From Guillardia theta CCMP2712 (taxonomy: Eukaryota > Protista > Cryptophyta), in assembly GCF_000315625.1 (NCBI RefSeq), contig NW_005434668.1, positions 623,523 through 687,522 on the forward strand: DNA of 64,000 nucleotides, given 5' to 3'. Below are positions 1 through 64,000 of the stretch, piece by piece. The stretch's first letter is position 1. Every line of letters starts with the position of its first letter. The translations under genes and the position numbers were made by a program. The notes under the pieces were generated by a model. It was not told where the DNA came from and made no database searches. It worked only from the letters and a program-made list of their open reading frames with translations.

Positions 1-418
1 ATGATGCTGCCATAGTCTTGGCAGCGACAGGGAGTTTCTTCGTGCTTTCATGGGAATCAAGCAGAGCGAGCATTCCCGCATTTGCAGCAGTGTCTCCGAA
101 GCGAGAGAGTGGGCCTTGAACCAGAGCTGGCAGATACCCACGATAGAAGCGAATGATTCCGCCAAGGCCTCCTCCTCCCTCATGGTAGAGATGTTTCATG
201 GCCTGCAAGGTGCTGGAACCATGGCGATACTGATAGTTCATCGTAGTACGCATCCACATGAGCGAAGTGACCTGAATAGCCATGGCGCCGGCACCTGCTA
301 TACCTCCTCCAAGCGCCTTGTTCGCTGCTCTCTTCAAAACGACACCCAGTGATTCGGCATCACTAGTCTGCGCTGCTTTGATTGCTTTGATGTGCTCCTG
401 AAGAGGAGTGCTCAGCAT
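1..418 (-). CDS. Mitochondrial carrier family protein (5' part; continues beyond window start)
   Basis: Manual minus-strand translation from ATG 418 stays open to base 1: MLSTPLQEHIKAIKAAQTSDAESLGVVLKRAANKALGGGIAGAGAMAIQVTSLMWMRTTMNYQYRHGSSTLQAMKHLYHEGGGGLGGIIRFYRGYLPALVQGPLSRFGDTAANAGMLALL. It has carrier-type GGGxAG and (E)GG..RFYRG motifs. Absent from the ORF track because there is no stop in the window. Confidence 0.8.
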   Translation of the reverse strand, partial: MLSTPLQEHIKAIKAAQTSDAESLGVVLKRAANKALGGGIAGAGAMAIQVTSLMWMRTTMNYQYRHGSSTLQAMKHLYHEGGGGLGGIIRFYRGYLPALVQGPLSRFGDTAANAGMLALLDSHESTKKLPVAAKTMAAS

Positions 419-1079
419 TTCTTCTTGGTTGATGCCTTTGGGGCTTGTTACTCGTTTCGGCTCGAGCAATAGTAACCTTAGGTAATACGAAACGTCAGGA
501 CACGCACACACGAAGCCTTGACTGATAATCAGGTGGAAAGCAATCAATAGGGTGATGGCAGTGAGACCATGTGGTTCGTTAGGGGAAGAAAAACAATTTG
601 AAAGTGAAAAATAATTGAAAGCAGCTTCCGGAAGGAAGCACTTGTAACTTGTGAATGCAGTGAGTCCACTGATAAAATGAGGGCATCGGAAAATATCGGA
701 AACAACAATGATAAGAGGCTAAGGAACAACAAGGTTAAGGGTGTTGAGGAAAGAAATAAACTTGTTATTCTACATTCTGAAGAACTAGATCCATCGAAAA
801 TTTCAGAATCAAGTGGATGACAATCTCACATCAGGAGCATAAATCAGGGAACATGCTTCCAATATCAGTCGGGCTATTGGCAAGAATAGCTAGGGTTAGG
901 ATGATCGGTAGACAGTATCGAGCTGAGAAGGTTTCGACAGCAGGGTAAAAGCTCTAACTCAACGATTTGATGTGTGTGACGGTCCGGTGAAACAGTCTGG
1001 AGCGACGTCTCTGCCCCTCGCCATAGTCGGTCGAAGGGAGCGCGGGGATGCATGGAAAGGAGTCCTGTACTACCCATCG

Positions 1080-2170
1080 TCTGTTGGTGGGGATATCTTG
1101 CAAGGGGGGTGGGGAAAATATTGGGTGGGTGGGGACACCCCCTCATGCTACTGCCCTCCGAGTAGCGATAATTGAGCCTCTAATGATAGAAGCGAATTCA
1201 AGGCTGTCCTCTTGAAGACAGATCTGTATCAAGGTCAAGGTGGACTATTTTCTAATTGAGACTCTAATTCAAATACTCAAGCTTCTCACTTCCTGCATAC
1301 TGACATTGTGTGATAAAGTAAGGGGGTGATGATTTCATCCATCTAGGTGGGGGTCCTTCCAAGGCAGTGGTCCCGTCAATCGGCATTCATTGCACTGGAA
1401 CATTCTGTCACTGGGGTGGGGTATAGCCCCACGTATATAGGGGTGGGTCGGTATTGGGGTGCTTGGAGAGGGTGGGGTCACTAAAACAAATGTTTTTAAG
1501 AGAAAATGACGGGGTAGTTTTATATTTATTAAGGGGTACAGATACCTCAAGTGTGGTCCTTGACAGTAGTTGCACAATACAGGAGGGAGGGTACTCAAAA
1601 GATGGGGTAGGGGTACAAAACTCAACATCGAGCATGGGGTCCTGTCAGCTTCAAGCGGTGGTAGGGCGTAATCAATGAACGATCGGATCCAAGAGGGGTA
1701 GGGACGAGCAAATTCTTGATTCACCCCTATTTTACAACTACAAAGTACCGGTACTATTCCATGATACACCGGTCATATTGAGGAATCGTCCCGAGTGGTT
1801 GGGGAAAGGGGTCCTGCTCAACGTTTCTCCCAGTACCCCAGGAACCCCTACTAAATTCATTTGGTCAGTACTGCACTACCCCTTCAATTTGATATTCTTG
1901 ATCACCCACCCATAAAAATCCACATGATTTCCGGTTCCTATTACCGGTACTCTTCCGATGTGTCGTTGCCCCCATTCCCCCCGGTTTTCAGGAAATGGAC
2001 TTGACCCTCATCCCCACTCATATCATTGCTACTTTACCCTCATCCAGCACACACAATGTAGAAGGGCACGGCAGGCACGGAGGGAGAAGGGTGGGTGAGG
2101 TCACGGGGCAAGGGTGGGGTACGTCGGTGAATTGCGACTATCGGCATGGCTGGAGGCAGGGGAGAGGGTG
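1080..2170. promoter_or_regulatory. GGGGT(A)/(T)ACCCC-rich intergenic tract
   Basis: Dense ggggt/gggta words on + (about 1080-1815), then tacccc/acccc words (about 1820-2045), then G-rich again. No credible ORF; lies between divergent gene starts. Regulatory role is inferred. Confidence 0.4.
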
Positions 2171-2174
2171 AGTG

Positions 2175-2763
2175 ATGCAATTGGCTGCTGAAGACCCAGA
2201 GGAAGAGATGAAAAGTGTGGGATCAAACTCCAACAGCTTCTTAGCTTCTTGCCTCTTCGTCGTCATCTTGTTGTTTCTCCTTTATTTTGAGTGGTTCCAG
2301 TGGATTCGATGGAGGCAGATGAAACACACTCTGCCACATGGAAAGAATTCGACGCGGCAAGCGAAGTAACGGTCAGAGAAAAGAGATCAAATGTACCAGA
2401 TAGAATGGCTGGGGTTGGCGTCATTGAGATCTGAATAAATGGTTGCGATTGCACGTTTCGAACGATGAACTTGCGATGGCTCGATCATCAAGTTCAGGGG
2501 GTATTTTGTTTTCAGGAAGAAGGGGTCGTTCATGATCATGAACCAGGTGGAACATCTTGGTCTTTTTTTTCTCGGATGAGAAGAAACACTTTGATCTAAT
2601 AAACTGTATCAATGATCTTGCATTTAGCCCTCACAGTTTTTTGGTAGTTCTCTGTAGGATAATGTACGAGCCTTCAGCTTTCCAGCAGTTCTACGATCAG
2701 ATTGCACATCCCATCAAGCTCGAAGTAGAGATTTTCAGTCTGAAGCCCTCTTGTCCAACGTGA
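2175..2763 (+). CDS. Possible spliced hypothetical protein with N-terminal membrane anchor
   Basis: ORF 2172-2369 has a hydrophobic stretch (FLASCLFVVILLFLLYF) and a possible GT donor near its end; ORF 2557-2763 looks protein-like. Splice model not resolved. Confidence 0.25.
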
Positions 2764-2995
2764 TTTACGAGAATGTTCATGTTGAGCATAGTCCTTGCTG
2801 AATTGCACACGGTCTGACCTGGCAAGGACCCAATTAGGTTCGAGCATTCGCTGCCTAGCAACCTCCCGCATCGTGTTTGGGCTCGAGGAGGATCACAAGA
2901 GACGAGGATACGCTCAGAGTAGATGCAGGCGCTCTTGGCAGGAGGAGGTGAAAAGGGTTGGAGGGGAGGCAGGGCCCAGGGAAATATTTCCCCGC

Positions 2996-3015
2996 GGGGG
3001 GGGGGGGGGGGGGGG
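2996..3015 (+). repeat. Poly-G homopolymer (G20)
   Basis: Directly visible, upstream of the RRM gene. Confidence 0.9.
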
Positions 3016-3179
3016 AGGTTGAAGGGACGGATAAAGGGAGGGGCGACAGAAGGGAGCCAAGAACCGCGCGCTGTGTCTGCACGGTGCGCAACATGTATCA
3101 TGGAAGATGAGTGCATCGAAGAAAGCAGGAGCTGAGTGACTGGAGCTTGACCCTCTCGAGATCCCAGCGATGTTTGGAC

Positions 3180-3843
3180 ATGATGGTAAGGAATAGCGCT
3201 TTCGTCGACTGTCGCGTGCGGTTGTTGAGCCTGCTGCTTTTTCCCGCCATCGCCAGCTGCAGTTCTCAACTAGATAGCTGGAGGGTCAGCAGCAGGGATC
3301 ATGTGAGGAATCTTGTGCCGCCGCATCATGTCTCATGCTTATCTGCAGCATGACAGAGGAAGTCAAGAATCCAGCGCAAGCATATTTGTGGTGAGTGCTG
3401 TATGAGCGAGAAGGTCACTCTGATCGATGGCTGCAGAAGAATCTTGATTCTGAACTCACGGAGAAAGACTTACTCTGTATCTTTGAGCAATTCGGTTCAG
3501 TGAAAAAGGTTTTGTGCTGGCTAGAATATTTTTTCAAACTCATCTCGAGTACAGATATCAATCCCGCAAGATCGCTCTCGCGTAGAGAATCGAAGATTTG
3601 CTATAATCGAGGTAAACATGTCAGTCACGTACTTGCCTGCCTCTAATCCATCTTGAGAAGTTTGTTGACCCCCGGAGTGCCTTGTTAGCAAGAGACAACA
3701 TGCAGGGGTGAGGCTTTGTTTACACTGTCACACGCTCCTTGATCGCTCACAACTCTTAATGTCGAAGGGTGAAGATTGGCCGTAATGTCCTTCGTGTGGA
3801 ACAACAATACCGACGACCACCCTTGCGAGCTCGGAGGTTCTGA
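3180..3843 (+). CDS. Single-RRM RNA-binding protein, RBMX2/Snu17(Ist3)-like, with signal-peptide-like N-terminus
   Basis: Spliced model (GT-AG introns starting 3303, 3391, 3509, about 3613, about 3708): ...SSASIFVKNLDSELTEKDLLCIFEQFGSVKKISIPQDRSRVENRRFAIIEFVDPRSALLARDNMQGVKIGRNVLRVEQQYRRPPLRARRF*. RNP2 and RNP1 spacing fits an RRM; TEKDLL..FEQFG and RSALLARDN resemble RBMX2. Confidence 0.75.
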
Positions 3844-3999
3844 GTGCCGGGCTTGAGCCTGAGAGAGCAGCCGCGCCGGGCGGCTGCAGTATTGGTTGTA
3901 CCTCGCGAGATTTTCTGATTGACAACGAACTCTTCGACTCACATCCAAGAACTGCTGCTGAGTCAAGTTGCTTTCTCTGAACCGGTGAACGTACACTGA

Positions 4000-4760
4000 C
4001 TCTTAAAAGTCCAGTGGCTGCATGGCCGCCGCAGTTGAAAAAGTACGCCGGATACTACCAGTACCGTCTCGGATGCCCAAGTTGACTTGTCATGATGAGT
4101 GAAACTAAGTTGAAAGGGATCATCTGACCGTATTATTCTGAAGGCTAAGCGGCTGCACTGTGAACTCAATGATGATGATCGGGTGACCCTCACCCCGGCC
4201 GGACGGTTTCGAGAGTCTGCAGCGGCCTCCTGTTTACCGTGCGGCAGTCACAGGCTAACGGTTCAACGGTTGGTGACCGTGACGGTTCACCCGACGGTGA
4301 CTGAGCCAGTCGGAGCGCCCGGCCCGGCGGGGCTACCCTGACCCGGCACACCGTCACCTCGGACCGTGCCGGGGCCCTTGAACTCCAGTCACCGGGGACG
4401 GCCGCCCGGCGTCTGCCGCCGGGCACCGTGGCACTGTGACTACTAGGCTCGGAGCCGGGAGCCCGGCCCGGCTTCATCTCAGTTAGTGCCGGGCCGCCAC
4501 CTCCAGTGTTGGCCGCCGAAAGGGCCCGGCGGGCCAACCGCCGGGCGGTCCGATCCGGCCGGGCCGCCCGGCTGCGGCCTGCCACCGGGCCCCCGGGCCC
4601 GGGGAGTCACCGCCGGCCGGGCCGCCGTTGCGAGTGCCACCGTCCGGCGTGTCGGACTGGCCGTGGCGTCACGGTGGCACGCGGCGGCCGGCGGCGGCCC
4701 GGTCGGACGGACCGTACTGGGCCCGGGGTTGAGCCTGTACAGTCCCGGATATAGCTCCTA
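4000..4760. other. GC-rich CCGG/GGCC and pentamer-palindrome tract 1
   Basis: Very GC-rich core 4190-4730 packed with ccgg, ggcc, cccggg, acggt/accgt, gtgac/gtcac, cagtg/cactg and gagtc. Overlapping ORFs are only R/P/G/A low-complexity. Confidence 0.7.
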
Positions 4761-4799
4761 GTACATAAGGATAAATACATGCCTAGGACCACAATAAGA

Positions 4800-4920
4800 C
4801 CTTATGGAGTACCTCACCCTTCATCCTATTCTGTCGGGCACCCCTACCCTTCGTTTCCGTCCTAATCGGACCTGAAGTACCCCTAGTCTTCTCCTTGAGT
4901 ACCCCACCCTGGGTATTGTC
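4800..4920. promoter_or_regulatory. TACCCC-rich tract
   Basis: gtacctcaccc, cacccctaccc, gtacccc and gtaccccaccc immediately right of the CCGG tract. Confidence 0.4.
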
Positions 4921-5466
4921 ATTTGGCCCCTCCGGAAATAGAACAGCAGAACCACGGCCGGCTTTCATGCCGCTGGCAGTCAAGATTCGCGAGGAAGAGG
5001 AGATGAATGATCATGCGATAGAGTTCAGCGTGCTGAGAAGAGGGCGATCGGCAAGAAGAAAGAAGTGATAGCAAACTGGTTGTCCTCGTACTGATAGCTA
5101 ACTGCATTGAGAATTGCCTTTGGTTTCGAACAACCTTACTGAGGTTAAGTTTACTGGTAGGATTGTCGTGTTCGCACATAGATGCAGTTTAACTTCGTAC
5201 TTGATTTGTCCTGGTTTGTATACAATAGGATACGCTGTGGTAGGAAAAAATCCAGCATCTTTCATCATTGTCCGAAGCTTCAAGGGCATTGCCTCGGCTG
5301 AGTAAACATATGGTGTAGTGAGCGTGGTTTCGACTGATATTTATATCATCATCATCCTTTCATGTTGCTTAAGTGCATTCGAAGAACAGCAAAAACCATC
5401 GCAGAACCATCTTCCAGTCAAGCTGTTGCTCAGATTCTCATGTGATCTAACGCTCTTCTCGTCAGC

Positions 5467-6028
5467 ATGTACACGGATCTTGTATCTCCTGTTCCTAGGG
5501 AGCGTCGTGAATCCAGCAATCGCCAGGTGGACTTTGACAATGCAGTTGGTTATAAGGCCATCAGCTGCTCATGCCCCATCCTTGCAGGTTATCGCTGGCC
5601 TTGCCATTGTCGCACTGGGTCTGTGCGCAGTCCTCTTCGCAGTCGGAGAGCAGTCCACTGAGGACGACTCTGTTCGCAACCTCCTGCAGGCAACCAAGTC
5701 GCGAATGCCTGATATCTCCAAGATGTCTGCTAGACAGCAGGCCCTGTACGACTCCGGAATGGAGGATGAGGCCGGCAAGCAGATGAACATCGCTTATCAG
5801 ACCTTCATGAAGGCTAAGGATAGCAACGTCGTTGGGGAATATGATTTGTTGAACTCAACCTTGACCGAGGAGCAGAACGCTTTGGTCAACTACGCTGACG
5901 AGATGAAGGTACCTTCCGCCATTTGAGAGCGCCTCGTGATGAGATCTTTGCAGGCAATTGAACTCGAGGTTGCGAATGAGGCCAAGGAGCACAAGAATCA
6001 GTATTCACCCAAGCTTCCTAGCGAGTAA
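5467..6028 (+). CDS. Hypothetical type II membrane protein
   Basis: Three exons (introns 5527-5588 and 5909-5953): MYTDLVSPVPRERRESSNRQ|VIAGLAIVALGLCAVLFAV...YADEMK|AIELEVANEAKEHKNQYSPKLPSE*. One N-proximal TM segment and a helical ectodomain. Confidence 0.75.
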
Positions 6029-6445
6029 ACAACGATAGCAAGATCCAGCGGACGGTGGAGGTCATTGATTGTCTGTTTGAGTTGATCTTCCCAAGTCTCA
6101 ATCTTGTTGTGTATTCGATTCTCGTTTAAGTTCTTCAATTCCCTTTTTTATACAAACAAAAAGATCTCAAAAAACTTCGTTGCTTGTCTCCGATTTAAGA
6201 CTTGCTAAGGATGGACCAATCGCCCCTCCTCCTGGCATGCATCGATGGAATGAAAACATCATTGAGATAGCCTTCAAATCGTGCGGAATTAAATTCATGT
6301 CTATCACAAATATGTGGATTGGTTCTATAGTTTCATAAACATTTGTTGAACTTCATTGCTAAATTGTACAAAGGGAGACCGAATCATTAGTGACAAAACT
6401 CATCCTGCTGGAATTGTCAGACTTCGACCATCTACAGTCTGTGAG

Positions 6446-7298
6446 CTAGTAATGCGCATTTTCTGAAAAACAAAAAATCAGTCTGTAATCACCTTCTTGC
6501 AACCAGACGATACTTACTGAATAGCTCTGCAATGCACTTTTGAATGTTTACCCACGATGAAAACTTCGAGTCGCAGAAGTCCTGTCGATAGCGGGAGCAC
6601 AGCAAGTCAGCGGAAGGATCTGAAAGAGTCCCTTCGATTCTACCATCACTTGTCGACGCTCGAGTTTGACTCGCTGATAATCTTCAAGCTCGCTGTCAAG
6701 CCCCTCCTTAGCTGAAACTGGCCCTGGTGATGCGAAACTCGTGAGCATTGAGTCAGTTCGGGCGCGTGAACATACCGGCTGATATCGTCACTCCACCCGT
6801 CTCACCCATGGCTTGTAGTTTCTGTAGCTCTACAAGCCGTGCACTGTTCCCTTGAGCAGAGACTACGTCCTGTGAGATTTCACAAAGATGTCGACAAGAC
6901 AACAGGCCAGGAAAAGTTGTTGAGCAAAATCACAGACTTCAAATAGCACAAGACCCCAACCGTCCTCGGATGACACTAAGAGGGATCAGAATGGATCGCA
7001 ACTTATTGCTGCCTTAGAAATACCAGAAACAGATGCCAGTGCAAAACATGAAGCCACACAGAGGAGCAAACTCTCGCGTTACCTTGTTCGAATGGCTGAC
7101 AAGGACGACGACCAGCACAGCGGCCATCAATGCAGCCATCGCGACAGTGAAAACTCTGAGGGAAGAGGACGAGACTGACTTGCGCTCGAGTGGAGCCCTG
7201 CATCATCTGATGTCACTTGCAACGAACTGCCGTGTCCTTCTCCCTCCCCCTCCCCCTCCTTCTCACATGGGCCGCACAAACGCCATTCCCGCCTGCAT
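6446..7298 (-). CDS. Hypothetical type II membrane protein
   Basis: Multi-exon model: MQAGMAFVRPM|APLERKSVSSSLRVFTVAMAALMAAVLVVVLVSHSNK|...DVVSAQGNSARLVELQKLQAMGETGGVTISA|GPVSAKEGLDSELEDYQRVKLERRQVM|DFCDSKFSSWVNIQKCIAELF|KNAHY*. GT-AG junctions keep frame; the middle exon structure is uncertain. Confidence 0.65.
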
Positions 7299-7584
7299 CG
7301 CTGCCCCCGAAATAGTGAAGTCTCAGGGTCCTCATCCCCCTGCCAACCCCATGAACCCTCGGGGTCACTCGAGTCAACCGCCCAGGTAGGGTGATCTCAA
7401 ATGGTACTCCTACCCCACCCCTCGTGGTAGAAATTATCTCCACCCCACCCGTCGTATTGTCACACCTGACTGCTAAAGTGCATAGAGCACCCACTACTGC
7501 TGGTGCTGCAGGGGAATAGTACCACCCCTACCCCTCACAAGCATCTTCCGGTCTCCGAGCTTTTGATCGGCTCACAGCGGCGCA

Positions 7585-8208
7585 ATGCTGAACTTGACGT
7601 GCTGCGGTCTGCGGAAGAGCGAGAAAGATCAACGAGGCATCCTGCGGTCCTCCTCTCACTCCTCTGCTACTGCATCCTACTCACACTCGCACGCTGAGCC
7701 TCAGAAACGCGGTGTTGCCTATGGGCAAGTCGAACGGGTGAAGCTCGGTGCATCGCACTCAGGCCATGGCGAAGTGAAGAACCAGCTTGGAGCGGCTGAA
7801 TCGATCCAAGGATTACAGGTCAACGAGAAGACAGAACAGAGAGTGGTAGTGGGCGCTGAGGACCTAGGGCTTGTGCTGGGCGTCGGTTCCAAAGGAGTAG
7901 TAGTCCAGTCGGTGGTGAAGGGATCTCCGTGTTTCATGTACGTATTGAGAAGTATACCTTCAACTTGATTTGTTCCCTACTATTCTTGAAATCCTTCGAC
8001 GATCTTGACGAGCTTCTGCAGCGATGGTAGGATCAAGGAAGGGGATATCATCCTATCGATCGACAACGAAGACGTGCAGGATTTTAACCATGCGGTTCAA
8101 CTGTTGGAAGGCGAAAAGGGAACATGCGTCGGTATCAAGACTGAGAGACATGTTGCGCGAAGCTTCGATCCATTCATACGGAAGCAATTCATCACTCTCT
8201 TCCGATGA
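7585..8208 (+). CDS. PDZ-domain protein
   Basis: ORFs 7585-7968 and 8005-8208 join through a GT-AG intron (7938-8020): DLGLVLGVGSKGVVVQSVVKGSPCFI|DGRIKEGDIILSIDNEDVQDFNHAVQLLEGEKGTCVGIKTER, a PDZ signature. N-terminal MLNLTCCG may be palmitoylated. Confidence 0.85.
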
Positions 8209-8605
8209 TGTCAGACATGAAGAAATACGCCCAGCCATCATTGGCGAACTGATTGTGCTGAGTGAGCTTTGATTTTTTCCACATGAGTTTTCATATTAAT
8301 AAAAATTTTGGCTGAACCTCTTGCGTATATGTGTGGAACTAATCTTTGTCGAAATATTGCAAGGCAAGTCTTGCATGAATTAGGTGAACAAAGTATTGCA
8401 CGATGACGTACTCTTGTTTTTCCTGACATCTCGATCGTGATATGGTTGCAACCCTCGTACAGGAGATTCAGAATTGTTTCAGAGCGCAGATTGTATACAC
8501 CGTACAAACTAGTCTAAATAGAAAATCAACACGTGACCGGAATCTAGAAACTTCGAAGTTGTAATCTTCGGATAAAAATCATAGAATCTGTTGACAATTT
8601 TCTTG

Positions 8606-9785
8606 TCATCTTGTTTTCCTGACGGCTGCAAGGCAGGTCTCTTCCATTTTCTTCATTTGATTCGCACATGCATCATCCCATGCGTATGCTCTCGGAGTCA
8701 AGCCTCCACGATCTTTGGCCTGAAGACATATGGTGAATTTCGCAGTGTAATTAAGTCAACATAATCATTAGTTACCAAGAAGAGGTGTGGCGCCTTGACA
8801 CATAGGTACTCAAGAATATCAAGCTTGTCACCCTTTGCCTGAAATTAATGCATAAAAATACTGAAGAAAACTTCTTCTCCGCGTCCAACAAAATATCTCA
8901 CCGCCCAGTGCACTGCATTACACCCGTTCTTGTCCACCGCATCAACCAACCCAGAACCCACGGTTTCAATCCTGCAAAGTTGTGGTAATCAGAAAAGGAG
9001 CTGTTGCTAAACTCGTCTCACAGAAACTCAACAACTTGATATCTTCCACCGCTCGCCGCATAATGCAATAGGGTGGCATTGATATAGTCTTTTGCCATCA
9101 AAAGATTGGGTCTCTTGGCGTGCAAAGCTTCAATGATGTTTTCATGTCCATTGCTTGCAGCAATATGAGCGGGAGTACGGCCATCATTGTCGGGACTTCG
9201 GATGAGATCTGGCATTTTTGCAGCAAGAAACAGGAAAACTGATAAATGGCCATTCGTTGCTGCAAAATGTGCTGCATTGCAACCATCTTTGTCCACCACT
9301 TCGAAGATAGCAGGATCTTTCTGAAAGATCCAACTTAAAATCTTTTTCTCACCATGAAGAGCAGCCCAGTGCACGGCTGTTCTGCCGCCATGATTCTTTG
9401 TTGTTATTGTCTCTGAATCTACGTCATACAGATATTCCAGGATATCCTCGTGTCCATATCTGGCAGCGTAATGAAATGCAGTGGATCCCCCGCTATCAGC
9501 AAGCTTTGTGCAGCGAAGGTCATTCTCGACACAGCACTGGACCAATTGCAACTGGATCAACAAACCCATCAGTACATAACTAAAGAGAACAAAGGAACTA
9601 ACATTTCCACTCTTGGTAGCATCGAAGATGATCTCCATTCCACAGTGCTCATCTTTGAGCTGTTTCTTGACGACCTGCTTCTCCATCTCATGGGCAGCTT
9701 CTTTAGCAGAATCTGCAGCTTTCTGAGCTTCTACCGCTCGCTGTTCTGCCTTTTTTTGTAACATCGTCCGTAGCTTGGGATCCAT
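8606..9785 (-). CDS. Ankyrin-repeat protein
   Basis: Repeated G.TA.H.AA..GH motifs (GSTAFHYAARYGH, GRTAVHWAALHGE, GCNAAHFAATNGH, GRTPAHIAASNGH). Further small exons run to a TGA at 8606-8608. Confidence 0.9.
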
Positions 9786-10366
9786 CGCGACAACGATTTT
9801 TAAATAGTGTTCTCGAACGAGCAGATCTCAGAAGAAAAGATCAAGAATAAACTATGCTTCTTCGGAACTGAAGGTAGATCTAGCAGTAACAGCTAATCCT
9901 GTTGGCAGAACAAATGAAGACACCGAGCCAAGATCCAGGAAGTTTGTTCTTGAGGGAATGGTTCTCGAGAGAATGAGTGGAAGAGCTATAGCAGAGCCTG
10001 AAGAGGATATGTAGGAATGGGGGTGGGAGCGATGGGGATGAAGGGGGTACAATGTGGTATATCCAGCGATTCAAGCCGTCGAGCGCAGTAGACCAGTGAG
10101 CAGGGCGAAGAGAGAGGGGTTGCGAAGGAGGAGGTGGTAGGGTCCGGTGGTGTCAGCAGGCTGCGGCCGGGGCCGCAAGACTAAGAGGGGTGGAGTGAGA
10201 GAGGGGTCAACATGTGCCAGGGAAAAGAGGCCCCCGTCAGGAGGGGTCCACAGAGGAGTATGAAAATTGAACGGTCTTCATTGAAGACAAGAGGGTGGGT
10301 GGTAACGAAAGGCGGAGAGCAAAAAAAAAAGGTAGACTGTACTAAACTGTACTGTGTAGGGGGGGT

Positions 10367-10466
10367 NNNNNNNNNNNNNNNNNNNNNNNNNNNNNNNNNN
10401 NNNNNNNNNNNNNNNNNNNNNNNNNNNNNNNNNNNNNNNNNNNNNNNNNNNNNNNNNNNNNNNNNN
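10367..10466. other. Assembly gap (100 N)
   Basis: Run of exactly 100 N, next to G/C homopolymers (C19 at 10507-10525). Confidence 0.99.
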
Positions 10467-10779
10467 CAGTATTACAAATGCCTTTCCTTCGAATGACGGT
10501 CAGTGTCCCCCCCCCCCCCCCCCCCATGTCCAGCACTCCCCTCTCCCATCTCCTAACCAACTGGAGGTGGGGGGGGGGGGGTACTGGAGGTAGGTCCGGC
10601 TGAAAGGAAGGTGAAAGGAAGGATGACGGAGTCCGAGCTGATGAAGGGGGTGGGGTCCGTGTCTTTTCTGTTAAGTGTACGTGGGGGGTACCGGTACCTA
10701 GCGATATAGTAGGGCCAGGAATCATGAAAAGCATTCTTTTCGCCTCTTGATGATTTAGTCCTGTCTTATCACAACGGAT

Positions 10780-11560
10780 CATCCTCATTGTGAACCTGGC
10801 AGGGCCGCCGCACAGGCCGGGCCCCGGGGCGGGCGGCGGGCCCGGCACTGTGACGGTGGCAGGCCAGGGGCTCAGCGGCTCCGACGGCAGTGGCTGAGAA
10901 CGGCCGGGTGAGTCGGACCCGACCGTGACTAGCAAGCCCGCCGGTTCCCTTCGGCGAGAACTTGATTTGCCGAAGTTGGCACTCGAATTGCCGGCGGGGC
11001 CGTCACTGTCATCATGGCCTCGGATCAGTCGCCGCCGACAGATTATGGCCCGGGTCGGGGACTCGGCAGTGCCCGGCGGGCCGGGCCCGGGGCCGGCCGA
11101 ACCGTGACGGTGCCAACCGTTGGCTTGACCTTCAAGAGTCACGAGTCAGTTGGAAAGGACTCCTCAACGGCAGCGCTGGATTTACCGTGCCCCGGGCCCG
11201 GCAAAGTTAAGAGAGAGTCAAAAATCAGTACGACTCGGGCCGTGGGCACCGTCCGGTTCAGTGCGGCCTGATCCCAGAGCCTTCCGAGCCTAGTACTGCG
11301 CACTGCAGCAGTCACTCAGTGCCATGACTGCTATGATGCCATTCATGTGCGTGCGACCGTGATCGGACAGCCTGGCAGCCTGCCCTGTGCCCCCCGGCGT
11401 CACCGCCGCCGACGCGGCCCCCGGTGACGGTGCACTCCGGCCGGGGTCACTCTTGTCCTGAGGCACGGTTGTCCTTCCGAGTTATTAGTTGCAACTTTTA
11501 GTTGTCCTCGTACCGTTATGACTTGTTGAAACTCGGATGTAACGGTCCTGTTCCAGTTGG
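10780..11560. other. GC-rich CCGG/pentamer-palindrome tract 2
   Basis: Same word set as tract 1 (ccgggcccgg, cactgtgacggt, gagtcacgagtcag, cagtcactcagtg). Flanked by GGGGT(A) words (10560-10700) and TACCCC words (11590-11700). Confidence 0.7.
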
Positions 11561-11722
11561 TGTCTCTTCGCGCGGATGCCTCTTCCCAAAACCACCACCC
11601 CTGGATCCTCACGGTATCACCCCTAGCCTTTCAATACCCCCACTTCATCCGGACTTACCATCACTTACTAGGGTAGGGTAGCACTCAGGTACCCCACCTG
11701 CTTCCATCGCTCTCAGGCTTCT

Positions 11723-14700
11723 ATGGCCGGGGATCAGCGCATGTATGGCGCTGTTCCAAGGCCGACGGGCATGCGAGGCAGTAGGAGATGGTGAGTAGAG
11801 GATCACGAGGATCATTGTCTTCACCGAGTGAGGATAGAGTCTACAGGAGGTCTGACCCCTATGTCAGGTGGCAGACAAAGCTCGCGCTCATCCTCCCGAC
11901 AGCTCTCCTCGGGTTGATCGCACTGATAGCTGTCGCCATCCTGTCTCGCAGCCAACCGATTTCAGAGCTGAACTCGGACTTTGATTATGAAAACCCACTT
12001 GTTCAGTGGAAAAGTGATGAAAAGCTCAAGTAACTGCAGTAGTATTGCTCTTGTCGCCTCTGATCGTTCCTTATCAGACAACGAGCAGCAGATGCTGCTC
12101 AAAAAGGTCATTGCAGCTGCAATTGTGAACAACATTCTTCACTCAAAGTGAAAGCTGCAACCATGCTGGAGCAAGTTGGAGAGGTACCCTTTTTCGGGAG
12201 TACTCATCCATTTTTGTAACATACTTTGCGAAGAATGTCTTCTTTGGACCTTGCGCTGGTTGTCCTTGTGTTCGGAGTAATAATTTGGAGAGCATGATAG
12301 CAGCCCTAGCTAGTCAGACTGAGGTTCTATCTTCTCCTCATTGTCTCCTCTGCTCTGAATGCGACATCCTTTAGCAAGTGGAGAGTCATGAGGAAGAGCT
12401 CGACAAGCTCTACAAATCCAAGATTCCTGTGAGTACCTTGCGGTGAGGCTGCTACCTCTGCATTTACACTCGCGGCTTCACCCCAGGTGGACATCAAAAT
12501 TCGGGTCGGTCAGAAAGGAGTTCCTGGAACTGAAGGCCCGAAGGGATTCAGGGGTCCAGATGGCGTAGTCGGTGATCAGGGACCCCGTGGGCCGCCAGGG
12601 CCTAGAGGGCCGACGGGGCCGACAGGTAGAGACAATGGTCAATCCTGTTGAGAGGCTCTGACGGGCATGTCAGGACCTCCAGGGCCTCGAGGATTCAAGG
12701 GAGCGGATGGCATCACTGGCCCTCCCGGTCCGGACGGTCCGCGTGGGAAGACAGGTAAGGCTCCTTCCTGTAGCCTGCCTTGCATGACGGCTGCCTTTCA
12801 GGACCCGCAGGACCTGAGGGACCCGAAGGAATAGACGGGAAGAGGGGCCCGACGGGTCCTCCAGGGAGGGATGGTATTCCTGGAGGTTGTCTGGAGATTA
12901 AGTGCTGACCCTGCTCTTGAAGGTGTTCCTGGCCCACCAGGCTCCAACGGCCGTCAAGGTCCTCGTGGTCGCCCAGGTCCCACTCGAGGACCGCAGGGGC
13001 CTCCAGGAGAGCCTGGCCCCCAAGGTCCCATGGGAATGACCGGAAAACAAGGGCCTGAAGGCCCGAAAGGGTATGAAGGACCTCTGGGAGGCAATGGCTT
13101 GCCTGGGTCTCAGGGTCCAACGGGTCTACGTGGATTGTACGGACGAGGATGTGATGGCATAAGGCCAACAGATGCCTCACAGCTCAAGGTGCTGGACGCC
13201 TGCGGAACTTGTGGCGGTGACGAGAGCGAATGTTCGTTAAGTCGCTCAACACAGACAGCGCATGCAGTGGGTGACCCGCATTACCGCACGTTTGACGGCA
13301 AATCCTTCGATTACCAACTCAGTGGTGAGTTCATATTGGCAAGACACATGAACGACATAGAATTTCAAAACAAGCAAGTTCCGTGTCCCAACTCATGGGT
13401 TCGCTGCAACATCGGAGCAGCCGTCATCACAAAGAACTGGAACATTGTCTTTCGCAGCGACTGGAGATTGGATCAAATCATGGTTAACGGCAACATGTGG
13501 AGACAAGGATCAGACTATCGGTACGGCCATTGGAAAAGGCTCGATTGGAATCTGCGAATGCAAGTAAACGGGGGTCACTTCCTATTAGAATTTGCTGAGC
13601 TCAAAGGAGCGGAAGGAGCTGTTGTCTATGGATATCAATATGGCTGGGGTGCTCCGCTTCCCAACGGGCTCTACATGAATCTCTACTTTCAAGCTCCTTG
13701 GCGATGGAGCTCGGGTTTGAGCATGACAGGTTTATTCGGTAACTTCGACGGCAACTGGCAAGATGATTGGGACTCGATCTCTCCTTCGACTCTTTGGTGG
13801 GTAGCAGGCACGTCGCGATCAGCTTTCTCCAACTCTCAGTACCGCCTGGACTGGGGCAATCGAATCCATCGCAACCACAAGTCAGGAATCACGTCCCTTC
13901 AATCCTTGGAGAAGTCGTCGGCTTTGGCTGGGCAGGAGCAGAAATACATATCGGTGGTGAATTGGTCGCCAGAGGACGAATATACCGCTCTCAAAGAGGT
14001 GGATCATCTTACCACCAAGATGAGGAAGCGACTGTTTGACAAGATGGTGAAGGATAGAGTCATCGAGAGGTCTAAGGGCGAGAAATTGCCAACTTCGCAA
14101 CTTGCTCGCGCAGAGTTAGACATCATGCCCTATCGAGGAGAGCGACCAGATCACCTGCGTATTGAGCAGCAAATTCTCTTCAGAAAGGAGTGGAAGCTTC
14201 TCAAGCCCTCAGAGAAATCTCAGATGCTTGCAGGCCAAGTAGTGAGCAACAATGCATTCCCCATGTCCAAGATGTGTGCTGAATGCATCAGGGGATCGCA
14301 GGAGTGCAAGGACAAGGGGATCGTAGAGACACCAAAGGCTATCGGAATCACCTACCAGGATCAAGCCAAGATGAACTCTTGCCACAAGGCATGCCTCCCA
14401 TGGGTCCCCGCCGAAACTTCGAAGGTGATCTGCAAGTGTCGCATCGACTGCTCGATGGGTGTGGACGAGGCTCAGTGCACCAGCGACGCGGTTGAGAACT
14501 ACCTCTCCTCCAGGTTGGCTGCTCTCATTCCCGGGAAGGGCTCTTTGAATGAGCGATGCATTGCCTTGAAAGGCGGTATGGTCAAGGTGTACAAGGGAAA
14601 CAAACCCGGTGTTGAAATGCTGTGGAATCAGACTACCGCTCCGAACTTTGCGGTGACGTTCTGGTGGAAGCCGGACTTGCCCACTTCCTACGAGAAGAAA

Positions 14701-15246
14701 ACAAGAAAGAGTCTTCTGTACAAAGGGCCCAAGATTGAACAGAACTCAAAGTTGCCTTCTAACGTGCCGCTGCACATCGAAGTGGAGCCTCAAGGAAATG
14801 ATGTTTCCCTCATTGTCACTGTCGCTGGATACGAGAGCAAAGTGCCAGCAGAAAAGTGCTCCATGCTCACAAAGCAAGAATTTACTTTTGTTGCTGTCAC
14901 GAAGCGAGACAGCTCAATCACAGTCTGGTTGGGAGTGGACGGGAAAGAAAACTGCCAAACGATCTGCCCAGACAAGACGCTGCTCGGATGCAAGGATTCC
15001 ACATCTTGTGCGACTAAAGTTCACAACTTCAACCTTCCCAGCTCGCACTCATATGAGACGTCAGTGGACGACGAGATCACCATCGTAAGCCCGTCAGCGT
15101 CGACTGACGAGATTCCAGGGGGTTGGATGGGGAAACTGAATTACTTTGGCCTGGGAGGGTGGGATCCGACGAACAAGGTACCTCTTTGGGACAAGAAGAT
15201 CCCGGACATTGTACACATGAGACAACCGAGTGAGTGTGGAGCGTAA
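11723..15246 (+). CDS. Type II transmembrane collagen-like protein with ADAMTS-type Cys motif, VWD (GDPH) domain, Cys-rich region and LamG/ConA-like C-terminal domain
   Basis: Model begins [23 protein letters not shown]|[26 protein letters not shown] (TM), followed by several small helical exons. About 55 Gly-X-Y triplets (12508-13149), then GCDG...[42 protein letters not shown]...[13 protein letters not shown] (VWD), and [10 protein letters not shown]...[12 protein letters not shown] (LamG-like). Confidence 0.85.
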
Positions 15247-15260
15247 CTGATGCTCGAGCG

Positions 15261-17747
15261 CTACTGTTCTTTTAATGAAGCTTCGATCGCCAGCCTGATC
15301 TGCTCTTCCTCCGTCAGTCGCGCCCTTGCTCTCTGTGCCTTTGCCCTGCCCTTCTTTCGCGATTGCTCAGTGTGCTTTGAGAACTCCTCCTGCGACTTCT
15401 CTGGCACCCGCCCTCCTGCTTCTCCGCCTCCCGTTCCCTTAGAACTTCCTCGTCCACCTGCATTCGTTTTGCGTGCGACGTGCGGCTTCCCCTTCTTGAG
15501 ATCGGCTTGTAGAAAGGCTTCGGTCAGATCCCTCATCAGCTCCATGTCCTCCTGCAGCAACAAGTCACATGAGCAACTCTCGAGAGCTCTCGAGCAGCAT
15601 CAAGTCACCTCGGAGACTTCCTCGACGATGGTTTCTTTGGATCTCTTGGACAACTCAGGCAGATTCTGCAAGGATTCCAACGAGGACTTGATGCTCTCGA
15701 CATCTTCATTGCTGCACTCACCCATCACACATGATACAATGTTCGGTTCGGTCGCTACCTCTTGCTCTGAGCTTTCAAGGACCGGACGAACAAGTTCTCC
15801 TCCTCGGGCTTCATCACCTGAGGGACTAGTGACAAGAGGTCGCTCGTTGGAAGCTTCCCACCTCGGGATTGAAGCAGTGCAGGGCAGCCAGCAGCTTGAA
15901 GAAGGCCCGTGTGAAGGGCAGATGCATCTTGTCGCTCTTGGTGAACCCTGCTGTGCGGTCAGAGCTGCAGCTGCTGAGGCAGCTCCGCCTACCGTTGTAG
16001 TCTGGCCCTCTCTTGAGGACCTCGGCGATGGCAGCTGGCCAGAAGGAGTCAGCACGACGAGACGAGTCAGACGAGGACGAGGAGCACAGGATGAAGCGTC
16101 GATGACCCGCTGCTTGAAATTCGAGTCGTCGCCGAAGAGTTCGACCATCTGCTGGGAGTTAACGCAAGCAGGACGAGGGGGCAGCAGGACCTTGAGAAGG
16201 TCGGAAGCAAGGGGGTTGAAAGGCTGTTTGACCCCCCATGCAATCATCGCAGTGTTGTTCCTCTCAATCAGGCTAGAAGTAGCAAATCAATCAAAAGAGT
16301 CAGCTACCCAGACGTTATCAAGCAGAGACAAACGGGGAGAATGAAGGGTGGGACGAAGGACCTGATCAGAAGTTTGTTGTAGATGTCGTATCCTGCTAAC
16401 ACATCTATGGTTGGAGGATCCTACAGGGTGACCAGCGTCACTCTCAAGACTGTGCCGGCAACTCCGTCACCTCATACTCGCAGAAGAGAAGCAACCACTT
16501 GAGCAGCAAGGACACGATGTCGATCTGGTCGATGAGAAGCACCTGAGGGTTTGTGAGAGTCAAGAAGGAGAAAGTAGAGGCAGCAGCCGAGTCGCTTCAC
16601 CTTTTTCAGGACCGAAAGCGACAGACCGTCTTGCATGTGGTTGGAAACCAAGAGATCGGCTACAAAGTCGGCATCGAGGCTTTCAGGGTCCAGTTAGGGA
16701 CGTTGCGGGGGCAAGGGAGAGAGGAGAGAGACCTGCAGTAGTAGAGAACTTCGATCGCGTTCGATATGTACAGGTGAAGCTCTTTCCTCCGTTTTACGTC
16801 GCTGAGGTTGCCAGGTCACCGACCGGAGTGGGCGCGTGACTTTGACCTCACCTGGTCTCGTCGACCTCGGCGATGAAGATGGAGATGGCGTCGAAGAGGC
16901 CGTTGCAGATGGTCTCCGTGATCAGCTTGTGGGAGGTCAAGTCTTGTCGGAATGAAAACTGATCCGAGCCTTCACTCTTGCGAGCCCCTTCCCGCGCTCG
17001 ACACTCCATGCGCAGAAGTGAAGCCAACACTTGCAACGAATGCCCTATCAGATCCACCGCTGATGTACCACTGACAACTGCATCCCCTGGAAGTATCCCG
17101 TCTGCCTGTGAGCTAGTTGTGGACTCTTCCCCTTGTGCCTCGCTCTCGTCTCCTCCATTTCTGCTCTCTTGCTCCACAGTTGCCGCCTCATCTTCTTCAT
17201 CTTGTGAGACCTCGGCCGGGTCTTGTTTGCTGCATTGGACTGCAATGCCGATGGTGAAGCAGAACAGCATCGCGTCAACAATCTTTTCTGATTGTGAGAT
17301 CGTGTTGGGAGGAGAAGGTCTCGACGAGAACACGTTCTCAAGGATCAGCGGAAAGTCTGAGCAGAGGTGTGACAGGCAGAAAAGAACGTTTACACAATGC
17401 GAGAGGTGTGTGATCCATTTCCCTGACTTCTGATGCTTCCTCAGCACAGCAGCAACTGAGGACGGGACCCTCTCGCTGACCAGCACGCTGATCAGATGAT
17501 CCGGGAGCTCGAACCCCAGCCACACCAAGTCGATCGCCTTCTCTCCTTCCAGTACAATGTACAGCTTCCCCCTCACCTGTGCCTGCTTCGCAGGTGCTGC
17601 AGGAGAGGAGGAGGAGGAGGAGGAGGGTGCAGAGGGTAAGGAGGAGGAGGAGGTGAACGGCTTCACCTTGCAGCCCTTCCTCATCAACCGCATGTTCACC
17701 TGCGACAGGCTCTGCACCGCCGCCCCAACATCGCGCTCCCACTCCAT
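15261..17747 (-). CDS. Hypothetical protein with C-terminal ubiquitin-interacting motif (UIM)
   Basis: ORFs 16848-17858, 15600-16247 and 15261-15563 plus small exons between them. Ends LTEEEQIRLAIEASLKEQ*, matching the UIM consensus EEE.L..A...S. Confidence 0.7.
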
Positions 17748-17891
17748 GGACCCAATGGAAATTTGAACCGATTCAATCCTGTTGATTTTAGTCGATTGCA
17801 CCAACCATCCGCAGATCCTTGAGTTCAAATCGGTTTGAATCAAATTGTTGCTCAACACGCTTCTTCAAATCATGGTGTCAGGGAGCAGGAG

Positions 17892-19491
17892 ATGAAGGCA
17901 TGGCAGAGGTCGGCGCCCTCCTCGAGGAGGGGGAGGAGAGGAAGGAAGGGGCAGCAGGAGAGGAAGGACTGCAGGACTGTGAGTGACAGCTGCAAGTACT
18001 CCCTCGGGGAAAGCGACGACGAGACCCTCGACCTCCTCAGAGGTTCGACCCTTATAGACGACACGCTGACTGAACAGCACCTTGCCGTTGACCCTGCCTC
18101 CTCTCACTCTTTCACTTGCAATCAAGAGACACCAGAGCTCTTGGCTTCACCTGACAGACATCCGAGCTCGATCTCAGGGCAGGCAGGCAGGCAGCTGCTG
18201 ACCGAGCAAGAGCAGACGAGGCTCATTGAATGTGAAGATGTGACAGTCTTGAAGAAGTTGCTCAACTCATCGAAGAAATGTGAAGAATTGGCGAGAGTTG
18301 TAAAGAAACAAGACATGCTCTTGTACGAACTTGTTGCACAGAACATGAAGCTTAAAGATGAAATGCAAAAGTGCAAAGCGAAAACCGCTGGATTGGTGAA
18401 ATTTCTTCACATTCTGCTGGCGGCTAGTCTGACGAGCAGAAGCAGGACGAGAGAAAGACTCACGTGTTAGAGTTGGCCCTGCAGACATCAAACAATGTTG
18501 TTTCAAGCTTGAAGCGGAAGATGAAGATGCTGGAAGTGATGACGATGCTCTGTTTCCCCAGAGAGTCACCTGCTGGCAGGATGCTCTCAGTCAAAAGACT
18601 TTGCAGTCGGAAATCAGCAAGAGGATTGCAAACCGATCCAGGTGCATAGCCTTATCTGCTCCTACTCATCTGATGCTTGTCATCTGATGCTTGTCAAAGA
18701 CAGGAAGAGCGACAACTCTCCAGTGCGTTGAAGTCGTCAGCCGACGACCGCAGAGCCCTGCACCATGAACTCATGAACGAGAGGATCGAGTACTCCAACG
18801 GGTGATGGTCCCCCTTCCTCATTTCGTCGCATGCTCTCGTCCTCTTAGTCGTCCCTCACTTTCTCCCAGGATGCAAACTCTTCGGAAAGATGCCAACCAG
18901 CTGGCCCAACGGATTGCTCACATGACAGCATACTTGGCATCGAAAAATTTGAGGAGTCGAATCTTGACAAGAAAATTTCGAAGTTGGAGTTCGGTAGCTG
19001 CTGAGAATCTCAGAGGAGACATAGTAAGAGAGTTTCAACAGGCGGTAGCAGAGAAGCGCTACGAACATCTCGTGCTGGGAAATCTTAAGTCTCAAAGTCG
19101 TTCCACTTTTGATGCGATCCCCTTCAGGTGTTGATCAAGCCATGGAGAGATGGATGGAGAAAAAGCTGTTGCTGGTGTTTGGTCGACTGATTCTGCTTAT
19201 CTGACTGACATTTGCCGCAGCTTGTTTGGAGGAATTGGTGCTCATCAAGGTCCGGCTAAAGCTGCCGGGTCGGCCGACATCCCATTTGGTTCCAATCATA
19301 TTCCTCTTGTACTATCTATGAAGCAAATATGTATGAGTATAAAGGAAATGTCATCGATAACTTGGGGTTCAATCTTCTTTGTACTCCTTTGGGGTGTTTC
19401 ACTCCTCGCACACCTGAAAAAGACATTGGCAAGACACCAACACCATTGCCAATGCAGATTTTCTGTCGAACAAGCGAGTGTACATGATTGA
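17892..19491 (+). CDS. Hypothetical coiled-coil protein, probably with a C-terminal membrane anchor
   Basis: Heptad-rich exons (CEELARVVKKQDMLLYELVAQNMKLKDEMQKCK; MQTLRKDANQLAQRIAHM) separated by short introns. Last exon likely QICMSIKEMSSITWGSIFFVLLWGVSLLAHLKK...; 3' splicing uncertain. Confidence 0.55.
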
Positions 19492-19581
19492 GATTCAACA
19501 CAAGAAGCCACAATGTCAGGATTTTCTGTATTCATTCTATTACTTTTGTACAAAGAATATTCACGGTATCGTAACAGCATC

Positions 19582-20805
19582 TCAATCGGCTCGGGTAACT
19601 TCATCGAAAAAGGTCGGAGGAGGATTGGGGAAAGTTCGGAAATGTTGCACTTCGCCAGTGTTGAGGTCCCGGCACGTCAAGATGTCAAATTCACTGGAGG
19701 TTCCAGGAGGAATGATCCCCGTAACGAGCGTTGTTCTGCCATGCCATTGCTTGTGATATCCGGTGTATATGGTATTCCCTACAAACTCCTTCTCAAGCTT
19801 CCTGTAAGCCTTGAGCTCACACTTGAGATGATGATTCATCTTCCCCCAAACTCGCAGCATGATCCCTCCATATGGGCTCGACTTGCGCACTGTGATAGTC
19901 CCCCTCTCCTCCACTCCGTTGGTGTCAAGCAGCGAGGGTCCGAAGGAGCTCACGGGCAGTCTGGCAGGGATGGCAGTGGCACCATTGAAGTCTCTTGGTC
20001 CTGGGAGGGGCGAGGTCACGGTTGCTGGAACCTCTTCCTTGATCCCCGGGGGATTCCCTTGCTGGCTTTCGTCCACAACCTGAGCAGACAGTGACTGCTT
20101 GGACGTGAGCTGACGGTTGTTCTGAAGCTTGTTGTGCTGGAGAATCTCGTTCTGTGTGTTCAGCTTGTTGTTCGAACGAAGAAGGTGATTGATCTTCCTC
20201 TCAAGTCTGTTCACTTTCTCCAAATATACTTCTTGATTTTCCATGTCTGCGAGAGATTTTGCTTTAGCCTGTGATGAAGTTGAGGACAACTTCTGCATCA
20301 AAGCTACTTTGTTGGCCTTCAATCCTCTCTTCAGCAAATGATTCAACGCCTCCGCATCCAAATGCACCGAGCAATCCTCAACTGACATGCCATCGCAATC
20401 ATCAGCACGGGACTTTTGTAGACGGTGGTATTCCTCCTCTTCACGAAGATTTTTGTTCTGGATCTTCTTCCGATCATGCAAGATTTGTGACATGGAGGGC
20501 ATGAACTCAGAGTTATGAGCGTTGACAGCCTTGGGCTTCTTCTCCTCCCGTTCCAGCTGGGTAACAACTTTCCTTGTGGAATCTACCATGTCCGAAAGTA
20601 GCCTCCCCTCCATATGGATCAGTCTGCTCCCAAGGTTCTCGTTCGTGGGAGCCACTGCGACGATTCTTCCTCTTCCCGTGCGCATGACGAACAGCAGAGC
20701 CACCACCCACCCCAGTGCCGCAGCTCCTCCAGCCATCCCCAACCGCATCCGCTTCGCCATGACTCTTCGCTCTTTACCAGGACCACATCCCCTGACCTTC
20801 ACCAC
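19582..20805 (-). CDS. Hypothetical type II membrane protein with coiled coil and globular C-terminal domain
   Basis: Single 407-aa ORF, likely starting at MAKRMRLG (20760). TM segment AAALGWVVALLFVM, coiled coil (YLEKVNRLERKINHLLRSNNKL), beta-rich C-terminus of unknown family. Confidence 0.7.
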   Translation of the reverse strand: MVKVRGCGPGKERRVMAKRMRLGMAGGAAALGWVVALLFVMRTGRGRIVAVAPTNENLGSRLIHMEGRLLSDMVDSTRKVVTQLEREEKKPKAVNAHNSEFMPSMSQILHDRKKIQNKNLREEEEYHRLQKSRADDCDGMSVEDCSVHLDAEALNHLLKRGLKANKVALMQKLSSTSSQAKAKSLADMENQEVYLEKVNRLERKINHLLRSNNKLNTQNEILQHNKLQNNRQLTSKQSLSAQVVDESQQGNPPGIKEEVPATVTSPLPGPRDFNGATAIPARLPVSSFGPSLLDTNGVEERGTITVRKSSPYGGIMLRVWGKMNHHLKCELKAYRKLEKEFVGNTIYTGYHKQWHGRTTLVTGIIPPGTSSEFDILTCRDLNTGEVQHFRTFPNPPPTFFDEVTRAD

Positions 20806-20985
20806 CCGTTCACAAGTCTCGACATCATTTGATTCCTACTACCCCAGTACCCCCCAAATATCCCTTCATTACCCCACCCTTACAGTAAGAAGCTTCAACC
20901 CCTACCCTCCTTGCACAACCTCTAATTGTAACTGAAGACAACGGTCACAGCATGCAGGCAGGACCCGGGTAAGGAGGGAGCGACT

Positions 20986-21618
20986 ATGAGGCGACCGGAG
21001 CTCGTGATGCTGGCGGTCATGCTGAACCTGTTGCTTGCTGCTGATGGCGAACTCACCCTGCACAATCGAGACAACATGACGGTCATGAGCCGACAGCAAT
21101 CTGCTGTGATTGAGTCGAGCGCAAAGGAGCTTTACCAGACTCTGCTGAAAAACAAACGAGACAAGAACGAGTTTTTAATTGCTCTCTTCTACTCAGATGA
21201 TGTGTTCAGCACAAGAGCCGTTCCATTCTTTGATGTCACTCCCCAGTTTTTTCCTTTTCCGAACAACGTCAAATTTATCTCATTCAATGCGAAGAACGAT
21301 CGCAAGATGATTTTGCGATTTCGATTGCATGGTTTCCCCACCATTGTTTGTTTTCACAAGGGCAAGATAACATCGCGGCTTGAGCGAGCGTTCACCACTG
21401 ACAACATCATTCGGTTTGTGAACAGGAGCACTGGGATCTCACCGATTAAGGGGCAAGTTCCACAGGTGTGGGTGACGGAGGAGGGCAGGGCGAGGGTGGA
21501 CGGGCAGGATCCTTTACTGCACTTGTCAATGTTGTTGATTGTGTTGGGAGGTCTTCACTTGCTCTATCAGTCGACCAGAAGGACGGCAGAGTCTTCAGAG
21601 CATGACAAGAGTGACTGA
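20986..21618 (+). CDS. Thioredoxin-fold type I membrane protein, TXNDC15-like, lacking active-site cysteines
   Basis: Signal peptide; FLIALFYSDDVFSTRAVPFF; RFRLHGFPTIVCFHKG (cis-Pro loop); NIIRFVNRSTGISP; C-terminal TM. The layout matches TXNDC15/APR-like proteins. Confidence 0.7.
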   Translation: MRRPELVMLAVMLNLLLAADGELTLHNRDNMTVMSRQQSAVIESSAKELYQTLLKNKRDKNEFLIALFYSDDVFSTRAVPFFDVTPQFFPFPNNVKFISFNAKNDRKMILRFRLHGFPTIVCFHKGKITSRLERAFTTDNIIRFVNRSTGISPIKGQVPQVWVTEEGRARVDGQDPLLHLSMLLIVLGGLHLLYQSTRRTAESSEHDKSD

Positions 21619-21719
21619 CTTGCTCACAAGTTTCGAGATGTGGCACAGCAATGCTGACACGTGGAGGATATTGAGCCTCCAGTCAGCAGGTTCAACGGAC
21701 TTGATCTTGTTGGAAACAT

Positions 21720-24700
21720 TTACTCGTGGTGGCTCCTACGCTCCTTCAGTGACTTCTTCTGCAGCTCGTGAGCATATTTCTGCATGCTCTTCCTCAGCCC
21801 CTCTCGGTCTATTCCCGGGGCATCCAGGCACATGATGGCGCGATCAAGAGTTTCCTTCATCTCCTCCTTCTTGTGATCGTTTGAGATCACGTCAACAGCC
21901 ACGAAGAGCCGCAGCAGTCTCGTGCTTGTTGGGATGCCTTTCACGGAATAGAAAGCTCTCCTGAGCGCCTCCGATGCTGGACCATACTTCTGGTACTTCT
22001 CCAAGTTGACGGCGATCTGCTCTAGGATGGAAATCTCCGTAGGGAAACTCTCGTCGAGGGACAGGCCGTACATGAGGGCTTGTCTGAAGGCGAAAAGCGC
22101 CTCGCTCATCTTGATCTCAAACTCCGGACTCTCCGCTGTGATCTCCCCAGCCTGATGCATGCAGTTAAGGGTTATCATTCCCCAGACTTCCGCGTTCCGA
22201 CTATCCAAGATCGAAGCTTGTTGTAGACAGTTTTCAACAAGAGATAAGTCTGGCATGGTCTTGTGAAAGCATGCGACGGCAAGACCCAGCCAGCATGTCG
22301 CGTACTGTCTTAGCTTACATGCCTTCTCCATGACCTTCTGTGCCTCAGCAAACTCTTTCATGGCTATGTGTAGCCGTGCCATTCGAATGTACTGAAGTAA
22401 ATCGATGTTGGGATTCCGTGAAGACAGGGACTTGTTGTAAGAGAAGAGCACGTCCTTTGCTGGAGGGACGTCGAAGTCAGACCTGTACTTGTGCCATTCC
22501 AGCTCCATGAACCAGGTGTGGCCCTTGAGTGTCAAGGCGACTGCCGCGTCTGCGCTTCCTGGACTGCTGCTGATCACAGCGTCCAGGTGTTCTCTGCTCT
22601 TGTCATACTCGCCGTTGTTGAGGTACGTCCTCCCAAGGATGAGATGCAGACTGTCGCTGCTTCTGTTCTTCTGCACTTCTTGTGCCATGGCTTGCTCTAC
22701 CAGGAGCGTCGCATTCATCTCAGCAAAGAAAGAGCCAGCTCGAAGATAAGGAGAGACCTTCGATTGCGTCATCTTCTTTTCGATTGAGTTGAGCTGCTTG
22801 TCGCATGTTCGTCTCTCTTGTTCTCTTGCTTCGATGTCATAAAAACATGCCGAGCAAGCCCAAGCCAACGCGTTGGCCCCACACTCACAGGCCTGACGGA
22901 AACTCTCTTCCGCCTTGCTCATTTCGTTCTGAAGGAAAAACAAGGAGCCGAGGGCCAAGAAGGCAAACATGTTCTTCCCGTCCACTTCAACAGCCTTGTT
23001 CAGATACTCTTTTGCTGCGTTGTAGTCCCCCGAGCGGATGGTCATCGTTCCCAGGTCATACCACAGGCTGGAGTTGTTTGAATCGGAGACCAGCCGATTC
23101 TGCAGGTGCGATTTTGCCTTGTCATAGCGAAGAAGAAGTTCGGCTTCTACCGCGAGCTCCAGCTCTTGTGTCAAGAGATCTTCACCGCTCACATCTCCTG
23201 TGAACTTGGGTTTCTCAGCTTCTAGATCGAAGAATTCCATTATAAATCGCTTCAGCTGTTCCCTCAAGAAGGCATTCAGATTTGCTATCTCATTGCTGAT
23301 GTCACCCACGCTTCCTCTGTGAAATCTTTCTTTGACCACTTGTAGCACTGAATGTTGTATCCGCTCCTTGAGGTCATGATACTTTCCCTTGCTGTTCAAT
23401 TGCGTCATGACAGTTTGCAGGGCGTTTTCGATCGACATTCTCTGCTTTCCAGTTGCTTCGATCTCACCCAAGATTTCAGATGCAGCCCATCGAAAGTCTT
23501 TGTTCAGCTGTTCGAGAGTCGTAGACGGCAAACTTTCCAAGGAATCGACTGGAGCTCTTTGCTCGAGGATCTCGCGCACTGTAGCGAGCGGAGGAGGAGG
23601 AGACTGTGGCTTTGGAACTATCGGGCGAGCACAAACGATCTCAAGCAGGAGGTAGGTTTCACTTCTGAGGTACGGGTTGGTAGCTTCACCATTGTGCAGG
23701 ATTTCTTCGGTTTCCTCCACACCTTCAGGTGGAGGAAGCTGTTGTAGCTCTTCTTCTGTCGGAACACTGAAATCAGCAGCTGGACCAACAGGGCAGCGAA
23801 TAGCAAGTGTCCGAATGTCGTTTGCCATTATGCCTGAGAGGTCAACATTGGCTAATCCCTTGTACTTGTTGGTGTAAACATAGTCTGCTCCGCTTTTCAA
23901 AACTCTCCGAATGCTTACAGGGAATCTTGCTTTCTGAATCGCATCTTTAAAGCTATCAAGAGTGGAAGGAGTCATGAAGGTTCGAAATCGGTGATTCCAA
24001 ACAACACGTATGGACTGGTCCTCTTCTTTCAGACTAATCTCTTGGAGAGTCCCTTGCAAGAATGCTTTTTCAGATTCACTTCTCACATCGGATTCATCCT
24101 GTGATGAGGGGACGCTCAAACTTCCGTTCTCTGCCGTCACTTGCACAGAACCGGATGAGGAGGGAAAGTCGTATGCAGCTTCATACCAATACTTGTGATC
24201 TTCCATCTCTTCTCCCTCCCCCACGTTCCATGTAGGCGGCAGGTTGTAGAGCCCGCGGACGTTGACTGTGATCACGTTTGTCTTGTGCTCCTCTTCAATT
24301 GAAAACACCGGCCTCGAGAGCTCCATCCGCACGTGAACCTCGCACGTCACCGGAGGCTCCGCAGACTGAGCCGCCTCTGGGGAGGTCAGAGGAAGGAGCG
24401 TGAACCATCCTTCTACTGTAGGCTTCTCCAACTCCCAGCCCTCGTCATCGAACTGCGGACGTTTCCTCCAGATAAGAGGGACCAAGGAGACTGAACAGCC
24501 TCCCTTGTAATCATCGCTCCCTACTGTGGCTGTGACGACATACAACATATCCAACGAAAGAAGGTCTGCAAGCAACTCGCGGTGGGCCTCAGAATCTTGC
24601 TGCGGGAATACATGAACGTTCTCATAAAGAGGTTTTCCTGGCGTCTTCTCTTGCAAGGAGAGCTCTCCTGACCCCTGAAGCTTCCCTTCCTTCTCTGCAT

Positions 24701-24851
24701 CCTTTAATTCATCGCCTTGGTCGTCCTGCAGCCTGTAGGTCAATGCCACTTGCTCATCAACTGCCGGAGCTGAGAGCTTGACGTCGAGGAGCTGAATACG
24801 GAGAGAGACAAGGTCTTCCTGAGCCTCAGGTGATGGCGCTTCTTCGCTCAT
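21720..24851 (-). CDS. CFAP70: Cilia- and flagella-associated protein 70 (TTC18) homolog
   Basis: Intronless ORF of about 1040 aa with N-terminal C2-like regions (TNVITVNVRGLYNLPPTW), GKYHDLKERIQHSVLQVVKERF, and C-terminal TPRs (LWYDLG..., ATCWLGLAVACF, ASILDSRNAEVWGMI). This is the CFAP70 architecture. Confidence 0.8.
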   Translation of the reverse strand: MSEEAPSPEAQEDLVSLRIQLLDVKLSAPAVDEQVALTYRLQDDQGDELKDAEKEGKLQGSGELSLQEKTPGKPLYENVHVFPQQDSEAHRELLADLLSLDMLYVVTATVGSDDYKGGCSVSLVPLIWRKRPQFDDEGWELEKPTVEGWFTLLPLTSPEAAQSAEPPVTCEVHVRMELSRPVFSIEEEHKTNVITVNVRGLYNLPPTWNVGEGEEMEDHKYWYEAAYDFPSSSGSVQVTAENGSLSVPSSQDESDVRSESEKAFLQGTLQEISLKEEDQSIRVVWNHRFRTFMTPSTLDSFKDAIQKARFPVSIRRVLKSGADYVYTNKYKGLANVDLSGIMANDIRTLAIRCPVGPAADFSVPTEEELQQLPPPEGVEETEEILHNGEATNPYLRSETYLLLEIVCARPIVPKPQSPPPPLATVREILEQRAPVDSLESLPSTTLEQLNKDFRWAASEILGEIEATGKQRMSIENALQTVMTQLNSKGKYHDLKERIQHSVLQVVKERFHRGSVGDISNEIANLNAFLREQLKRFIMEFFDLEAEKPKFTGDVSGEDLLTQELELAVEAELLLRYDKAKSHLQNRLVSDSNNSSLWYDLGTMTIRSGDYNAAKEYLNKAVEVDGKNMFAFLALGSLFFLQNEMSKAEESFRQACECGANALAWACSACFYDIEAREQERRTCDKQLNSIEKKMTQSKVSPYLRAGSFFAEMNATLLVEQAMAQEVQKNRSSDSLHLILGRTYLNNGEYDKSREHLDAVISSSPGSADAAVALTLKGHTWFMELEWHKYRSDFDVPPAKDVLFSYNKSLSSRNPNIDLLQYIRMARLHIAMKEFAEAQKVMEKACKLRQYATCWLGLAVACFHKTMPDLSLVENCLQQASILDSRNAEVWGMITLNCMHQAGEITAESPEFEIKMSEALFAFRQALMYGLSLDESFPTEISILEQIAVNLEKYQKYGPASEALRRAFYSVKGIPTSTRLLRLFVAVDVISNDHKKEEMKETLDRAIMCLDAPGIDREGLRKSMQKYAHELQKKSLKERRSHHE

Positions 24852-24970
24852 CCCTGGCTGTACCTGGGGTTGGGGGATCAAAGCGGTTACTACAGCTTCT
24901 TCGCACAGCCTGCGCTACGATCAAAAGATACATCATTCTACTGTTTATGAAGCATTGTTAACTACCTGAA

Positions 24971-25195
24971 CCCTCCCTCCCTCCCTCTCCCTCCCTCGCT
25001 CCCTCTCCCTCGCTCCCTCTCTCTCCCGCCCTCTCCCTCCCCTCTCCTTCCCTTCCCTCTCCCTCCCTCTCCCTCCCTCTCCCTCCCTCTCCCTCAGGGC
25101 CTCTCCCTCCCTCGCTCCCCGTGTCCCTCCCTCTTTCTCTGTCCTCTCCCTCTCCCTCCCGCCGCCCCCGCCCTGTACACGCCCCCTCTCTCTCA
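24971..25195. repeat. CT-rich (CCCT/CTCT) low-complexity microsatellite
   Basis: Directly visible polypyrimidine tract upstream of CFAP70. Confidence 0.85.
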
Positions 25196-25583
25196 TGCAA
25201 CATCAGACTGAAGCTTTGAACTGTGTTTGAAAATTTGGATCTAGAGAGGTTCATTTTCCTCGTGTTCAAACCTTTGATCAATCCTGGTGAGATGCTTTCC
25301 TACTTGTCACACTTTCTACATGAAGCCTCACTCCTCTTCCATCATCGTGGTTCCCATTGCCGCTACCAATGCTGCCTCCTACTCCCTTCCTCCGAGGCTT
25401 TCCTTCCCTCACCACTTCGGTTGCTACAAGTTCGCCCGCTTCTTTCTTCTCAGCCGGGCTGGCCTCGGTGTCTTTCTTTTAGCAGATGACAAAGGCAGCG
25501 ATTCTTCAAGGCTTGTTCAAGTTCGATGTCCCCTCGCTCCCTTTAGAAGCGGATTCTAATAAGAACTGTCGACGCAAAAAATT

Positions 25584-25655
25584 TGCGATCGCCGGGACTC
25601 GAACCCGGGCCACCAGCTTGGAAGGCTGATGTGCTGACCACTACACTACGAACGC
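25584..25655 (-). tRNA. tRNA-Gly (anticodon TCC)
   Basis: Reverse complement is GCGTTCGTAGTGTAGTGGTCAGCACATCAGCCTTCCAAGCTGGTGGCCCGGGTTCGAGTCCCGGCGATCGCA. It folds as a cloverleaf with A and B boxes, one U-U mismatch in the acceptor stem, no encoded CCA, and a downstream T6 Pol III terminator. Confidence 0.95.
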
Positions 25656-26447
25656 GCATGAGGACAGGTATTGTATCTAGGCGTAGAGATATCCTTGAGG
25701 TCGTCAGGACTGAAAAGTCAATATTTTGAGGCAGAAAACTTTAATGTCGAGGTTTTCCTCTGAAACTCTACGTTTGAGAGGTTTCGATTCTTGGGGATAA
25801 GAGGGGGTACAGGACCCTATTGTTTGGGGAGAGGGGTGGGTAGCCTGTGGTGTAGGGGTATTGATTAAATCATTACGTATTTCTTATCCCTCAGGTGGGT
25901 ACTTACATGGAAAAGAGGGGGTGAGGAGGTGTAGGGGTGATACACTCAGGGTGGGTCATGGAGGCGCAAGAAAGGGGAGCTGAGGGGCGAGGTATCATGG
26001 CGGGAGAGCGGAGAAACAGGGTGGAAACGACCAGAAGACGGAGGAAGGCGATCAGGACGAGGAAGGAGGTCGAGGAAGGAGGGACCAGGAAGATGTCAGA
26101 TAAAGAGGAAGGAAGATGAAGATAATGCAGAAAGACGGAAAAAACAGGTGGCAAGAAATCACGGTATCGGTGGGATAGAGATGCATCCATTGATGGAGGT
26201 AGGATGGCACGAACATTTTAGATAATGAGCAAAAAATCGTTTTCATCTGCAATCGTGAGAAGTTAGGCAAAAAGATGCAAGCAGTTTTAGTATCAACTTC
26301 ATGTAAGCACTTCACGTCGAATATCTTTACGTTTTTTGGAGAAGATCGATTTATGTGCTCTCATGAAGACTGATGTAAAGATGGCTACCATCATTTGATC
26401 TTGTTGTGATTAGGTGTAACTTGGTGTTGGAAAAAGCAAAATCGAAA

Positions 26448-27547
26448 ATGTCGGATCGACAGGAACCTCTTAAGCAGGAAGGGGAGTATGCTTCTGACGT
26501 ACAACAGTCTAGGGGACCAGCCTTCTCTATCCAGCCTGATGATTCTGCTGAGATTCAGCAGGGGAGACCTCCTATGATGGGGGGTCCAGCAAACTTTGAC
26601 AATGATGCATATCCCTCCAAAGTGACAAGTTTTGCTTATGGTGGGTCTGCAGAGGCTTCCAACCGTACTTTTGCTGTATCAGCTTCGGGCCGAACTTTCC
26701 TGTTCAGCTTACATCAACCGATATATCGCGATATGGAAGACAAGACAGCACAAATCTTCAAGTTCTTGAACATGGTTTGTGCCCTTCTTATGATTGGTTG
26801 TGGTATCTATCGGTTCTTTGCATCCTTCAGTGGCCGTATGGTGGTGGAAAGTTGCGACAATTCCAAGCTGCAAAGGCTACAGACTAATATAAATTCCACA
26901 AAATTAGACTGCAATGCAATCAAGGACATCATTTCAATTCCTGCTGATGGATTCCAAATCTTTGTCGTATCCTGCTTCATTATTTTCTTTGGCGTCGTCA
27001 ACTTCATTGATGAAGTCCGGGGTGATTTGGTGGCTTGGATTCTCCAGTACATTGATGCTGTGAACAATATCTTTGGCAGAGGCATGTAAGTCAAGATAGC
27101 TTTGCCATAACCAATACTCACCCCAGCCTTGCAGATATCTCCTTCTGCTATCGTCAATTGTCATGACGTCTTCACATTCTTTTCTGCTCGTTTGTGGAGC
27201 TTTTGCGTAATTTGTGTCTCTTGGGAGTGTTAGATTGTTTTGACACATTTGTGCTCGGACAGGATGTCTCTTGCTTTTATCTACCTGCTGGCATGGTTTT
27301 TGAGCCGGGTGAGTTTTTCTCGACTCACTCTTCTGAGAAGTTGATCTGCATTGTTTTAGTATACTTCTCTGGGCGAAAGAGTCGGTGTGCATCACTACGA
27401 TCAGGTACTCTCAAAGCCATGAAGGCCTTGCGCTTCTTGCTTGACTTAGTCTTGCTTGACTTAATCGTTGTTTTCCAGCATTCTGGACCGTCGAGCGACT
27501 CCGAGAACAAAGAGTACTGCAATCTCAAGTTGTTTGCTTCTCCATGA
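26448..27547 (+). CDS. COPI-associated (Tvp15-like) multi-pass Golgi membrane protein
   Basis: TM segments IFKFLNMVCALLMIGCGIY and IFVVSCFIIFFGVVNF, then NNIFGRGI|YLLLLSSIV and MSLAFIYLLAWFL. GT-AG introns keep frame to TGA 27547; the GRG.xY motif is typical of this family. Confidence 0.65.
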
Positions 27548-27754
27548 CTTTGCCCTTGGCAGCAATATTTACACCGTTGCAGCTTGAGAGGCCACGATAT
27601 ATTCAAGTGTCATGATACAGGAGTTCGTTTCAATTCTTGAGGCTATGTGAATCCATGTCTATCAGCTGACAAATGCGATAAGTACGATTGTACCAAATTG
27701 AAGTAAATTGTAATCAAGCAGAAGACAGCAACATGTTTAACCAGACCGATTCCT

Positions 27755-29379
27755 TTACGGTGAAAGTTCTACATGATCCCAGCGATCAGCATCGACCCCG
27801 CTAGTGCCCTTACTCTCTTTCGATCCAAACAAGTTGGTCTTCCTTCCCTCTCTTCTCCTTCCGCCACTTCTGCTTCTGCTTCTGCTTCTGCTTCTGCTTC
27901 TGCTTCTTCAACCAACATGTCAGATCTTCTTGACATGGTCCATGCTCACAAACAGCATGAATTCGCACCTCGATCGATCCCGATCCCAAAGAGGATGGGA
28001 TGAACTAGCCGTCTCCCGCATCCTGCTCGGGCGCAAACTCTTCTTGCTGGGACTGCGACTGCGAGCTGAACGTCGATTGCTAGACGACAGGCAATAAGCT
28101 GACATGAGCAACTTCACAAGCACCCTCACCGATCCATGCTCCTGCTGCGGCTCCGCCTGCTGCGGCTTGCTGGCTCTTTCCTTGCTGTTGACCTTGAGTT
28201 CTCTGTGCCTCGGGATCTTGATCGGGAGCGGGAGCGGCGGACGCTCGGGCTGGGGCTGCGAGAAGACTCCGAGCTTGCGCTGCGGCTTCTCACCGCCCTG
28301 CCAAATTCATCGACTTTTGCGTGGCGACGGGGCTTTCTGGTTCGACGTTCACGTGCAAGGGTCGACACAGACCCCACCTCAGCCACCTTGCGCCTGAAGA
28401 CAGCGTTCTGCAGATCTGAGACGAACCGCTCTCTCCCCTCCTTGGTTTTCTTGGACCGCTTCGCCTTAGTGATCGCCCTTCTCTCGATGCGGATGGTCAG
28501 CTTCACTCCACCTATTGTTACGCCTTCGTCTTCATGGATAGCTTGCACTTTCCCGACGGGGATCCTATTGCCATCCATGAAAGTCCCGGTGTAGCTCCCG
28601 ACATCTGTGATCCACAGCCTTCCCGCCCGGTAGTCCACCTGCTCTCATTCTCACGGGAGCTAACGACGAGACAAGAAACCTTGAGGTGCGTGTCTGCGAC
28701 CTGCTCGTTGCCGGAACCCGTCAGAGCCACCTGGTCCTTGCGCTTCAGATTGCGGGAAAGAGACGAGGGAAAGAGACGAGGGAAAGAGACGAGGGAAAGA
28801 GACGAGGGAAAGAGACGAGGGAAAGAGACGAGGAAATGAGACGAGGAAATGAGACGAGGAAATGAGACGAGGAAATGAGACGAGGAAATGAGACGAGGAA
28901 ATGAGACGAGGAAATGAGACGAGGGAAAGAGACGAGCAGCCAGGTCAATGACCTCATTGTTTGGAGAAGTTCCGACATAGAAGGGCGTCTTGGAGACTTC
29001 GAACCATCTGACGGGGCCTTGACTTGCCTCAATGATGAAGATCGGCCGGAGCCCCTCCACGGCATCCTGTTCCACCGGTCTGCAGTGAAAGTCACCAGAC
29101 ATGAAGAAAGTCTTCGCCCTCCTCGTTCTCGTCCACCTGTTCAGCGCGTTGTCATCGTCACTATAGTTGGAGCCATGATCCGAAGAGCTTTAAAGCGTGT
29201 ATCAGCAAAAGCTTGTGTGAGTTCGGTATCGATGCTAACCTGCTCGAGTCACAGGAGTACTCGCCTCCTGCCGGATCCCCTATGGTGATGTACTCATCCT
29301 CTTCCTCGTCCTCTCTCTTTCCTCTTCCTCCCTTTTCCCTCACGCTCGTCTGCTCCCTTCCAGCCCCCTCTTCCTGCAT
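27755..29379 (-). CDS. FHA-domain protein with C-terminal Arg/Ser-rich domain
   Basis: Spliced model: PFYVGTSPNNE|DQVALTGSGNEQVADTHLK|VDYRAGRLWITDVGSYTGTFMDGNRIPVGKVQAIHEDEGVTIGGVKL (FHA fold), then RSRSRS tracts including the (AGAAGC)n repeat near 27868-27908. Final exon boundary uncertain. Confidence 0.7.
28754..28935. repeat. Intronic 13-bp minisatellite (GAGACGAGGGAAA / GAGACGAGGAAAT), about 14 units
   Basis: Directly visible; two unit variants arranged in blocks. Confidence 0.9.
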
Positions 29380-29664
29380 GACACCTGACCACCGCAAACC
29401 GCTACTCCTACCACCCCCTTGATCCAATAGGAAATGACCCCTGCTCTCCACCCCAAAGCGAACATGTAGCCAGATATGCCAGGACCCAACGCGATTAGTC
29501 GGAAGTGATCTAGAGGAGGAGGAAGAGGAGGAGCAGGAGGAGGAGGAGGAGGAGGAGGAGTAAAAGGGAGGAGGAGGAGGAGGAGGAAGAGAGAGATGAA
29601 AAGGAGCAGAGCAGAGAATAGATGAGGGTGACGAGTGTTAAACCTCGAAGGATTCATCACTGAG

Positions 29665-31621
29665 ATGACCGATTCTGCGCTTGATGCCTCGCTGGCAAAG
29701 AGAAAGTTGCTGGAGGACAAGCGCCGGCATGCTCGAGAGGACATTCTCAGGAATGAGTGGGGAGAAGATCTCAATCTTGTGGACGATGCCAAGACTAAAG
29801 CGAAGCAAGGAGCGAGAGGTACGCAGAAGCTGAGGCATGTTGCTTCACGACACGACAGCTCTCACTCCCTGTTTGCATGGACCATTCCTTACAGAAAGCA
29901 CAGTGGAGGTCAGGCAAGCACAGTTGCGTCCTCTGCTTCAGAACTGGACTGTGAGCTAGTGAGCAATGAAGAGGCGAGGATAACCTGCGTGTCGTTCGCT
30001 GGGCATGCTCCTGCTGTCGTACTGGGCGACGAGAACGGTTTCCTTTGCTTGTGGCGATGGATCAGAGGCAAGTGGCGAGGGGGAAAGAAGACGAGAGCGC
30101 ATGATAGTGCTGTGATGGCGTTGGACTGCGTGCTGGTTGATGTCATGCGGCCATTAACGCTCCTCTTCTCCTCCTCTCGTTCCTCCGCCGTCAAAGTTTG
30201 GAGGCTGACAGGGGAGGATGAACTGGTGATGAGTGCGTGTGTGGAGACGAGACTTTCCTCTCCGTCTCTGTGCAGAAGCTTCCTCTTGTCCAGGAGAGAA
30301 GGCGAGGAGGTGCGGGTGGTCTTGGCTGTTTCTTCCCGTGCCGGCGAGACCAAGCTCTTCCTGTCTACTGCTGCCCAAGAGGACACGTCGAATGTGGCCG
30401 ACGATTCAACGATGACGGAAAGATTGCAGGAAGGAGGAGGAGGAGGGCTGAAGTGGTGGAGGGAGATGGGAGAGTTGCAAGGACACAAGTCGAAGATTGT
30501 CTTCTTGGATATCTTCTACTTTCATCAGTATCACGACAACAAGCGCAACATCAGCAGCAGCATCAAGTACACCAGCACCGACAACAAGAGTAATAAGGGC
30601 ATCATCACCGCATCTCTCGATGGGAAAGTGAGGATCTGGTCGTTGACGGTGAGTGAAGACTCACTCCTAGAGTATCGATGGGACTGTCTGTCCTGTCTTG
30701 ACGGAATTGTCAACACGAGCATGCAACCTCAGCCGTTCTGCACGTCGGAAGTTCTTCCTGGCGTTCTTGTGGCAGGAGAAAGATCGCACGTACAAGTGTG
30801 GGGCCTGAAACTGGCGCAGGAAGGGGACAAAGGCTTAACGGTGTCGATGAAGAAGCTTGACGAGAAGCAGGAGCACGTCTCCGACGTCTCTGGTCTTGCT
30901 GCTCGGACTGACGGCTTTCTCATACTGTCGAGCGACAACCATGGCAGTGTCGTTGTGTGGATGTGGGAAAAGGAGGAGGGGGAGGAGGAGGAAGAAGAGA
31001 AGGTTCAGCTTGTGGCTGTTAGGAAGATGCAGGTTTGCTCTGGGTCAATCTCCGCCTTGAAGTTCAACCGGGTGTTGTCAATGGTGTCGAGACTCGTGCT
31101 TGTTTGTAACGACAAGCTAGTCAAGGTCTTGGACACGCGACGGGTAATGCCTTGTATGGGTGTTGCTGCCTCAAGCGTCGTTGACCTGATGGTTTGCAGG
31201 TTGTGGAGGTGAACGAACATACTCCACTATTCCTCGTCGACGTCTGGTACCCTGAGATTGAATCTTCGCGGGCTCTCAGGGCTGCAAAGAAAGATGTGAG
31301 TTATTGTGGATAAGAAAGAGGTCCTGTCGAGACATCAAGACACCAAATTCATTGCAGAGACGTACATGTTTGTCGTTGCCTTGTATCTTGTTCTAGAATT
31401 GTTGTTTGTTGTTCGCTGACTTTCATCTTGACTGTGATTGTCAGGCCCGCTACGTGCAAGGAAGATGGAATAAAGATGCTCATGTGGATGAGAAGAAAAG
31501 GTTTTACTCGATGAGAGAAAACTTTTCAATTGCACTAGATTCGGTAAGATATCGCCCTGCTCCATTGCAATTCTTGATTCGACCCTTCTGCTTTCCTTTC
31601 ACGTCATGGTCATCATCTGAA

Positions 31622-31656
<35 letters not shown>

Positions 31657-34600
31657 GAACAACACTATCTTCACTCAACATTTCTGCAGGATCTCAACCT
31701 TCTGTTTGCAACTGTTGATGTTCCTGATGGAGCTATTCGCATGTGGTACCATAACTTCAAGAAGAACAAGATCAAATACTCCCAAGATGTATGTCTCTTC
31801 TTCTTCTTCTGCTGCTGCTGCTGCTGCCGATGGTGATGGTGATGGTGATGGTGATGGTGATGGTGATGGTGATGGTGATGATAATTGAACAAGCTGTCTG
31901 TTCCTCAGTCTTCAGTCTGCTGCATGACCGTCGCCAAGACGTCGAGGAACATTTTCCTTGTGATCGGTACAATTGACGGGACAATCAAGTTGGTCGACAC
32001 GTCGTCCACGTCACCGGCGATGAACATGAGAGGAGTCAACCTGAAGAGAGCGGGGGCAGGCAGGGCACATGACGCCAAGATAACGACCCTCCAGGTAAGG
32101 GAGAGTAGAGGAAAGGAGACGAGACGAGTGGAGAGGTGGAGGGAAGGAGAGGACAGGAGAGGAGAGGAGAGGAGAAGAGAAGAGAGAAGGAGAGGAGGGG
32201 AGGGAAGGGGAGGAGAAGACGTAAGCATGGAGGTGTGTTGATACGAGCATGTGCGCAAGGCGTCACAAGATCAGCCTCTGCTTCTCTCTGCGTCTCTCGA
32301 CGGGAACATCATCCTATGGGACCTTGACAGTCAGCTGTTAAGACTTCACTTCACCTTCCACCAGGACATCCGCCTCGCCTCCTTCTCCTCCTCCTCTCTC
32401 TACTGCGCCTTTTCTTCTTCTCCTCCTGCTGACGGTGTGACGACCCTCCTAATTTTTCCAGATCTCCATCTTTCTCTTTCACCACCTCCCTCTTGAATAT
32501 CCTCTCTCTCTTTCTTTTCCTGACTCTCTCACCTCCTCCTTCCCTTCCTCTCTCACTGTCTTTCACAGAACATGTCTTGCATGTCGAGAAGATCCACGTG
32601 TACAACCTCAAGCATGGAACACAAGTAAGTGCGTCCACAACCTGTTGGTCCAGTTTCTCCACTCTCTCTCTCTCTGCTGTTCTTCTCTCACGCAGTTTCA
32701 CCTGGCAGGTTTGCTCGCCCCTAACAAGACACGCCTCTCGTGTCTCCTGCCTCTCGTTGGATCCTCGCGCTGGTCGCTCTCTCGCCTCCTGCGCTGTTGG
32801 CGATCACGCCGTCACTGTCGTGCACCTTGAGGGCATGGACGAGGATGGTCGCGACCTGCCGGACGTGCAACTGGAGGGTCACGAGCAAGACGTTACTCAG
32901 GTCACATGAAGATTCCACGATAGACAGAGATGACGTCTGAGATGATGTCTGACATGATGATGATGTCTGAGATCATGGAGGAGGAGTAGGATCCCTGGTG
33001 GACGAGGGGAGGAGAGGAGGAGGAGGAGAGGGGAGGTGTTGGAGGTGATATACGTTGCTCAGATCCTTCATGATTGCACTGGCTGCCTCTTGTTCAGCTC
33101 TAGTCTAGACGGGGATGTACGAATGTGGGACCCGCGCACGGGAGTGTGTCTAGCGGTAAAGTTTGGAGCGTTGCGAGCTCTTCTCACGTCCTGCAGGTCC
33201 TGCGGGGGAAGGGACAAGCTGTCTTTAATGTCGCACTCAGCCTTGCGAGGTTTGTTGGGGGGTTGAAGAAGCCGGGATAATGTTACGATGATGATGATGA
33301 TGATGATGACGACGACGACGACGACGACGATGATGATGATGATGATGAGGAGGAGGAGGAGGAAGGGGGGGGGCAGTGACTTTGATGATGATGGATGCAT
33401 TGACTTGTCGGTTCGCAGAGGATCTTCAACATCTTCATCGTCTCATCGGATGCTGGCTGCAGGTAAACTTCTCACCTCCTCCCTCGGGCATTTGTGAGCG
33501 TTTGCGGAGATGATAAGGGGACAAGAGGAGAGGGAGGAGGCTGAAAACATGCCAGTTGCGTCCTCCGGAGAGATCAATGTCTGGGATGTGGAGAAGAGAG
33601 CATGTTACGCTGTTTGCACGCTGAAAGATTTTTTGACGAAGCAGGTCAGTGATGTTTGGGAAGAGGGAGAGGGGAGGAGAGGCAAGTTGTGATATCAAGC
33701 AGATGGAGGGAAGGAGATCGAAGCTTTGCAACGATCTCCTCGGTCATGCTTGGTATGACGAGCACGGACAAGTTACCTCCTCTCCCCCTCACGGCTTGGA
33801 CTCTCCTACCTCCTCTGCTGTGGCCGCATGGATGCCCTACAGCCATGGTAGAAGGCTTGCTTCTCTGCTCTTGCGCGTCAGCTTGAGCGATCCGCTGGTG
33901 GAGTGGGAGCGAGGGCGGCATAGGAGGAAGTTGATGATACAGAAGAGGAAGGTGGAGCAGGAGCAGGAGCAGGCGAGGCTTCCCAAGTCAAAGCAGAAGC
34001 TGATGCGTTTCAAGGGGAGGAGGAAGGAGGAGGAGGAGGCCGCGCTGTTGGATCCTCTCTCATTGGAGCAGAGCGTGAAACAACGGCAGCAGGCGGTTGT
34101 CCACCTCCTCTCGCATCTCCGACTCTCCTCCCCTGGTCACCTGGGAGCTAAAGTCGCACTGGTTCGCCTGCTACAGGCTGAGGACGAGACGCTGCGATCG
34201 TTGGGCGCGTTGGGTCTGGGCCTGCTGGGTAACAAGACGGAGGAAGAAGAGCTGAGAAAGAGGTTCGAGCAGTGGCTCTCTGATGCGAGACGAGGGAGCG
34301 GAGGGGGAGAGGAGGAGGAGGAGGAGGAGCATGGGGGAGGGTTGGCTACTAAACAGGGGGAAGGAGATGATTCAGCTGCGAGGAGGAAAGAACAGCTGCT
34401 TGCATACTGGCAGAAATGTGACGGGGAGACGAAGAAACTTGGTGAAGAGGAAAACAAGTGCGAGGAGAGCTACAAGAAAATAATCGAGACGAGCAAGGCA
34501 AAGCACGAGATAGAAACATTGCTGTCGGACCGTGCAGATGCAGGAGGAGGAGGAAGAGGAGGAGGAGATTTTACACAGGAGAGTCTAAGGGTGGAGCAGC

Positions 34601-35953
34601 ACAAGAAGATGATGATGATGGAAGAGACGTTGGCAGAACTGGACGCGCAGCTCCTGCAACTTCTCTCCTCCTACCTCGAGTTGCAACGTCAGCATTCGGC
34701 TCTCGTCGACGAGGCAGCCATCCGTTGCATCGCCCTCATGCTCCAAGACAAGTCGCCTGCCGTCGTCAAGTGCGCCATCTGCTCCCTCGGCTTTCTCTGC
34801 CCGCCAGGGATCCCCTCCATCATCCGTCTTGTCCTCCCCTCGCTCTCCCATCCCCATGATGAGATTCGTGATTTTGCGGCGTTGTGCATCGGGAACCTTT
34901 CAAGAGGAGCGAGCGACAGCCTCGTCCTCCTGCTGCATGTCGTTGAGGCTCCGAACGTTAGCAAGGACGCCATCCTCTCCGCGTTGAAAGCTGCAACGTT
35001 TGTGCTCAGGTGATGCACCCAGATGAAAGTAAGGCGAAGAGGAGGAGGAGACGAGGAGACGAGGATGAGGACGAGGAGGACGAGGAGGACGAGGAGGACG
35101 AGGAGGACGAATACCTCGACTGACTTTCCATCAAGCAGAAATCGATCGGAGGGTCTGGTAGAACAACGAGATCGACTTGACCGTCTCTTTCTATTTCTCC
35201 AGCACCCGGACAAGCAGATCAGAGAAGCGGCACGGACATTGAGCGGTTGTATAGCACGAGAAGATGATCGAGGTCCTCCTTCCCATCCTGCCCTTCTCCT
35301 CTCCCTCCTCCTTCCCCTCCTCTCCTCTCTCCTCCCTCTCTCCTCCTTCCCTCCTTCCTCCCTCCCCCCTCCTCTCCCTCTTCGCCTCCCTCCCCCCTCC
35401 TCTCCCTCTTCTCCTTATAGTTCTGGTTTGCTCATCCTCTGTCTCAGAGTTCCTTTTCTGCCCTGAGGTCATCGACCGTCATCCTCCTTTCGCGCCTGTG
35501 AGTTTTCCTTGCGTCCCTTCAGTGTCTGCGTCAATGGTCGTGTTGATTCAGATCAAACTGCTCTCTCCCCCAGCCTCTCTCATTCCTCCTCAGGGCTTCG
35601 ATGTCCCATGCATCAAGACCGCCTATGAAGAAGAGTTTGAACGAGGTCAGGCACCAGTCTCCTGTCATCTTCACCTCTGTTCTCTCCCTCTCCTCTCTTC
35701 CACCGACGGTCTTTGCGCTCTTCTCAAAGTCTCTCAGGACGTGCCTTATCCAAACTCGCTCGAGGACCAGCCCCCTACTCGCAGTACGTCGCCACTCGCA
35801 TCCCTCCCAGCACCAATCCAGGTGACGCGCACCTCTCTCCCTCTCTTCCTCACTCGCACGACTTCTTCCCCAACCGCTGCTCAGGAGCTGACTCGACTAG
35901 GCAACAAGCGGTGCATCATCTGGCCCACTGAGAGTCTGAGGACAAGCGGATGA
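29665..35953 (+). CDS. Large WD40-repeat protein with C-terminal HEAT-like repeats (multi-exon; may be more than one gene)
   Basis: WD motifs: AHDSAVMALD..VKVW, GHKSKI..TASLDGKVRIW, AHDAKITTLQ..SASLDGNIILWD, GHEQDVTQ..SSSLDGDVRMWD. HEAT-like segment LQDKSPAVVKCAICSLG..LSHPHDEIRDFAALCIG. Introns are filled with microsatellites, so the exon chain is only partly resolved. Confidence 0.65.
31621..31881. repeat. Intronic microsatellites (ACT)n, (TTC)n/(CTG)n and (GATGGT)n
   Basis: Directly visible within introns of the WD40 gene. Confidence 0.85.
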
Positions 35954-36024
35954 GGTGAAAGACCAAATGAGAGGGTGAGGAGGAGAAGAAGAAAGGAAGC
36001 CAGAGAGCGAGAGTTTGTGATTTG

Positions 36025-37091
36025 TCAGTGCTCAATATACATCAGATGACCACAAAGCGAGCAGGCGGAAAGATGACAAAGAGCGAAAGCTGCACGTAGC
36101 GAGGTTAGAGCAGAAAGCAGACCAACGGAAGAGAAGAGAGGACAAGACGTAGCAGGAGCAGGAGAACGAGAGGCGAGTTGAGTATGAGGAGCGAAGAGAT
36201 GAGGAGCATAGACGAGAGGGAAGTAAGGGGGAGAGAAGGAGACGCGAAGGAACCATAAGATCGCTACCTGCATGAGAGAAAAGAATATTCCGAGCAAGTT
36301 TGGCAGTTGGACAAACCAATCGTCGATGATAACTCCTGAGAAACCCTTACACTTGAGCCGACCAGAGAATAAGGTCACCGTAAAAGTACCAGGACAAACT
36401 GCTGAAGAAGTTCATCAAGGCTAAGAGGAAGGGAACTGGGACAGGCAGACGTTAGCAAATTGAGAAGGAACGTGAGGGGAGATGAGAAGAAAGGAAGAGA
36501 AGAAGAGACGACCACACTACAAGAAAGCAGATCATGCGACCCCCATGATAAGACAACCAGGAGGAACAAGAGCTTACCACTCTCAGCACTTCGGCTCTCG
36601 AACACAACCCGCACGGTAGCGAGCGGAGCGACGAAACAAGCGATGGAAATGAAATTCTGAGCAGCTCCAAGGAAATATCTGCCCTTCGACTCCTCCATGT
36701 TCGACGCCTGGTAACAGGCCCCGAGCAGCGTGACGAGAGAAAGAAAGATCTCCACGAGCAGCCTCATTCTGCCATGATAATACCGCTGGTACGCAAACAG
36801 ATAGGCTGCCGTCACCGTCACCCCGAAGCTGTTGAGCATCATCACGAAGGTGTCGCGAATGAGGAACCCGTAGAAGGTGGAGAGACAAGAGTTGATGAAG
36901 TTGGTCAAGTACGGCAGGTAGCTGAAGTGCCCTGTGTTGTTCTGCCTTGCGATCCTCCTGATGACGGGGTAGGGGCTCAGATACTGCGCGATGGTTGCAA
37001 TCAGCGCAACGATCTGCACGGGGAAGAGAGCGAAGTGAAGGGGAGAGGGAGTGTCGATGACGACGTGACCCGCTGCTGTGATGGGGGGCAT
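36025..37091 (-). CDS. SWEET (MtN3/saliva) sugar transporter
   Basis: Two MtN3 repeats: YLSPYPVIRRI..NTGHFSYLPYL..N...FYG; and FVAPLATVRVVFESRSAES|VPFLLALMNFFSSLSWYFYG|..DWFVQLPNLLG. Both ends approximate. Confidence 0.9.
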
Positions 37092-38233
37092 GAGGGTCCA
37101 ACCAACTCCCTCCAACTTTCACTTCCCTGGCCAGCCGCGCCACGTGGGAGAGAGCATGCAGCAAGCACCCGCTTGGTCGATCACGACTAGTCCATGCCGT
37201 AATGTTGGATATCGCGGAGATGTAACACCTGCCTGCACACGTGCACATTAAATCGCTACAAGCAACTGAAAATTTCCATTGTACTGCCCCCTAATCTCCC
37301 TCCCTCCATATGTTTTCCCTAGCATCACCCTCTCCAGGCAGCAGAAACCCCTTCTTCAAATCATTCTCTTCGATCCTTCATCTATCCTTATCACGGTATG
37401 TCATCTATCTGAATATCCTGCTTCTTGTCTGAGCTCCTCGGCTTCATACCTCACACATCATATCGCAGAGCAGAGCTGATTCTTTCTTCGCAAGTGACTG
37501 ACACTAGATCATGGTGAGCCTCTTCTGCAACTCAAAGGGACATTGTGTGCAAGTGTCTCTTCATACCGTTCAACGTATCTGCATGGTTCCCCACCGCTGC
37601 CTCTTGTCTTTCTCTCCTCCTCTTCCCTCTCTTCCCCTTCTCCCTCCCAAGCCTTCATTTCACAGCATCGCGACGCCTGCTACCCTACCCAACTTACCGA
37701 AACTACCCCTACCACCCCTTGGATACACTACCCCACGTTCTAAGGCAAATATTCGGGCTGCTCTACCTCACAATTTTCCTTAGAGTACCCCCGTCGTTCC
37801 TGATAGTACCCCTCATCGTTCCACCACCCACCCCTCAAAAATGACCATATACACTTGTACCCAATCAGGGTATGAGCAAGGGGTGCAAAATTCACCCCCA
37901 CCCCTTTTATGACAGAGAAAAACAGGGGTAGTATTCCACAACGGTATCGTGAGCATGCCCCGACAATGTACACCCACCCCTCCGTCTCCCTCTCAACTGG
38001 GTGAAGGGGGTAGGGGTCATCGGACGGGGTCATATCGTGTGCAGGTGTAACCGATGGAGTTATGGCGAGACGAGGGAGCGAGCGATGGAGATGGGGAGAG
38101 GAGACGCTGCTAGTGGAAGCAAAGCAGATGCGCCATCTCAGTCGTGCAGGTGCTTCGTCTCTCTGCTATCGTCATCCAAACTTGATAAGCGATAGAACTG
38201 TGCGATAAAAACGTTGGCTCCTGAGCTAAAAAA

Positions 38234-39421
38234 ATGAAGGAAGCTGAAACAGAATGGATACGAGAGCATCTTCCCTTATCGGAGGAGGATAGAAAAACTG
38301 TCATGGTAACATTGGAAGCGTTGAAGGGCAATGGAGGAGGTCTGTCAGGCTGCATGAAGGTTGTAAATGTATGCTGGCCTAATGACAAGGCCTTGACATT
38401 CGTGATAAAGAATACTTCAGACAACGGATTCGCACAGAGTAAAACCTTGGGCCTGTATCGAGAGGCGCTGTTTTATCAAAAATTTGCAAATGAATTCCAA
38501 AAGGCGTCTATTCCCCTGGTGAAAGTATATTATGCTAAGGGCGATGCAGATACGGGAGAACGAACCCTGATGATGGAAGATCTGAGAGAAAAGTCGGTGC
38601 TCAGCGGTTACTTCTTTGGGAGTGGTTCTCCTTTGAATTGGGGAAGAGACTTGAGCGAACATTTAAAACGACTTCCCTCCCCTCTCACCGCATTTGATGT
38701 AGCTAAGCGTACCTTCCAAGAGGCTGCCAAGATGCATCGTCGGTATTGGTTGGATCCGTCGCTGCTCCAGCATGATTGGTTGCGAGGACGAGACTGGATT
38801 CAAGGACGAAACCAGGAGAGCTGGGAGATGGCACAAAGGCAAGGGAAAGAATCATGGATGCGAACTCAAAAACGAATTGCAGAGAGTAACTGCCAAGTGG
38901 AATGGGATCAAAACCTCTTCGATTGCATGTCTGCTGCCATGAACAGTGTGGACTGGAAAAAGTTTCAGAGCATCTCGGGGAACCGACCATGGACGCTTGT
39001 GCATGGAGATTTTCATCCTGGGAACATCATGTGGGTATTCGAACCTCAGGGATATCCGTTGATGTTGGATTGGGAGATGGTAGGGTTGGGTAATGGTGCG
39101 CAGGACCTGAGTCAGTATTTGATCTCTCATGCGAATCCAGACTTGCGAAGGGAGATCGAAGAGGACTTGTTAAGATTGTACTATGACGTGTTGGTGGATC
39201 AGACCCTCCCTGGGAATCCAGAGCTGTCGCCGGGTACGTACTCATATGATCAGTGCAAGCATGACTACGTTGAAGGAGGAGCGAGACGGTGGATTTGGTT
39301 GCTTGCAATTCTGTGTGAAATGTGCCCTGACTCAATGAATCAATACTTTGCCGATCAAACTGCAGCTTTCCTACGAGATCATGGGCTGCACAAAGGCAAT
39401 ATTGGAATGCCACAAGTTTGA
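38234..39421 (+). CDS. EcKinase/choline-kinase-like (APH-fold) small-molecule phosphotransferase
   Basis: Intronless 395-aa ORF with GLYREALFY, LMMEDL, TLVHGDFHPGN (Brenner motif) and LDWEMVGLGNGAQDLSQYL. Confidence 0.85.
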   Translation: MKEAETEWIREHLPLSEEDRKTVMVTLEALKGNGGGLSGCMKVVNVCWPNDKALTFVIKNTSDNGFAQSKTLGLYREALFYQKFANEFQKASIPLVKVYYAKGDADTGERTLMMEDLREKSVLSGYFFGSGSPLNWGRDLSEHLKRLPSPLTAFDVAKRTFQEAAKMHRRYWLDPSLLQHDWLRGRDWIQGRNQESWEMAQRQGKESWMRTQKRIAESNCQVEWDQNLFDCMSAAMNSVDWKKFQSISGNRPWTLVHGDFHPGNIMWVFEPQGYPLMLDWEMVGLGNGAQDLSQYLISHANPDLRREIEEDLLRLYYDVLVDQTLPGNPELSPGTYSYDQCKHDYVEGGARRWIWLLAILCEMCPDSMNQYFADQTAAFLRDHGLHKGNIGMPQV

Positions 39422-39949
39422 ATGATTCTTGACTTTCTCCGATTATGAATACATTACTAAGTTACTACTACAAGTTACTTCTTGTCTATCAAGCGGCTAG
39501 ATTCCGTTTGCCAACTTGGCAAAGTCATCGGGGGTGGGGGGAGGGGGGGAGGGGGGAGGGGGGGAGGGGGGGCCGTTGCAGAATGTGGGATGTAACGGCG
39601 AAGAAGGTAGTAACAAGACTAGACCACCGGTAGGAAGGTGGTTGCAAGAGGGGTGGTGGTCAGCCGACAGCCGTTAAGTTCCGTGGTGAAGATGGCGGGA
39701 GCAGGAGGCTGAGGAAGGAAGCAGAGGGGAAAAGGGAATGGCTGAGAGCAGAGCAAGTTGAGCGACAAGACGTGATCACAAAGATGTATTGAGCATCTAC
39801 AAGTGAGCATGAATCTTGGGCATGCAAGAACTAACAAGAAAAGTTTGCAAAGTTGATAGCGGAAATTCAAAAAAAAACACCAGGGAAGTAGAAGAGGCAA
39901 TGATTTTCAAGCATCAACGTCTCCATCACTAGTCAGTTGAGACCTCGCC

Positions 39950-42900
39950 ATGACCAGTGAGGAGGGAATCGCTTTTCTCCCTGAGGTGAGGGATGCGCTT
40001 CTGCAGCGCGTGGGAACTCCTTCAGGGCTGATAAAATCTTTAAACCCCAACATGTACAGTAAAGGTTCGTTGATGCCAGATTGGACCCAATCGCGTACAG
40101 TCAACGTGGAGCATCGTCTTGGCCGGACATATCCCATGGCTGAGCTCAATGTCAAAGACTTCGTTCGCCTCCCCCGGTTGTCCACAAGGACTAGTCGCAT
40201 TCTCGACCCTTCAGATGCTGCCAGCAGATCCGGGTCGCCGCTTGATGGGGGGGCGAGGAGAGAAGCTCTGCTGCGCTTCCAAGCGAAACAGTCGGACATC
40301 AAGCCTCTGCAAGTCGCACTTGCCAACCCCTACACGCAGAAGATGAAGCGACTGAGCACGAGGAGCGAATCGAGGGAAAGTGCTCTGTCCAGCCAGAGCA
40401 CGAGGAGAGAAGAGGCGAGGGTCGAGGTTGCCATCGAGAACGAGGGAATCTTTGTGTGTGAGCTCGACCGTGAAGCAATGGACGGCTCTCTGCAGAGGTG
40501 CATCGCGGGAGAGCTCTACTCCTTCGGGGTGTCGCTCAAGTATGGTTACGGTAACGCCAAGGTGGGGACAGACATCGACCGGGAGATGATGGAGCAGTGG
40601 CTCGTGAAGCAGGGGGGGATCAACGCCTTCTTGACCGGCCCTAAAGAGATCAGCTGCACGTGTACCCACGTCGCTCAAGGGGCCTACGCGTTCACCTTCA
40701 GCTCCTCGCTTGTTGGTCAGTATCAGCTGTGGATCTTCGTGGGCAAGTCGTCCGTGGGTGGCAGCCCTTTCCCTGTCCGGATACTTCCTGGGCCAGCCAA
40801 GGGAAGGAGCTGTCACGTGACGGGCCTGGGGCTGTGGTCGGCTAAGGTTGGCATGGAAGCTTCCTTCGAGTGGGCGGCGAAAGACAGCTACGGGAACAAG
40901 GTGGAGCAGGGAGGCGATCCCTTCCTCGTGGCCGTCTTGGGCCCAGATGAGATCCCAGTTGAAGTGATCGACCACAAGGATGGAAGCTACAGGGCTGCCT
41001 ACACTCCCACCATTGCCGGGCAGTATCGCATCTCCATCACTCTACACAAGGAGCACTTGGCAGGCAGCCCGTTCCTAGTGTCTGTACACGAAGCGACGGC
41101 AGACGCGAGCATGTCGACTGTGAGCGGGGATGGTCTCGAAGATTGTCACGTGGGGAGGACAGGCATTTCCTCATCGAGGCGCTGGACAGGTACGGAAACC
41201 GAGTGATGCACGGGGACGACAAGTTCGTGGCTGACCTGGAGGGGCCGGGGGCCGAGAAAGTTCACCTCATCGACATGGACGATGGGACGTACGCGGGCAT
41301 GTACATGTGCCGATGGAGCGGAGACTTCAAGCTTCACGTGCTGCTGGACGGCACGCCGGTCGCTGAGAGTCCCTTCGACATCCACGTGCGTCCGGGCCCG
41401 ACCTACCCTCCCAACTGCGAGTGCACACTAGTGAAGCTCCCGATGACTCGCCTCCTCTCCGTTGCCGGAACTCTCTGCTCCTTCACCATCTTCGCCAAGG
41501 ACAGATTCGGAAACAGGAGGGAGGAAGGTGGCGACGACTTCGCGGTGCGATGCAGGAGCCCAACAGACACAGTGAACGCGGTGATCAAGGACAACAAGGA
41601 TGGGTCGTATGTGACGGAGTTTCGATGCTTCAAGGAAGGGGATTACTTCATCGAAGTGAAGCTGGGCAAGATAGACATCCAAGGCAGCCCCTTCGTCTTG
41701 ACTGTTGATCCTTCCAGCACTTTTGCGATGGAGTCCATGGCCGAGGGCATTGAGAATGAGTTCGGTAACGGCCTCAAGATAGCGCAAGCAGGACGACCTG
41801 TCCAGTTTCGAATCCACGCGAGAGATGAGTTCGGCAATGTGGTGCGAAAGCCGGGAGACGACTTCCAGGTGCGCATCCTCGAGGTGCAGGAAGGCATCCG
41901 AGTGCGAGCCAAGGTGATGGACAACGGGAACGGGACGTACGAGGTGACGTGGACGGGGATGATCAGAGGCGAGTACGACATCCACGTGGCCCTCAAAGAC
42001 GAGCCGATCAAGGGCAGCCCCTGGAAGGCCGTCGTTCGCACTGGCAACGCCTCCGCCGAAAAATGCACGGCGGAGGGATCAGGGCTGGGAGGAAGCAGCG
42101 CAGGAGTACCGAACTCAATCCTCGTGGAGTCAAACGATCACTTTGGCAACATCGTGACCAACGGGGGGGCGAAGGTGGAAGGAGTTCTCGTGTCCCTCGA
42201 TGGATCCCTCAGCATCGCCTGCGAGGTTGCTGATCACGAGGACGGCACTTACACTGTGACCTATGCCGCCAAGCGCAGCTCCGAGTACTTCCTAGCTGTG
42301 CGGGTCGACGGGGAGCACATCCATGAAAGCCCCTTCCTCATCTTCGTGGACCACACAGTCACCGACGCGTCTCAGTGCATGGCAGAAGGAAAGCACGAGC
42401 ATGGCGATGGCTTGAAATATTGCTCGGTGGGCGATGAAACTGGCTTTCAGATTTTTGCATTCGACACGTTCGGAAACAGGTGCACAGTTGGAGGAGACAG
42501 CTTCTATGCTGTTCTCAAAGGAGAGAAGGACGTCAATGTTGAGATCCTCGACCATCAGGACGGGCACTACACCTGCTCCTACACCGCCTTGTGGTCAGGC
42601 CAATACCAGTTGCATGTGACATTGAACGGGCAGGACATCCAGGGAAGCCCGTGGGGGATCGAGGCGATAGGAGCTGAGATCCACCCGCCCTCATGCTACA
42701 TCCATGGCCCGGGGATCTACGCGACGGTCGCAGGCAAGGAGGCAGACTTGCACGTGCAGGCCAAGGACAAGTACGAGAACATCCGCCAGGAGGAGGACCC
42801 GATCGAAGTTCACATCTCCGGACCTGAGAAGGTCACGATCCTACGAAGATACCTGGGTGAGGGCCAGTACGACTTCTTCTGGACCGCCAACTCCACTGGG

Positions 42901-43764
42901 GTGTATGAGGTAGACATCAGCTGCCATGGTGAGTCTCTTGGTACGGCTCCTTACTCGGTTAACGTCGGGCCCGGGCCCATCCACCCGCTCAACTGCATCG
43001 CCACCGGCGACGGGCTGCACTCGGGGATGGCAGGGATACCCAACATCTTTGTGATCAACTCCAAGGACATGTTCGGCAACGCGAGGACGCATGGGGGAGA
43101 CAAATACTCTCTCTCCATCTCAGGCCCCACAGTGTGCGAGGCCAAAGTTCGGGACCAGGAGAACGGCAGGTACACAGTGACATGGTCGACGCTGATCAAG
43201 GGGTCCTACTGGATTCAAATCACTCTCAACGGAGAGGAAATCTCCGGAAGCCCTTACCTCTGCGAGATTTCTCCCTCCTACGTGGACGTCGAGGCCTCGC
43301 AGGCGTCAGGAATGGGCTTGCTGTCCGTCGCCACCTTCAAGGACTCCTCCTTCACCATCCACAGCTACGACAAGTACGGCAACCATCTGGACAAGGGCGG
43401 CGACAGCTGGGAAGTGTCGATCGTCGGGGTCGAGGTCCCTGAGGTTTCGATCCAAGACAACGACGACGGGACGTACCTGGTGAGGTATCAGTCGACGGTC
43501 AAGGGTGTCCTGCAAGTATATGTGGGAATGAAGGGGAGAGAGCTGGTGGACAGCCCGTTCGAGGTGTACTCGGACTCCAAGGTGAGGAGGAAGCTGGCGC
43601 AGGAGAAGGCTGCCAAGCTTGCATCCAAGCAATCGGAGGCAGAGAAGCGAAGAGACTCTTCGGTCGCCATCATGAATGAACAGGTGAAGAAAGTTGGGAA
43701 GAAGAAGGAGAGTGACGAGGAAGAGTCGACACTGCCGACAAGGGGGATGAAGATTCTTGGTTAA
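39950..43764 (+). CDS. Filamin/ABP-120-type Ig-repeat protein (10 repeats), split by a 1-bp frameshift at about 41152
   Basis: Repeated G.GL..G...F.I...D.YGN...GGD.F...D..DG.Y...G.Y.L.V...I.GSPF units across ORFs 39950-41206 and 41143-43764. Adding one G to the G4 run at 41152-41155 restores GLEDCHVGEDRHFLIEALDRYGN. Confidence 0.85.
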
Positions 43765-44031
43765 TCGTTGCAGCCATGAAGACGGCGGTCCTCTTTTCCC
43801 GGAACGCCATTTATTCCGGCGGATGCTTATCCCTAAATCGTAAGAAATCTGTAAACGCAAAAAGAGACTGCGAAAGAGACTCCAGTGGCTGTCATTCCGG
43901 GTTGAAACATCATTCAACGACCAGCCTTCGAGGCTCGCATTTCTAAAGTCTCTGCAAGATCCTTGAGAGGACAACACAACAATAAGAATACGCCCAAGAA
44001 TTCATCTACAATGTGAACAACAACTGGAAAT

Positions 44032-45364
44032 CTACAAGGGCAGACGCGTTAACTGCACAAGGGTCAGTGAGCAGAGGAGGAGCGCAGTGATTCCTTCACC
44101 TGTAGGCTCATCTTCAATCGAAGCCGTTCTCTTAGCGTACCACCCAATCGCTACTCCAGCAGCAATGGCAAGAGTTCCGTACGTGTAGGCCGCTGCCTCA
44201 AGCCCGAACAGATGCACAGACGATCCCAGCACAGCAGGACCGAGGAAGGCGCCGAGGTTGTGAGAAACGAAGGCAAGCTGCACCAGAGTCAGAAAGGGAG
44301 GGAGCGAGGACTGACCTCACCTGCTGCAGAGCTGGTGAGCGAGCATCTCCCTGCCCTACGCTGTCCACCATCCTCAAGAACACACCCGTGTAGACAACAC
44401 TCGCGCTGCATCCCAACAGCATGACCGGAACAACCTCAACCGCCAAGGACTCCGGGCTGAAGAGCGCGAGGAACGCGACACCGTTGCAAGCTAATCCAGC
44501 ACCCACCAACATATTTCTGTTGATCTTCTCCGAGACTAGAGCCGCCACGTTGGCCACGAAGATGAAGGCGATGGCCGCGATCATCATGAGGCCTCCCAGA
44601 GCTGAAGCAGAGGTGGCAAAGGCGACATTGAGATGGAGAGGAAGGATGACTTCACTGAACGCAACGGTGGAAGAGATGAGCAGGAGAGACACGAGCGAGA
44701 GAAGAGTCTGCGGGTCCTTCACGTGCGGGGTCAACGGCTCCATCTTGGTGAACTCAGCATCGTTGTCCCTTAGGTACATCATGACCAAAGAGAAGACGCC
44801 AGCGAGAGTCAGACCAGCGAGCAAGCAAGGAATAAAAGCTCCATCCGAGGACAATGAGCCGCCGATGAGAGGGCCCATCGTCAGGCCGAACCCGCCGCAG
44901 AAGTAGACCATGACAAACCTGTTGCCGCGCTCGGACGAGGGATAGAGCGAGTCTAACATAGCGATGCTCCCTGATTGCAAGAAAGTGCTTCCAACTCCTC
45001 CGATCGTTCGACTCAGAAATAGAATGGGGAACGAGGAGCCAGCCATGAACATGATGCAGTTGAAGAAAAACACCACCTGCGCTGTCGCGATCATCATCCA
45101 GCACTTCACATGCCCAGCGAGGAAGATCGTAAGAGGAGTTCCCATTGCAGCTCCAAAGCTGTAGCTAGCGAACAGAAGCGCAACCTCAGCAGTAGAAAAG
45201 TAGGCTCCTGTTATCAAGTGGTAGGAGGGAACAAGAGGGATAAGGTATGTGTACAAAAACCCTGAAAGAAAAATCGTGACACAGATGACTATGAAGGCGA
45301 CCTTCCTCTCCTTATCCTCCACCTGCATTATATCGATTAGTCTCCAAAGCATCATTCGCATCAT
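44032..45364 (-). CDS. MFS transporter (12-TM, SLC18/DHA1-like)
   Basis: About 12 hydrophobic segments, including IVICVTIFLSGFLYTYLIPLVPSY, LFLSRTIGGVG, YPSSERG and GLTMGPLIGGSL. One intron near 44281-44320; 3' end may extend to about 43914. Confidence 0.85.
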
Positions 45365-45974
45365 GAAATCACATTCGCGTTGAATGCTCCAGCAGCAAGG
45401 TTTCCTGCCCTCAACAGGAAAGAAGCCTCCGCCTTCTGCTCACTGTCTGGTTCCATCTTGGCACGAGTATAGAAGGCAGAGGGGGATCAAGGGAATGAAT
45501 GTAGCCCTAACGCCACTCCTGCAGGAACAATCAAATTCATTTCAATACAGAAAACTTAGAGGATAACAACATCTCTTTGCGTTTTCATGTCAGGGATTAC
45601 AACAACAAGATAAAATTTGTCATGTGCAATATCACCGAAACACCTGCATTTAGATTACCGCAATCTTGTTGATTCTGGCATCATTGATTTCGAACAATGT
45701 CTCTTTGTATGCACACAGATATCAAGAAGAAAAGCATCATGCCATGCTTCGATTCCTCCCTTGTTCCCTCCAGTGTAGTTCGATTGCCTTCTGAACTCTC
45801 AATTACCACCCTCGTCCTTCCCTTCAAACTAGTGCACTTGCTACTAAAAGTAGTGTGTGGCACTCTTCTCTTACACGGTCTGCCGTCGCTAGCCTTCTCC
45901 TCTCTCTTCCTCTCTCTTCTCCTCGCCTTCTATTCCTCCCCTTGTTGCCCTCCATTGACACGACAGCGTCTCGA

Positions 45975-46480
45975 CCTCGGTACCAAAAGAGGATCACCCT
46001 ACCCCCACCCTCACATTTGCCACCCCACTTCAGAAAAAGTCCCACCCCTCGATTATCTATGAGTACCCGGTACCTTTACCACCCTCGTGAACTCCTTACT
46101 ACCCCACGAAAAGGGGATACTCCCTTGCACACCCCCTTTGAGATCACCCCTACCCTATCCTTTGATCAACACCCAACCCCTTTTGCGTAGTACAAATGTT
46201 GGAGGAACGAGCTGAACAAATGTGAAATTTTACCTCTTGATTTGAATATTTTATTGTTATCTTGAATAATTTTTTTCGAATTGACGCAACCATATTCGGA
46301 TTTAGAACCCACCCAACTGATAGCTTTCATTTTGATTGTGACGTGGGTGGGGTGGGGACTACTGATTTGCAAGGGTCTAGAATTGAAGGATTTGAAGGGG
46401 GTAGTTGTCAGTCATACAAAGGGTAGGGGTAGTGGCAAAGGGGAGGATCACCTAAAGGTAGGGGTGAGGAATTTCCCATA
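45975..46480. promoter_or_regulatory. TACCCC then GGGGTA tract
   Basis: C-rich taccc/acccc words (45975-46180), then G-rich ggggta words (46340-46470), directly before CCGG tract 3. Confidence 0.4.
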
Positions 46481-46519
46481 ATTTTCTTCCTGATTTAGAA
46501 ATAGTGGTCATGTGTGGGG

Positions 46520-46757
46520 ATGTGGCTCCCGGTCAACACACGGTCAGTGATCGGACGGCCGCGCGGCCCGGCCGCCCGGCGCCGGGCGACCCGGCCGCCC
46601 GGCGCCGGGCGACCCGGCCGCCGCGTCGGACAGACGGTCGCGCCCGCCGGAACGGGAAACTTCCCGGAGTCCCGGCCGCGCACGCGCGTCCACGAGACCT
46701 TCGGCGGCCGCCGAACCAGCTGAACGCCCGCTGTCAGTACCGTACTGACAGCGGGCG
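46520..46757. other. GC-rich CCGG tract 3 ending in perfect palindromes
   Basis: A 23-bp tandem duplication (cccggccgcccggcgccgggcga), palindrome ttcggcggccgccgaa (46700-46715), and a 16-bp-arm inverted repeat (46725-46757). Confidence 0.75.
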
Positions 46758-48040
46758 GCCCAAGCGCGAAGCCGCGCAGACAAGCAGCCTAAGGGTCAAG
46801 CAATCAAGCAACAAGCAGCAGGAGCATGCAGGAGGGGTAGGAGGCGAACAAACGGAGATGCTCGCAAGAGGGCAAGCGAGCGCCTTCAGTGATGCTCCCA
46901 TCAAAGTAGTCGCGACTCGCACGTCCCTCGATTGCATCGAAGAGAGCCTGGCGGTCGAGGGAGTTGAAGGCGTTCTTTGCATCCAAACTCACCAGCACTG
47001 TGGGGTGGGCAACATCCTCATCATCACCGCGAGCGTGAAGGGGCAGGAGCGCTGACGCGGTTTGCGAGAACTTCAGGCAGTCGTCACGAGTCTCGATCGA
47101 GTCCGAACTGAATCGCTCGAGGGTGAGACGAGAGGACACACAACGAAGATTTACTGGCAGAAGGTAAAAAGTGCCTGGAGTGTCGGATACAAAACAAAGC
47201 ATGAACAAGCTAAACCTGCCTGCACACAGCGCACAGCGAGAAGCTGCACAAACACACACAAAACACAAGCCCGAAAGAACCAGCACTGCTGAGGAAGTGC
47301 TGGTCAAGAAATGTGCGAATCCGGGGAATAAATCTGCCTCCTCGACGAATGGCTGACAGGGCAGGAATAAGAAGATCCGGCATCCGGCCAAGAAGGACCC
47401 CTTGGAGGATATGTTTGCAGTAGAGCTTCAAAGCTGTACTTCGTTCATAATGCTGGAGCGATCCTCTACCGTCGTGTGAGGGCTCCTGGCCTTCCCGCAT
47501 CGCTATGCTCAGACCACTCAAGGGCGCTCTTGTCTGGTGCGAGGCGCATGACGCCCTTGCGGGCGCAAGCACTTCTCGAGCCAGAGGACAGCTCCTCCTC
47601 GGACTTTGTCGAGTCGCCCGAGGAGGAGACTTCGCCGGAGGTCTCCGACTCCGATGGGGGAAACATCCAGAGTGGAGCCGACGATCGGCGCGGGGCTAGC
47701 GAAGCGTCTCCGTCCCTCACTGTGACGTCGGGTGCCTCCGGAGAGCTCGACACCACTGGGGTGCTTGCTGCTGGTCCGAGCTCGCCTGCTTCCTCCCGGC
47801 ATCGGTCGGGTCACGCCGGTCCTTGGGCATTGCTGCGGCGTCGCCGCCGTCACGGGCGGCTACCACTGACTCGGCTACCGCTGACTCGGAGGCTAGCGAG
47901 GAGGCCAGCAGCAGCAACAGCAGCAACAGCAGCAACTGAGGTCGATTTACTGGCAACAGCAGCAACAGCAGTAACCGCGTCAGCAGCAGCAGCAGAAGCA
48001 GCAGCAGCAGCAACGCCAGCGTCAGCAGCATCGTCCGCGT

Positions 48041-48076
<36 letters not shown>

Positions 48077-50670
48077 ATTTACTGGCAGAAGGTAAAAAGT
48101 CGCAGCAGCAGCAGCAGCAGCAACACCAGCCGCGGCACTGCGGCAACCACCACAGCAGCGACCACAACCGCGCGGGCCGAGGGAGCAGCGGCAGTCCGGC
48201 AGAAGGTAAAAAGTGCCTCAAGCAAAACAAAGCAGGAACAAGCTAAACCTCCTGGCACACAGGAATCTGAGCCTGCTCCTCCGCCGCGACCTACGCTGTC
48301 CCTCGATTCATCAGTTCACTGCGGGTGACCTTCATCGGGCGGTACGGACACTACTGAGCTCCGGCATCTACAAGGCTGAATCTTTCGCTGATCTTCTTGC
48401 TGAAGCACAAGAGAAGTTTCCTGCTGGTGCGTCGCCTGCCTTTTATTCCTCCTGCATGCTCCTGCTGCTTGTTGCTTGATTGCCTGACCCTTAGGCTGCT
48501 TGTCTGCGCGGCTTCGCGCTTGGGCTGGCGCTGCCGCGTCTGGGTGCCAGTGTGATTGTGCAGCTTCTCGCTGTGGACTGTGTGCCTGCCGGTTCAGCTT
48601 GTTCCTGCTTTGTTTTGCTTGAGGCACTTTTTACCTTCTGCCAGTAAATCCTATCAGTGCCTTTGGAAGTGCTTCCGCGGCTCATCTCACCCAGCAAGCG
48701 CTTGCAGTACGGTACTGCAGGTGGATTTGACTGACATCCTCGACACCACTAGCCTGATCCAGGCGATCAAGCGCTACAGCTCCTTTTCAGAGCGTCATCG
48801 ATACAGTGGGGGATCCTCGTTCTCGACGGCAGGTACCCTCCCATGAGGGCCGCAAGATGAAGGGCGATATCCACATCCCTGGAATCCGCGATCGAGGGTC
48901 TGAGCAGTACGAGGGCTTGATGGCGGACGTGACGTTGGTCCACCCTTACATTGGCAGCTCTGCCGACCTGACCAAGTGGGGGGAGGTCAACCTCGCTGTG
49001 GACTGTGTGCCTGCCGGTTCAGCTTGTTCCTGCTTTGTTTTGCTTGAGGCACTTTTACCTTCTGCCAGTAAATCCTATACCTCGACGCCCTCCATGTTGC
49101 AGCGTCTGACAAGATTCGCAAACATCGCGCTGCATATGCTATGACTACTCCTGTGCCAGGAGGTTTAGCTTGATCCTGCTTTATTTTGCTTGAGGCACTT
49201 TTTACCTTCTGCCAGTAAATCCTATACTCCTCCACGTGCCTCCGGAGAGCTCGACACAACTGGGGTGCTTGCTGCTGGTCCGAGCTCGCCTGCTTCCTCC
49301 CCGGCATCGGTCGGGTCACGCCGGTCCTTGGGCATTGCTGCGGCGTCGCCGCCGTCACGGGCGGCTACCGCTGACTCGGCTGGATACCGCTGACTCGGAG
49401 GCTAGGCTAGCGAGGAGGACTACCTCGAGCGGTACCGTGTTCCTGTGTCCAGCCTCCCTCCGTCCGCTGCCCCTGGCGGACCCCCGGGCAACGCCGGCTC
49501 CTTGTCGGCGGCTGCCCTTTCTCCGTCCGCGGCCGCCCGCTTTGTGGCGGCAGCGGACGTCTCGACTGACAGTGGTCAGTCGGCTGCCTCCGGGTATCGC
49601 GTCTAAGGGATTTTCTTCCTCCTGCATGCTCCTGCTGCTTGTTGCTTGATTGCTTGACCCTTAGGCTGCTTGTCTGCGCGGCTTCGCGCTTGGGCTGGCG
49701 CTTCCGCGTCTGGGTGCCAGCAGTGCTGGTTCTTTTCGGGCTTGTGTTTTGTGTGTGATTGTGCAGCTTCTCGCTGTGGACTGTGTGCCTGCCGGTTCAG
49801 CTTGTTCCTGCTTTGTTTTGCTTGAGGCACTTTTTACCTTCTGCCAGTAAATCCACTATTCGCTTTGCGGGGACCGATGACCAAGGGTGGAGGATTCGGC
49901 AACACCTGTCACCCCTTTCGAGTCATCCTGCCGCGAGACATTGCAGAGTTGGGTACGGGAAGCAGGAAGGCGGGAAGGTGCTCAAAGAGCAGAACAAGGG
50001 TCTGATAGCTGGACGAGGAAGGATCATATCGATCGATGAATTGCAGCAAAGACACAAGACAAGTCAGCCAAAGCTCTGCAGTCTCACCAAAGAGGTGAGA
50101 CGCAGTGACATGAGGACGAAAGCGCTCATGAATATAGAGGAAGACTCGGAGGTTGGACATCAACCACTTCTGCCAGTAAATCCTGCCTGGTTTACTGCAG
50201 CAGCCGCCGACAAGGTTTTTTCAAGCTGGTATTGTAATATCTGAGCGATCTGAGCCGTCGACATTCCTCCAAGAGATAAGAGCTGGGATAGGCTCCCTCC
50301 CTCGCGGCCTCAAGGTCCTCGCTTGGCTCGAAGCTTGAAGGACCGGTCATGTGCAATCTTGACCGTACCTCGGTGGCTCGAAACAAGCAAGACCCTCATG
50401 CATAGAGCATACAACAACAAAAGCGGGGCCACACGTTTTACCTTATGCGAGTGGAATGTTTACTCGCAGAAGGTAAAAAGTGCCTCAAGCAAAACAAAGC
50501 AGGGGAAAGCTAAACCTGCATGCACACAGCGCACAGCGAGAAGCGGCACAAACACACACAGAAAAACAAGACCAAAAGTAAACATCAAAAGGCCGCACGT
50601 AACTGTGACAGCAACAAACGCGGCGCAAACACACAAAGCACCAGACCAAAAGTAACCAGCACTGCCACCG
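46758..50670. mobile_element. Mosaic of fragmented retrotransposon sequence (CRE-like non-LTR RT and restriction-like endonuclease pieces) with about 10 copies of a shared end module
   Basis: Minus-strand RT motif PTVLVSLDAKNAFNSLDRQALFDAI (DAKNAFNS at 46960-46983). Plus-strand RLE-like RKMKGDIHIPG...LMADVTLVHP (about 48850-48945). Repeated module ending ...gcactttttaccttctgccagtaaatc. Internal duplication of 47732-47905 at 49236-49418. Confidence 0.75.
47905..48130. repeat. (CAG/CAA)n microsatellite embedded in the retroelement mosaic
   Basis: Directly visible; interrupted by end-module fragments at about 47944 and 48073-48100. Confidence 0.9.
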
Positions 50671-50679
50671 TGATACCGG

Positions 50680-51050
50680 CATCATAGCAGGGACGCCTAG
50701 TAAACTGCGGCCCAACTCGATAGCGAGTCACTTGAAAACTGAAACTCGAAGTTGCCGCATCATGTGCTGCGTCACACACCGTCCGGACTCGAGGAGGTGT
50801 CCTCTGTGTCTCACGAGTCAAGGGAGTCCGATGCGCATCATGTGGTGAGGCGCTGACGTTATTGTAGGGCTGACATCGCCCCCGGCCCGGGCCGGGCCGG
50901 GGGCGACTCGCCGTCAGTGAGGCTCCCGGGTCGAAAGCAGGATCAAGCAACTGAAGTACCGACGGTGTCACGGTCCGAGCGGCCCGGCCGCCCGGGACTC
51001 CGACGGCGGGAGTCCCGAGTCCCGGGCGGAGGTATTCGCTGGCTTCACCA
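50680..51050. other. GC-rich CCGG/pentamer-palindrome tract 4
   Basis: Words cccggcccgggccgggccgggg, gagtcac, gacggtgtcacggt, gactc and gagtcccgagtc; abuts the REP start codon. Confidence 0.65.
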
Positions 51051-51074
51051 GGTAAACCAACTAGCAATCGCATC

Positions 51075-53299
51075 ATGGCTGAGGATCTAGACGGAGGGGA
51101 GTTTGAGGTGATCGTGATAGGAACAGACACGATGCAGGCAAGTCAAGACTTGTCTTACCTGTCCTTCACTGCTCTCTCTTCCTCTTCCTCTTCCTCTTCA
51201 TGTAACTTCCCCTTCCTCTTCACCTATGCTCCCTGTTGGGCGACTCCACTCGGCCCTTGCGCCTTTGCTCATTTTGACTCCTCGCGGTTGTGCCTCCTTC
51301 GCTGCTCATGGTATAATTCTGACTTCTGACTTCTTTCCCTTGCACCCCTCACGCCTGATGCCTACCCTACGTCGTGATGTTCCTTTGGCATCCTCTCAGG
51401 CTGTGCTCGCGGCTTCCTTGGGGCGGATGGGAAGGAGAGTTTTGCATCTCGACGCTCTACCCTTCTACGGTGAAACCTCATCGACTCACGACCTGGATCA
51501 GCTGGAGGAGTGTCTTGAACAGCTCTCGTCGGGAGGTCAAGGAGGGGCGTACGGCCTTCATTTCGACGAGGACAAGATTGCACGATCAATCAAGGTGGCG
51601 GCATGGGAGGCAACGGAATGCGACAAGATGGGGCGTCCGGTGATCGAAGACGGCTGCTCACGAGGTCGACCAGACCGTCTGACAGCGATGCCGTCAAACA
51701 GAAGGCCAATCATGTATGCGAACGTGAGAGTTGAAGCTCGAGAGGAGCCGAAGCAAGGCGAAGCCAAGAAGCATTTCAACATTGATCTCTCCCCGCGACT
51801 GAACTTGAGCAGCGGTCGCATGATCTCTTCGCTTGTCCAATCAGGTGTGGGACGGTACCTCGAGTTTGTCCCTCTCAAGTGGACGAGTTTCTTGGACGGT
51901 TCTAGCCCTGCACCATGCTTGTGCAAGATCCCAATGAGCAAAGCAGAGATTTTCCAGTCGAAGATCATCACGCCGATGGAGAAACGCCTCCTGATGAAGT
52001 TCTTGCAGCAGTCGGTGGTTCTGGGTGGCGTGTCAGAAGCAGCAGCAGGCGGTTGGGCCATCGAGGGGATCGGAGAGAGCGAGAGGGAGCAACTTGGCTT
52101 CCAACGTGCCGTCGGCCACGTGGGAAATGCAAAACATGCAGAAGAAGTGCGGGAATCAGCAGAGCAGCAAGACAAGACGCTCGACGAGGCCATGCAGGCA
52201 ACTTTGCTGCTGTGTGTTGCCTTTTTGATGGAAAGACCAGGAAGCGAGGCTAACGGAGAAGCTCAAGGATTTCATCGCTCTTGGAATTTGCTTCTCATCT
52301 CGTGACCTGCCGCTCCCAAAGGCTGTCGAGAGAGTCACAACCTACACACGGAGTTTGGGAAGATACGCGGACAGCGCTTTCCTCTGCTGCCTGTACGGAG
52401 CTTCGGAGCTCCCGCAAGGCTTCTGTCGTATGTCTGCGGTCTACGGAGGGACGTACGTGCTTCGGAAAGGACCTTCTCAGTTCCTCTTCAAGGACGACGG
52501 CAGTGCTGGCGGGATCATCTGCAACGATGGGAAAATCTTCCGAGCTCCTCTGATCTTTTGCTCGCCCTTCTACTGTCCCAAAGAGCTGCTAACGTCGCCA
52601 AACTCACTAGGAAACGATATGGTAGAGGAGCGCGTGGTGAGCAGGTGCATTTGTATCAGCGAGAGGGCCATTGGGGATGACGGATCTTCGCTTCTTGTTC
52701 TCCCTCCTCGTTCTTGCGACAACTCTGTGCCTATCCGGGTCTTGCAACTCGATTGGAGCACTCAGAGCGCTCCTCGAGGTCTCTACCTTTGGCTCCTTTG
52801 GGCCTCCGAGCTCGGTTCGTTTGACCTCAGCTCGGCCGTAACGCTTCTCGAGAGCATGACAGGCAGCTCGTGCGTTAAGCGAGTCATCTACTACCATCAG
52901 GTACTTCAGCTCGCATTTTACATGTTGTGAGAGCCACAGGTGTCAAAAGAAGGAACAAGTTGGCGCTCCTCAACTGAAGCCCAGCTCTACCCATCTCGCC
53001 TGCAGTTACGGCAGGGATTCTGGGTCACCCCCAACCTTAGTCCAGCAGTTGACAGCGGTGAAGCCATTGAGGTGGCCGAGGCAATCTTCAGGTCAAAGCT
53101 GTTCCCGTCTTTTCCTCCACTCTCTCCTAGCTCTGCGTTAGTTTGACTTGGCATTCTCAGACAAATCGTCGGTTCAGAACATGTCTTCCTCGACGCCATG
53201 CAAGAGCCGGAGGTTGGCTTGTGCTGTCACAATGAGGGGGATGCACTGATGGATTGGCAGAGCGGGATAGACGAGGAGTATCACAAGATTCTTGAATGA
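51075..53299 (+). CDS. Rab escort protein (REP/CHM, GDI family)
   Basis: EFEVIVIGTDTMQ|AVLAASLGRMGRRVLHLDALPFYG, FNIDLSPR, LVQSGVGRYLEF, IPMSKAEIFQSK..MEKRLLMKFL and LYGASELPQGFCRMSAVYGGTYVLR. The insertion after the first GDI motif and the SELPQxFCR signature favour REP over GDI. Two GC-AG introns. Confidence 0.85.
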
Positions 53300-53381
53300 G
53301 GTAAGCTAAGGGGCATGCAAGCTTGAGCGCAGCCTTCTACTAGCTTCGAGACGGAGCCAAGTCGCCTGCTCGTTTGAGACA

Positions 53382-54722
53382 TTAAAGGCCTCCGGATGAG
53401 GAGAAAAGCAATACCCGAGACGAGATTCTCTTCCTCGAGAGGGGGGATGATCTTCCAGTTTGGGCTCTACAGGGCAGCCATGAGGTGAGAGATGGAGAGG
53501 ACCAGTGAGAGATACCTGCTGAGTCCGGAGCCAGTTGAAGTCTTCCACCTGCTGCAGAGTCATTTCCCTTCCCATGGCCCCTTGTTGACCCTCCGTCCTT
53601 CCTCATCTCACCCTGGACCACATGTCTGAGTCCTGATCAAGCCCAAACCCTTGCAAGTGCTTCTCGCAACCTGCATACTGGAAGTTGTATCGTCCGAATC
53701 GCAACTGCTTGCTGTGCTCAATTATGGGGCCACTGTGGGAAGAGTGATCAGAGTCAGCAAGCACCCGAGCATGGTAGACCTTCTTGTATGCACGTAAAAA
53801 TCGCATGCCTGAATGAGAGTGAGCAACGCAAGCGACCAGGTCCGCAGGTACCTCAGCGCTGTGAATCCTCAATTGCTGCGCAGCTACTGAGATCTCACAC
53901 CTCTCAAGTTTTTCTGCGAGGACTGAGCGAACCTGCGTCAACGTCAGCGTCACTCTCCTTCATGATCACCATCGTCCTCAACCGGGCCAACGTAAACTTT
54001 GCAGCCTTCTAACCTATCTGCTCGCAAGGCCCCACAAGTGTCGCCTGCGTGAAGTCATTGATCGATGGCAGAAGACCAAGATAGAGACAGATATAGATGG
54101 TGCATCTCCTCAGCCTCGACAGAACAAAGTCTCGTCCACCAACTTCACCAGCTCGCTTGACAAGGACTTGATCTTCTCTGTCGATGAAGCACAGTTCTGC
54201 ATCGATGTCCCCAGCACGCGTGTCGCCTTGAAAATGATCTTGTCGAGAGGTCGATCCTGTATCTCCATGGATTGAATGTAAGAGGGCAGAAAGTGGAGCT
54301 GGAGGGCATCTTCGAGATTTGAAGGAGAACGTGGCAGGAGGTGAAAGCGCATGGCGACTTGTCGTGATCATTTCATGCAGTTTGCATACGGTCTCATTTC
54401 CCAGCCTAAGGTCATAACTTGGTAGAAATAGGCTGGCTCGCGCCACCTTTTCCTGCAGCCCTGCCGCTACTTCATTTGCTTGTTTCAGTCTCTCCATAAG
54501 CGCACGTCGAGTCTCAGCCCGATCAGCCTCTTGGTCCTGATCCTTAAGAAAGGCTTCGACGACATCCAACGCCTCCATGATGATCCGTTTGTCCTCATTG
54601 AAGGAGCCCCAGAACAAGAAGCAGGATTCCGGACCCTCCTTTCTCTCCTTTCCTCGCAGACTTCTCTGACTCCCCGTCTCCTTGTCTCGCTCCCTCCCTT
54701 CCTCTGCTCTCCCCATGGACAT
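53382..54722 (-). CDS. TBCC: Tubulin-specific chaperone C
   Basis: N-terminal helical part LFLPSYDLR..PPATFSFKSR; CARP domain AAQQLRIHSAE (catalytic Arg), GPIIEHS..LRFG.Y, VEDFNWLR and SPNW. Confidence 0.9.
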
Positions 54723-54975
54723 GCCGCACTGCCGCCAAATATCAAAACTTTGAATTCTCAGGCCCGCCCCAGCCTAAAAACTTCTCTGAAAGAGAGACAT
54801 GCAGCCGTTGAACTGCGACAGAACACGTCGAGCAATGAAGTAGCTCAGATGTATTTACACGAGAAACGAGAGAAGAAGCTACAGGAGAAGAAGGAGAGGA
54901 CGATGAAGACGAGGAGGAGCCATCAGCCTTGATTATGACAATGTGGGAGAGACTAGCCCCAGCCGTTCAAACTGT

Positions 54976-56661
54976 TCAAAGGTCCTTGGTTTCTTCTACA
55001 TATTGCATGCCGACGGCCTCAAGAGCATCGCGAAAGTGATCAGGGATGGGAGCGACGACCTTGAGGTCGTGTTGACTTAACGGATGTCTGCCACCGATCA
55101 AGTAAGCGAGCAGCAATCTTCAAGCATGGGATGCACGTGAACTGAAGGCTCCGGGCGTGAAGCTTCAAGGGAGTGCGAAACTTTTCAGCATCGAAGTGCT
55201 TAAGGGAGCTGAAGTCAAATCAGCCTCCTCACGTCCTCCCCCTCGTTCATGTCCTCATCAGCATCTCCTTGCTTTTCTCGTCTCCTTGTCCTCTTCTGCT
55301 ACTGCTTTCCCTTCCTCACGCTTCTCACCTGGACTCCTTCAGTTCCTCGTCGCTCGCAGTGTAGAGCTCTGCCTCCTTCCCGTATACGTTGTCTCCAACA
55401 ATCGGAAGGCCGGCGTGCATTGCATGGATGCGAATCTGATGAGTTCTGTCGTGCAGACGCACAAGGTGAGTCGAGGAACAAGCGAGAGGATCAGTAGTGA
55501 AATGAAGTTGAAGAGGAGGGCTCAAGGAGAACCTTCCTGTCTTTGGCAAGGCTCGCAGAAGCGTCATGCTCTGCGTTCTTGACCTCCCAAGAACCTCGAA
55601 TCGTGTTTCAGAAGGTTTTCCCTGTGTGATTGTTAGGGCCCTGGGTATGGGGCTGAAAGCTTTCAACAGCAACGGCGTCAGTCTCACGTCTGGAGAGACG
55701 CATCGGAGGAGCTTGCGGTGAGGATGAAAGTCTATCGCTGCATTCACCACGAAGGCGTCTACTTCCCTGCCATCACAGCTGGTCATCGCAGCCTCCGATC
55801 TCACTCAACACTCTCACGGTGAAGAACCATCCACGAGGCAAAAGTACTCTTTGACCACCTTCCTCTCTCGGAAGATCTCATGCATCAGGGGCACCTTGCA
55901 ACGAAAAGCGTGTAGTCAGCCGTCAAAGACCAGGGGAAGCGCGGGAGGTCACCATTCGCTGCTCTTTGGCATAGACGACAACTCCCGACGTCCACATGTC
56001 CAACCTGTGTATGACAAAAGGAGTCTTTCCGAGGTGTCCGATCACACGGTTGAGCAGAGTCCCAGACAAGAATCTGTGCGGCGGATTCATCTGCATGCCG
56101 GGAGGCTTTGAGACGAAGATGAGGTCGTCGTCTTCGTACAAGACTTGCAAGGGACCATGATCAGCTTGCAGCCTACCCGGGCATTCAGAACCATCAAGTC
56201 TCAACAAGGGGGACCTACGGAATCGTCTTGGAAAGTGCCTTATAATCCTGCAGCATGAAATCACTTGCGGGGCTTCTCTGACCGCAACTTACCACAGTCC
56301 CGTCAGGCTGGGTGAATTGTTTGAGAAGTTGGGGTGAGATGAAGGACTGAGCTATCCTCTTCTCGTCATCTGTGAGCGGCTTTGGTGTTGAACTCTTCCT
56401 TGGTTGTTCGCCTTCTCCCATGTCCAATGCCTTTCCTGTCAGTCTCCGACAAACAGTTTTCTGCCGAACATCTCTGATCTCACGAAAGCAAGGAGATTTG
56501 GGAAGAGCAGAGCAAGGCGAAGTGAAGAGAGGAGAGATGAACGAGCACGAGGAGAGTAGAGGAGAGGATAGTGAGCATGAGGAGAGGAGAGGAGAGGAGA
56601 GCGAGCATGACGAGCCTCCAACGAGCACGAGCGGAAGCATTTTCCAAGGCAGTTTCGGCAT
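54976..56661 (-). CDS. RluA/RluD-family RNA pseudouridine synthase with organelle-targeting-like presequence
   Basis: VLYEDDDLIFVSKPPG, IHRLDMWTSG (catalytic Asp), KEYFCLV, GKPSETRFEVL, RTHQIRIH..GLPIVGDNVYG and LKLHA. Hydrophobic plus Ser-rich N-terminal extension. Confidence 0.9.
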
Positions 56662-56762
56662 GAGGCCGCAATTCAGTCGTTAGAATCCGTTACATTTTGA
56701 CTGGAAGGGGTGTGTATTATTGGGACAGGTAGGGGTAGTAGGGGCCGTCCTGAACGAGAACG
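56662..56762. promoter_or_regulatory. Compact bidirectional promoter region with GGGGT(A) motifs
   Basis: About 100 bp between the divergent RluA and CCA start codons, containing aaggggtgtg and ggtaggggtagtaggggcc. Confidence 0.5.
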
Positions 56763-59700
56763 ATGCGGCGGAGAGCGTGGGCGATGACGGTGGCGATGAT
56801 GCTGATCAGACGGCTGGAAGGAGGAGGAGGAGGAGGAGGAGGAGGACGAGGGCCCTTGCACCTCTCTTCCTTACCGCCATCCCTCTCCTCCCTCTCCTCC
56901 CTCTCCCCCGCTGGTTTTGTTGGGCCTGCAGCGCCATTGTTCGCAATGAGCACGGTGGGGCATGCCTTGCTCCGAGGAAGAATGCGCCTTAGCGGAGGAA
57001 GCGAAGAATCAGACAAGACAACCATGAGAAAGAAACGGACGAGGGAGGAGATGCTTTCCCCTCAGCTGCCCTCCTCTCGAAGAGCACTCTCCCTCTCATC
57101 CTTCTCTACATCGTCGCCAGGGCCTGAACAAAGTGCTGATTTTCATCCAGAAACAGGACTTCAAGGAGAGGAGCTCCCCCCTCTGCTCGCGGCATGGGTA
57201 GACAGGCTCCCTCAAGATCTTCTTGAAGTGCTCAGGGTGATCGAGGAGGAAGGAGGTGGACGGGTTTGGCTTGTGGGAGGCTGCATACGGGACTGCCTCG
57301 CAGGCCTCATGCCTTGGGAGATCGACTTGGCGACGACCCTGGAGCCTTCGGAGATGCTTCGCCTCTTCCCTCGAGCTCTCGACACGGGCAGCCAGTACGG
57401 CACAGTGACGATTAGAAAGGGAGGAGTCAGCGTGGAAGCGACCACGTACGTTGTTTGACTGACGGCCCTAAATGATGAACCCCAAACTTGTTCTTGTCTA
57501 TGTCCAGTCCATCGTGTCACTTACGACATGCTCGTTCAGGCTGCGAGCTGACGGGACTTACGGTGACGGACGTCGACCAGAGACAGTGACCTTCGGGCGA
57601 TCCCTGAAAGAAGACCTGTGACACTCCCTCATCCCCAACCATCCTTGTCCTTTCCCTTCCTCTTCCTTTCTCTCTTCTTCTCTCTCCCTCCTCCCTCCAT
57701 CATATTCTTCCTCTTTTTCATTTCCGATCACTCCTCCTTCCCTTCTCTACCTGCTCGTTCCCCCAGCCCATTCGTTTCTATTCCTTCTCCTGTCTTGTTT
57801 TTTGACAATTTCTCCTTCTCTACCTCCTCTCACCAACTCCGTATTCGCCTTTCAAATTTTTTGCATTCGTTTTTCTTCCTCTTCCTCTGCTTTCACAGTA
57901 TCAGCAAGCAATTTTTGCCTCCATTCCTCCCTCGATCACCGAGTCATGCTCTTGCTGCCTCGGATCCTCTTACCCTTGTTTTCAGGCTACGCCGAGACTT
58001 CACTATCAATGCGATGGCGGTCGATGTGGGGCGGAGGAAGCTATTTGACCCGTGGGGGGGGCAGGTGCTTCTCGCGCCCGCTCGCACTCGATCTCATCCT
58101 CCTTCAGCACGATGTGAAGCAGAGTATTCTCCGAGCTGTCGGGGATGCCAAGGAAAGGCTGCGAGAGGATGGGCTTCGAGCAATGCGAGCATATCGGTGA
58201 GCTGCTGCAGGTGTGATGGAGGAGGCGGACAGAAGCTGAGCCGCCGCAGGTTCATGGACGGCAAGTCCGGGCAGAGACACGCGGACGAGTCGCTGCGAGT
58301 AGCTCTAAGAGGATCGTCCAAGCTGCTGGCTCGCGTCTCCAAGGAGAGAATCTGGACTGAATTCTCAAAGATCCTCGCGGGCCCTCGAGCCCCGCTCGTC
58401 GTTAGGAGGATGGCAGAGGATGAAGTCCTCAGCTCCGTGACGCTGCTCCCTGTCTCTCCGCGCGGCCTTCGTGCCCTGGAGTGTCTTAGCTGCAAGGACC
58501 TGCCCCTCTGGGCTGAGCAAGCGACGGAGATGGAGAGCTCGCACAAGGTTCAGGTCGCTCAGTATGACAAGCAGCTGACGGGAAGGCAGTCGTACAAGGA
58601 AGATGTTCTGATGAACCCCAAGCCTCCCAAGAAGCCTCAGGTCACGTGAGCACATGACGATGCCAGCTGACGACGCCAGCAGCCTCACTCGCACTACGCC
58701 TTCATCGACTTTGAGGCGACGTGCGACGATAGGAGAGGTGAAGTTGGGGTAATTGAGTGGATAAAGAGAGTGGGGCAGAAAGCAAGGAGGAGGGAGGAGG
58801 GAGGAGGGAGGAGGGAGGAGGGAGGAGGGAGGAGGGAGGAGGGAGGAGGGAGGAGGGAGGAGGGAGGAGGGAGGAGAGGTCTGCGAGGGCTTGTGTGTGC
58901 AAGGAGAAGGAAGCTGAGGCCATGCCAGGCTTCTCGCCCTCAGAGATCATCGAATTCCCCGTCGTCCTCGTTGAGTCCGCCTCGGGAAAGGTCTGTGAGG
59001 GCAAGTAGGAAGAAAACCCAGCTGAGTTCGAGCAGGTTGTGTCTGAATTTCACAGCTTTGTGAGACCGCGAGTTCATCCGTTCTTGACTGATTTCTGCCA
59101 AGAACTCACCGGCATCAAGCAGAAAGATGTCCTCTTTCTTCTTTTCTTGCTCTCATGCTCTCTCCTCGATCTGCCTTCGTCTCTTGTCTTCAATCGTCTC
59201 TCCTCCCCTATCTTCGCCTCGCGTTCTCTTCTCTCCTCTGCTCATCTCCTCTTCCCTGATACATCTACTTGTGCCTTTCCTCTATCATATCCTCCCCCAT
59301 GTTGTTCTCATAGGTGGTCAGGTCGACTCGGCCCCGGAGTTCAAGGAAGTTCTTGCCAACATGCTGGTCTGCTCGTTTCGCTTGATCGTGTGCTCAGCTA
59401 CTGCAGGACTGGTTGGCTGAGCTGGGGCTGCCGGAGGGGTCGGTCATGTTTGCAACTGATGGCGACTGGGACCTTCGCTCGATGCTGCCCAGGCAGTGCG
59501 AGCTGGCGGAGGTGCCGCAGCCTGTGGCCCTTCAGCGTTGGGTTGACATCCGGCGAGTCTTCTCCGAGACCCTTAAGACTGGAAACAAGGTGAACAGCAG
59601 CTGGGGAAAGAGAAGTGGAAGTGACTTGCCGGGGAAGGGGCTGATGAGCATGTGCCAAGCGCTGGGAATCAACTTCGTCGGGCAGGTGGGGGGGTGAGGG

Positions 59701-61243
59701 GCAGCTGGAAGTTGAGGTGGACGGGAGCTGAATGAGGAAGGGGGGAAAGGGATTGAATGAGGAAGGGGGGAAAGGGATTGAATGAGGAAGGGAGGAAAGG
59801 GATTGAATGGACAGGCTCAGGCTCACTCGGGGATCTGCGACGCTCGAAACATCGCAAGAGTAGGTCTGGTGCTTATGCAGGTGAGGAGGAGGAGGAGAAT
59901 GAGGGGAAGGAGAACGAGAAGGAGGAGAAGGAGAACGAGAAGGAGGAGAAGGAGAAGGAGGAGAAGGAGTGTGGTTGGTGTGTTGGGGGGAAGCTGTCAA
60001 GAGCAGTACAGAGGCTCAAGAGGTCCGAGGGAAAGAGGGGGAAGGAAGCAATCTGATATGAAAGATGAGAAGATGGAAGTGAAGCAGAGGCGAGAGGAGA
60101 TGAGGGCAGCAGAGGGAGTGAGAGAATGTGTTTTCTTACTGCGAGATAGGAGCATGATGCCGTACTTTCGTCCAACAGTCAGATCAAGGGTGACCCTCAT
60201 GCTCTTCCCTCCTCCTCTGCGTCTCTGCCGCCTCCTCGTCCTCGTCCCCTTGCCTATTTCCTCACTCACTTGCGACTAGAACTAGACTCCAGCAGGAAGG
60301 AGCAGACGGTGGAGGAGGCCGGTGAGACTGGTGAGGCTTCAATGATATCCGCTTGGTCTGACGACAAGAAGCGACCTACGATGAGCAGCGAGAAAGCTCG
60401 ATCTGCGCGCGCATGTCACTCCTGGTTGCACATGTGAGGAGCTGATGTTTCCCTCAGCTTCGTCTTGTTGTCTCATGCTAGTCCAGGTGGGCTTTGCCGA
60501 GCTTGAAGACGCTCTTCGTAGGATGAAGCTGTGGGGAGCAATTCTCTTCCTCCTCCTCTGAGCGTTTGTCAGGTCGCGAGACGAGATGAGGAGAGTCAGG
60601 ACGCACGTGAAGCTCCTCGGCTTCTTGCCGCATCCTCGCAGCCCAGGAGAACTTCGTCGCTACCGTGCTATTCTCGGCTCTCAGCTCGTCAAGATCCAAG
60701 TACAGTCTACGTCCTCTTCCTCTTCCTCTTCCTCTTCTCCCTGCGTGGTGACACCCGTCCAGTTAAAGTTGGAAGCCGCTTGGGCAGCAGCAGATGAAAG
60801 CGAGGAGAAGGAGAAGAAGATGGTGAGTGGAGGAGCAGGCTTCCTCGACTGATGCTTGCTCAGCGACTAGTGGAAGACGTGGAGCGTGAACTCTCAGCTC
60901 TGCCTCCTCTCAAGGCTCCCAACAGTCCACAGCCTCTTGTCTCAGGTTAACCTCCCCTGCAAGAGCCCAGCTCAACCTCAGCAGGAACGTGGCTGATGAA
61001 GGTGGGGGGAGTCGCTCCTGGGCCACTGGTGGGTCGTCTGAAGGATTATCTTCATTACTGCCAGGTCCTCGTCCCCCCCCCTCCTCTTGTCTCAAGTTCC
61101 ATCAGGTCGATCAAGACCTCGAGACTCCCGAGCAGGTCCAGCAAGTCTTCCACGACATCGAGCTGCTCGCCCGCGACATGGATCAGCTCTCCTACTCTGC
61201 GCACTTGGAAGGCCTTCCGCGCCTCCAGTGGCCACCAGCGTGA
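56763..61243 (+). CDS. Class II CCA-adding tRNA nucleotidyltransferase with an internal ERI1-type DEDDh 3'-5' exonuclease domain
   Basis: Head: VGGCIRDCL..EIDLAT, VEATT|LRADGTYGDGRRP, RRDFTINAMA, EDGLRAMRAYR|F, VSKERIWTEFSKIL. Exonuclease (58683 to about 60190): IDFEATC, EIIEFP, FHSFVRP..LTDFCQELTGIKQ, TDGDWDL, HSGICDARNIA. CCA body and tail resume: RRMKLSRDEMRRV, PLVSGTWLMKVGGVAPGPLVGRLKDYL...LPRLQWPPA*. Confidence 0.8.
58785..58878. repeat. Intronic (GGAGGAG)n purine repeat
   Basis: Directly visible. Similar GA/CT tracts occur in other introns at about 59730-59810, 59885-59970 and 61960-62085. Confidence 0.85.
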
Positions 61244-61258
61244 GCTGCCCGACCTCCT

Positions 61259-61389
61259 CTAGTCCGACCCGAAGAGAAGAGAAGCCGCGAGCTCCGGGTT
61301 GCCGTTGGTTCCTCGCAGAGCTGCTTTAGCTTGATCGCGCGTGAACCCCATGTCTACCAAGCTCTGAATAGCTGACTCCGGAAACTCAT

Positions 61390-61430
<41 letters not shown>

Positions 61431-62042
61431 CCCGCTGCTCCTTGGCCAACCACGCCTGCGCACGATGATCATGTAAAAGCGAACTTGAGGCAGCGAGACC
61501 TTGCTGCTTGTCCTCCATCTCGACGTCTTGTCCCGCTTCTTCGATGCGGAGGTGCTTCGGGATATCACCCTCTCCCAGGAAGCTGCACGTGACAGCAACG
61601 AGGTGTCAGGATTTGCTAGACTTCGAGGAAGTAGGAGAAAAGAGAGGTAGTAGAAGAGAGAAGTAGGAGGAGAACGGCTCACGGGACTGAGCAGGCGTCG
61701 CAGGAGAGAACATTGTTCTTGAGGTCGATGCACATCTTTCATAGATCAGCTCAAGTCACTTCGCCTGCGTCTCACCTGATGTCTCCGCAGGTTGTCAAGT
61801 CCAAAGAGAAACTCCATCGACTGATCCTCCAGCACTGTGATGGAGATGGTGATGAACATGTCCCCGAGTTTCATTCCTGCCGCATGTACACGGCCGATGA
61901 TCTTCGAGGTCCCAACTCCCTTCGCTACCCCCGCATATCCTGCGACCACTCGTCACTTCCCTCCTGCTCTCCCTCTCCTGCCTGTCTCTCCTGCTCTCCC
62001 TCTCCTGCCGGTCTCTCCTGCTCTCCCTCTCCTGCCTGTCTC

Positions 62043-62086
<44 letters not shown>

Positions 62087-63664
62087 TCCTTTCCTCCCAA
62101 TCTCTCTTACGGTAGTCGATGAGGCGCATCAAACCCAGGCGTTCGGCGCAGGGCTGCACGAGGGTGAGGCACGAGGGAGAGAGGCGAAGGAGGCAGAGCA
62201 AAGGCATAAGCACAAGACTGAGACGCGAACCTTTGACATGATAGTGCTCTGAGCGCCGCTATCCACAAACGCCTTGACTGGTCTCTACGAGACAATGTGA
62301 GAGAGGAGGAGGAAAGAGGAGGGAGGAGGGAGGAGGGAGGAAGCATTCAAGAAAGGTGGGGAAGTTGAGTACCCCATTGACTTCGCAGTCTACGTACAGC
62401 ATGACAACGCGCCCGAAGGCCTCTGGGTTGAACTCCATAGCCTGCTCGAGGTTTTGATTGACATTCTCCATGCGGATCGCTTCCTCAATCTCTTTCTGCA
62501 TTTCACAGCAGCTCAGGATCAACACGATGCGATTGGGTGGGAGGAGGAAGGGAGAATCACAGATGACGTGGGAAAGCAAGGGAAAGGTCCACCTGAGCCT
62601 CCACATCGAACGGGTCAGCGTTGAGTCGCATGATGGCTGCGGCTTTCTTCCTCTCGTTCTCCATCTTCTCCTTGTAGATTCCCGCGAGGGTCTGAGTGAC
62701 CTGCGGCAGACACACTCAGCTCGGGTGTGAGCAGGGAGAGCAGAAGAGACTCGGTCAACGTCGCCAGCAGCCAGGCTCTCTCCTAGTTCCCGGTTGTTCT
62801 CTTGCACGCGGCTGAGCAAGCGAGGATCCTGTGCGACAGTCGCCAGCAGTTGCTGGGCCTCATTTCGAAAGCGCTGAAGCGGATCCATGCTTCCAAGAAT
62901 CTGCTGCAGCATGCTTCTCTGTGAAATCGGTCCGGATGCTCGCGTGCGTCGGAGCATGAGCATGTCGTAGTTCTGGACGGAGGCCTGACGAAGCGACAGG
63001 CTGTTGACCAACGACTTACCCTCTCGCAGCAAGTCCTGCTCTCTAAGGGGCACACCGAACTCAACTTCAAGAACCGCCTTGACGTTCTCAACCGTCTCCT
63101 CGTGCTCAACTTCGATGCTTCGAACTTCTCCCTGTTCGTCTGTGACGCTCACGGTGATCGTCGCTCCCATTCCCGCACTCGACGGGGGCAAGTCAGCCGG
63201 TGCTGCTGGCTGGCTGGCTGGCTGGCTGGGAGGAGGAGGAGCTTGGCACGAGTTGCCTACCGAATCCTGACAAGAGAATCGTCTGTCAAAGATGATGGAG
63301 GAGTGAAGTAACGAAGAACGAGCGCCAAGGAAAAGGACAGAGGAAGAGGGCGGCAGACCAGGAAGGGAATGGGTATAAAGCATGGGCATGGGCATGGGCA
63401 TGATAGTGAGGGAACAGGTGACGTCACCGTTTTGGCCTTTGACTTCATTGCAACTACAGTAGCACCATCTGCAATGCCCAGCTCGTCAATGCGCTTCGAG
63501 TCATCAGACAAGATTTGCCCCTTGAAGATCAGCATCGTTATCGTCCCCTGCTGATCAGCTGGAAGCAAACGAGAAGCTTCTTGCCGGAGATCCCCAACCA
63601 CAGCAGAGGGAGCAAGCTCAACATCGAACTGCTCTTTGGAAACAGTCCTCAAGCTCACCCTCAT
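61259..63664 (-). CDS. DDI1: DNA-damage-inducible 1 (UBL-HDD-retroviral protease-UBA) with an extra N-terminal UBL
   Basis: [19 protein letters not shown]|[17 protein letters not shown] (aspartyl protease D-S-G), [31 protein letters not shown], and [40 protein letters not shown]. Confidence 0.9.
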
Positions 63665-64000
63665 CTACAACATATTTACAAGTCAGACAAACTTCCTTTC
63701 TCTAGGGCCAGGCCCAATCGTTCTCTCGCCTTCTCCTTCTCATCCATTTGTCCTCATTCCTCTCTCCTTCATCCACCCCCTCCTTCCTTTCTGCGCTCCC
63801 GTTGGCTTCTCGCTTGTTCCTTCCTCTATAGTTGGCTCCAGCTTCTATCTTTCTCTCTCTTGTTCTTTCCATTCTTCTCCTTCCTCTTCCTGTCACTCCT
63901 TCTGTTCTGTTCTGTTCTGTTCTGTTCTCTTCTCTTCTCTTCTCTTCACTTTTCTCCCTAGCTGTGCTCTTATCTGTCCATGTGACTCATCACCCTCATA

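What the first reader, a model, noticed from the sequence alone, without database searches (positions are those of the whole stretch)
11723..15246. Animal-ECM-like mosaic in a protist: transmembrane collagen plus ADAMTS Cys motif, VWD(GDPH) and LamG-like domain
Seen: short cytoplasmic tail, one TM segment, helical neck, about 55 Gly-X-Y triplets with a single one-residue interruption (GPT-R-GPQ), GCDG..DxCGxCGGDxSxC, a VWD domain starting [10 protein letters not shown], a Cys-rich segment and a LamG-like fold. Established: TM, coiled coil, collagen and globular head is the layout of membrane collagens and class A scavenger receptors; GD/PH is the autocatalytic cleavage site in mucins, FCGBP and RGMs; GCD..DxCGVCGGD ends the ADAMTS Cys-rich domain. 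Inference: a trimeric, self-cleaving surface stalk, possibly a periplast, scale, flagellar-hair or adhesion component.
Basis: partly seen in the sequence, partly recalled or inferred. Interest (0 to 1): 0.78.

Follow-up and report, generated by a model that had tools for sequence, protein, structure and literature searches.

The report
Membrane-anchored collagen-stalked VWD–LamG protein, cryptophyte
A real, expressed gene of the alga Guillardia theta encodes a membrane-anchored protein with a fixed-length collagen stalk, a probably self-cleaving VWD domain and a lectin-like head; the family occurs across cryptophyte algae, is unstudied, and the reference annotation holds only a 222-residue fragment of it.

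Summary
Eight GT..AG exons (11788-15246, + strand) encode a 1035-aa protein, and a stored MMETSP transcript ORF (P0260) matches every exon exactly. So the TM and collagen exons are spliced to the VWD exon.

Layout:
- 31-aa tail and one TM helix, N-terminus inside.
- Neck with two Cys motifs.
- 163-aa collagen domain: 54 Gly-X-Y triplets and one extra Arg.
- GCDG..CGxCGGDxSxC motif.
- Complete VWD domain with GDPH (Pfam above cut-off; Z 16.6 to MUC2/VWF).
- Conserved helical region, then a Cys-rich helical module.
- LamG/pentraxin-type jelly roll (model pLDDT 91; Z 14-15).

Only the proposed start at 11723 lacks transcript support.

New points:
- About 40 relatives were found; every named one is a cryptophyte.
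- Stalk length (163 aa) and the position of its imperfection are the same in 11 of 12 full-length relatives.
- The cleavage residues are conserved, but the disulfide that holds cleaved VWD fragments together in FCGBP is absent in every member.
- A secreted sister family has a coiled coil in place of collagen.

Function is untested. My reading is a trimeric surface tether or receptor. It is a new domain architecture built from known parts, not animal-derived ECM. The scan noted a different collagen-stalked membrane lectin elsewhere in this genome (s1-446729), but not this gene.

The parts
11723..11790 (+). Possible upstream start (ATG 11723). It would join the main frame only if 11791-11828 were spliced out. 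Unresolved.
   Evidence: GT..AG borders and frame. It contains a YG motif, which four relatives have near their N-terminus. The transcript ORF P0260 translates 11791-11828 as coding sequence.
11788..12029 (+). Exon 1 of the transcript-supported CDS: 31-aa cytoplasmic tail, TM helix (11881-11943), start of the ectodomain.
   Evidence: Identical to P0260 residues 1-80. Kyte-Doolittle maximum 2.8 at residues 32-52.
12078..12183 (+). Exon 2: neck, first Cys motif HCSCNC (12109-12126), conserved ATMLEQVGE.
   Evidence: Identical to P0260 82-116. Aligns to relatives.
12234..12323 (+). Exon 3: second Cys motif PCAGCPC (12249-12269), start of the 35-aa spacer.
   Evidence: Identical to P0260 117-146. 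The spacer is 35 aa long in all 12 relatives tested.
12375..12428 (+). Exon 4: rest of the 35-aa Pro/Gly-poor spacer before the collagen domain.
   Evidence: Identical to P0260 147-164. Heptad test not significant.
12487..12625 (+). Exon 5: PVDI junction and the first 13 Gly-X-Y triplets (collagen starts at 12508).
   Evidence: Pfam Collagen 1.3e-7. Identical to P0260 165-210.
12674..12754 (+). Exon 6: 81 nt, 9 triplets, with phase-1 introns on both sides that split Gly codons.
   Evidence: Pfam Collagen scores 24.8 bits here (E 1.9e-5), just under the 27.2 cut-off, for this 30-aa exon taken alone.
12802..12873 (+). Exon 7: 72 nt, 8 triplets, with phase-1 introns on both sides.
12923..13140 (+). 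Exon 8, first part: the last 24 triplets of the collagen domain, including the single extra residue Arg283 (12985-12987).
   Evidence: Pfam Collagen 1.1e-7. The imperfection sits at offset 108-111 of 163 in 11 of 12 relatives.
13147..13233 (+). Four-Cys motif [15 protein letters not shown].
   Evidence: All four Cys are kept in the 26 relatives that cover it. Matches the end of the ADAMTS5/13 Cys-rich domains at E 0.037 and 1. The CGxCxGDxSxC core precedes most of the aligned VWD repeats in a sponge-type protein.
13243..13989 (+). Complete VWD domain. GDPH lies at 13270-13281, with the predicted Asp379|Pro380 cleavage between 13275 and 13276.
   Evidence: Pfam VWD 32 bits, above cut-off. Foldseek E 6e-10. 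VIA Z 16.6, rmsd 2.3 A over 168 residues to MUC2, model range 32-280.
13990..14274 (+). Conserved, mostly helical middle region with no known family.
   Evidence: Many invariant residues. No Pfam match. pLDDT only 36-67. Not seen in the sister family, whose matches to the window protein end at about residue 265.
14275..14508 (+). Cys-rich helical module.
   Evidence: Conserved Cys. High-confidence helices in model residues 8-90. No Pfam match, C8 included, in any of 27 members. Its fold was not searched on its own.
14509..15243 (+). C-terminal LamG/pentraxin-type (concanavalin A-like) jelly roll.
   Evidence: Model pLDDT 90.8, pTM 0.88. Z 14-15 to PTX3, PAPP-A LamG, ADGRG4 PTX-like domain and CBM40; about 12-13 to laminin LG, TSPN and collagen IX NC4. 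hhalign 95.8 %, E 7e-9 to a family that Pfam calls Laminin_G_3.
15244..15246 (+). Stop codon.

Best explanation
The gene encodes a type II (N-terminus inside) membrane protein of the cryptophyte cell surface or secretory pathway.

Shown from sequence, transcript and models: the exon structure and the order of domains. These are one TM helix, a Cys-containing neck, a 163-residue collagen domain, a four-Cys motif, a complete GDPH VWD domain, a helical region, a Cys-rich module and a LamG-type jelly roll.

Inferred:
1. Three chains zip into a collagen triple helix about 46 nm long (163 residues at 0.286 nm per residue). It acts as a fixed-length stalk with one conserved flexible point and holds three VWD-LamG heads away from the membrane.
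2. The VWD cuts itself between Asp379 and Pro380 early in secretion, as in FCGBP, MUC2 and RGMs.
3. The disulfide that bridges the two fragments in FCGBP is missing. So each head would stay on its stalk only through the first beta-strand of the VWD sandwich.
4. The LamG-type head binds an extracellular ligand, most likely a glycan or matrix polymer. The protein would then work as a tether or receptor between the plasma membrane and the surface coat (surface periplast layer) or an external partner.
For: - Splicing and expression: MMETSP ORF P0260 is identical to all eight exons.
- Orientation: a hydrophobic 21-mer preceded by a basic flank, with no N-terminal signal peptide.
- Collagen: Pfam above cut-off and 54 triplets.
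- Stalk as a ruler: length 163 and imperfection at offset 108-111 in 11 of 12 relatives, although these are only 52-60 % identical in that domain.
- VWD: Pfam, Foldseek and Z 16.6, with a sharp drop to Z 3 for non-VWD chains.
- Cleavage competence: Asp, His and the Gln 14 residues after the Asp are the residues whose mutation blocked or reduced cleavage in FCGBP D10 (PMC10880436). Here they are kept in 90 % or more of members.
- No bridging disulfide: the position five residues before the Asp (Cys472 in FCGBP, PMC8267560) is Ala in 25 of 26 members. The GLCGN position is Phe, Tyr, Trp or Leu in 30 of 30.
- Head: the LamG/pentraxin fold and the profile link.
- Stalk as an oligomerising spacer: a secreted sister family carries the same Cys-motif-VWD-LamG cassette on a coiled coil, or on a coiled coil with short collagen runs.
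- Cellular gene: eight introns, ordinary neighbouring genes and no match in viral contigs.
- Prolyl hydroxylation is possible: at least 15 loci of P4H-type 2OG oxygenases in the genome.
Against: - No experiment shows trimerisation, cleavage, location or ligand.
- The neck coiled coil is not significant by a heptad test.
- Residues 1-33 of the VWD piece (the four-Cys motif) and the middle region are modelled poorly. A non-canonical disulfide from the four upstream Cys to the ten downstream Cys therefore cannot be excluded.
- No trimer model was run.
- LamG-type folds also serve as protein-binding or purely structural modules, so a shared fold does not show glycan binding.
Confidence: 0.5

Rival explanations
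1. Shed structural building block. The membrane anchor is only a biosynthetic intermediate. The ectodomain, or the head alone after GDPH cleavage, is released and self-assembles into the fibrous or plate-like surface periplast layer, scales or flagellar hairs.
For: - Without a bridging disulfide, the cleaved head could leave the stalk.
- The sister family is secreted through a signal peptide rather than anchored.
- A paper listed in the references of PMC6212826 (Perasso et al. [quoted passage not shown] I did not read that paper.
Against: - The neck has no R-x-x-R furin-type site (read from P0260 residues 53-171).
- A basic cluster followed by a hydrophobic TM-like segment is present in the four relatives with complete N-termini that I inspected.
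- An invariant stalk length suits a spacer anchored at one end better than a polymer subunit.
Confidence: 0.2
2. Collectin or scavenger-receptor analogue. It is a pattern-recognition receptor for bacteria, prey or viruses, not a link to the cell's own coat.
For: - The layout (type II TM, spacer, collagen, C-terminal recognition domain) is that of class A scavenger receptors (my own knowledge).
- The closest folds include pentraxins and sialic-acid-binding CBM40 modules.
- An earlier, unchecked scan note describes another collagen-stalked membrane lectin in this genome (s1-446729).
Against: - There is no SRCR or C-type lectin head.
- The VWD and the 125-aa conserved helical region have no counterpart in those receptors.
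- No ligand data exist.
Confidence: 0.2
3. Luminal protein of an internal organelle, for example an ejectisome vesicle, with the collagen stalk tethering its contents to the vesicle membrane.
For: Topology alone cannot separate cell surface from organelle lumen. Cnidarian extrusive organelles use mini-collagens (PMC2289959, title and abstract only).
Against: There is no supporting evidence. Among the named hits, none comes from plastid-lacking cryptomonads, although absence from that list is weak evidence.
Confidence: 0.07
4. Virus-derived fibre gene, or part of an integrated viral element. Collagen plus LamG_3 is typical of polinton-like virus fibres.
For: - PLV fibres of cryptophytes combine collagen repeats and Laminin_G_3 (PMC12220804).
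- The same genome holds long intronless ORFs carrying Laminin_G_3, one of which (L012) also scores for Pfam Collagen.
Against: - Eight spliceosomal introns and orthologues in five cryptophyte genera.
- Ordinary cellular neighbours.
- No relative in IMG/VR contigs.
- No profile link between this head and the LamG_3 domains of those ORFs.
Confidence: 0.03

Closest known systems
Animal membrane collagens (MACITs XIII, XXIII, XXV; collagen XVII) and class A scavenger receptors (SR-A, MARCO)
   Same: Type II orientation, a short cytoplasmic tail, one TM helix, a juxtamembrane neck, a collagen triple-helix stalk and a C-terminal globular part.
   Different: - One continuous 163-aa collagen domain with a single one-residue imperfection, instead of several COL/NC segments.
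- No furin-type site in the neck.
- The head is VWD plus LamG-type, not SRCR or NC domains.
- No Pfam family other than Collagen and VWD matches the protein.
GDPH-containing VWD domains of FCGBP, MUC2, MUC5AC and RGMs
   Same: A full VWD fold (Z 12-17). GDPH lies between the first two strands. The Asp, His and downstream Gln needed for cleavage in FCGBP D10 are present.
   Different: - No C8, TIL or E modules by Pfam.
- Only one conserved disulfide inside the VWD (Cys79-Cys86 of the piece).
- Both positions of the fragment-bridging disulfide are non-Cys in every member.
Unnamed secreted sister family from plankton metatranscriptomes (P0130, P0142, P0144, P0041, P0129, P0241)
   Same: The same cassette: CGxCGGDxSxC motif, GDPH VWD, a small Cys module and a LamG-type domain. 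The VWD region is 32-40 % identical. For the C-terminal unit hhalign gives 95.8 %, E 7e-9.
   Different: - A signal peptide instead of a TM anchor.
- A coiled-coil stalk (P0241 adds short collagen runs) instead of a long collagen domain.
- It keeps the canonical Cys pair around GDPH.
- It shows no match to the conserved helical middle region.
- Pfam sees Laminin_G_3 directly.
- It is absent from this genome.
[quoted passage not shown]
   Same: GDPH-type Asp-Pro cleavage. In ITIH3 the new C-terminal Asp becomes ester-linked to a glycan (as summarised in PMC8267560). That is a possible model for covalent coupling of the stalk fragment to a matrix polysaccharide.
   Different: No sequence relation was tested. 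No evidence of any cross-link here.
ADAMTS Cys-rich domain, C-terminal end
   Same: About 30 residues with the same four-Cys spacing (GCDG .. CGxCGGDxSxC). ADAMTS5 gives E 0.037 and ADAMTS13 E 1 against PDB sequences.
   Different: Only the last quarter or so of that domain is matched. No ADAMTS Pfam family, TSR or protease is present. The CGxCxGDxSxC core also precedes VWD repeats in a sponge-type protein, which is the closer context.
Collagen/Laminin_G_3 fibre proteins of polinton-like viruses and giant viruses
   Same: A collagen stalk with a ConA-like terminal domain.
   Different: Those are intronless and lie in viral elements, often with an endosialidase chaperone. Here the gene has introns, a TM anchor, a VWD and cellular neighbours, and no profile link was found.

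Membership tests
Collagen triple-helix repeat (PF01391) | Long run of Gly-X-Y triplets scoring above the Pfam cut-off | tested here: met
   31.9 and 31.8 bits against a cut-off of 27.2 on two exons. 54 triplets, 24 % Pro.
Collagen triple-helix repeat (PF01391) | Formation of a trimeric triple helix | not testable with these tools
   No multimer prediction was available. Needs collagenase sensitivity, CD spectra or cross-linking.
Membrane collagens / class A scavenger receptors (layout) | Type II orientation: N-terminal cytoplasmic tail and a single signal-anchor TM | tested here: met
   Kyte-Doolittle 2.8 at residues 32-52. N-terminal flank has 7 basic and 3 acidic residues. No N-terminal signal peptide.
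Membrane collagens / class A scavenger receptors (layout) | Juxtamembrane coiled coil that nucleates the trimer | tested here: inconclusive
   A 35-aa Pro/Gly-poor spacer of invariant length, with the same best heptad phase in 12 of 12 relatives. It is not significant against shuffles in any single sequence.
Membrane collagens (MACIT) | Several COL domains separated by NC domains; furin-type shedding site | tested here: not met
   One collagen domain with one extra residue. No R-x-x-R in P0260 residues 53-171.
Class A scavenger receptors / collectins | SRCR or C-type lectin head | tested here: not met
   Pfam finds only Collagen and VWD.
VWD domain (PF00094) | Pfam score above cut-off and the VWD beta-sandwich fold | tested here: met
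   32 bits against 22.9. Z 16.6, rmsd 2.3 A over 168 aligned residues to MUC2.
Self-cleaving GDPH VWD | GDPH with Asp, His and the downstream Gln that cleavage needs in FCGBP D10 | tested here: met
   G41, D42, P43, H44 and Q56 of the piece are kept in 90 % or more of members. Requirements taken from PMC10880436. Cleavage itself was not tested.
Self-cleaving GDPH VWD (FCGBP type) | Disulfide bridging the two cleavage fragments (Cys five residues before the Asp) | tested here: not met
   Ala in 25 of 26 members. The GLCGN position is Phe, Tyr, Trp or Leu in 30 of 30. Reference is C472-C611 of FCGBP.
VWF/mucin D assembly | VWD followed by C8, TIL and E modules | tested here: not met
   No C8 or TIL Pfam match in any of 27 members at E up to 10. 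The fold of the Cys-rich module was not searched on its own.
ADAMTS Cys-rich domain | Match to the whole domain (Pfam ADAMTS_CR families) | tested here: not met
   No Pfam match for P0260:325-385. Only a roughly 30-residue motif matches ADAMTS5/13 at E 0.037 and 1.
Laminin_G_3 / concanavalin A-like lectin superfamily | Pfam match on the protein's own sequence | tested here: not met
   0 of 27 members match at E up to 10.
Laminin_G_3 / concanavalin A-like lectin superfamily | Jelly-roll fold and a profile link to Pfam-positive relatives | tested here: met
   pLDDT 90.8. Z 14-15 to pentraxins and the PAPP-A LamG domain; about 12-13 to laminin LG and TSPN. Atlas clusters carrying Laminin_G_3. hhalign 95.8 %, E 7e-9 to family A4, in which P0130 scores 42.9 bits and P0142 37.2 bits against a cut-off of 27.6.
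Viral (PLV or giant-virus) collagen fibre | Intronless gene inside a viral element | tested here: not met
   Eight introns, cellular neighbours, no relative in IMG/VR.

The most novel reading that the evidence does not exclude
GDPH self-cleavage without any bridging disulfide turns this protein into a two-chain device. One possibility is a head that can be pulled off or released from a fixed-length collagen stalk, like the non-covalent autoproteolytic junctions of SEA and GAIN domains. The other is that the new C-terminal Asp-anhydride of the membrane-anchored stalk fragment is ester-linked to a periplast glycan, as in ITIH heavy chains, which would bolt the plasma membrane covalently to the cell coat. 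Either would be a mechanism not described for collagens or for algal cell surfaces, and one assembled independently of animals.
Probability: 0.15. Interest if true: 0.8.

Novelty: new variant of a known kind. Interest (0 to 1): 0.55.

Why it matters
- **Periplast biology.** My six full-text searches found no paper naming proteins of the surface periplast layer or describing this family. This family is a concrete, testable candidate for a membrane-to-coat tether or surface receptor, and it is conserved across the plastid-bearing genera named in the hits.
- **Convergent design.** The animal-like plan of membrane anchor, collagen stalk and recognition head was built outside animals from widely available modules. 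In a sister family the collagen stalk is replaced by a coiled coil.
- **A natural test of VWD cleavage.** The family is a GDPH VWD that lacks the fragment-bridging disulfide. That bears on the open question of what VWD autoproteolysis is for.
- **Annotation.** The reference annotation at this locus is a 222-aa fragment, and the paralogue's model is frame-garbled in its collagen part. Both need correcting.

Tried and rejected
- **Upstream start at 11723 with a 38-nt intron.** Not supported by the transcript ORF. A YG motif shared with four relatives keeps it open.
- **Heptad test of the neck.** Not significant in any of the 12 sequences.
- **Pfam on the neck, the four-Cys motif, the middle region and the C-terminal third.** Nothing found.
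- **Language-model atlas search of the middle and Cys-rich region.** Best score 0.76, below any useful level.
- **Viral origin.** No relative in IMG/VR. No hhalign link to the LamG_3 domains of long ORFs in the same genome that carry Laminin_G_3 and gave collagen-repeat matches. No viral genes among ten neighbouring ORFs.
- **Third copy on contig C51.** It is a 504-bp, 100 % identical piece that abuts a 100-N gap, so most likely an assembly artefact and not a paralogue.
- **Literature.** Six full-text searches found no paper on this family.
- **Not done.**
  - Instead I searched exon by exon by reference. I also used P0260, a stored protein returned by the listing of cluster members.
Full report
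**Source and gene model**

The window is G000:C6:623523-687522 of an 87.1-Mb, 669-contig genome. The annotated Guillardia theta protein GUITHDRAFT_147829 (P0020) maps to contig C173 of the same genome, with exon matches of up to 100 %. The best outside hit is Hanusia phi at 82 %. I therefore take the genome to be Guillardia theta.

ORF listing and sequence reading gave a GT..AG exon chain, which I checked against relatives by tblastn and set out.

The link between the exons came from the database. The 90 % cluster of the locus's annotated protein (P0121, only 222 aa) also holds an MMETSP transcript ORF, P0260, of 1035 aa. The translations of the eight exons occur in P0260 one after the other, without a mismatch. 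The four single residues between them are the split codons. The exons are:
- 11788-12029
- 12078-12183
- 12234-12323
- 12375-12428
- 12487-12625
- 12674-12754
- 12802-12873
- 12923-15246

Introns are 47-58 nt long. The three introns inside the collagen region are all phase 1 and split a Gly codon. Exons 6 and 7 (81 and 72 nt) are whole multiples of 9 nt.

The upstream piece carries a YG motif that four relatives have near their N-terminus. I leave the 5' end open and use 11788.

**Anatomy (P0260 numbering)**

- Residues 1-31 form a basic tail.
- Residues 32-52 are the only strongly hydrophobic segment (Kyte-Doolittle 2.8). A positive N-terminal flank and the lack of a signal peptide argue for an N-in, type II topology.
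- The neck (53-171) holds two conserved Cys motifs (HCSCNC and PCAGCPC). After them comes a Pro/Gly-poor spacer that is exactly 35 residues long in all 12 relatives tested. Its heptad pattern is in the same phase in all of them but is not significant in any single sequence. 'Helical neck' therefore stays an inference.
- Residues 172-334 are collagen: 54 Gly-X-Y triplets, with Pro in 28 X and 11 Y positions, and one extra residue, Arg283.
- In 11 of 12 full-length relatives this domain is exactly 163 residues long. Its only imperfection sits at offset 108-111. It is either one inserted residue or G-x-x-A-P-P-[YF]-G. The domains are only 52-60 % identical position by position.
- At 0.286 nm per residue the stalk is about 46 nm long. 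An invariant length and an invariant weak point fit a ruler-like spacer with one hinge.

**Four-Cys motif**

Residues 337-365 read [15 protein letters not shown], and all four Cys are kept in every relative that covers them. No Pfam family matches. Against PDB sequences, about 30 residues align with the C-terminal end of the Cys-rich domain of ADAMTS5 (E 0.037) and ADAMTS13 (E 1), with the four Cys aligned in both. The core of the motif (D-x-C-G-x-C-x-G-D-x-S-x-C) precedes most of the aligned VWD repeats in a 4226-aa protein whose cluster includes a sponge (Corticium candelabrum) protein. It also precedes the VWD in the sister family described below.

**VWD**

- Pfam VWD scores 32 bits against a cut-off of 22.9.
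- Sequence hits in the PDB are FCGBP (1e-16) and MUC5B.
- The AlphaFold2 model of residues 338-737 is confident in its core (pLDDT 85-97 for piece residues 70-180).
- Foldseek gives MUC2, VWF, MUC5AC, FCGBP and RGMB (best E 6e-10).
- The second-look aligner gives Z 16.6, rmsd 2.3 A over 168 residues to the MUC2 D2 VWD. Every match down to Z 9.9 is a VWD-containing protein; the next is at Z 3.2.

So this is a complete VWD.

GDPH (378-381) is kept in 27 of the 28 aligned sequences that cover it. In FCGBP D10, cleavage was abolished by changing the Asp or the His and reduced by changing a Gln 14 residues after the Asp (PMC10880436). The equivalent Gln here (piece residue 56) is kept in 90 % or more of members. 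The site therefore looks competent, but cleavage itself is not shown.

In FCGBP the fragments stay joined by one disulfide, from a Cys five residues before the Asp (C472-C611; PMC8267560). Here that position is Ala in 25 of 26 members. The Cys of the GLCGN motif is Phe, Tyr, Trp or Leu in 30 of 30. The only Cys kept in all members between GDPH and residue 375 of the piece are Cys79 and Cys86, seven residues apart. I infer that after cleavage each head is held only by strand complementation. One caveat applies: the upstream four-Cys motif is modelled poorly (pLDDT 31-41), so an unusual long-range disulfide cannot be excluded.

**After the VWD**

- A region of about 100 residues (about 618-712) is strongly conserved, with many invariant residues. 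It has no Pfam family and only moderate model confidence. The sister family's matches to the window protein end at about residue 265, so this region was not seen there. It remains unexplained.
- The last 334 residues fold with high confidence (pLDDT 90.8, pTM 0.88). They form a helical module with ten Cys followed by a jelly roll.
- A search that does not rely on Foldseek places model residues about 90-334 with several families (rmsd 2.6-3.5 A over 150-180 residues):
  - Z 14-15: pentraxins, the PAPP-A LamG-like domain, the ADGRG4 PTX-like domain and the jelly-roll subdomain of clostridial receptor-binding domains.
  - Z 12.6-13.6: CBM40.
  - Z 11.5-13.2: laminin LG.
  - Z about 12: TSPN and collagen IX NC4.
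- ESM Atlas matches are Laminin_G_3 clusters.
- Pfam sees nothing in any of 27 members.
- A profile-profile comparison links the unit (95.8 %, E 7e-9, 204 columns) to the C-terminal unit of the sister family. In that family Pfam does call Laminin_G_3 above cut-off.

The Cys-rich helical module was not searched on its own, so I make no claim about its fold. By Pfam it is not a C8 module.

**Distribution**

- The word-based search found about 40 family members. The named ones are Hanusia, Rhodomonas, Hemiselmis, Guillardia and Baffinella, all plastid-bearing cryptophytes. The rest are unnamed transcript-sized contigs.
- The exhaustive search of 1.84 billion cluster representatives found only 231 proteins at E up to 0.001. 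Among the 150 best matches listed, those reaching past residue 300 of the query were the family members or short fragments of high identity. All others matched only the motif and VWD part.
- G. theta has two copies, this gene and the C173 paralogue at 43 % identity.
- A third hit, on C51, is a 504-bp identical piece beside an N gap.

Among the partial matches is a second family (P0130, P0142, P0144, P0041, P0129, P0241). Its layout is a signal peptide, a long coiled coil (P0241 adds short collagen runs), the same Cys motif, a GDPH VWD with the canonical Cys pair, a small Cys module and Laminin_G_3. It is absent from this genome. The cassette is thus older than the collagen stalk. Stalks of different chemistry have been fitted to it, which supports reading the stalk as an oligomerising spacer.

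**Context**

- Ten neighbouring ORFs encode ankyrin, TPR, WD40, HEAT, kinase-like and filamin-repeat proteins or have no Pfam match. None is viral.
- IMG/VR holds no relative.
- The genome has at least 137 collagen-repeat matches on many contigs, so collagen as such is not rare here.
  - L012 is a long intronless ORF that combines Pfam Collagen with PA14, GLEYA and Laminin_G_3.
  - L011 and L013 are long intronless ORFs at collagen-match loci where Pfam finds Laminin_G_3 and Gly_rich_2.
  - This agrees with a paper on polinton-like virus fibres in cryptophytes (PMC12220804) and with scan note s1-430530.
  - I found no specific link between those LamG_3 domains and this head.
- An inverted pair of collagen genes with another kind of head lies on C23.
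- Scan note s1-446729 reports a collagen-stalked membrane lectin elsewhere in this genome (not checked by me).
- At least 15 loci of P4H-type 2OG oxygenases exist. This allows prolyl hydroxylation but does not show it.

**Mechanism**

My best reading (confidence 0.5) is a homotrimeric, type II anchored surface protein. Its 46-nm collagen stalk holds three self-cleaved VWD-LamG heads at a fixed distance from the membrane, and these bind an extracellular, probably glycan or matrix, ligand. This could be a tether to the surface periplast layer or a receptor.

Shown: gene structure, expression as a spliced transcript, domain identities and the conservation patterns. Inferred: trimer formation, cleavage, non-covalent retention of the head, ligand type and location.

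Rivals:
- a shed structural subunit (0.2);
- a collectin-like recognition receptor for foreign particles (0.2);
- an organelle-luminal tether (0.07);
- a virus-derived gene (0.03).

**Novelty**

Each domain is known, and collagen-stalked type II receptors are known in animals. The combination is not described in any paper I could find. That combination is a TM anchor, one invariant-length collagen domain, an ADAMTS-like four-Cys motif, a disulfide-less GDPH VWD, an orphan helical region and a divergent LamG_3 domain. Databases call the relatives 'VWFD domain-containing protein' or hypothetical. I class it as a new variant of a known kind.

Noticed in passing
window 14470-14973 and L002:1507-2010 (G000:C51): A 504-bp stretch of this gene recurs at 100 % identity on contig C51, directly beside a 100-N gap. 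This is probably an assembly artefact rather than a third gene copy.
   Followed up: partly
window 12923-15246 (reference annotation P0121) and G000:C173 about 43800-48800 (P0020): The reference protein at this locus is only the last 222 aa. The annotated paralogue GUITHDRAFT_147829 reads its collagen exons in a wrong frame (a charged, non-Gly-X-Y stretch where relatives have collagen). Both models need correcting.
   Followed up: partly
whole genome G000: At least 137 collagen-repeat matches above the Pfam cut-off lie on dozens of contigs. Collagen-type genes are therefore a large class in this alga.
   Followed up: partly
L011:4625-9802, L012:1853-7837, L013:1823-6916: Intronless ORFs of 1700-2000 aa that carry Laminin_G_3. 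L012 also has Pfam Collagen, PA14 and GLEYA; L011 and L013 have Gly_rich_2 and lie at collagen-repeat matches. They look like fibre genes of integrated polinton-like or other viruses (compare PMC12220804 and scan note s1-430530).
   Followed up: partly
L014:789-2231 (-) and L014:3898-5418 (+) (G000:C23): An inverted pair of near-identical genes: a collagen domain followed by three repeats of a Cys-containing domain of unknown family (Pfam finds only Collagen).
   Followed up: no
window 10342-11142: A run of N (assembly gap) lies within about 1 kb upstream of the gene, so its promoter region is incomplete.
   Followed up: no
window 39950-43764 (+): Two adjacent long ORFs with many filamin/ABP280 repeats and invasin-D3 / bacterial Ig-like matches, possibly a large surface or cytoskeletal repeat protein.
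   Followed up: no
P0001 (Hanusia phi transcript ORF), residues 1-40: The Hanusia orthologue's ORF begins with sequence resembling the translated intron before the last exon. This looks like an intron-retaining or 5'-truncated transcript, so its 814-aa length understates the protein.
   Followed up: no

What the first reader, a model, noticed from the sequence alone, without database searches (positions are those of the whole stretch)
56763..61243. CCA-adding enzyme with an intact ERI1-type DEDDh exonuclease inserted: candidate single-chain tRNA 3'-trim-and-add enzyme
Seen: the nucleotidyltransferase head and neck motifs are complete (ExD carboxylates in EIDLAT, RRDFTINA, templating EDGLR, full flexible loop Y.DGRRP). 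A phase-0 intron (58641-58682) leads in frame into an ERI1/3'hExo-family domain with all five DEDDh residues (DFE, DWD, HSGICD). The CCA body and tail then resume (MKLSRDEMRRV; LMKVGGVAPGPLVGRLK). Established: some bacterial class II CCA enzymes carry an HD phosphatase downstream of the catalytic core for tRNA end repair, and DEDDh nucleases such as RNase T and ERI1 trim single-stranded 3' overhangs next to stems. Inference: this protein couples 3' trailer trimming, or removal of damaged CCA ends, to CCA addition. I do not know a characterised enzyme with this architecture.
Basis: partly seen in the sequence, partly recalled or inferred. Interest (0 to 1): 0.92.

Follow-up and report, generated by a model that had tools for sequence, protein, structure and literature searches.

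The report
CCA-adding enzyme with built-in exonuclease
The alga Guillardia theta makes one 835-residue protein in which the enzyme that builds the CCA end of tRNAs carries an intact 3'-5' RNA exonuclease inserted in its middle; the same design is conserved in other algae and I found no paper on it, so it is a candidate single-chain trim-and-rebuild enzyme for tRNA ends, but no activity has been tested.

Summary
Intron-free RNA-seq contigs from three studies run from about 56860 to 61381. They join the CCA-enzyme head and neck exons, the exonuclease exons and the CCA body and tail exons into one frame: ATG 56763, stop 61243, 22 exons, 835 aa.

All class II motifs are present, and so are all five DEDDh residues. 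The public gene model (XP_005840326.1, 638 aa) is wrong: it lacks motif A's GGxxRD box and motifs B and C. A UniRef transcript fragment matches my model 100% over aa 88-511.

The architecture is a conserved family. At least 20 sequence clusters carry it, including Mesostigma viride, Botryococcus braunii and uncultured aquatic eukaryotes. In three of these it is one uninterrupted ORF. Both catalytic sets are conserved.

An AlphaFold model of one ortholog (pLDDT 90.8, pTM 0.88) superposes on the whole Bacillus CCA enzyme, with an ERI3-like domain inserted at the neck/body junction. The nearest prokaryotic relatives are bacterial-type CCA enzymes of marine group II archaea. G. theta also has a canonical eukaryotic CCA1 gene, so this enzyme is a second, specialised one.

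The trim-and-add function remains inference. The scan had already noted, on this same stretch, that this enzyme looks prokaryote-derived.

The parts
56763..61243 (+). Whole coding region: 22 exons, 21 GT..AG introns of 39-368 nt, 835 codons plus stop.
   Evidence: RNA contig joints. Splice-site check. Length-constrained search for the joints not shown. Open spliced frame. 100% identity of aa 88-511 to the transcript-derived UniRef entry P0326.
56763..57212 (+). N-terminal leader, aa 1-150. It holds an Arg-rich hydrophobic start (MRRRAWAMTVAMMLIRRL), a poly-Gly run encoded by a GGA repeat, a Ser/Pro-rich stretch and a conserved basic patch (MRKKRTREE, aa 88-96). It is a possible targeting signal; the compartment is unresolved.
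   Evidence: Translation. Comparison of N-termini among relatives. The UniRef fragment starts at M88.
57213..58155 (+). Nucleotidyltransferase head (aa 151-296, 4 exons): motif A (GGCIRD, EIDLAT), flexible loop (YGDGRRP), motif B (RRDFTINA), motif C (DPWGGQHD).
   Evidence: Pfam PolyA_pol. Motif coordinates. Family conservation.
58156..58505 (+). Neck (aa 297-395): templating motif D (EDGLRAMRAYRF) and motif E (SKERIWTEF).
   Evidence: Pfam PolyA_pol_RNAbd 1.6e-8. D and R of motif D are invariant in the family.
58641..58682 (+). The 42-nt phase-0 intron that joins the CCA-enzyme part to the first exonuclease exon.
   Evidence: The joint is seen in contigs of X1, X3 and X4. GT..AG ends. Phase 0.
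58683..60155 (+). [quoted passage not shown] Catalytic residues are D435 and E437 (DFEATC), D533 (DWD), and H590 and D595 (HSGICD).
   Evidence: Pfam RNase_T on window pieces and on P0113. Alignment with orthologs. Ortholog matches to ERI3 and ERI1 structures.
60407..61240 (+). CCA-enzyme body and tail (aa 651-835). ARMSLLVAHV stands where HD-type relatives have LRLAALLHD. Also holds MKLSRDEMRRV and the tail motif GVAPGPLVGRLK.
   Evidence: Alignment to unfused relatives. Pfam tRNA_NucTran2_2, weak (21.8 bits, cut-off 27), on P0113 and on the Botryococcus protein P0297. The ortholog model superposes on the whole of 1MIV.

Best explanation
SHOWN. The stretch is one nuclear gene of Guillardia theta. 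Its spliced mRNA encodes a single 835-aa protein in this order:
- a 150-aa leader;
- the head and neck of a bacterial-type class II CCA-adding enzyme, with all motifs A-E and the full flexible loop;
- an ERI1/ERI3-like DEDDh 3'-5' exonuclease domain with all five catalytic residues, inserted at the neck/body junction;
- the CCA-enzyme body and tail.
The design is a conserved algal protein family under selection for both catalytic centres. It exists beside a canonical eukaryotic CCA1-type enzyme.

INFERRED.
- The tail and body hold a tRNA, or a tRNA-like acceptor stem, by its elbow, as in other class II enzymes.
- The single-stranded 3' end can then reach either the polymerase pocket or the nuclease pocket.
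- The nuclease trims 3' trailers, or damaged, incomplete or wrongly extended ends, back towards the acceptor stem. This is what ERI1-type nucleases do next to duplexes.
- The polymerase rebuilds CCA.
- The result would be a one-chain 3'-end maturation, repair or proofreading enzyme.
For: One mRNA:
- Spliced contigs of 2561 and 2621 nt from two studies, and three pieces from a third, cover 56860-61381 with all introns removed, including the CCA-to-nuclease joint.
- The frame is open for 835 codons.
- An independent transcript-derived UniRef entry is 100% identical over aa 88-511, so it spans the head into the nuclease.

Conserved family:
- PolyA_pol + PolyA_pol_RNAbd + RNase_T occur in the same order in P0004, P0005, P0009, P0017, P0029-P0031, P0040, P0043, P0048 (Mesostigma), P0137-P0144, P0297 (Botryococcus), P0328 and P0329.
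- P0137 (805 aa) and P0017 (749 aa) are uninterrupted ORFs on contigs of 1.3 Mb and 0.73 Mb.

Both centres kept:
- Motifs A-E and DEDDh are conserved in 15 of 17 fused members.

CCA-type rather than poly(A) polymerase type:
- The best NCBIfam hit is NF009814, CCA tRNA nucleotidyltransferase: 153-191 bits against 97-124 bits for PcnB.
- The best PDB sequence hit is the B. stearothermophilus CCA enzyme at 5e-36, against E. coli PAP at 3e-21.
- The AlphaFold model of P0043 (pLDDT 90.8, pTM 0.88) aligns to the whole of 1MIV with TMt 0.74 across the insert. It aligns to PAP over head and neck only.

Nuclease type:
- ERI3 at 1e-31 and TMt 0.88; ERI1/3'hExo at 1e-24.

Insert position:
- The insert lies between PolyA_pol_RNAbd and position 12-14 of tRNA_NucTran2_2.
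- It sits just before the helix that carries the HD motif in the nearest bacterial relatives.
Against: - No activity, substrate or location data exist.
- Motif A reads ExD rather than the canonical DxD in G. theta and in 13 of the other 15 fused relatives that reach this motif. Polymerase chemistry may therefore be altered.
- A nuclease and a polymerase on the same 3' end would run a futile cycle unless they are gated, and I cannot show any gating.
- Three members of the same clade lack the insert (P0039, P0045, P0042), so the nuclease is dispensable in some lineages.
- The cell has a canonical CCA1-type gene, so bulk CCA addition probably does not need this protein.
- Minor isoforms that skip the nuclease exons cannot be excluded, because 8 joints were not listed.
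Confidence: 0.5

Rival explanations
1. Tag-and-degrade enzyme. The nucleotidyltransferase adds a destabilising tail (A, a poly(A)-like tail or CCACCA) to defective tRNAs or other organellar or nuclear RNAs. The fused exonuclease then degrades them from the 3' end. This would be a one-chain analogue of TRAMP-exosome or of bacterial PAP with 3' exonucleases.
For: - Class II enzymes of this fold include poly(A) polymerases. PcnB models score 97-124 bits on the head and neck.
- Green algae have several organelle-predicted class II nucleotidyltransferases of unknown specificity (PMC5727444).
- Some family members (P0017, P0040) have a degenerate flexible loop and motif B, so specificity may vary.
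Against: - Body and tail resemble tRNA-measuring CCA enzymes, not PAP. CCA models outscore PcnB.
- From established knowledge, ERI1-type nucleases are distributive end-trimmers that stop near duplexes. They are not processive degraders.
Confidence: 0.2
2. The CCA-enzyme scaffold is mainly an RNA-binding platform for the nuclease. The true substrate would be another structured RNA 3' end, such as an rRNA 3' end, a histone-type stem-loop or a tRNA-like element, and polymerase activity would be weak or lost.
For: - ExD replaces DxD in motif A in most members.
- ERI1 relatives process 5.8S rRNA and histone mRNA ends (established knowledge).
- An earlier scan note reports tRNA-like elements after G. 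theta histone genes (s1-431589, unchecked).
Against: - Every other polymerase motif is conserved across the family, including the templating D and R of motif D and the flexible loop. That is not expected for a dead domain.
- Glu is still a metal-binding carboxylate.
Confidence: 0.12
3. Dedicated proofreading. The nuclease removes nucleotides wrongly added by the polymerase site of the same chain, as the inserted DEDDh domain of PolC-type DNA polymerases does. It would have no role in trailer trimming.
For: - The high pTM of the ortholog model (0.88) suggests a fixed domain arrangement.
- The nuclease region also gives weaker matches to PolC exonuclease models.
Against: - From established knowledge, class II CCA enzymes are already accurate without a nuclease.
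- There is no evidence on the geometry of the two sites.
Confidence: 0.1
4. Not a fusion. Either there are two adjacent or nested genes, or the apparent fusion is an assembly or annotation artefact, or the exonuclease exons are normally spliced out.
For: - The public model of this gene is badly wrong.
- Three clade members lack the insert.
- 8 joints were not displayed.
Against: - Direct splice joints link the CCA and nuclease exons in three studies.
- A transcript-derived UniRef fragment spans both parts.
- Relatives carry the same order in uninterrupted single ORFs.
Confidence: 0.03

Closest known systems
Bacillus-type class II CCA-adding enzyme (B. stearothermophilus, PDB 1MIV; NCBIfam NF009814)
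   Same: - Head, neck, body and tail are all present.
- It is the best sequence match (5e-36) and the best whole-chain fold match (TMt 0.74) for ortholog P0043.
- Motifs A-E, the flexible loop and the tail GxxPGxxxG motif are present.
   Different: - A ~180-aa exonuclease domain plus two linkers is inserted at the neck/body junction.
- Motif A reads ExD.
- There is a long N-terminal leader.
- NF009814's full-length cut-off is not reached, because only the N-terminal half aligns contiguously.
CCA tRNA nucleotidyltransferases of marine group II archaea (Poseidoniaceae/Thalassarchaeaceae MAGs; P0011, P0015, P0032, P0330, P0332)
   Same: - They are the nearest prokaryotic relatives in the tree.
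- They share the distinctive tail ending (LGxLKxWLxRxQVE...W..P..W) and a degenerate HD site.
   Different: - They have no exonuclease insert and are ~450 aa long.
- The direction of any gene transfer is not resolved.
E. coli multifunctional CCA addition/repair protein (Cca with an HD phosphohydrolase domain)
   Same: The concept is the same: a CCA polymerase joined in one chain to a hydrolase that cleans tRNA 3' ends. The nearest bacterial relatives of this family (~455 aa) carry an HD domain in the body.
   Different: - Here the HD motif is lost (ARMSLLVAHV in place of LRLAALLHD).
- The added hydrolase is a DEDDh exonuclease, which removes whole nucleotides rather than phosphates.
ERI1/3'hExo, ERI2, ERI3 and KapD (DEDDh, Pfam RNase_T)
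   Same: - The fold matches (TMt 0.85-0.88).
- The sequence matches (1e-31 to ERI3).
- All five catalytic residues are present.
   Different: - There is no SAP domain.
- The domain is embedded inside another enzyme, which presumably supplies RNA binding.
Two-protein pathways: Rex1 or RNase T trimming followed by Cca1/Cca (yeast nucleus, E. coli end turnover)
   Same: They use the same two chemistries on the same RNA end (established knowledge).
   Different: There the two activities are separate proteins; here they are one chain.
PolC-type DNA polymerase III with an inserted DEDDh proofreading domain
   Same: A DEDDh exonuclease is inserted inside a polymerase polypeptide. The nuclease region gives weak hits to PolC exonuclease models.
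   Different: PolC is a templated DNA polymerase with an unrelated polymerase fold.

Membership tests
Class II tRNA nucleotidyltransferase (CCA-adding enzyme type) | PolyA_pol head and PolyA_pol_RNAbd neck above Pfam cut-offs | tested here: met
   PF01743 at 38.2 bits (cut-off 23) and PF12627 at 34.6 bits (cut-off 22) on window pieces. Orthologs score 86-118 bits.
Class II tRNA nucleotidyltransferase (CCA-adding enzyme type) | Motif A: GGxxRD plus the two metal-binding carboxylates DxD | tested here: inconclusive
   GGCIRD is present. The carboxylate pair reads E186-I-D188. It is ExD in 14 of the 16 fused members that reach this motif and DxD in P0017 and P0040. Both are carboxylates, but the effect on catalysis is unknown.
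Class II tRNA nucleotidyltransferase (CCA-adding enzyme type) | Motifs B (RRD), C, D (templating EDxxR) and E, and a full-length flexible loop (which CC-adding enzymes lack) | tested here: met
   RRDFTINA, DPWGGQHD, EDGLRAMRAYRF, SKERIW and YGDGRRP are all present. D and R of motif D are invariant in the family.
Class II tRNA nucleotidyltransferase (CCA-adding enzyme type) | Body and tail of CCA-enzyme type, which bind the tRNA elbow | tested here: met
   PF13735 is weak on G. theta (21.8 bits, cut-off 27) and on Botryococcus. The tail aligns motif for motif with unfused CCA enzymes. The ortholog model superposes on the whole of 1MIV (TMt 0.74), 3H38 (0.70) and TRNT1 (0.69).
Class II tRNA nucleotidyltransferase (CCA-adding enzyme type) | Adds C, C, A to tRNA 3' ends | not testable with these tools
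   This needs an enzyme assay.
ERI1-family DEDDh 3'-5' exonuclease (Pfam RNase_T) | RNase_T domain above the cut-off | tested here: met
   32.8 bits (cut-off 24) on P0113, even though that model lacks one exon. Orthologs score 55-85 bits.
ERI1-family DEDDh 3'-5' exonuclease (Pfam RNase_T) | Five catalytic residues: D, E (Exo I), D (Exo II), H-x4-D (Exo III) | tested here: met
   D435, E437, D533, H590 and D595 are present. They are conserved in 15 of 17 fused members.
ERI1-family DEDDh 3'-5' exonuclease (Pfam RNase_T) | Closest solved folds are ERI-type | tested here: met
   For ortholog P0043: ERI3 at 1e-31 and TMt 0.88; ERI1 at 1e-24.
ERI1 proper (3'hExo) | N-terminal SAP domain that binds the stem-loop | tested here: not met
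   Pfam finds no SAP domain on the window pieces or on any ortholog.
Bacterial poly(A) polymerase I (PcnB) | PcnB model above its cut-off, and a PAP-type body and leg | tested here: not met
   TIGR01942 scores 97-124 bits against a cut-off of 305 and is always below the CCA model. PAP structures align over head and neck only.
Multifunctional CCA addition/repair protein (HD-containing Cca) | Intact HD motif in the C-terminal half | tested here: not met
   ARMSLLVAHV stands where relatives have LRLAALLHDVG. There is no PF01966 hit on fused members.

The most novel reading that the evidence does not exclude
A template-independent RNA polymerase with a built-in 3'-5' editing site. The tRNA would stay anchored by its elbow on the CCA-enzyme tail while its 3' end shuttles between the inserted ERI1-type nuclease pocket and the polymerase pocket. 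One chain could then trim trailers, erase damaged or wrong ends and rebuild CCA. This would be an RNA counterpart of proofreading DNA polymerases, and it is conserved across green algae and cryptophytes.
Probability: 0.3. Interest if true: 0.8.

Novelty: new variant of a known kind. Interest (0 to 1): 0.62.

Why it matters
CCA-adding enzymes and DEDDh trimming nucleases act in turn on the same tRNA end in all cells, but as separate proteins. A conserved natural fusion with both active sites intact raises three testable points.
- Coordination: it offers a direct way to ask how trimming and rebuilding of tRNA ends are coordinated or gated.
- Quality control: it could reveal a tRNA quality-control route specific to algae, possibly in an organelle.
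- Structural study: the ortholog P0043 is compact (670 aa, no leader, confidently modelled), which suits study of 3'-end shuttling between two sites.

It also corrects a public gene model. UniProt labels the G. theta protein only as 'Exonuclease domain-containing protein', because the model lost half of the polymerase head.

Tried and rejected
- Raw RNA reads (run X18) gave only 11 reads, mostly at the 3' end. They show nothing about transcript starts, ends or strand.
- Read laying listed 15 of 23 joints. The rest had to be rebuilt from contig coordinates. The third of the last four introns (60946-60984) has an alternative (60925-60963) that fits equally by length. I chose the version that agrees with the public model's C-terminus.
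- The spliced 835-aa protein has no reference id, so it could not be sent to Pfam, the structure tools or the database tools. I used window pieces, the flawed public model P0113 and orthologs instead.
- The genome search with PF01743 on the window's own genome found only this gene and one weak motif. The second gene had to be confirmed by tblastn motif order.
- The protein-atlas search gave only unfused plant PolyA_pol clusters at score 0.80, which is not informative.
- Rfam and tRNA scans of 55000-62500 found nothing, so no RNA gene is hidden in the long introns.
- Seven literature searches found no paper on the fusion. Papers that mentioned both terms were unrelated.
- P0007, P0021 and P0090 first looked 'unfused'. 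That is an artefact. P0007 runs into intron junk before the insertion point. P0021 and P0090 are cut off inside the nuclease.
- The leader's MRLSGG (aa 74-79) resembles the LRLRGG box that earlier scan notes link to periplastid leaders, but it is not a match. I do not claim periplastid targeting.


Full report
**What is in the window**

The region lies between two minus-strand genes.
- Upstream is a divergent RluA-type pseudouridine synthase gene, with a PseudoU_synth_2 match and its start near 56661.
- Downstream is a convergent DDI1-type gene (ubiquitin, HDD, Asp_protease and UBA matches) that ends near 61259.

Six-frame translation shows class II nucleotidyltransferase, DEDDh exonuclease and CCA-tail peptides scattered over all three plus-strand frames between 56763 and 61243. 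That pattern is expected for a gene with many short introns.

**One mRNA**

I laid four public runs on 56350-61950.
- Intron-free contigs of 2561 nt (X3) and 2621 nt (X4) run from about 56860 to 61381. A third run from another study (X1) covers the same span in three pieces.
- Fifteen joints were listed, and all have GT..AG ends in the plus orientation.
- One of them is 58637>58680 (cut +3).
- Two unlisted joints are fixed uniquely by contig arithmetic: 57618-57985 and 59881-60149.

The result is 22 exons and 21 introns of 39-368 nt, with an open frame of 835 codons from ATG 56763 to the stop at 61241-61243.

A transcript-derived UniRef entry of G. theta (P0326, 441 aa, 'Poly A polymerase head domain-containing protein') is 100% identical to my model over aa 88-511. 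It therefore runs from the leader through the whole head and neck into the nuclease.

Lower-depth contigs retain the two long introns 57618-57985 and 59129-59321.

**The organism and the public model**

The genome is Guillardia theta CCMP2712 (earlier scan notes; confirmed by accession). The public protein is XP_005840326.1 / EKX53346.1 (UniRef L1JXR0, 'Exonuclease domain-containing protein', 638 aa). It is mis-modelled in several ways:
- it starts at an internal Met (MPWEIDLAT);
- it lacks GGCIRD;
- it skips the exons carrying DGRRP, RRDFTINAM and GGQ;
- it retains intron 58548-58589;
- it omits exon 59036-59128.

This explains why the polymerase half went unnoticed.

**Domain identity**

Motif positions in the protein and in the window are given.
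- Head and neck carry GGCIRD, EIDLAT, the full flexible loop YGDGRRP, RRDFTINA, DPWGGQHD, the templating EDGLRAMRAYRF and SKERIW.
- The nuclease carries D435, E437, D533, H590 and D595.
- After the nuclease come ARMSLLVAHV, MKLSRDEMRRV and the tail motif GVAPGPLVGRLK.

Pfam supports PolyA_pol, PolyA_pol_RNAbd and RNase_T. It supports tRNA_NucTran2_2 only weakly, below the cut-off.

**A conserved family**

A search of 1.84 billion representatives with a neck/body piece found many longer relatives. Pfam shows the same domain order in P0004, P0005, P0009, P0017, P0029, P0030, P0031, P0040, P0043 and P0048. Profile and single-sequence searches add P0137-P0144, P0297, P0328 and P0329.

Named sources are Mesostigma viride and Botryococcus braunii. 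The rest come from aquatic metagenomes and large eukaryote-like contigs. P0137 (805 aa) and P0017 (749 aa) are single uninterrupted ORFs on contigs of 1.3 Mb and 0.73 Mb. That excludes a splicing or annotation artefact.

Both catalytic sets are conserved in 15 of 17 fused members. The exceptions are in the nuclease motifs:
- Mesostigma has Q in place of the Exo I glutamate;
- the Botryococcus model departs at Exo II.

Separately, motif A reads ExD in 14 members and DxD in two.

**Where the insert sits**

- In unfused relatives, tRNA_NucTran2_2 starts about 40 aa after PolyA_pol_RNAbd.
- In fused proteins, RNase_T lies between these two. The tail model resumes from its position 12-14.
- Alignment puts the insert just before the helix that carries the HD motif in the nearest bacterial relatives. 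That motif is degenerate here and in the closest unfused relatives.

An AlphaFold model of the compact ortholog P0043 is confident (pLDDT 90.8, pTM 0.88). It is weak only at the two linkers that flank the nuclease. Foldseek gives these matches:
- the whole B. stearothermophilus CCA enzyme across the insert (TMt 0.74);
- ERI3 for the insert (TMt 0.88);
- E. coli poly(A) polymerase over head and neck only.

Sequence hits agree: 1MIV at 5e-36, ERI3 at 1e-31 and PAP at 3e-21. NCBIfam ranks the Bacillus-type CCA model above PcnB for every member tested.

**Evolution**

In a quick maximum-likelihood tree, all fused proteins fall in one clade of 20 rows (SH-aLRT 86). Three rows in that clade truly lack the insert: P0039, P0045 and P0042. 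At least three changes of state are needed.

The next clade holds CCA enzymes of marine group II archaea, which share the unusual tail ending. The tree was built with the quick method and has some long branches, so the finer order is not secure.

**A second CCA gene**

G. theta also has a gene at G000:C19, about 473.2-475.4 kb on the minus strand. It carries eukaryote-type motifs in the correct order: HDIDIA, RRDLTINALFYN, DDPLRALRAIRFA and SKERVYTEL. The fused enzyme is therefore an additional, specialised enzyme.

**Mechanism**

Shown: one chain, two intact and conserved catalytic centres, a retained tRNA-type body and tail, and a confident compact fold.

Inferred, from how class II CCA enzymes hold tRNA and how ERI1-type nucleases trim single-stranded 3' overhangs next to duplexes: the protein trims and rebuilds tRNA 3' ends.

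Rivals are tag-and-degrade, a nuclease working on non-tRNA ends with the CCA scaffold as a platform, and pure proofreading. None can be separated with these tools.

The compartment is unresolved.
- The G. theta leader has an Arg-rich hydrophobic start.
- One relative (P0007) has a clear signal-peptide-like start.
- Several green-lineage members seem to begin only about 55 aa before the head, at a conserved basic patch.
- The UniRef fragment starts at M88.
- Alternative starts giving differently located isoforms are possible but not shown.

**Novelty**

Seven full-text searches found no description of this architecture. The sequences are in public databases under uninformative names.

I rate it a new variant of a known kind: a conserved, uncharacterised CCA-enzyme subfamily with an inserted exonuclease.

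On this same stretch, the scan had already noted that the enzyme looks prokaryote-derived (s1-439905). My results agree.

Noticed in passing
window 56763-61243 versus public protein P0113 (XP_005840326.1): The public G. theta gene model is wrong. It uses an internal start, misses three coding exons and retains one intron. As a result UniProt sees only an exonuclease domain.
   Followed up: yes
G000:C19:473228-476290 (L003, minus strand; also L006): A second, canonical eukaryote-type CCA1/TRNT1-like gene, with motifs A-E in order. An N run sits inside the locus.
   Followed up: partly
window 55325-56661 (minus strand) and 56763 (plus strand): An RluA-type pseudouridine synthase gene starts about 100 bp from the CCA-exonuclease gene, head to head. 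The two RNA-modifying genes may share a bidirectional promoter.
   Followed up: partly
window 57318-57335 and orthologs: Motif A reads ExD instead of DxD in G. theta and in 13 of the other 15 fused relatives that reach this motif. P0017 and P0040 keep DxD.
   Followed up: partly
window 56979-57002 (aa 73-80): The leader holds RMRLSGGS. It is reminiscent of, but not equal to, the LRLRGG box that earlier scan notes link to periplastid leaders.
   Followed up: no
window 57024-57050 (aa 88-96) and N-termini of relatives: A basic patch preceded by a Met (MRKKRTREE) is conserved in position among relatives (MSRKRK, MAGKRSA, MGATKRD). A transcript-derived entry starts exactly there. It may be an alternative start or a nuclear localisation signal.
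   Followed up: partly
window 57618-57985 and 59129-59321: Two long introns are retained in lower-depth RNA contigs, at roughly a tenth to a third of the spliced depth.
   Followed up: no
window 58757-58880 (inside intron 58738-58928) and 56809-56859: GGA/GGAGG-rich tandem repeats. One lies in an intron and would read EEGGGRR repeats if translated. The other is coding and encodes a poly-Gly run in the leader. Read mapping was cut at both.
   Followed up: no
protein P0090 (relative, 547 aa): A clade member carries a Thiamine_BP (PF01910) match between the head and the neck, at a different site from the nuclease. It is cut off inside the nuclease domain.
   Followed up: no
proteins P0011, P0015, P0032, P0330, P0332: Marine group II archaea (Poseidoniaceae, Thalassarchaeaceae MAGs) carry bacterial-type class II CCA enzymes. 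These are the closest prokaryotic relatives of the algal family and share its unusual C-terminal ending.
   Followed up: partly
protein P0124 (member of the P0009 cluster): A fragment of the fused family is filed in NCBI under a Promethearchaeia (Asgard) MAG. The contig is probably eukaryotic and mis-binned.
   Followed up: no
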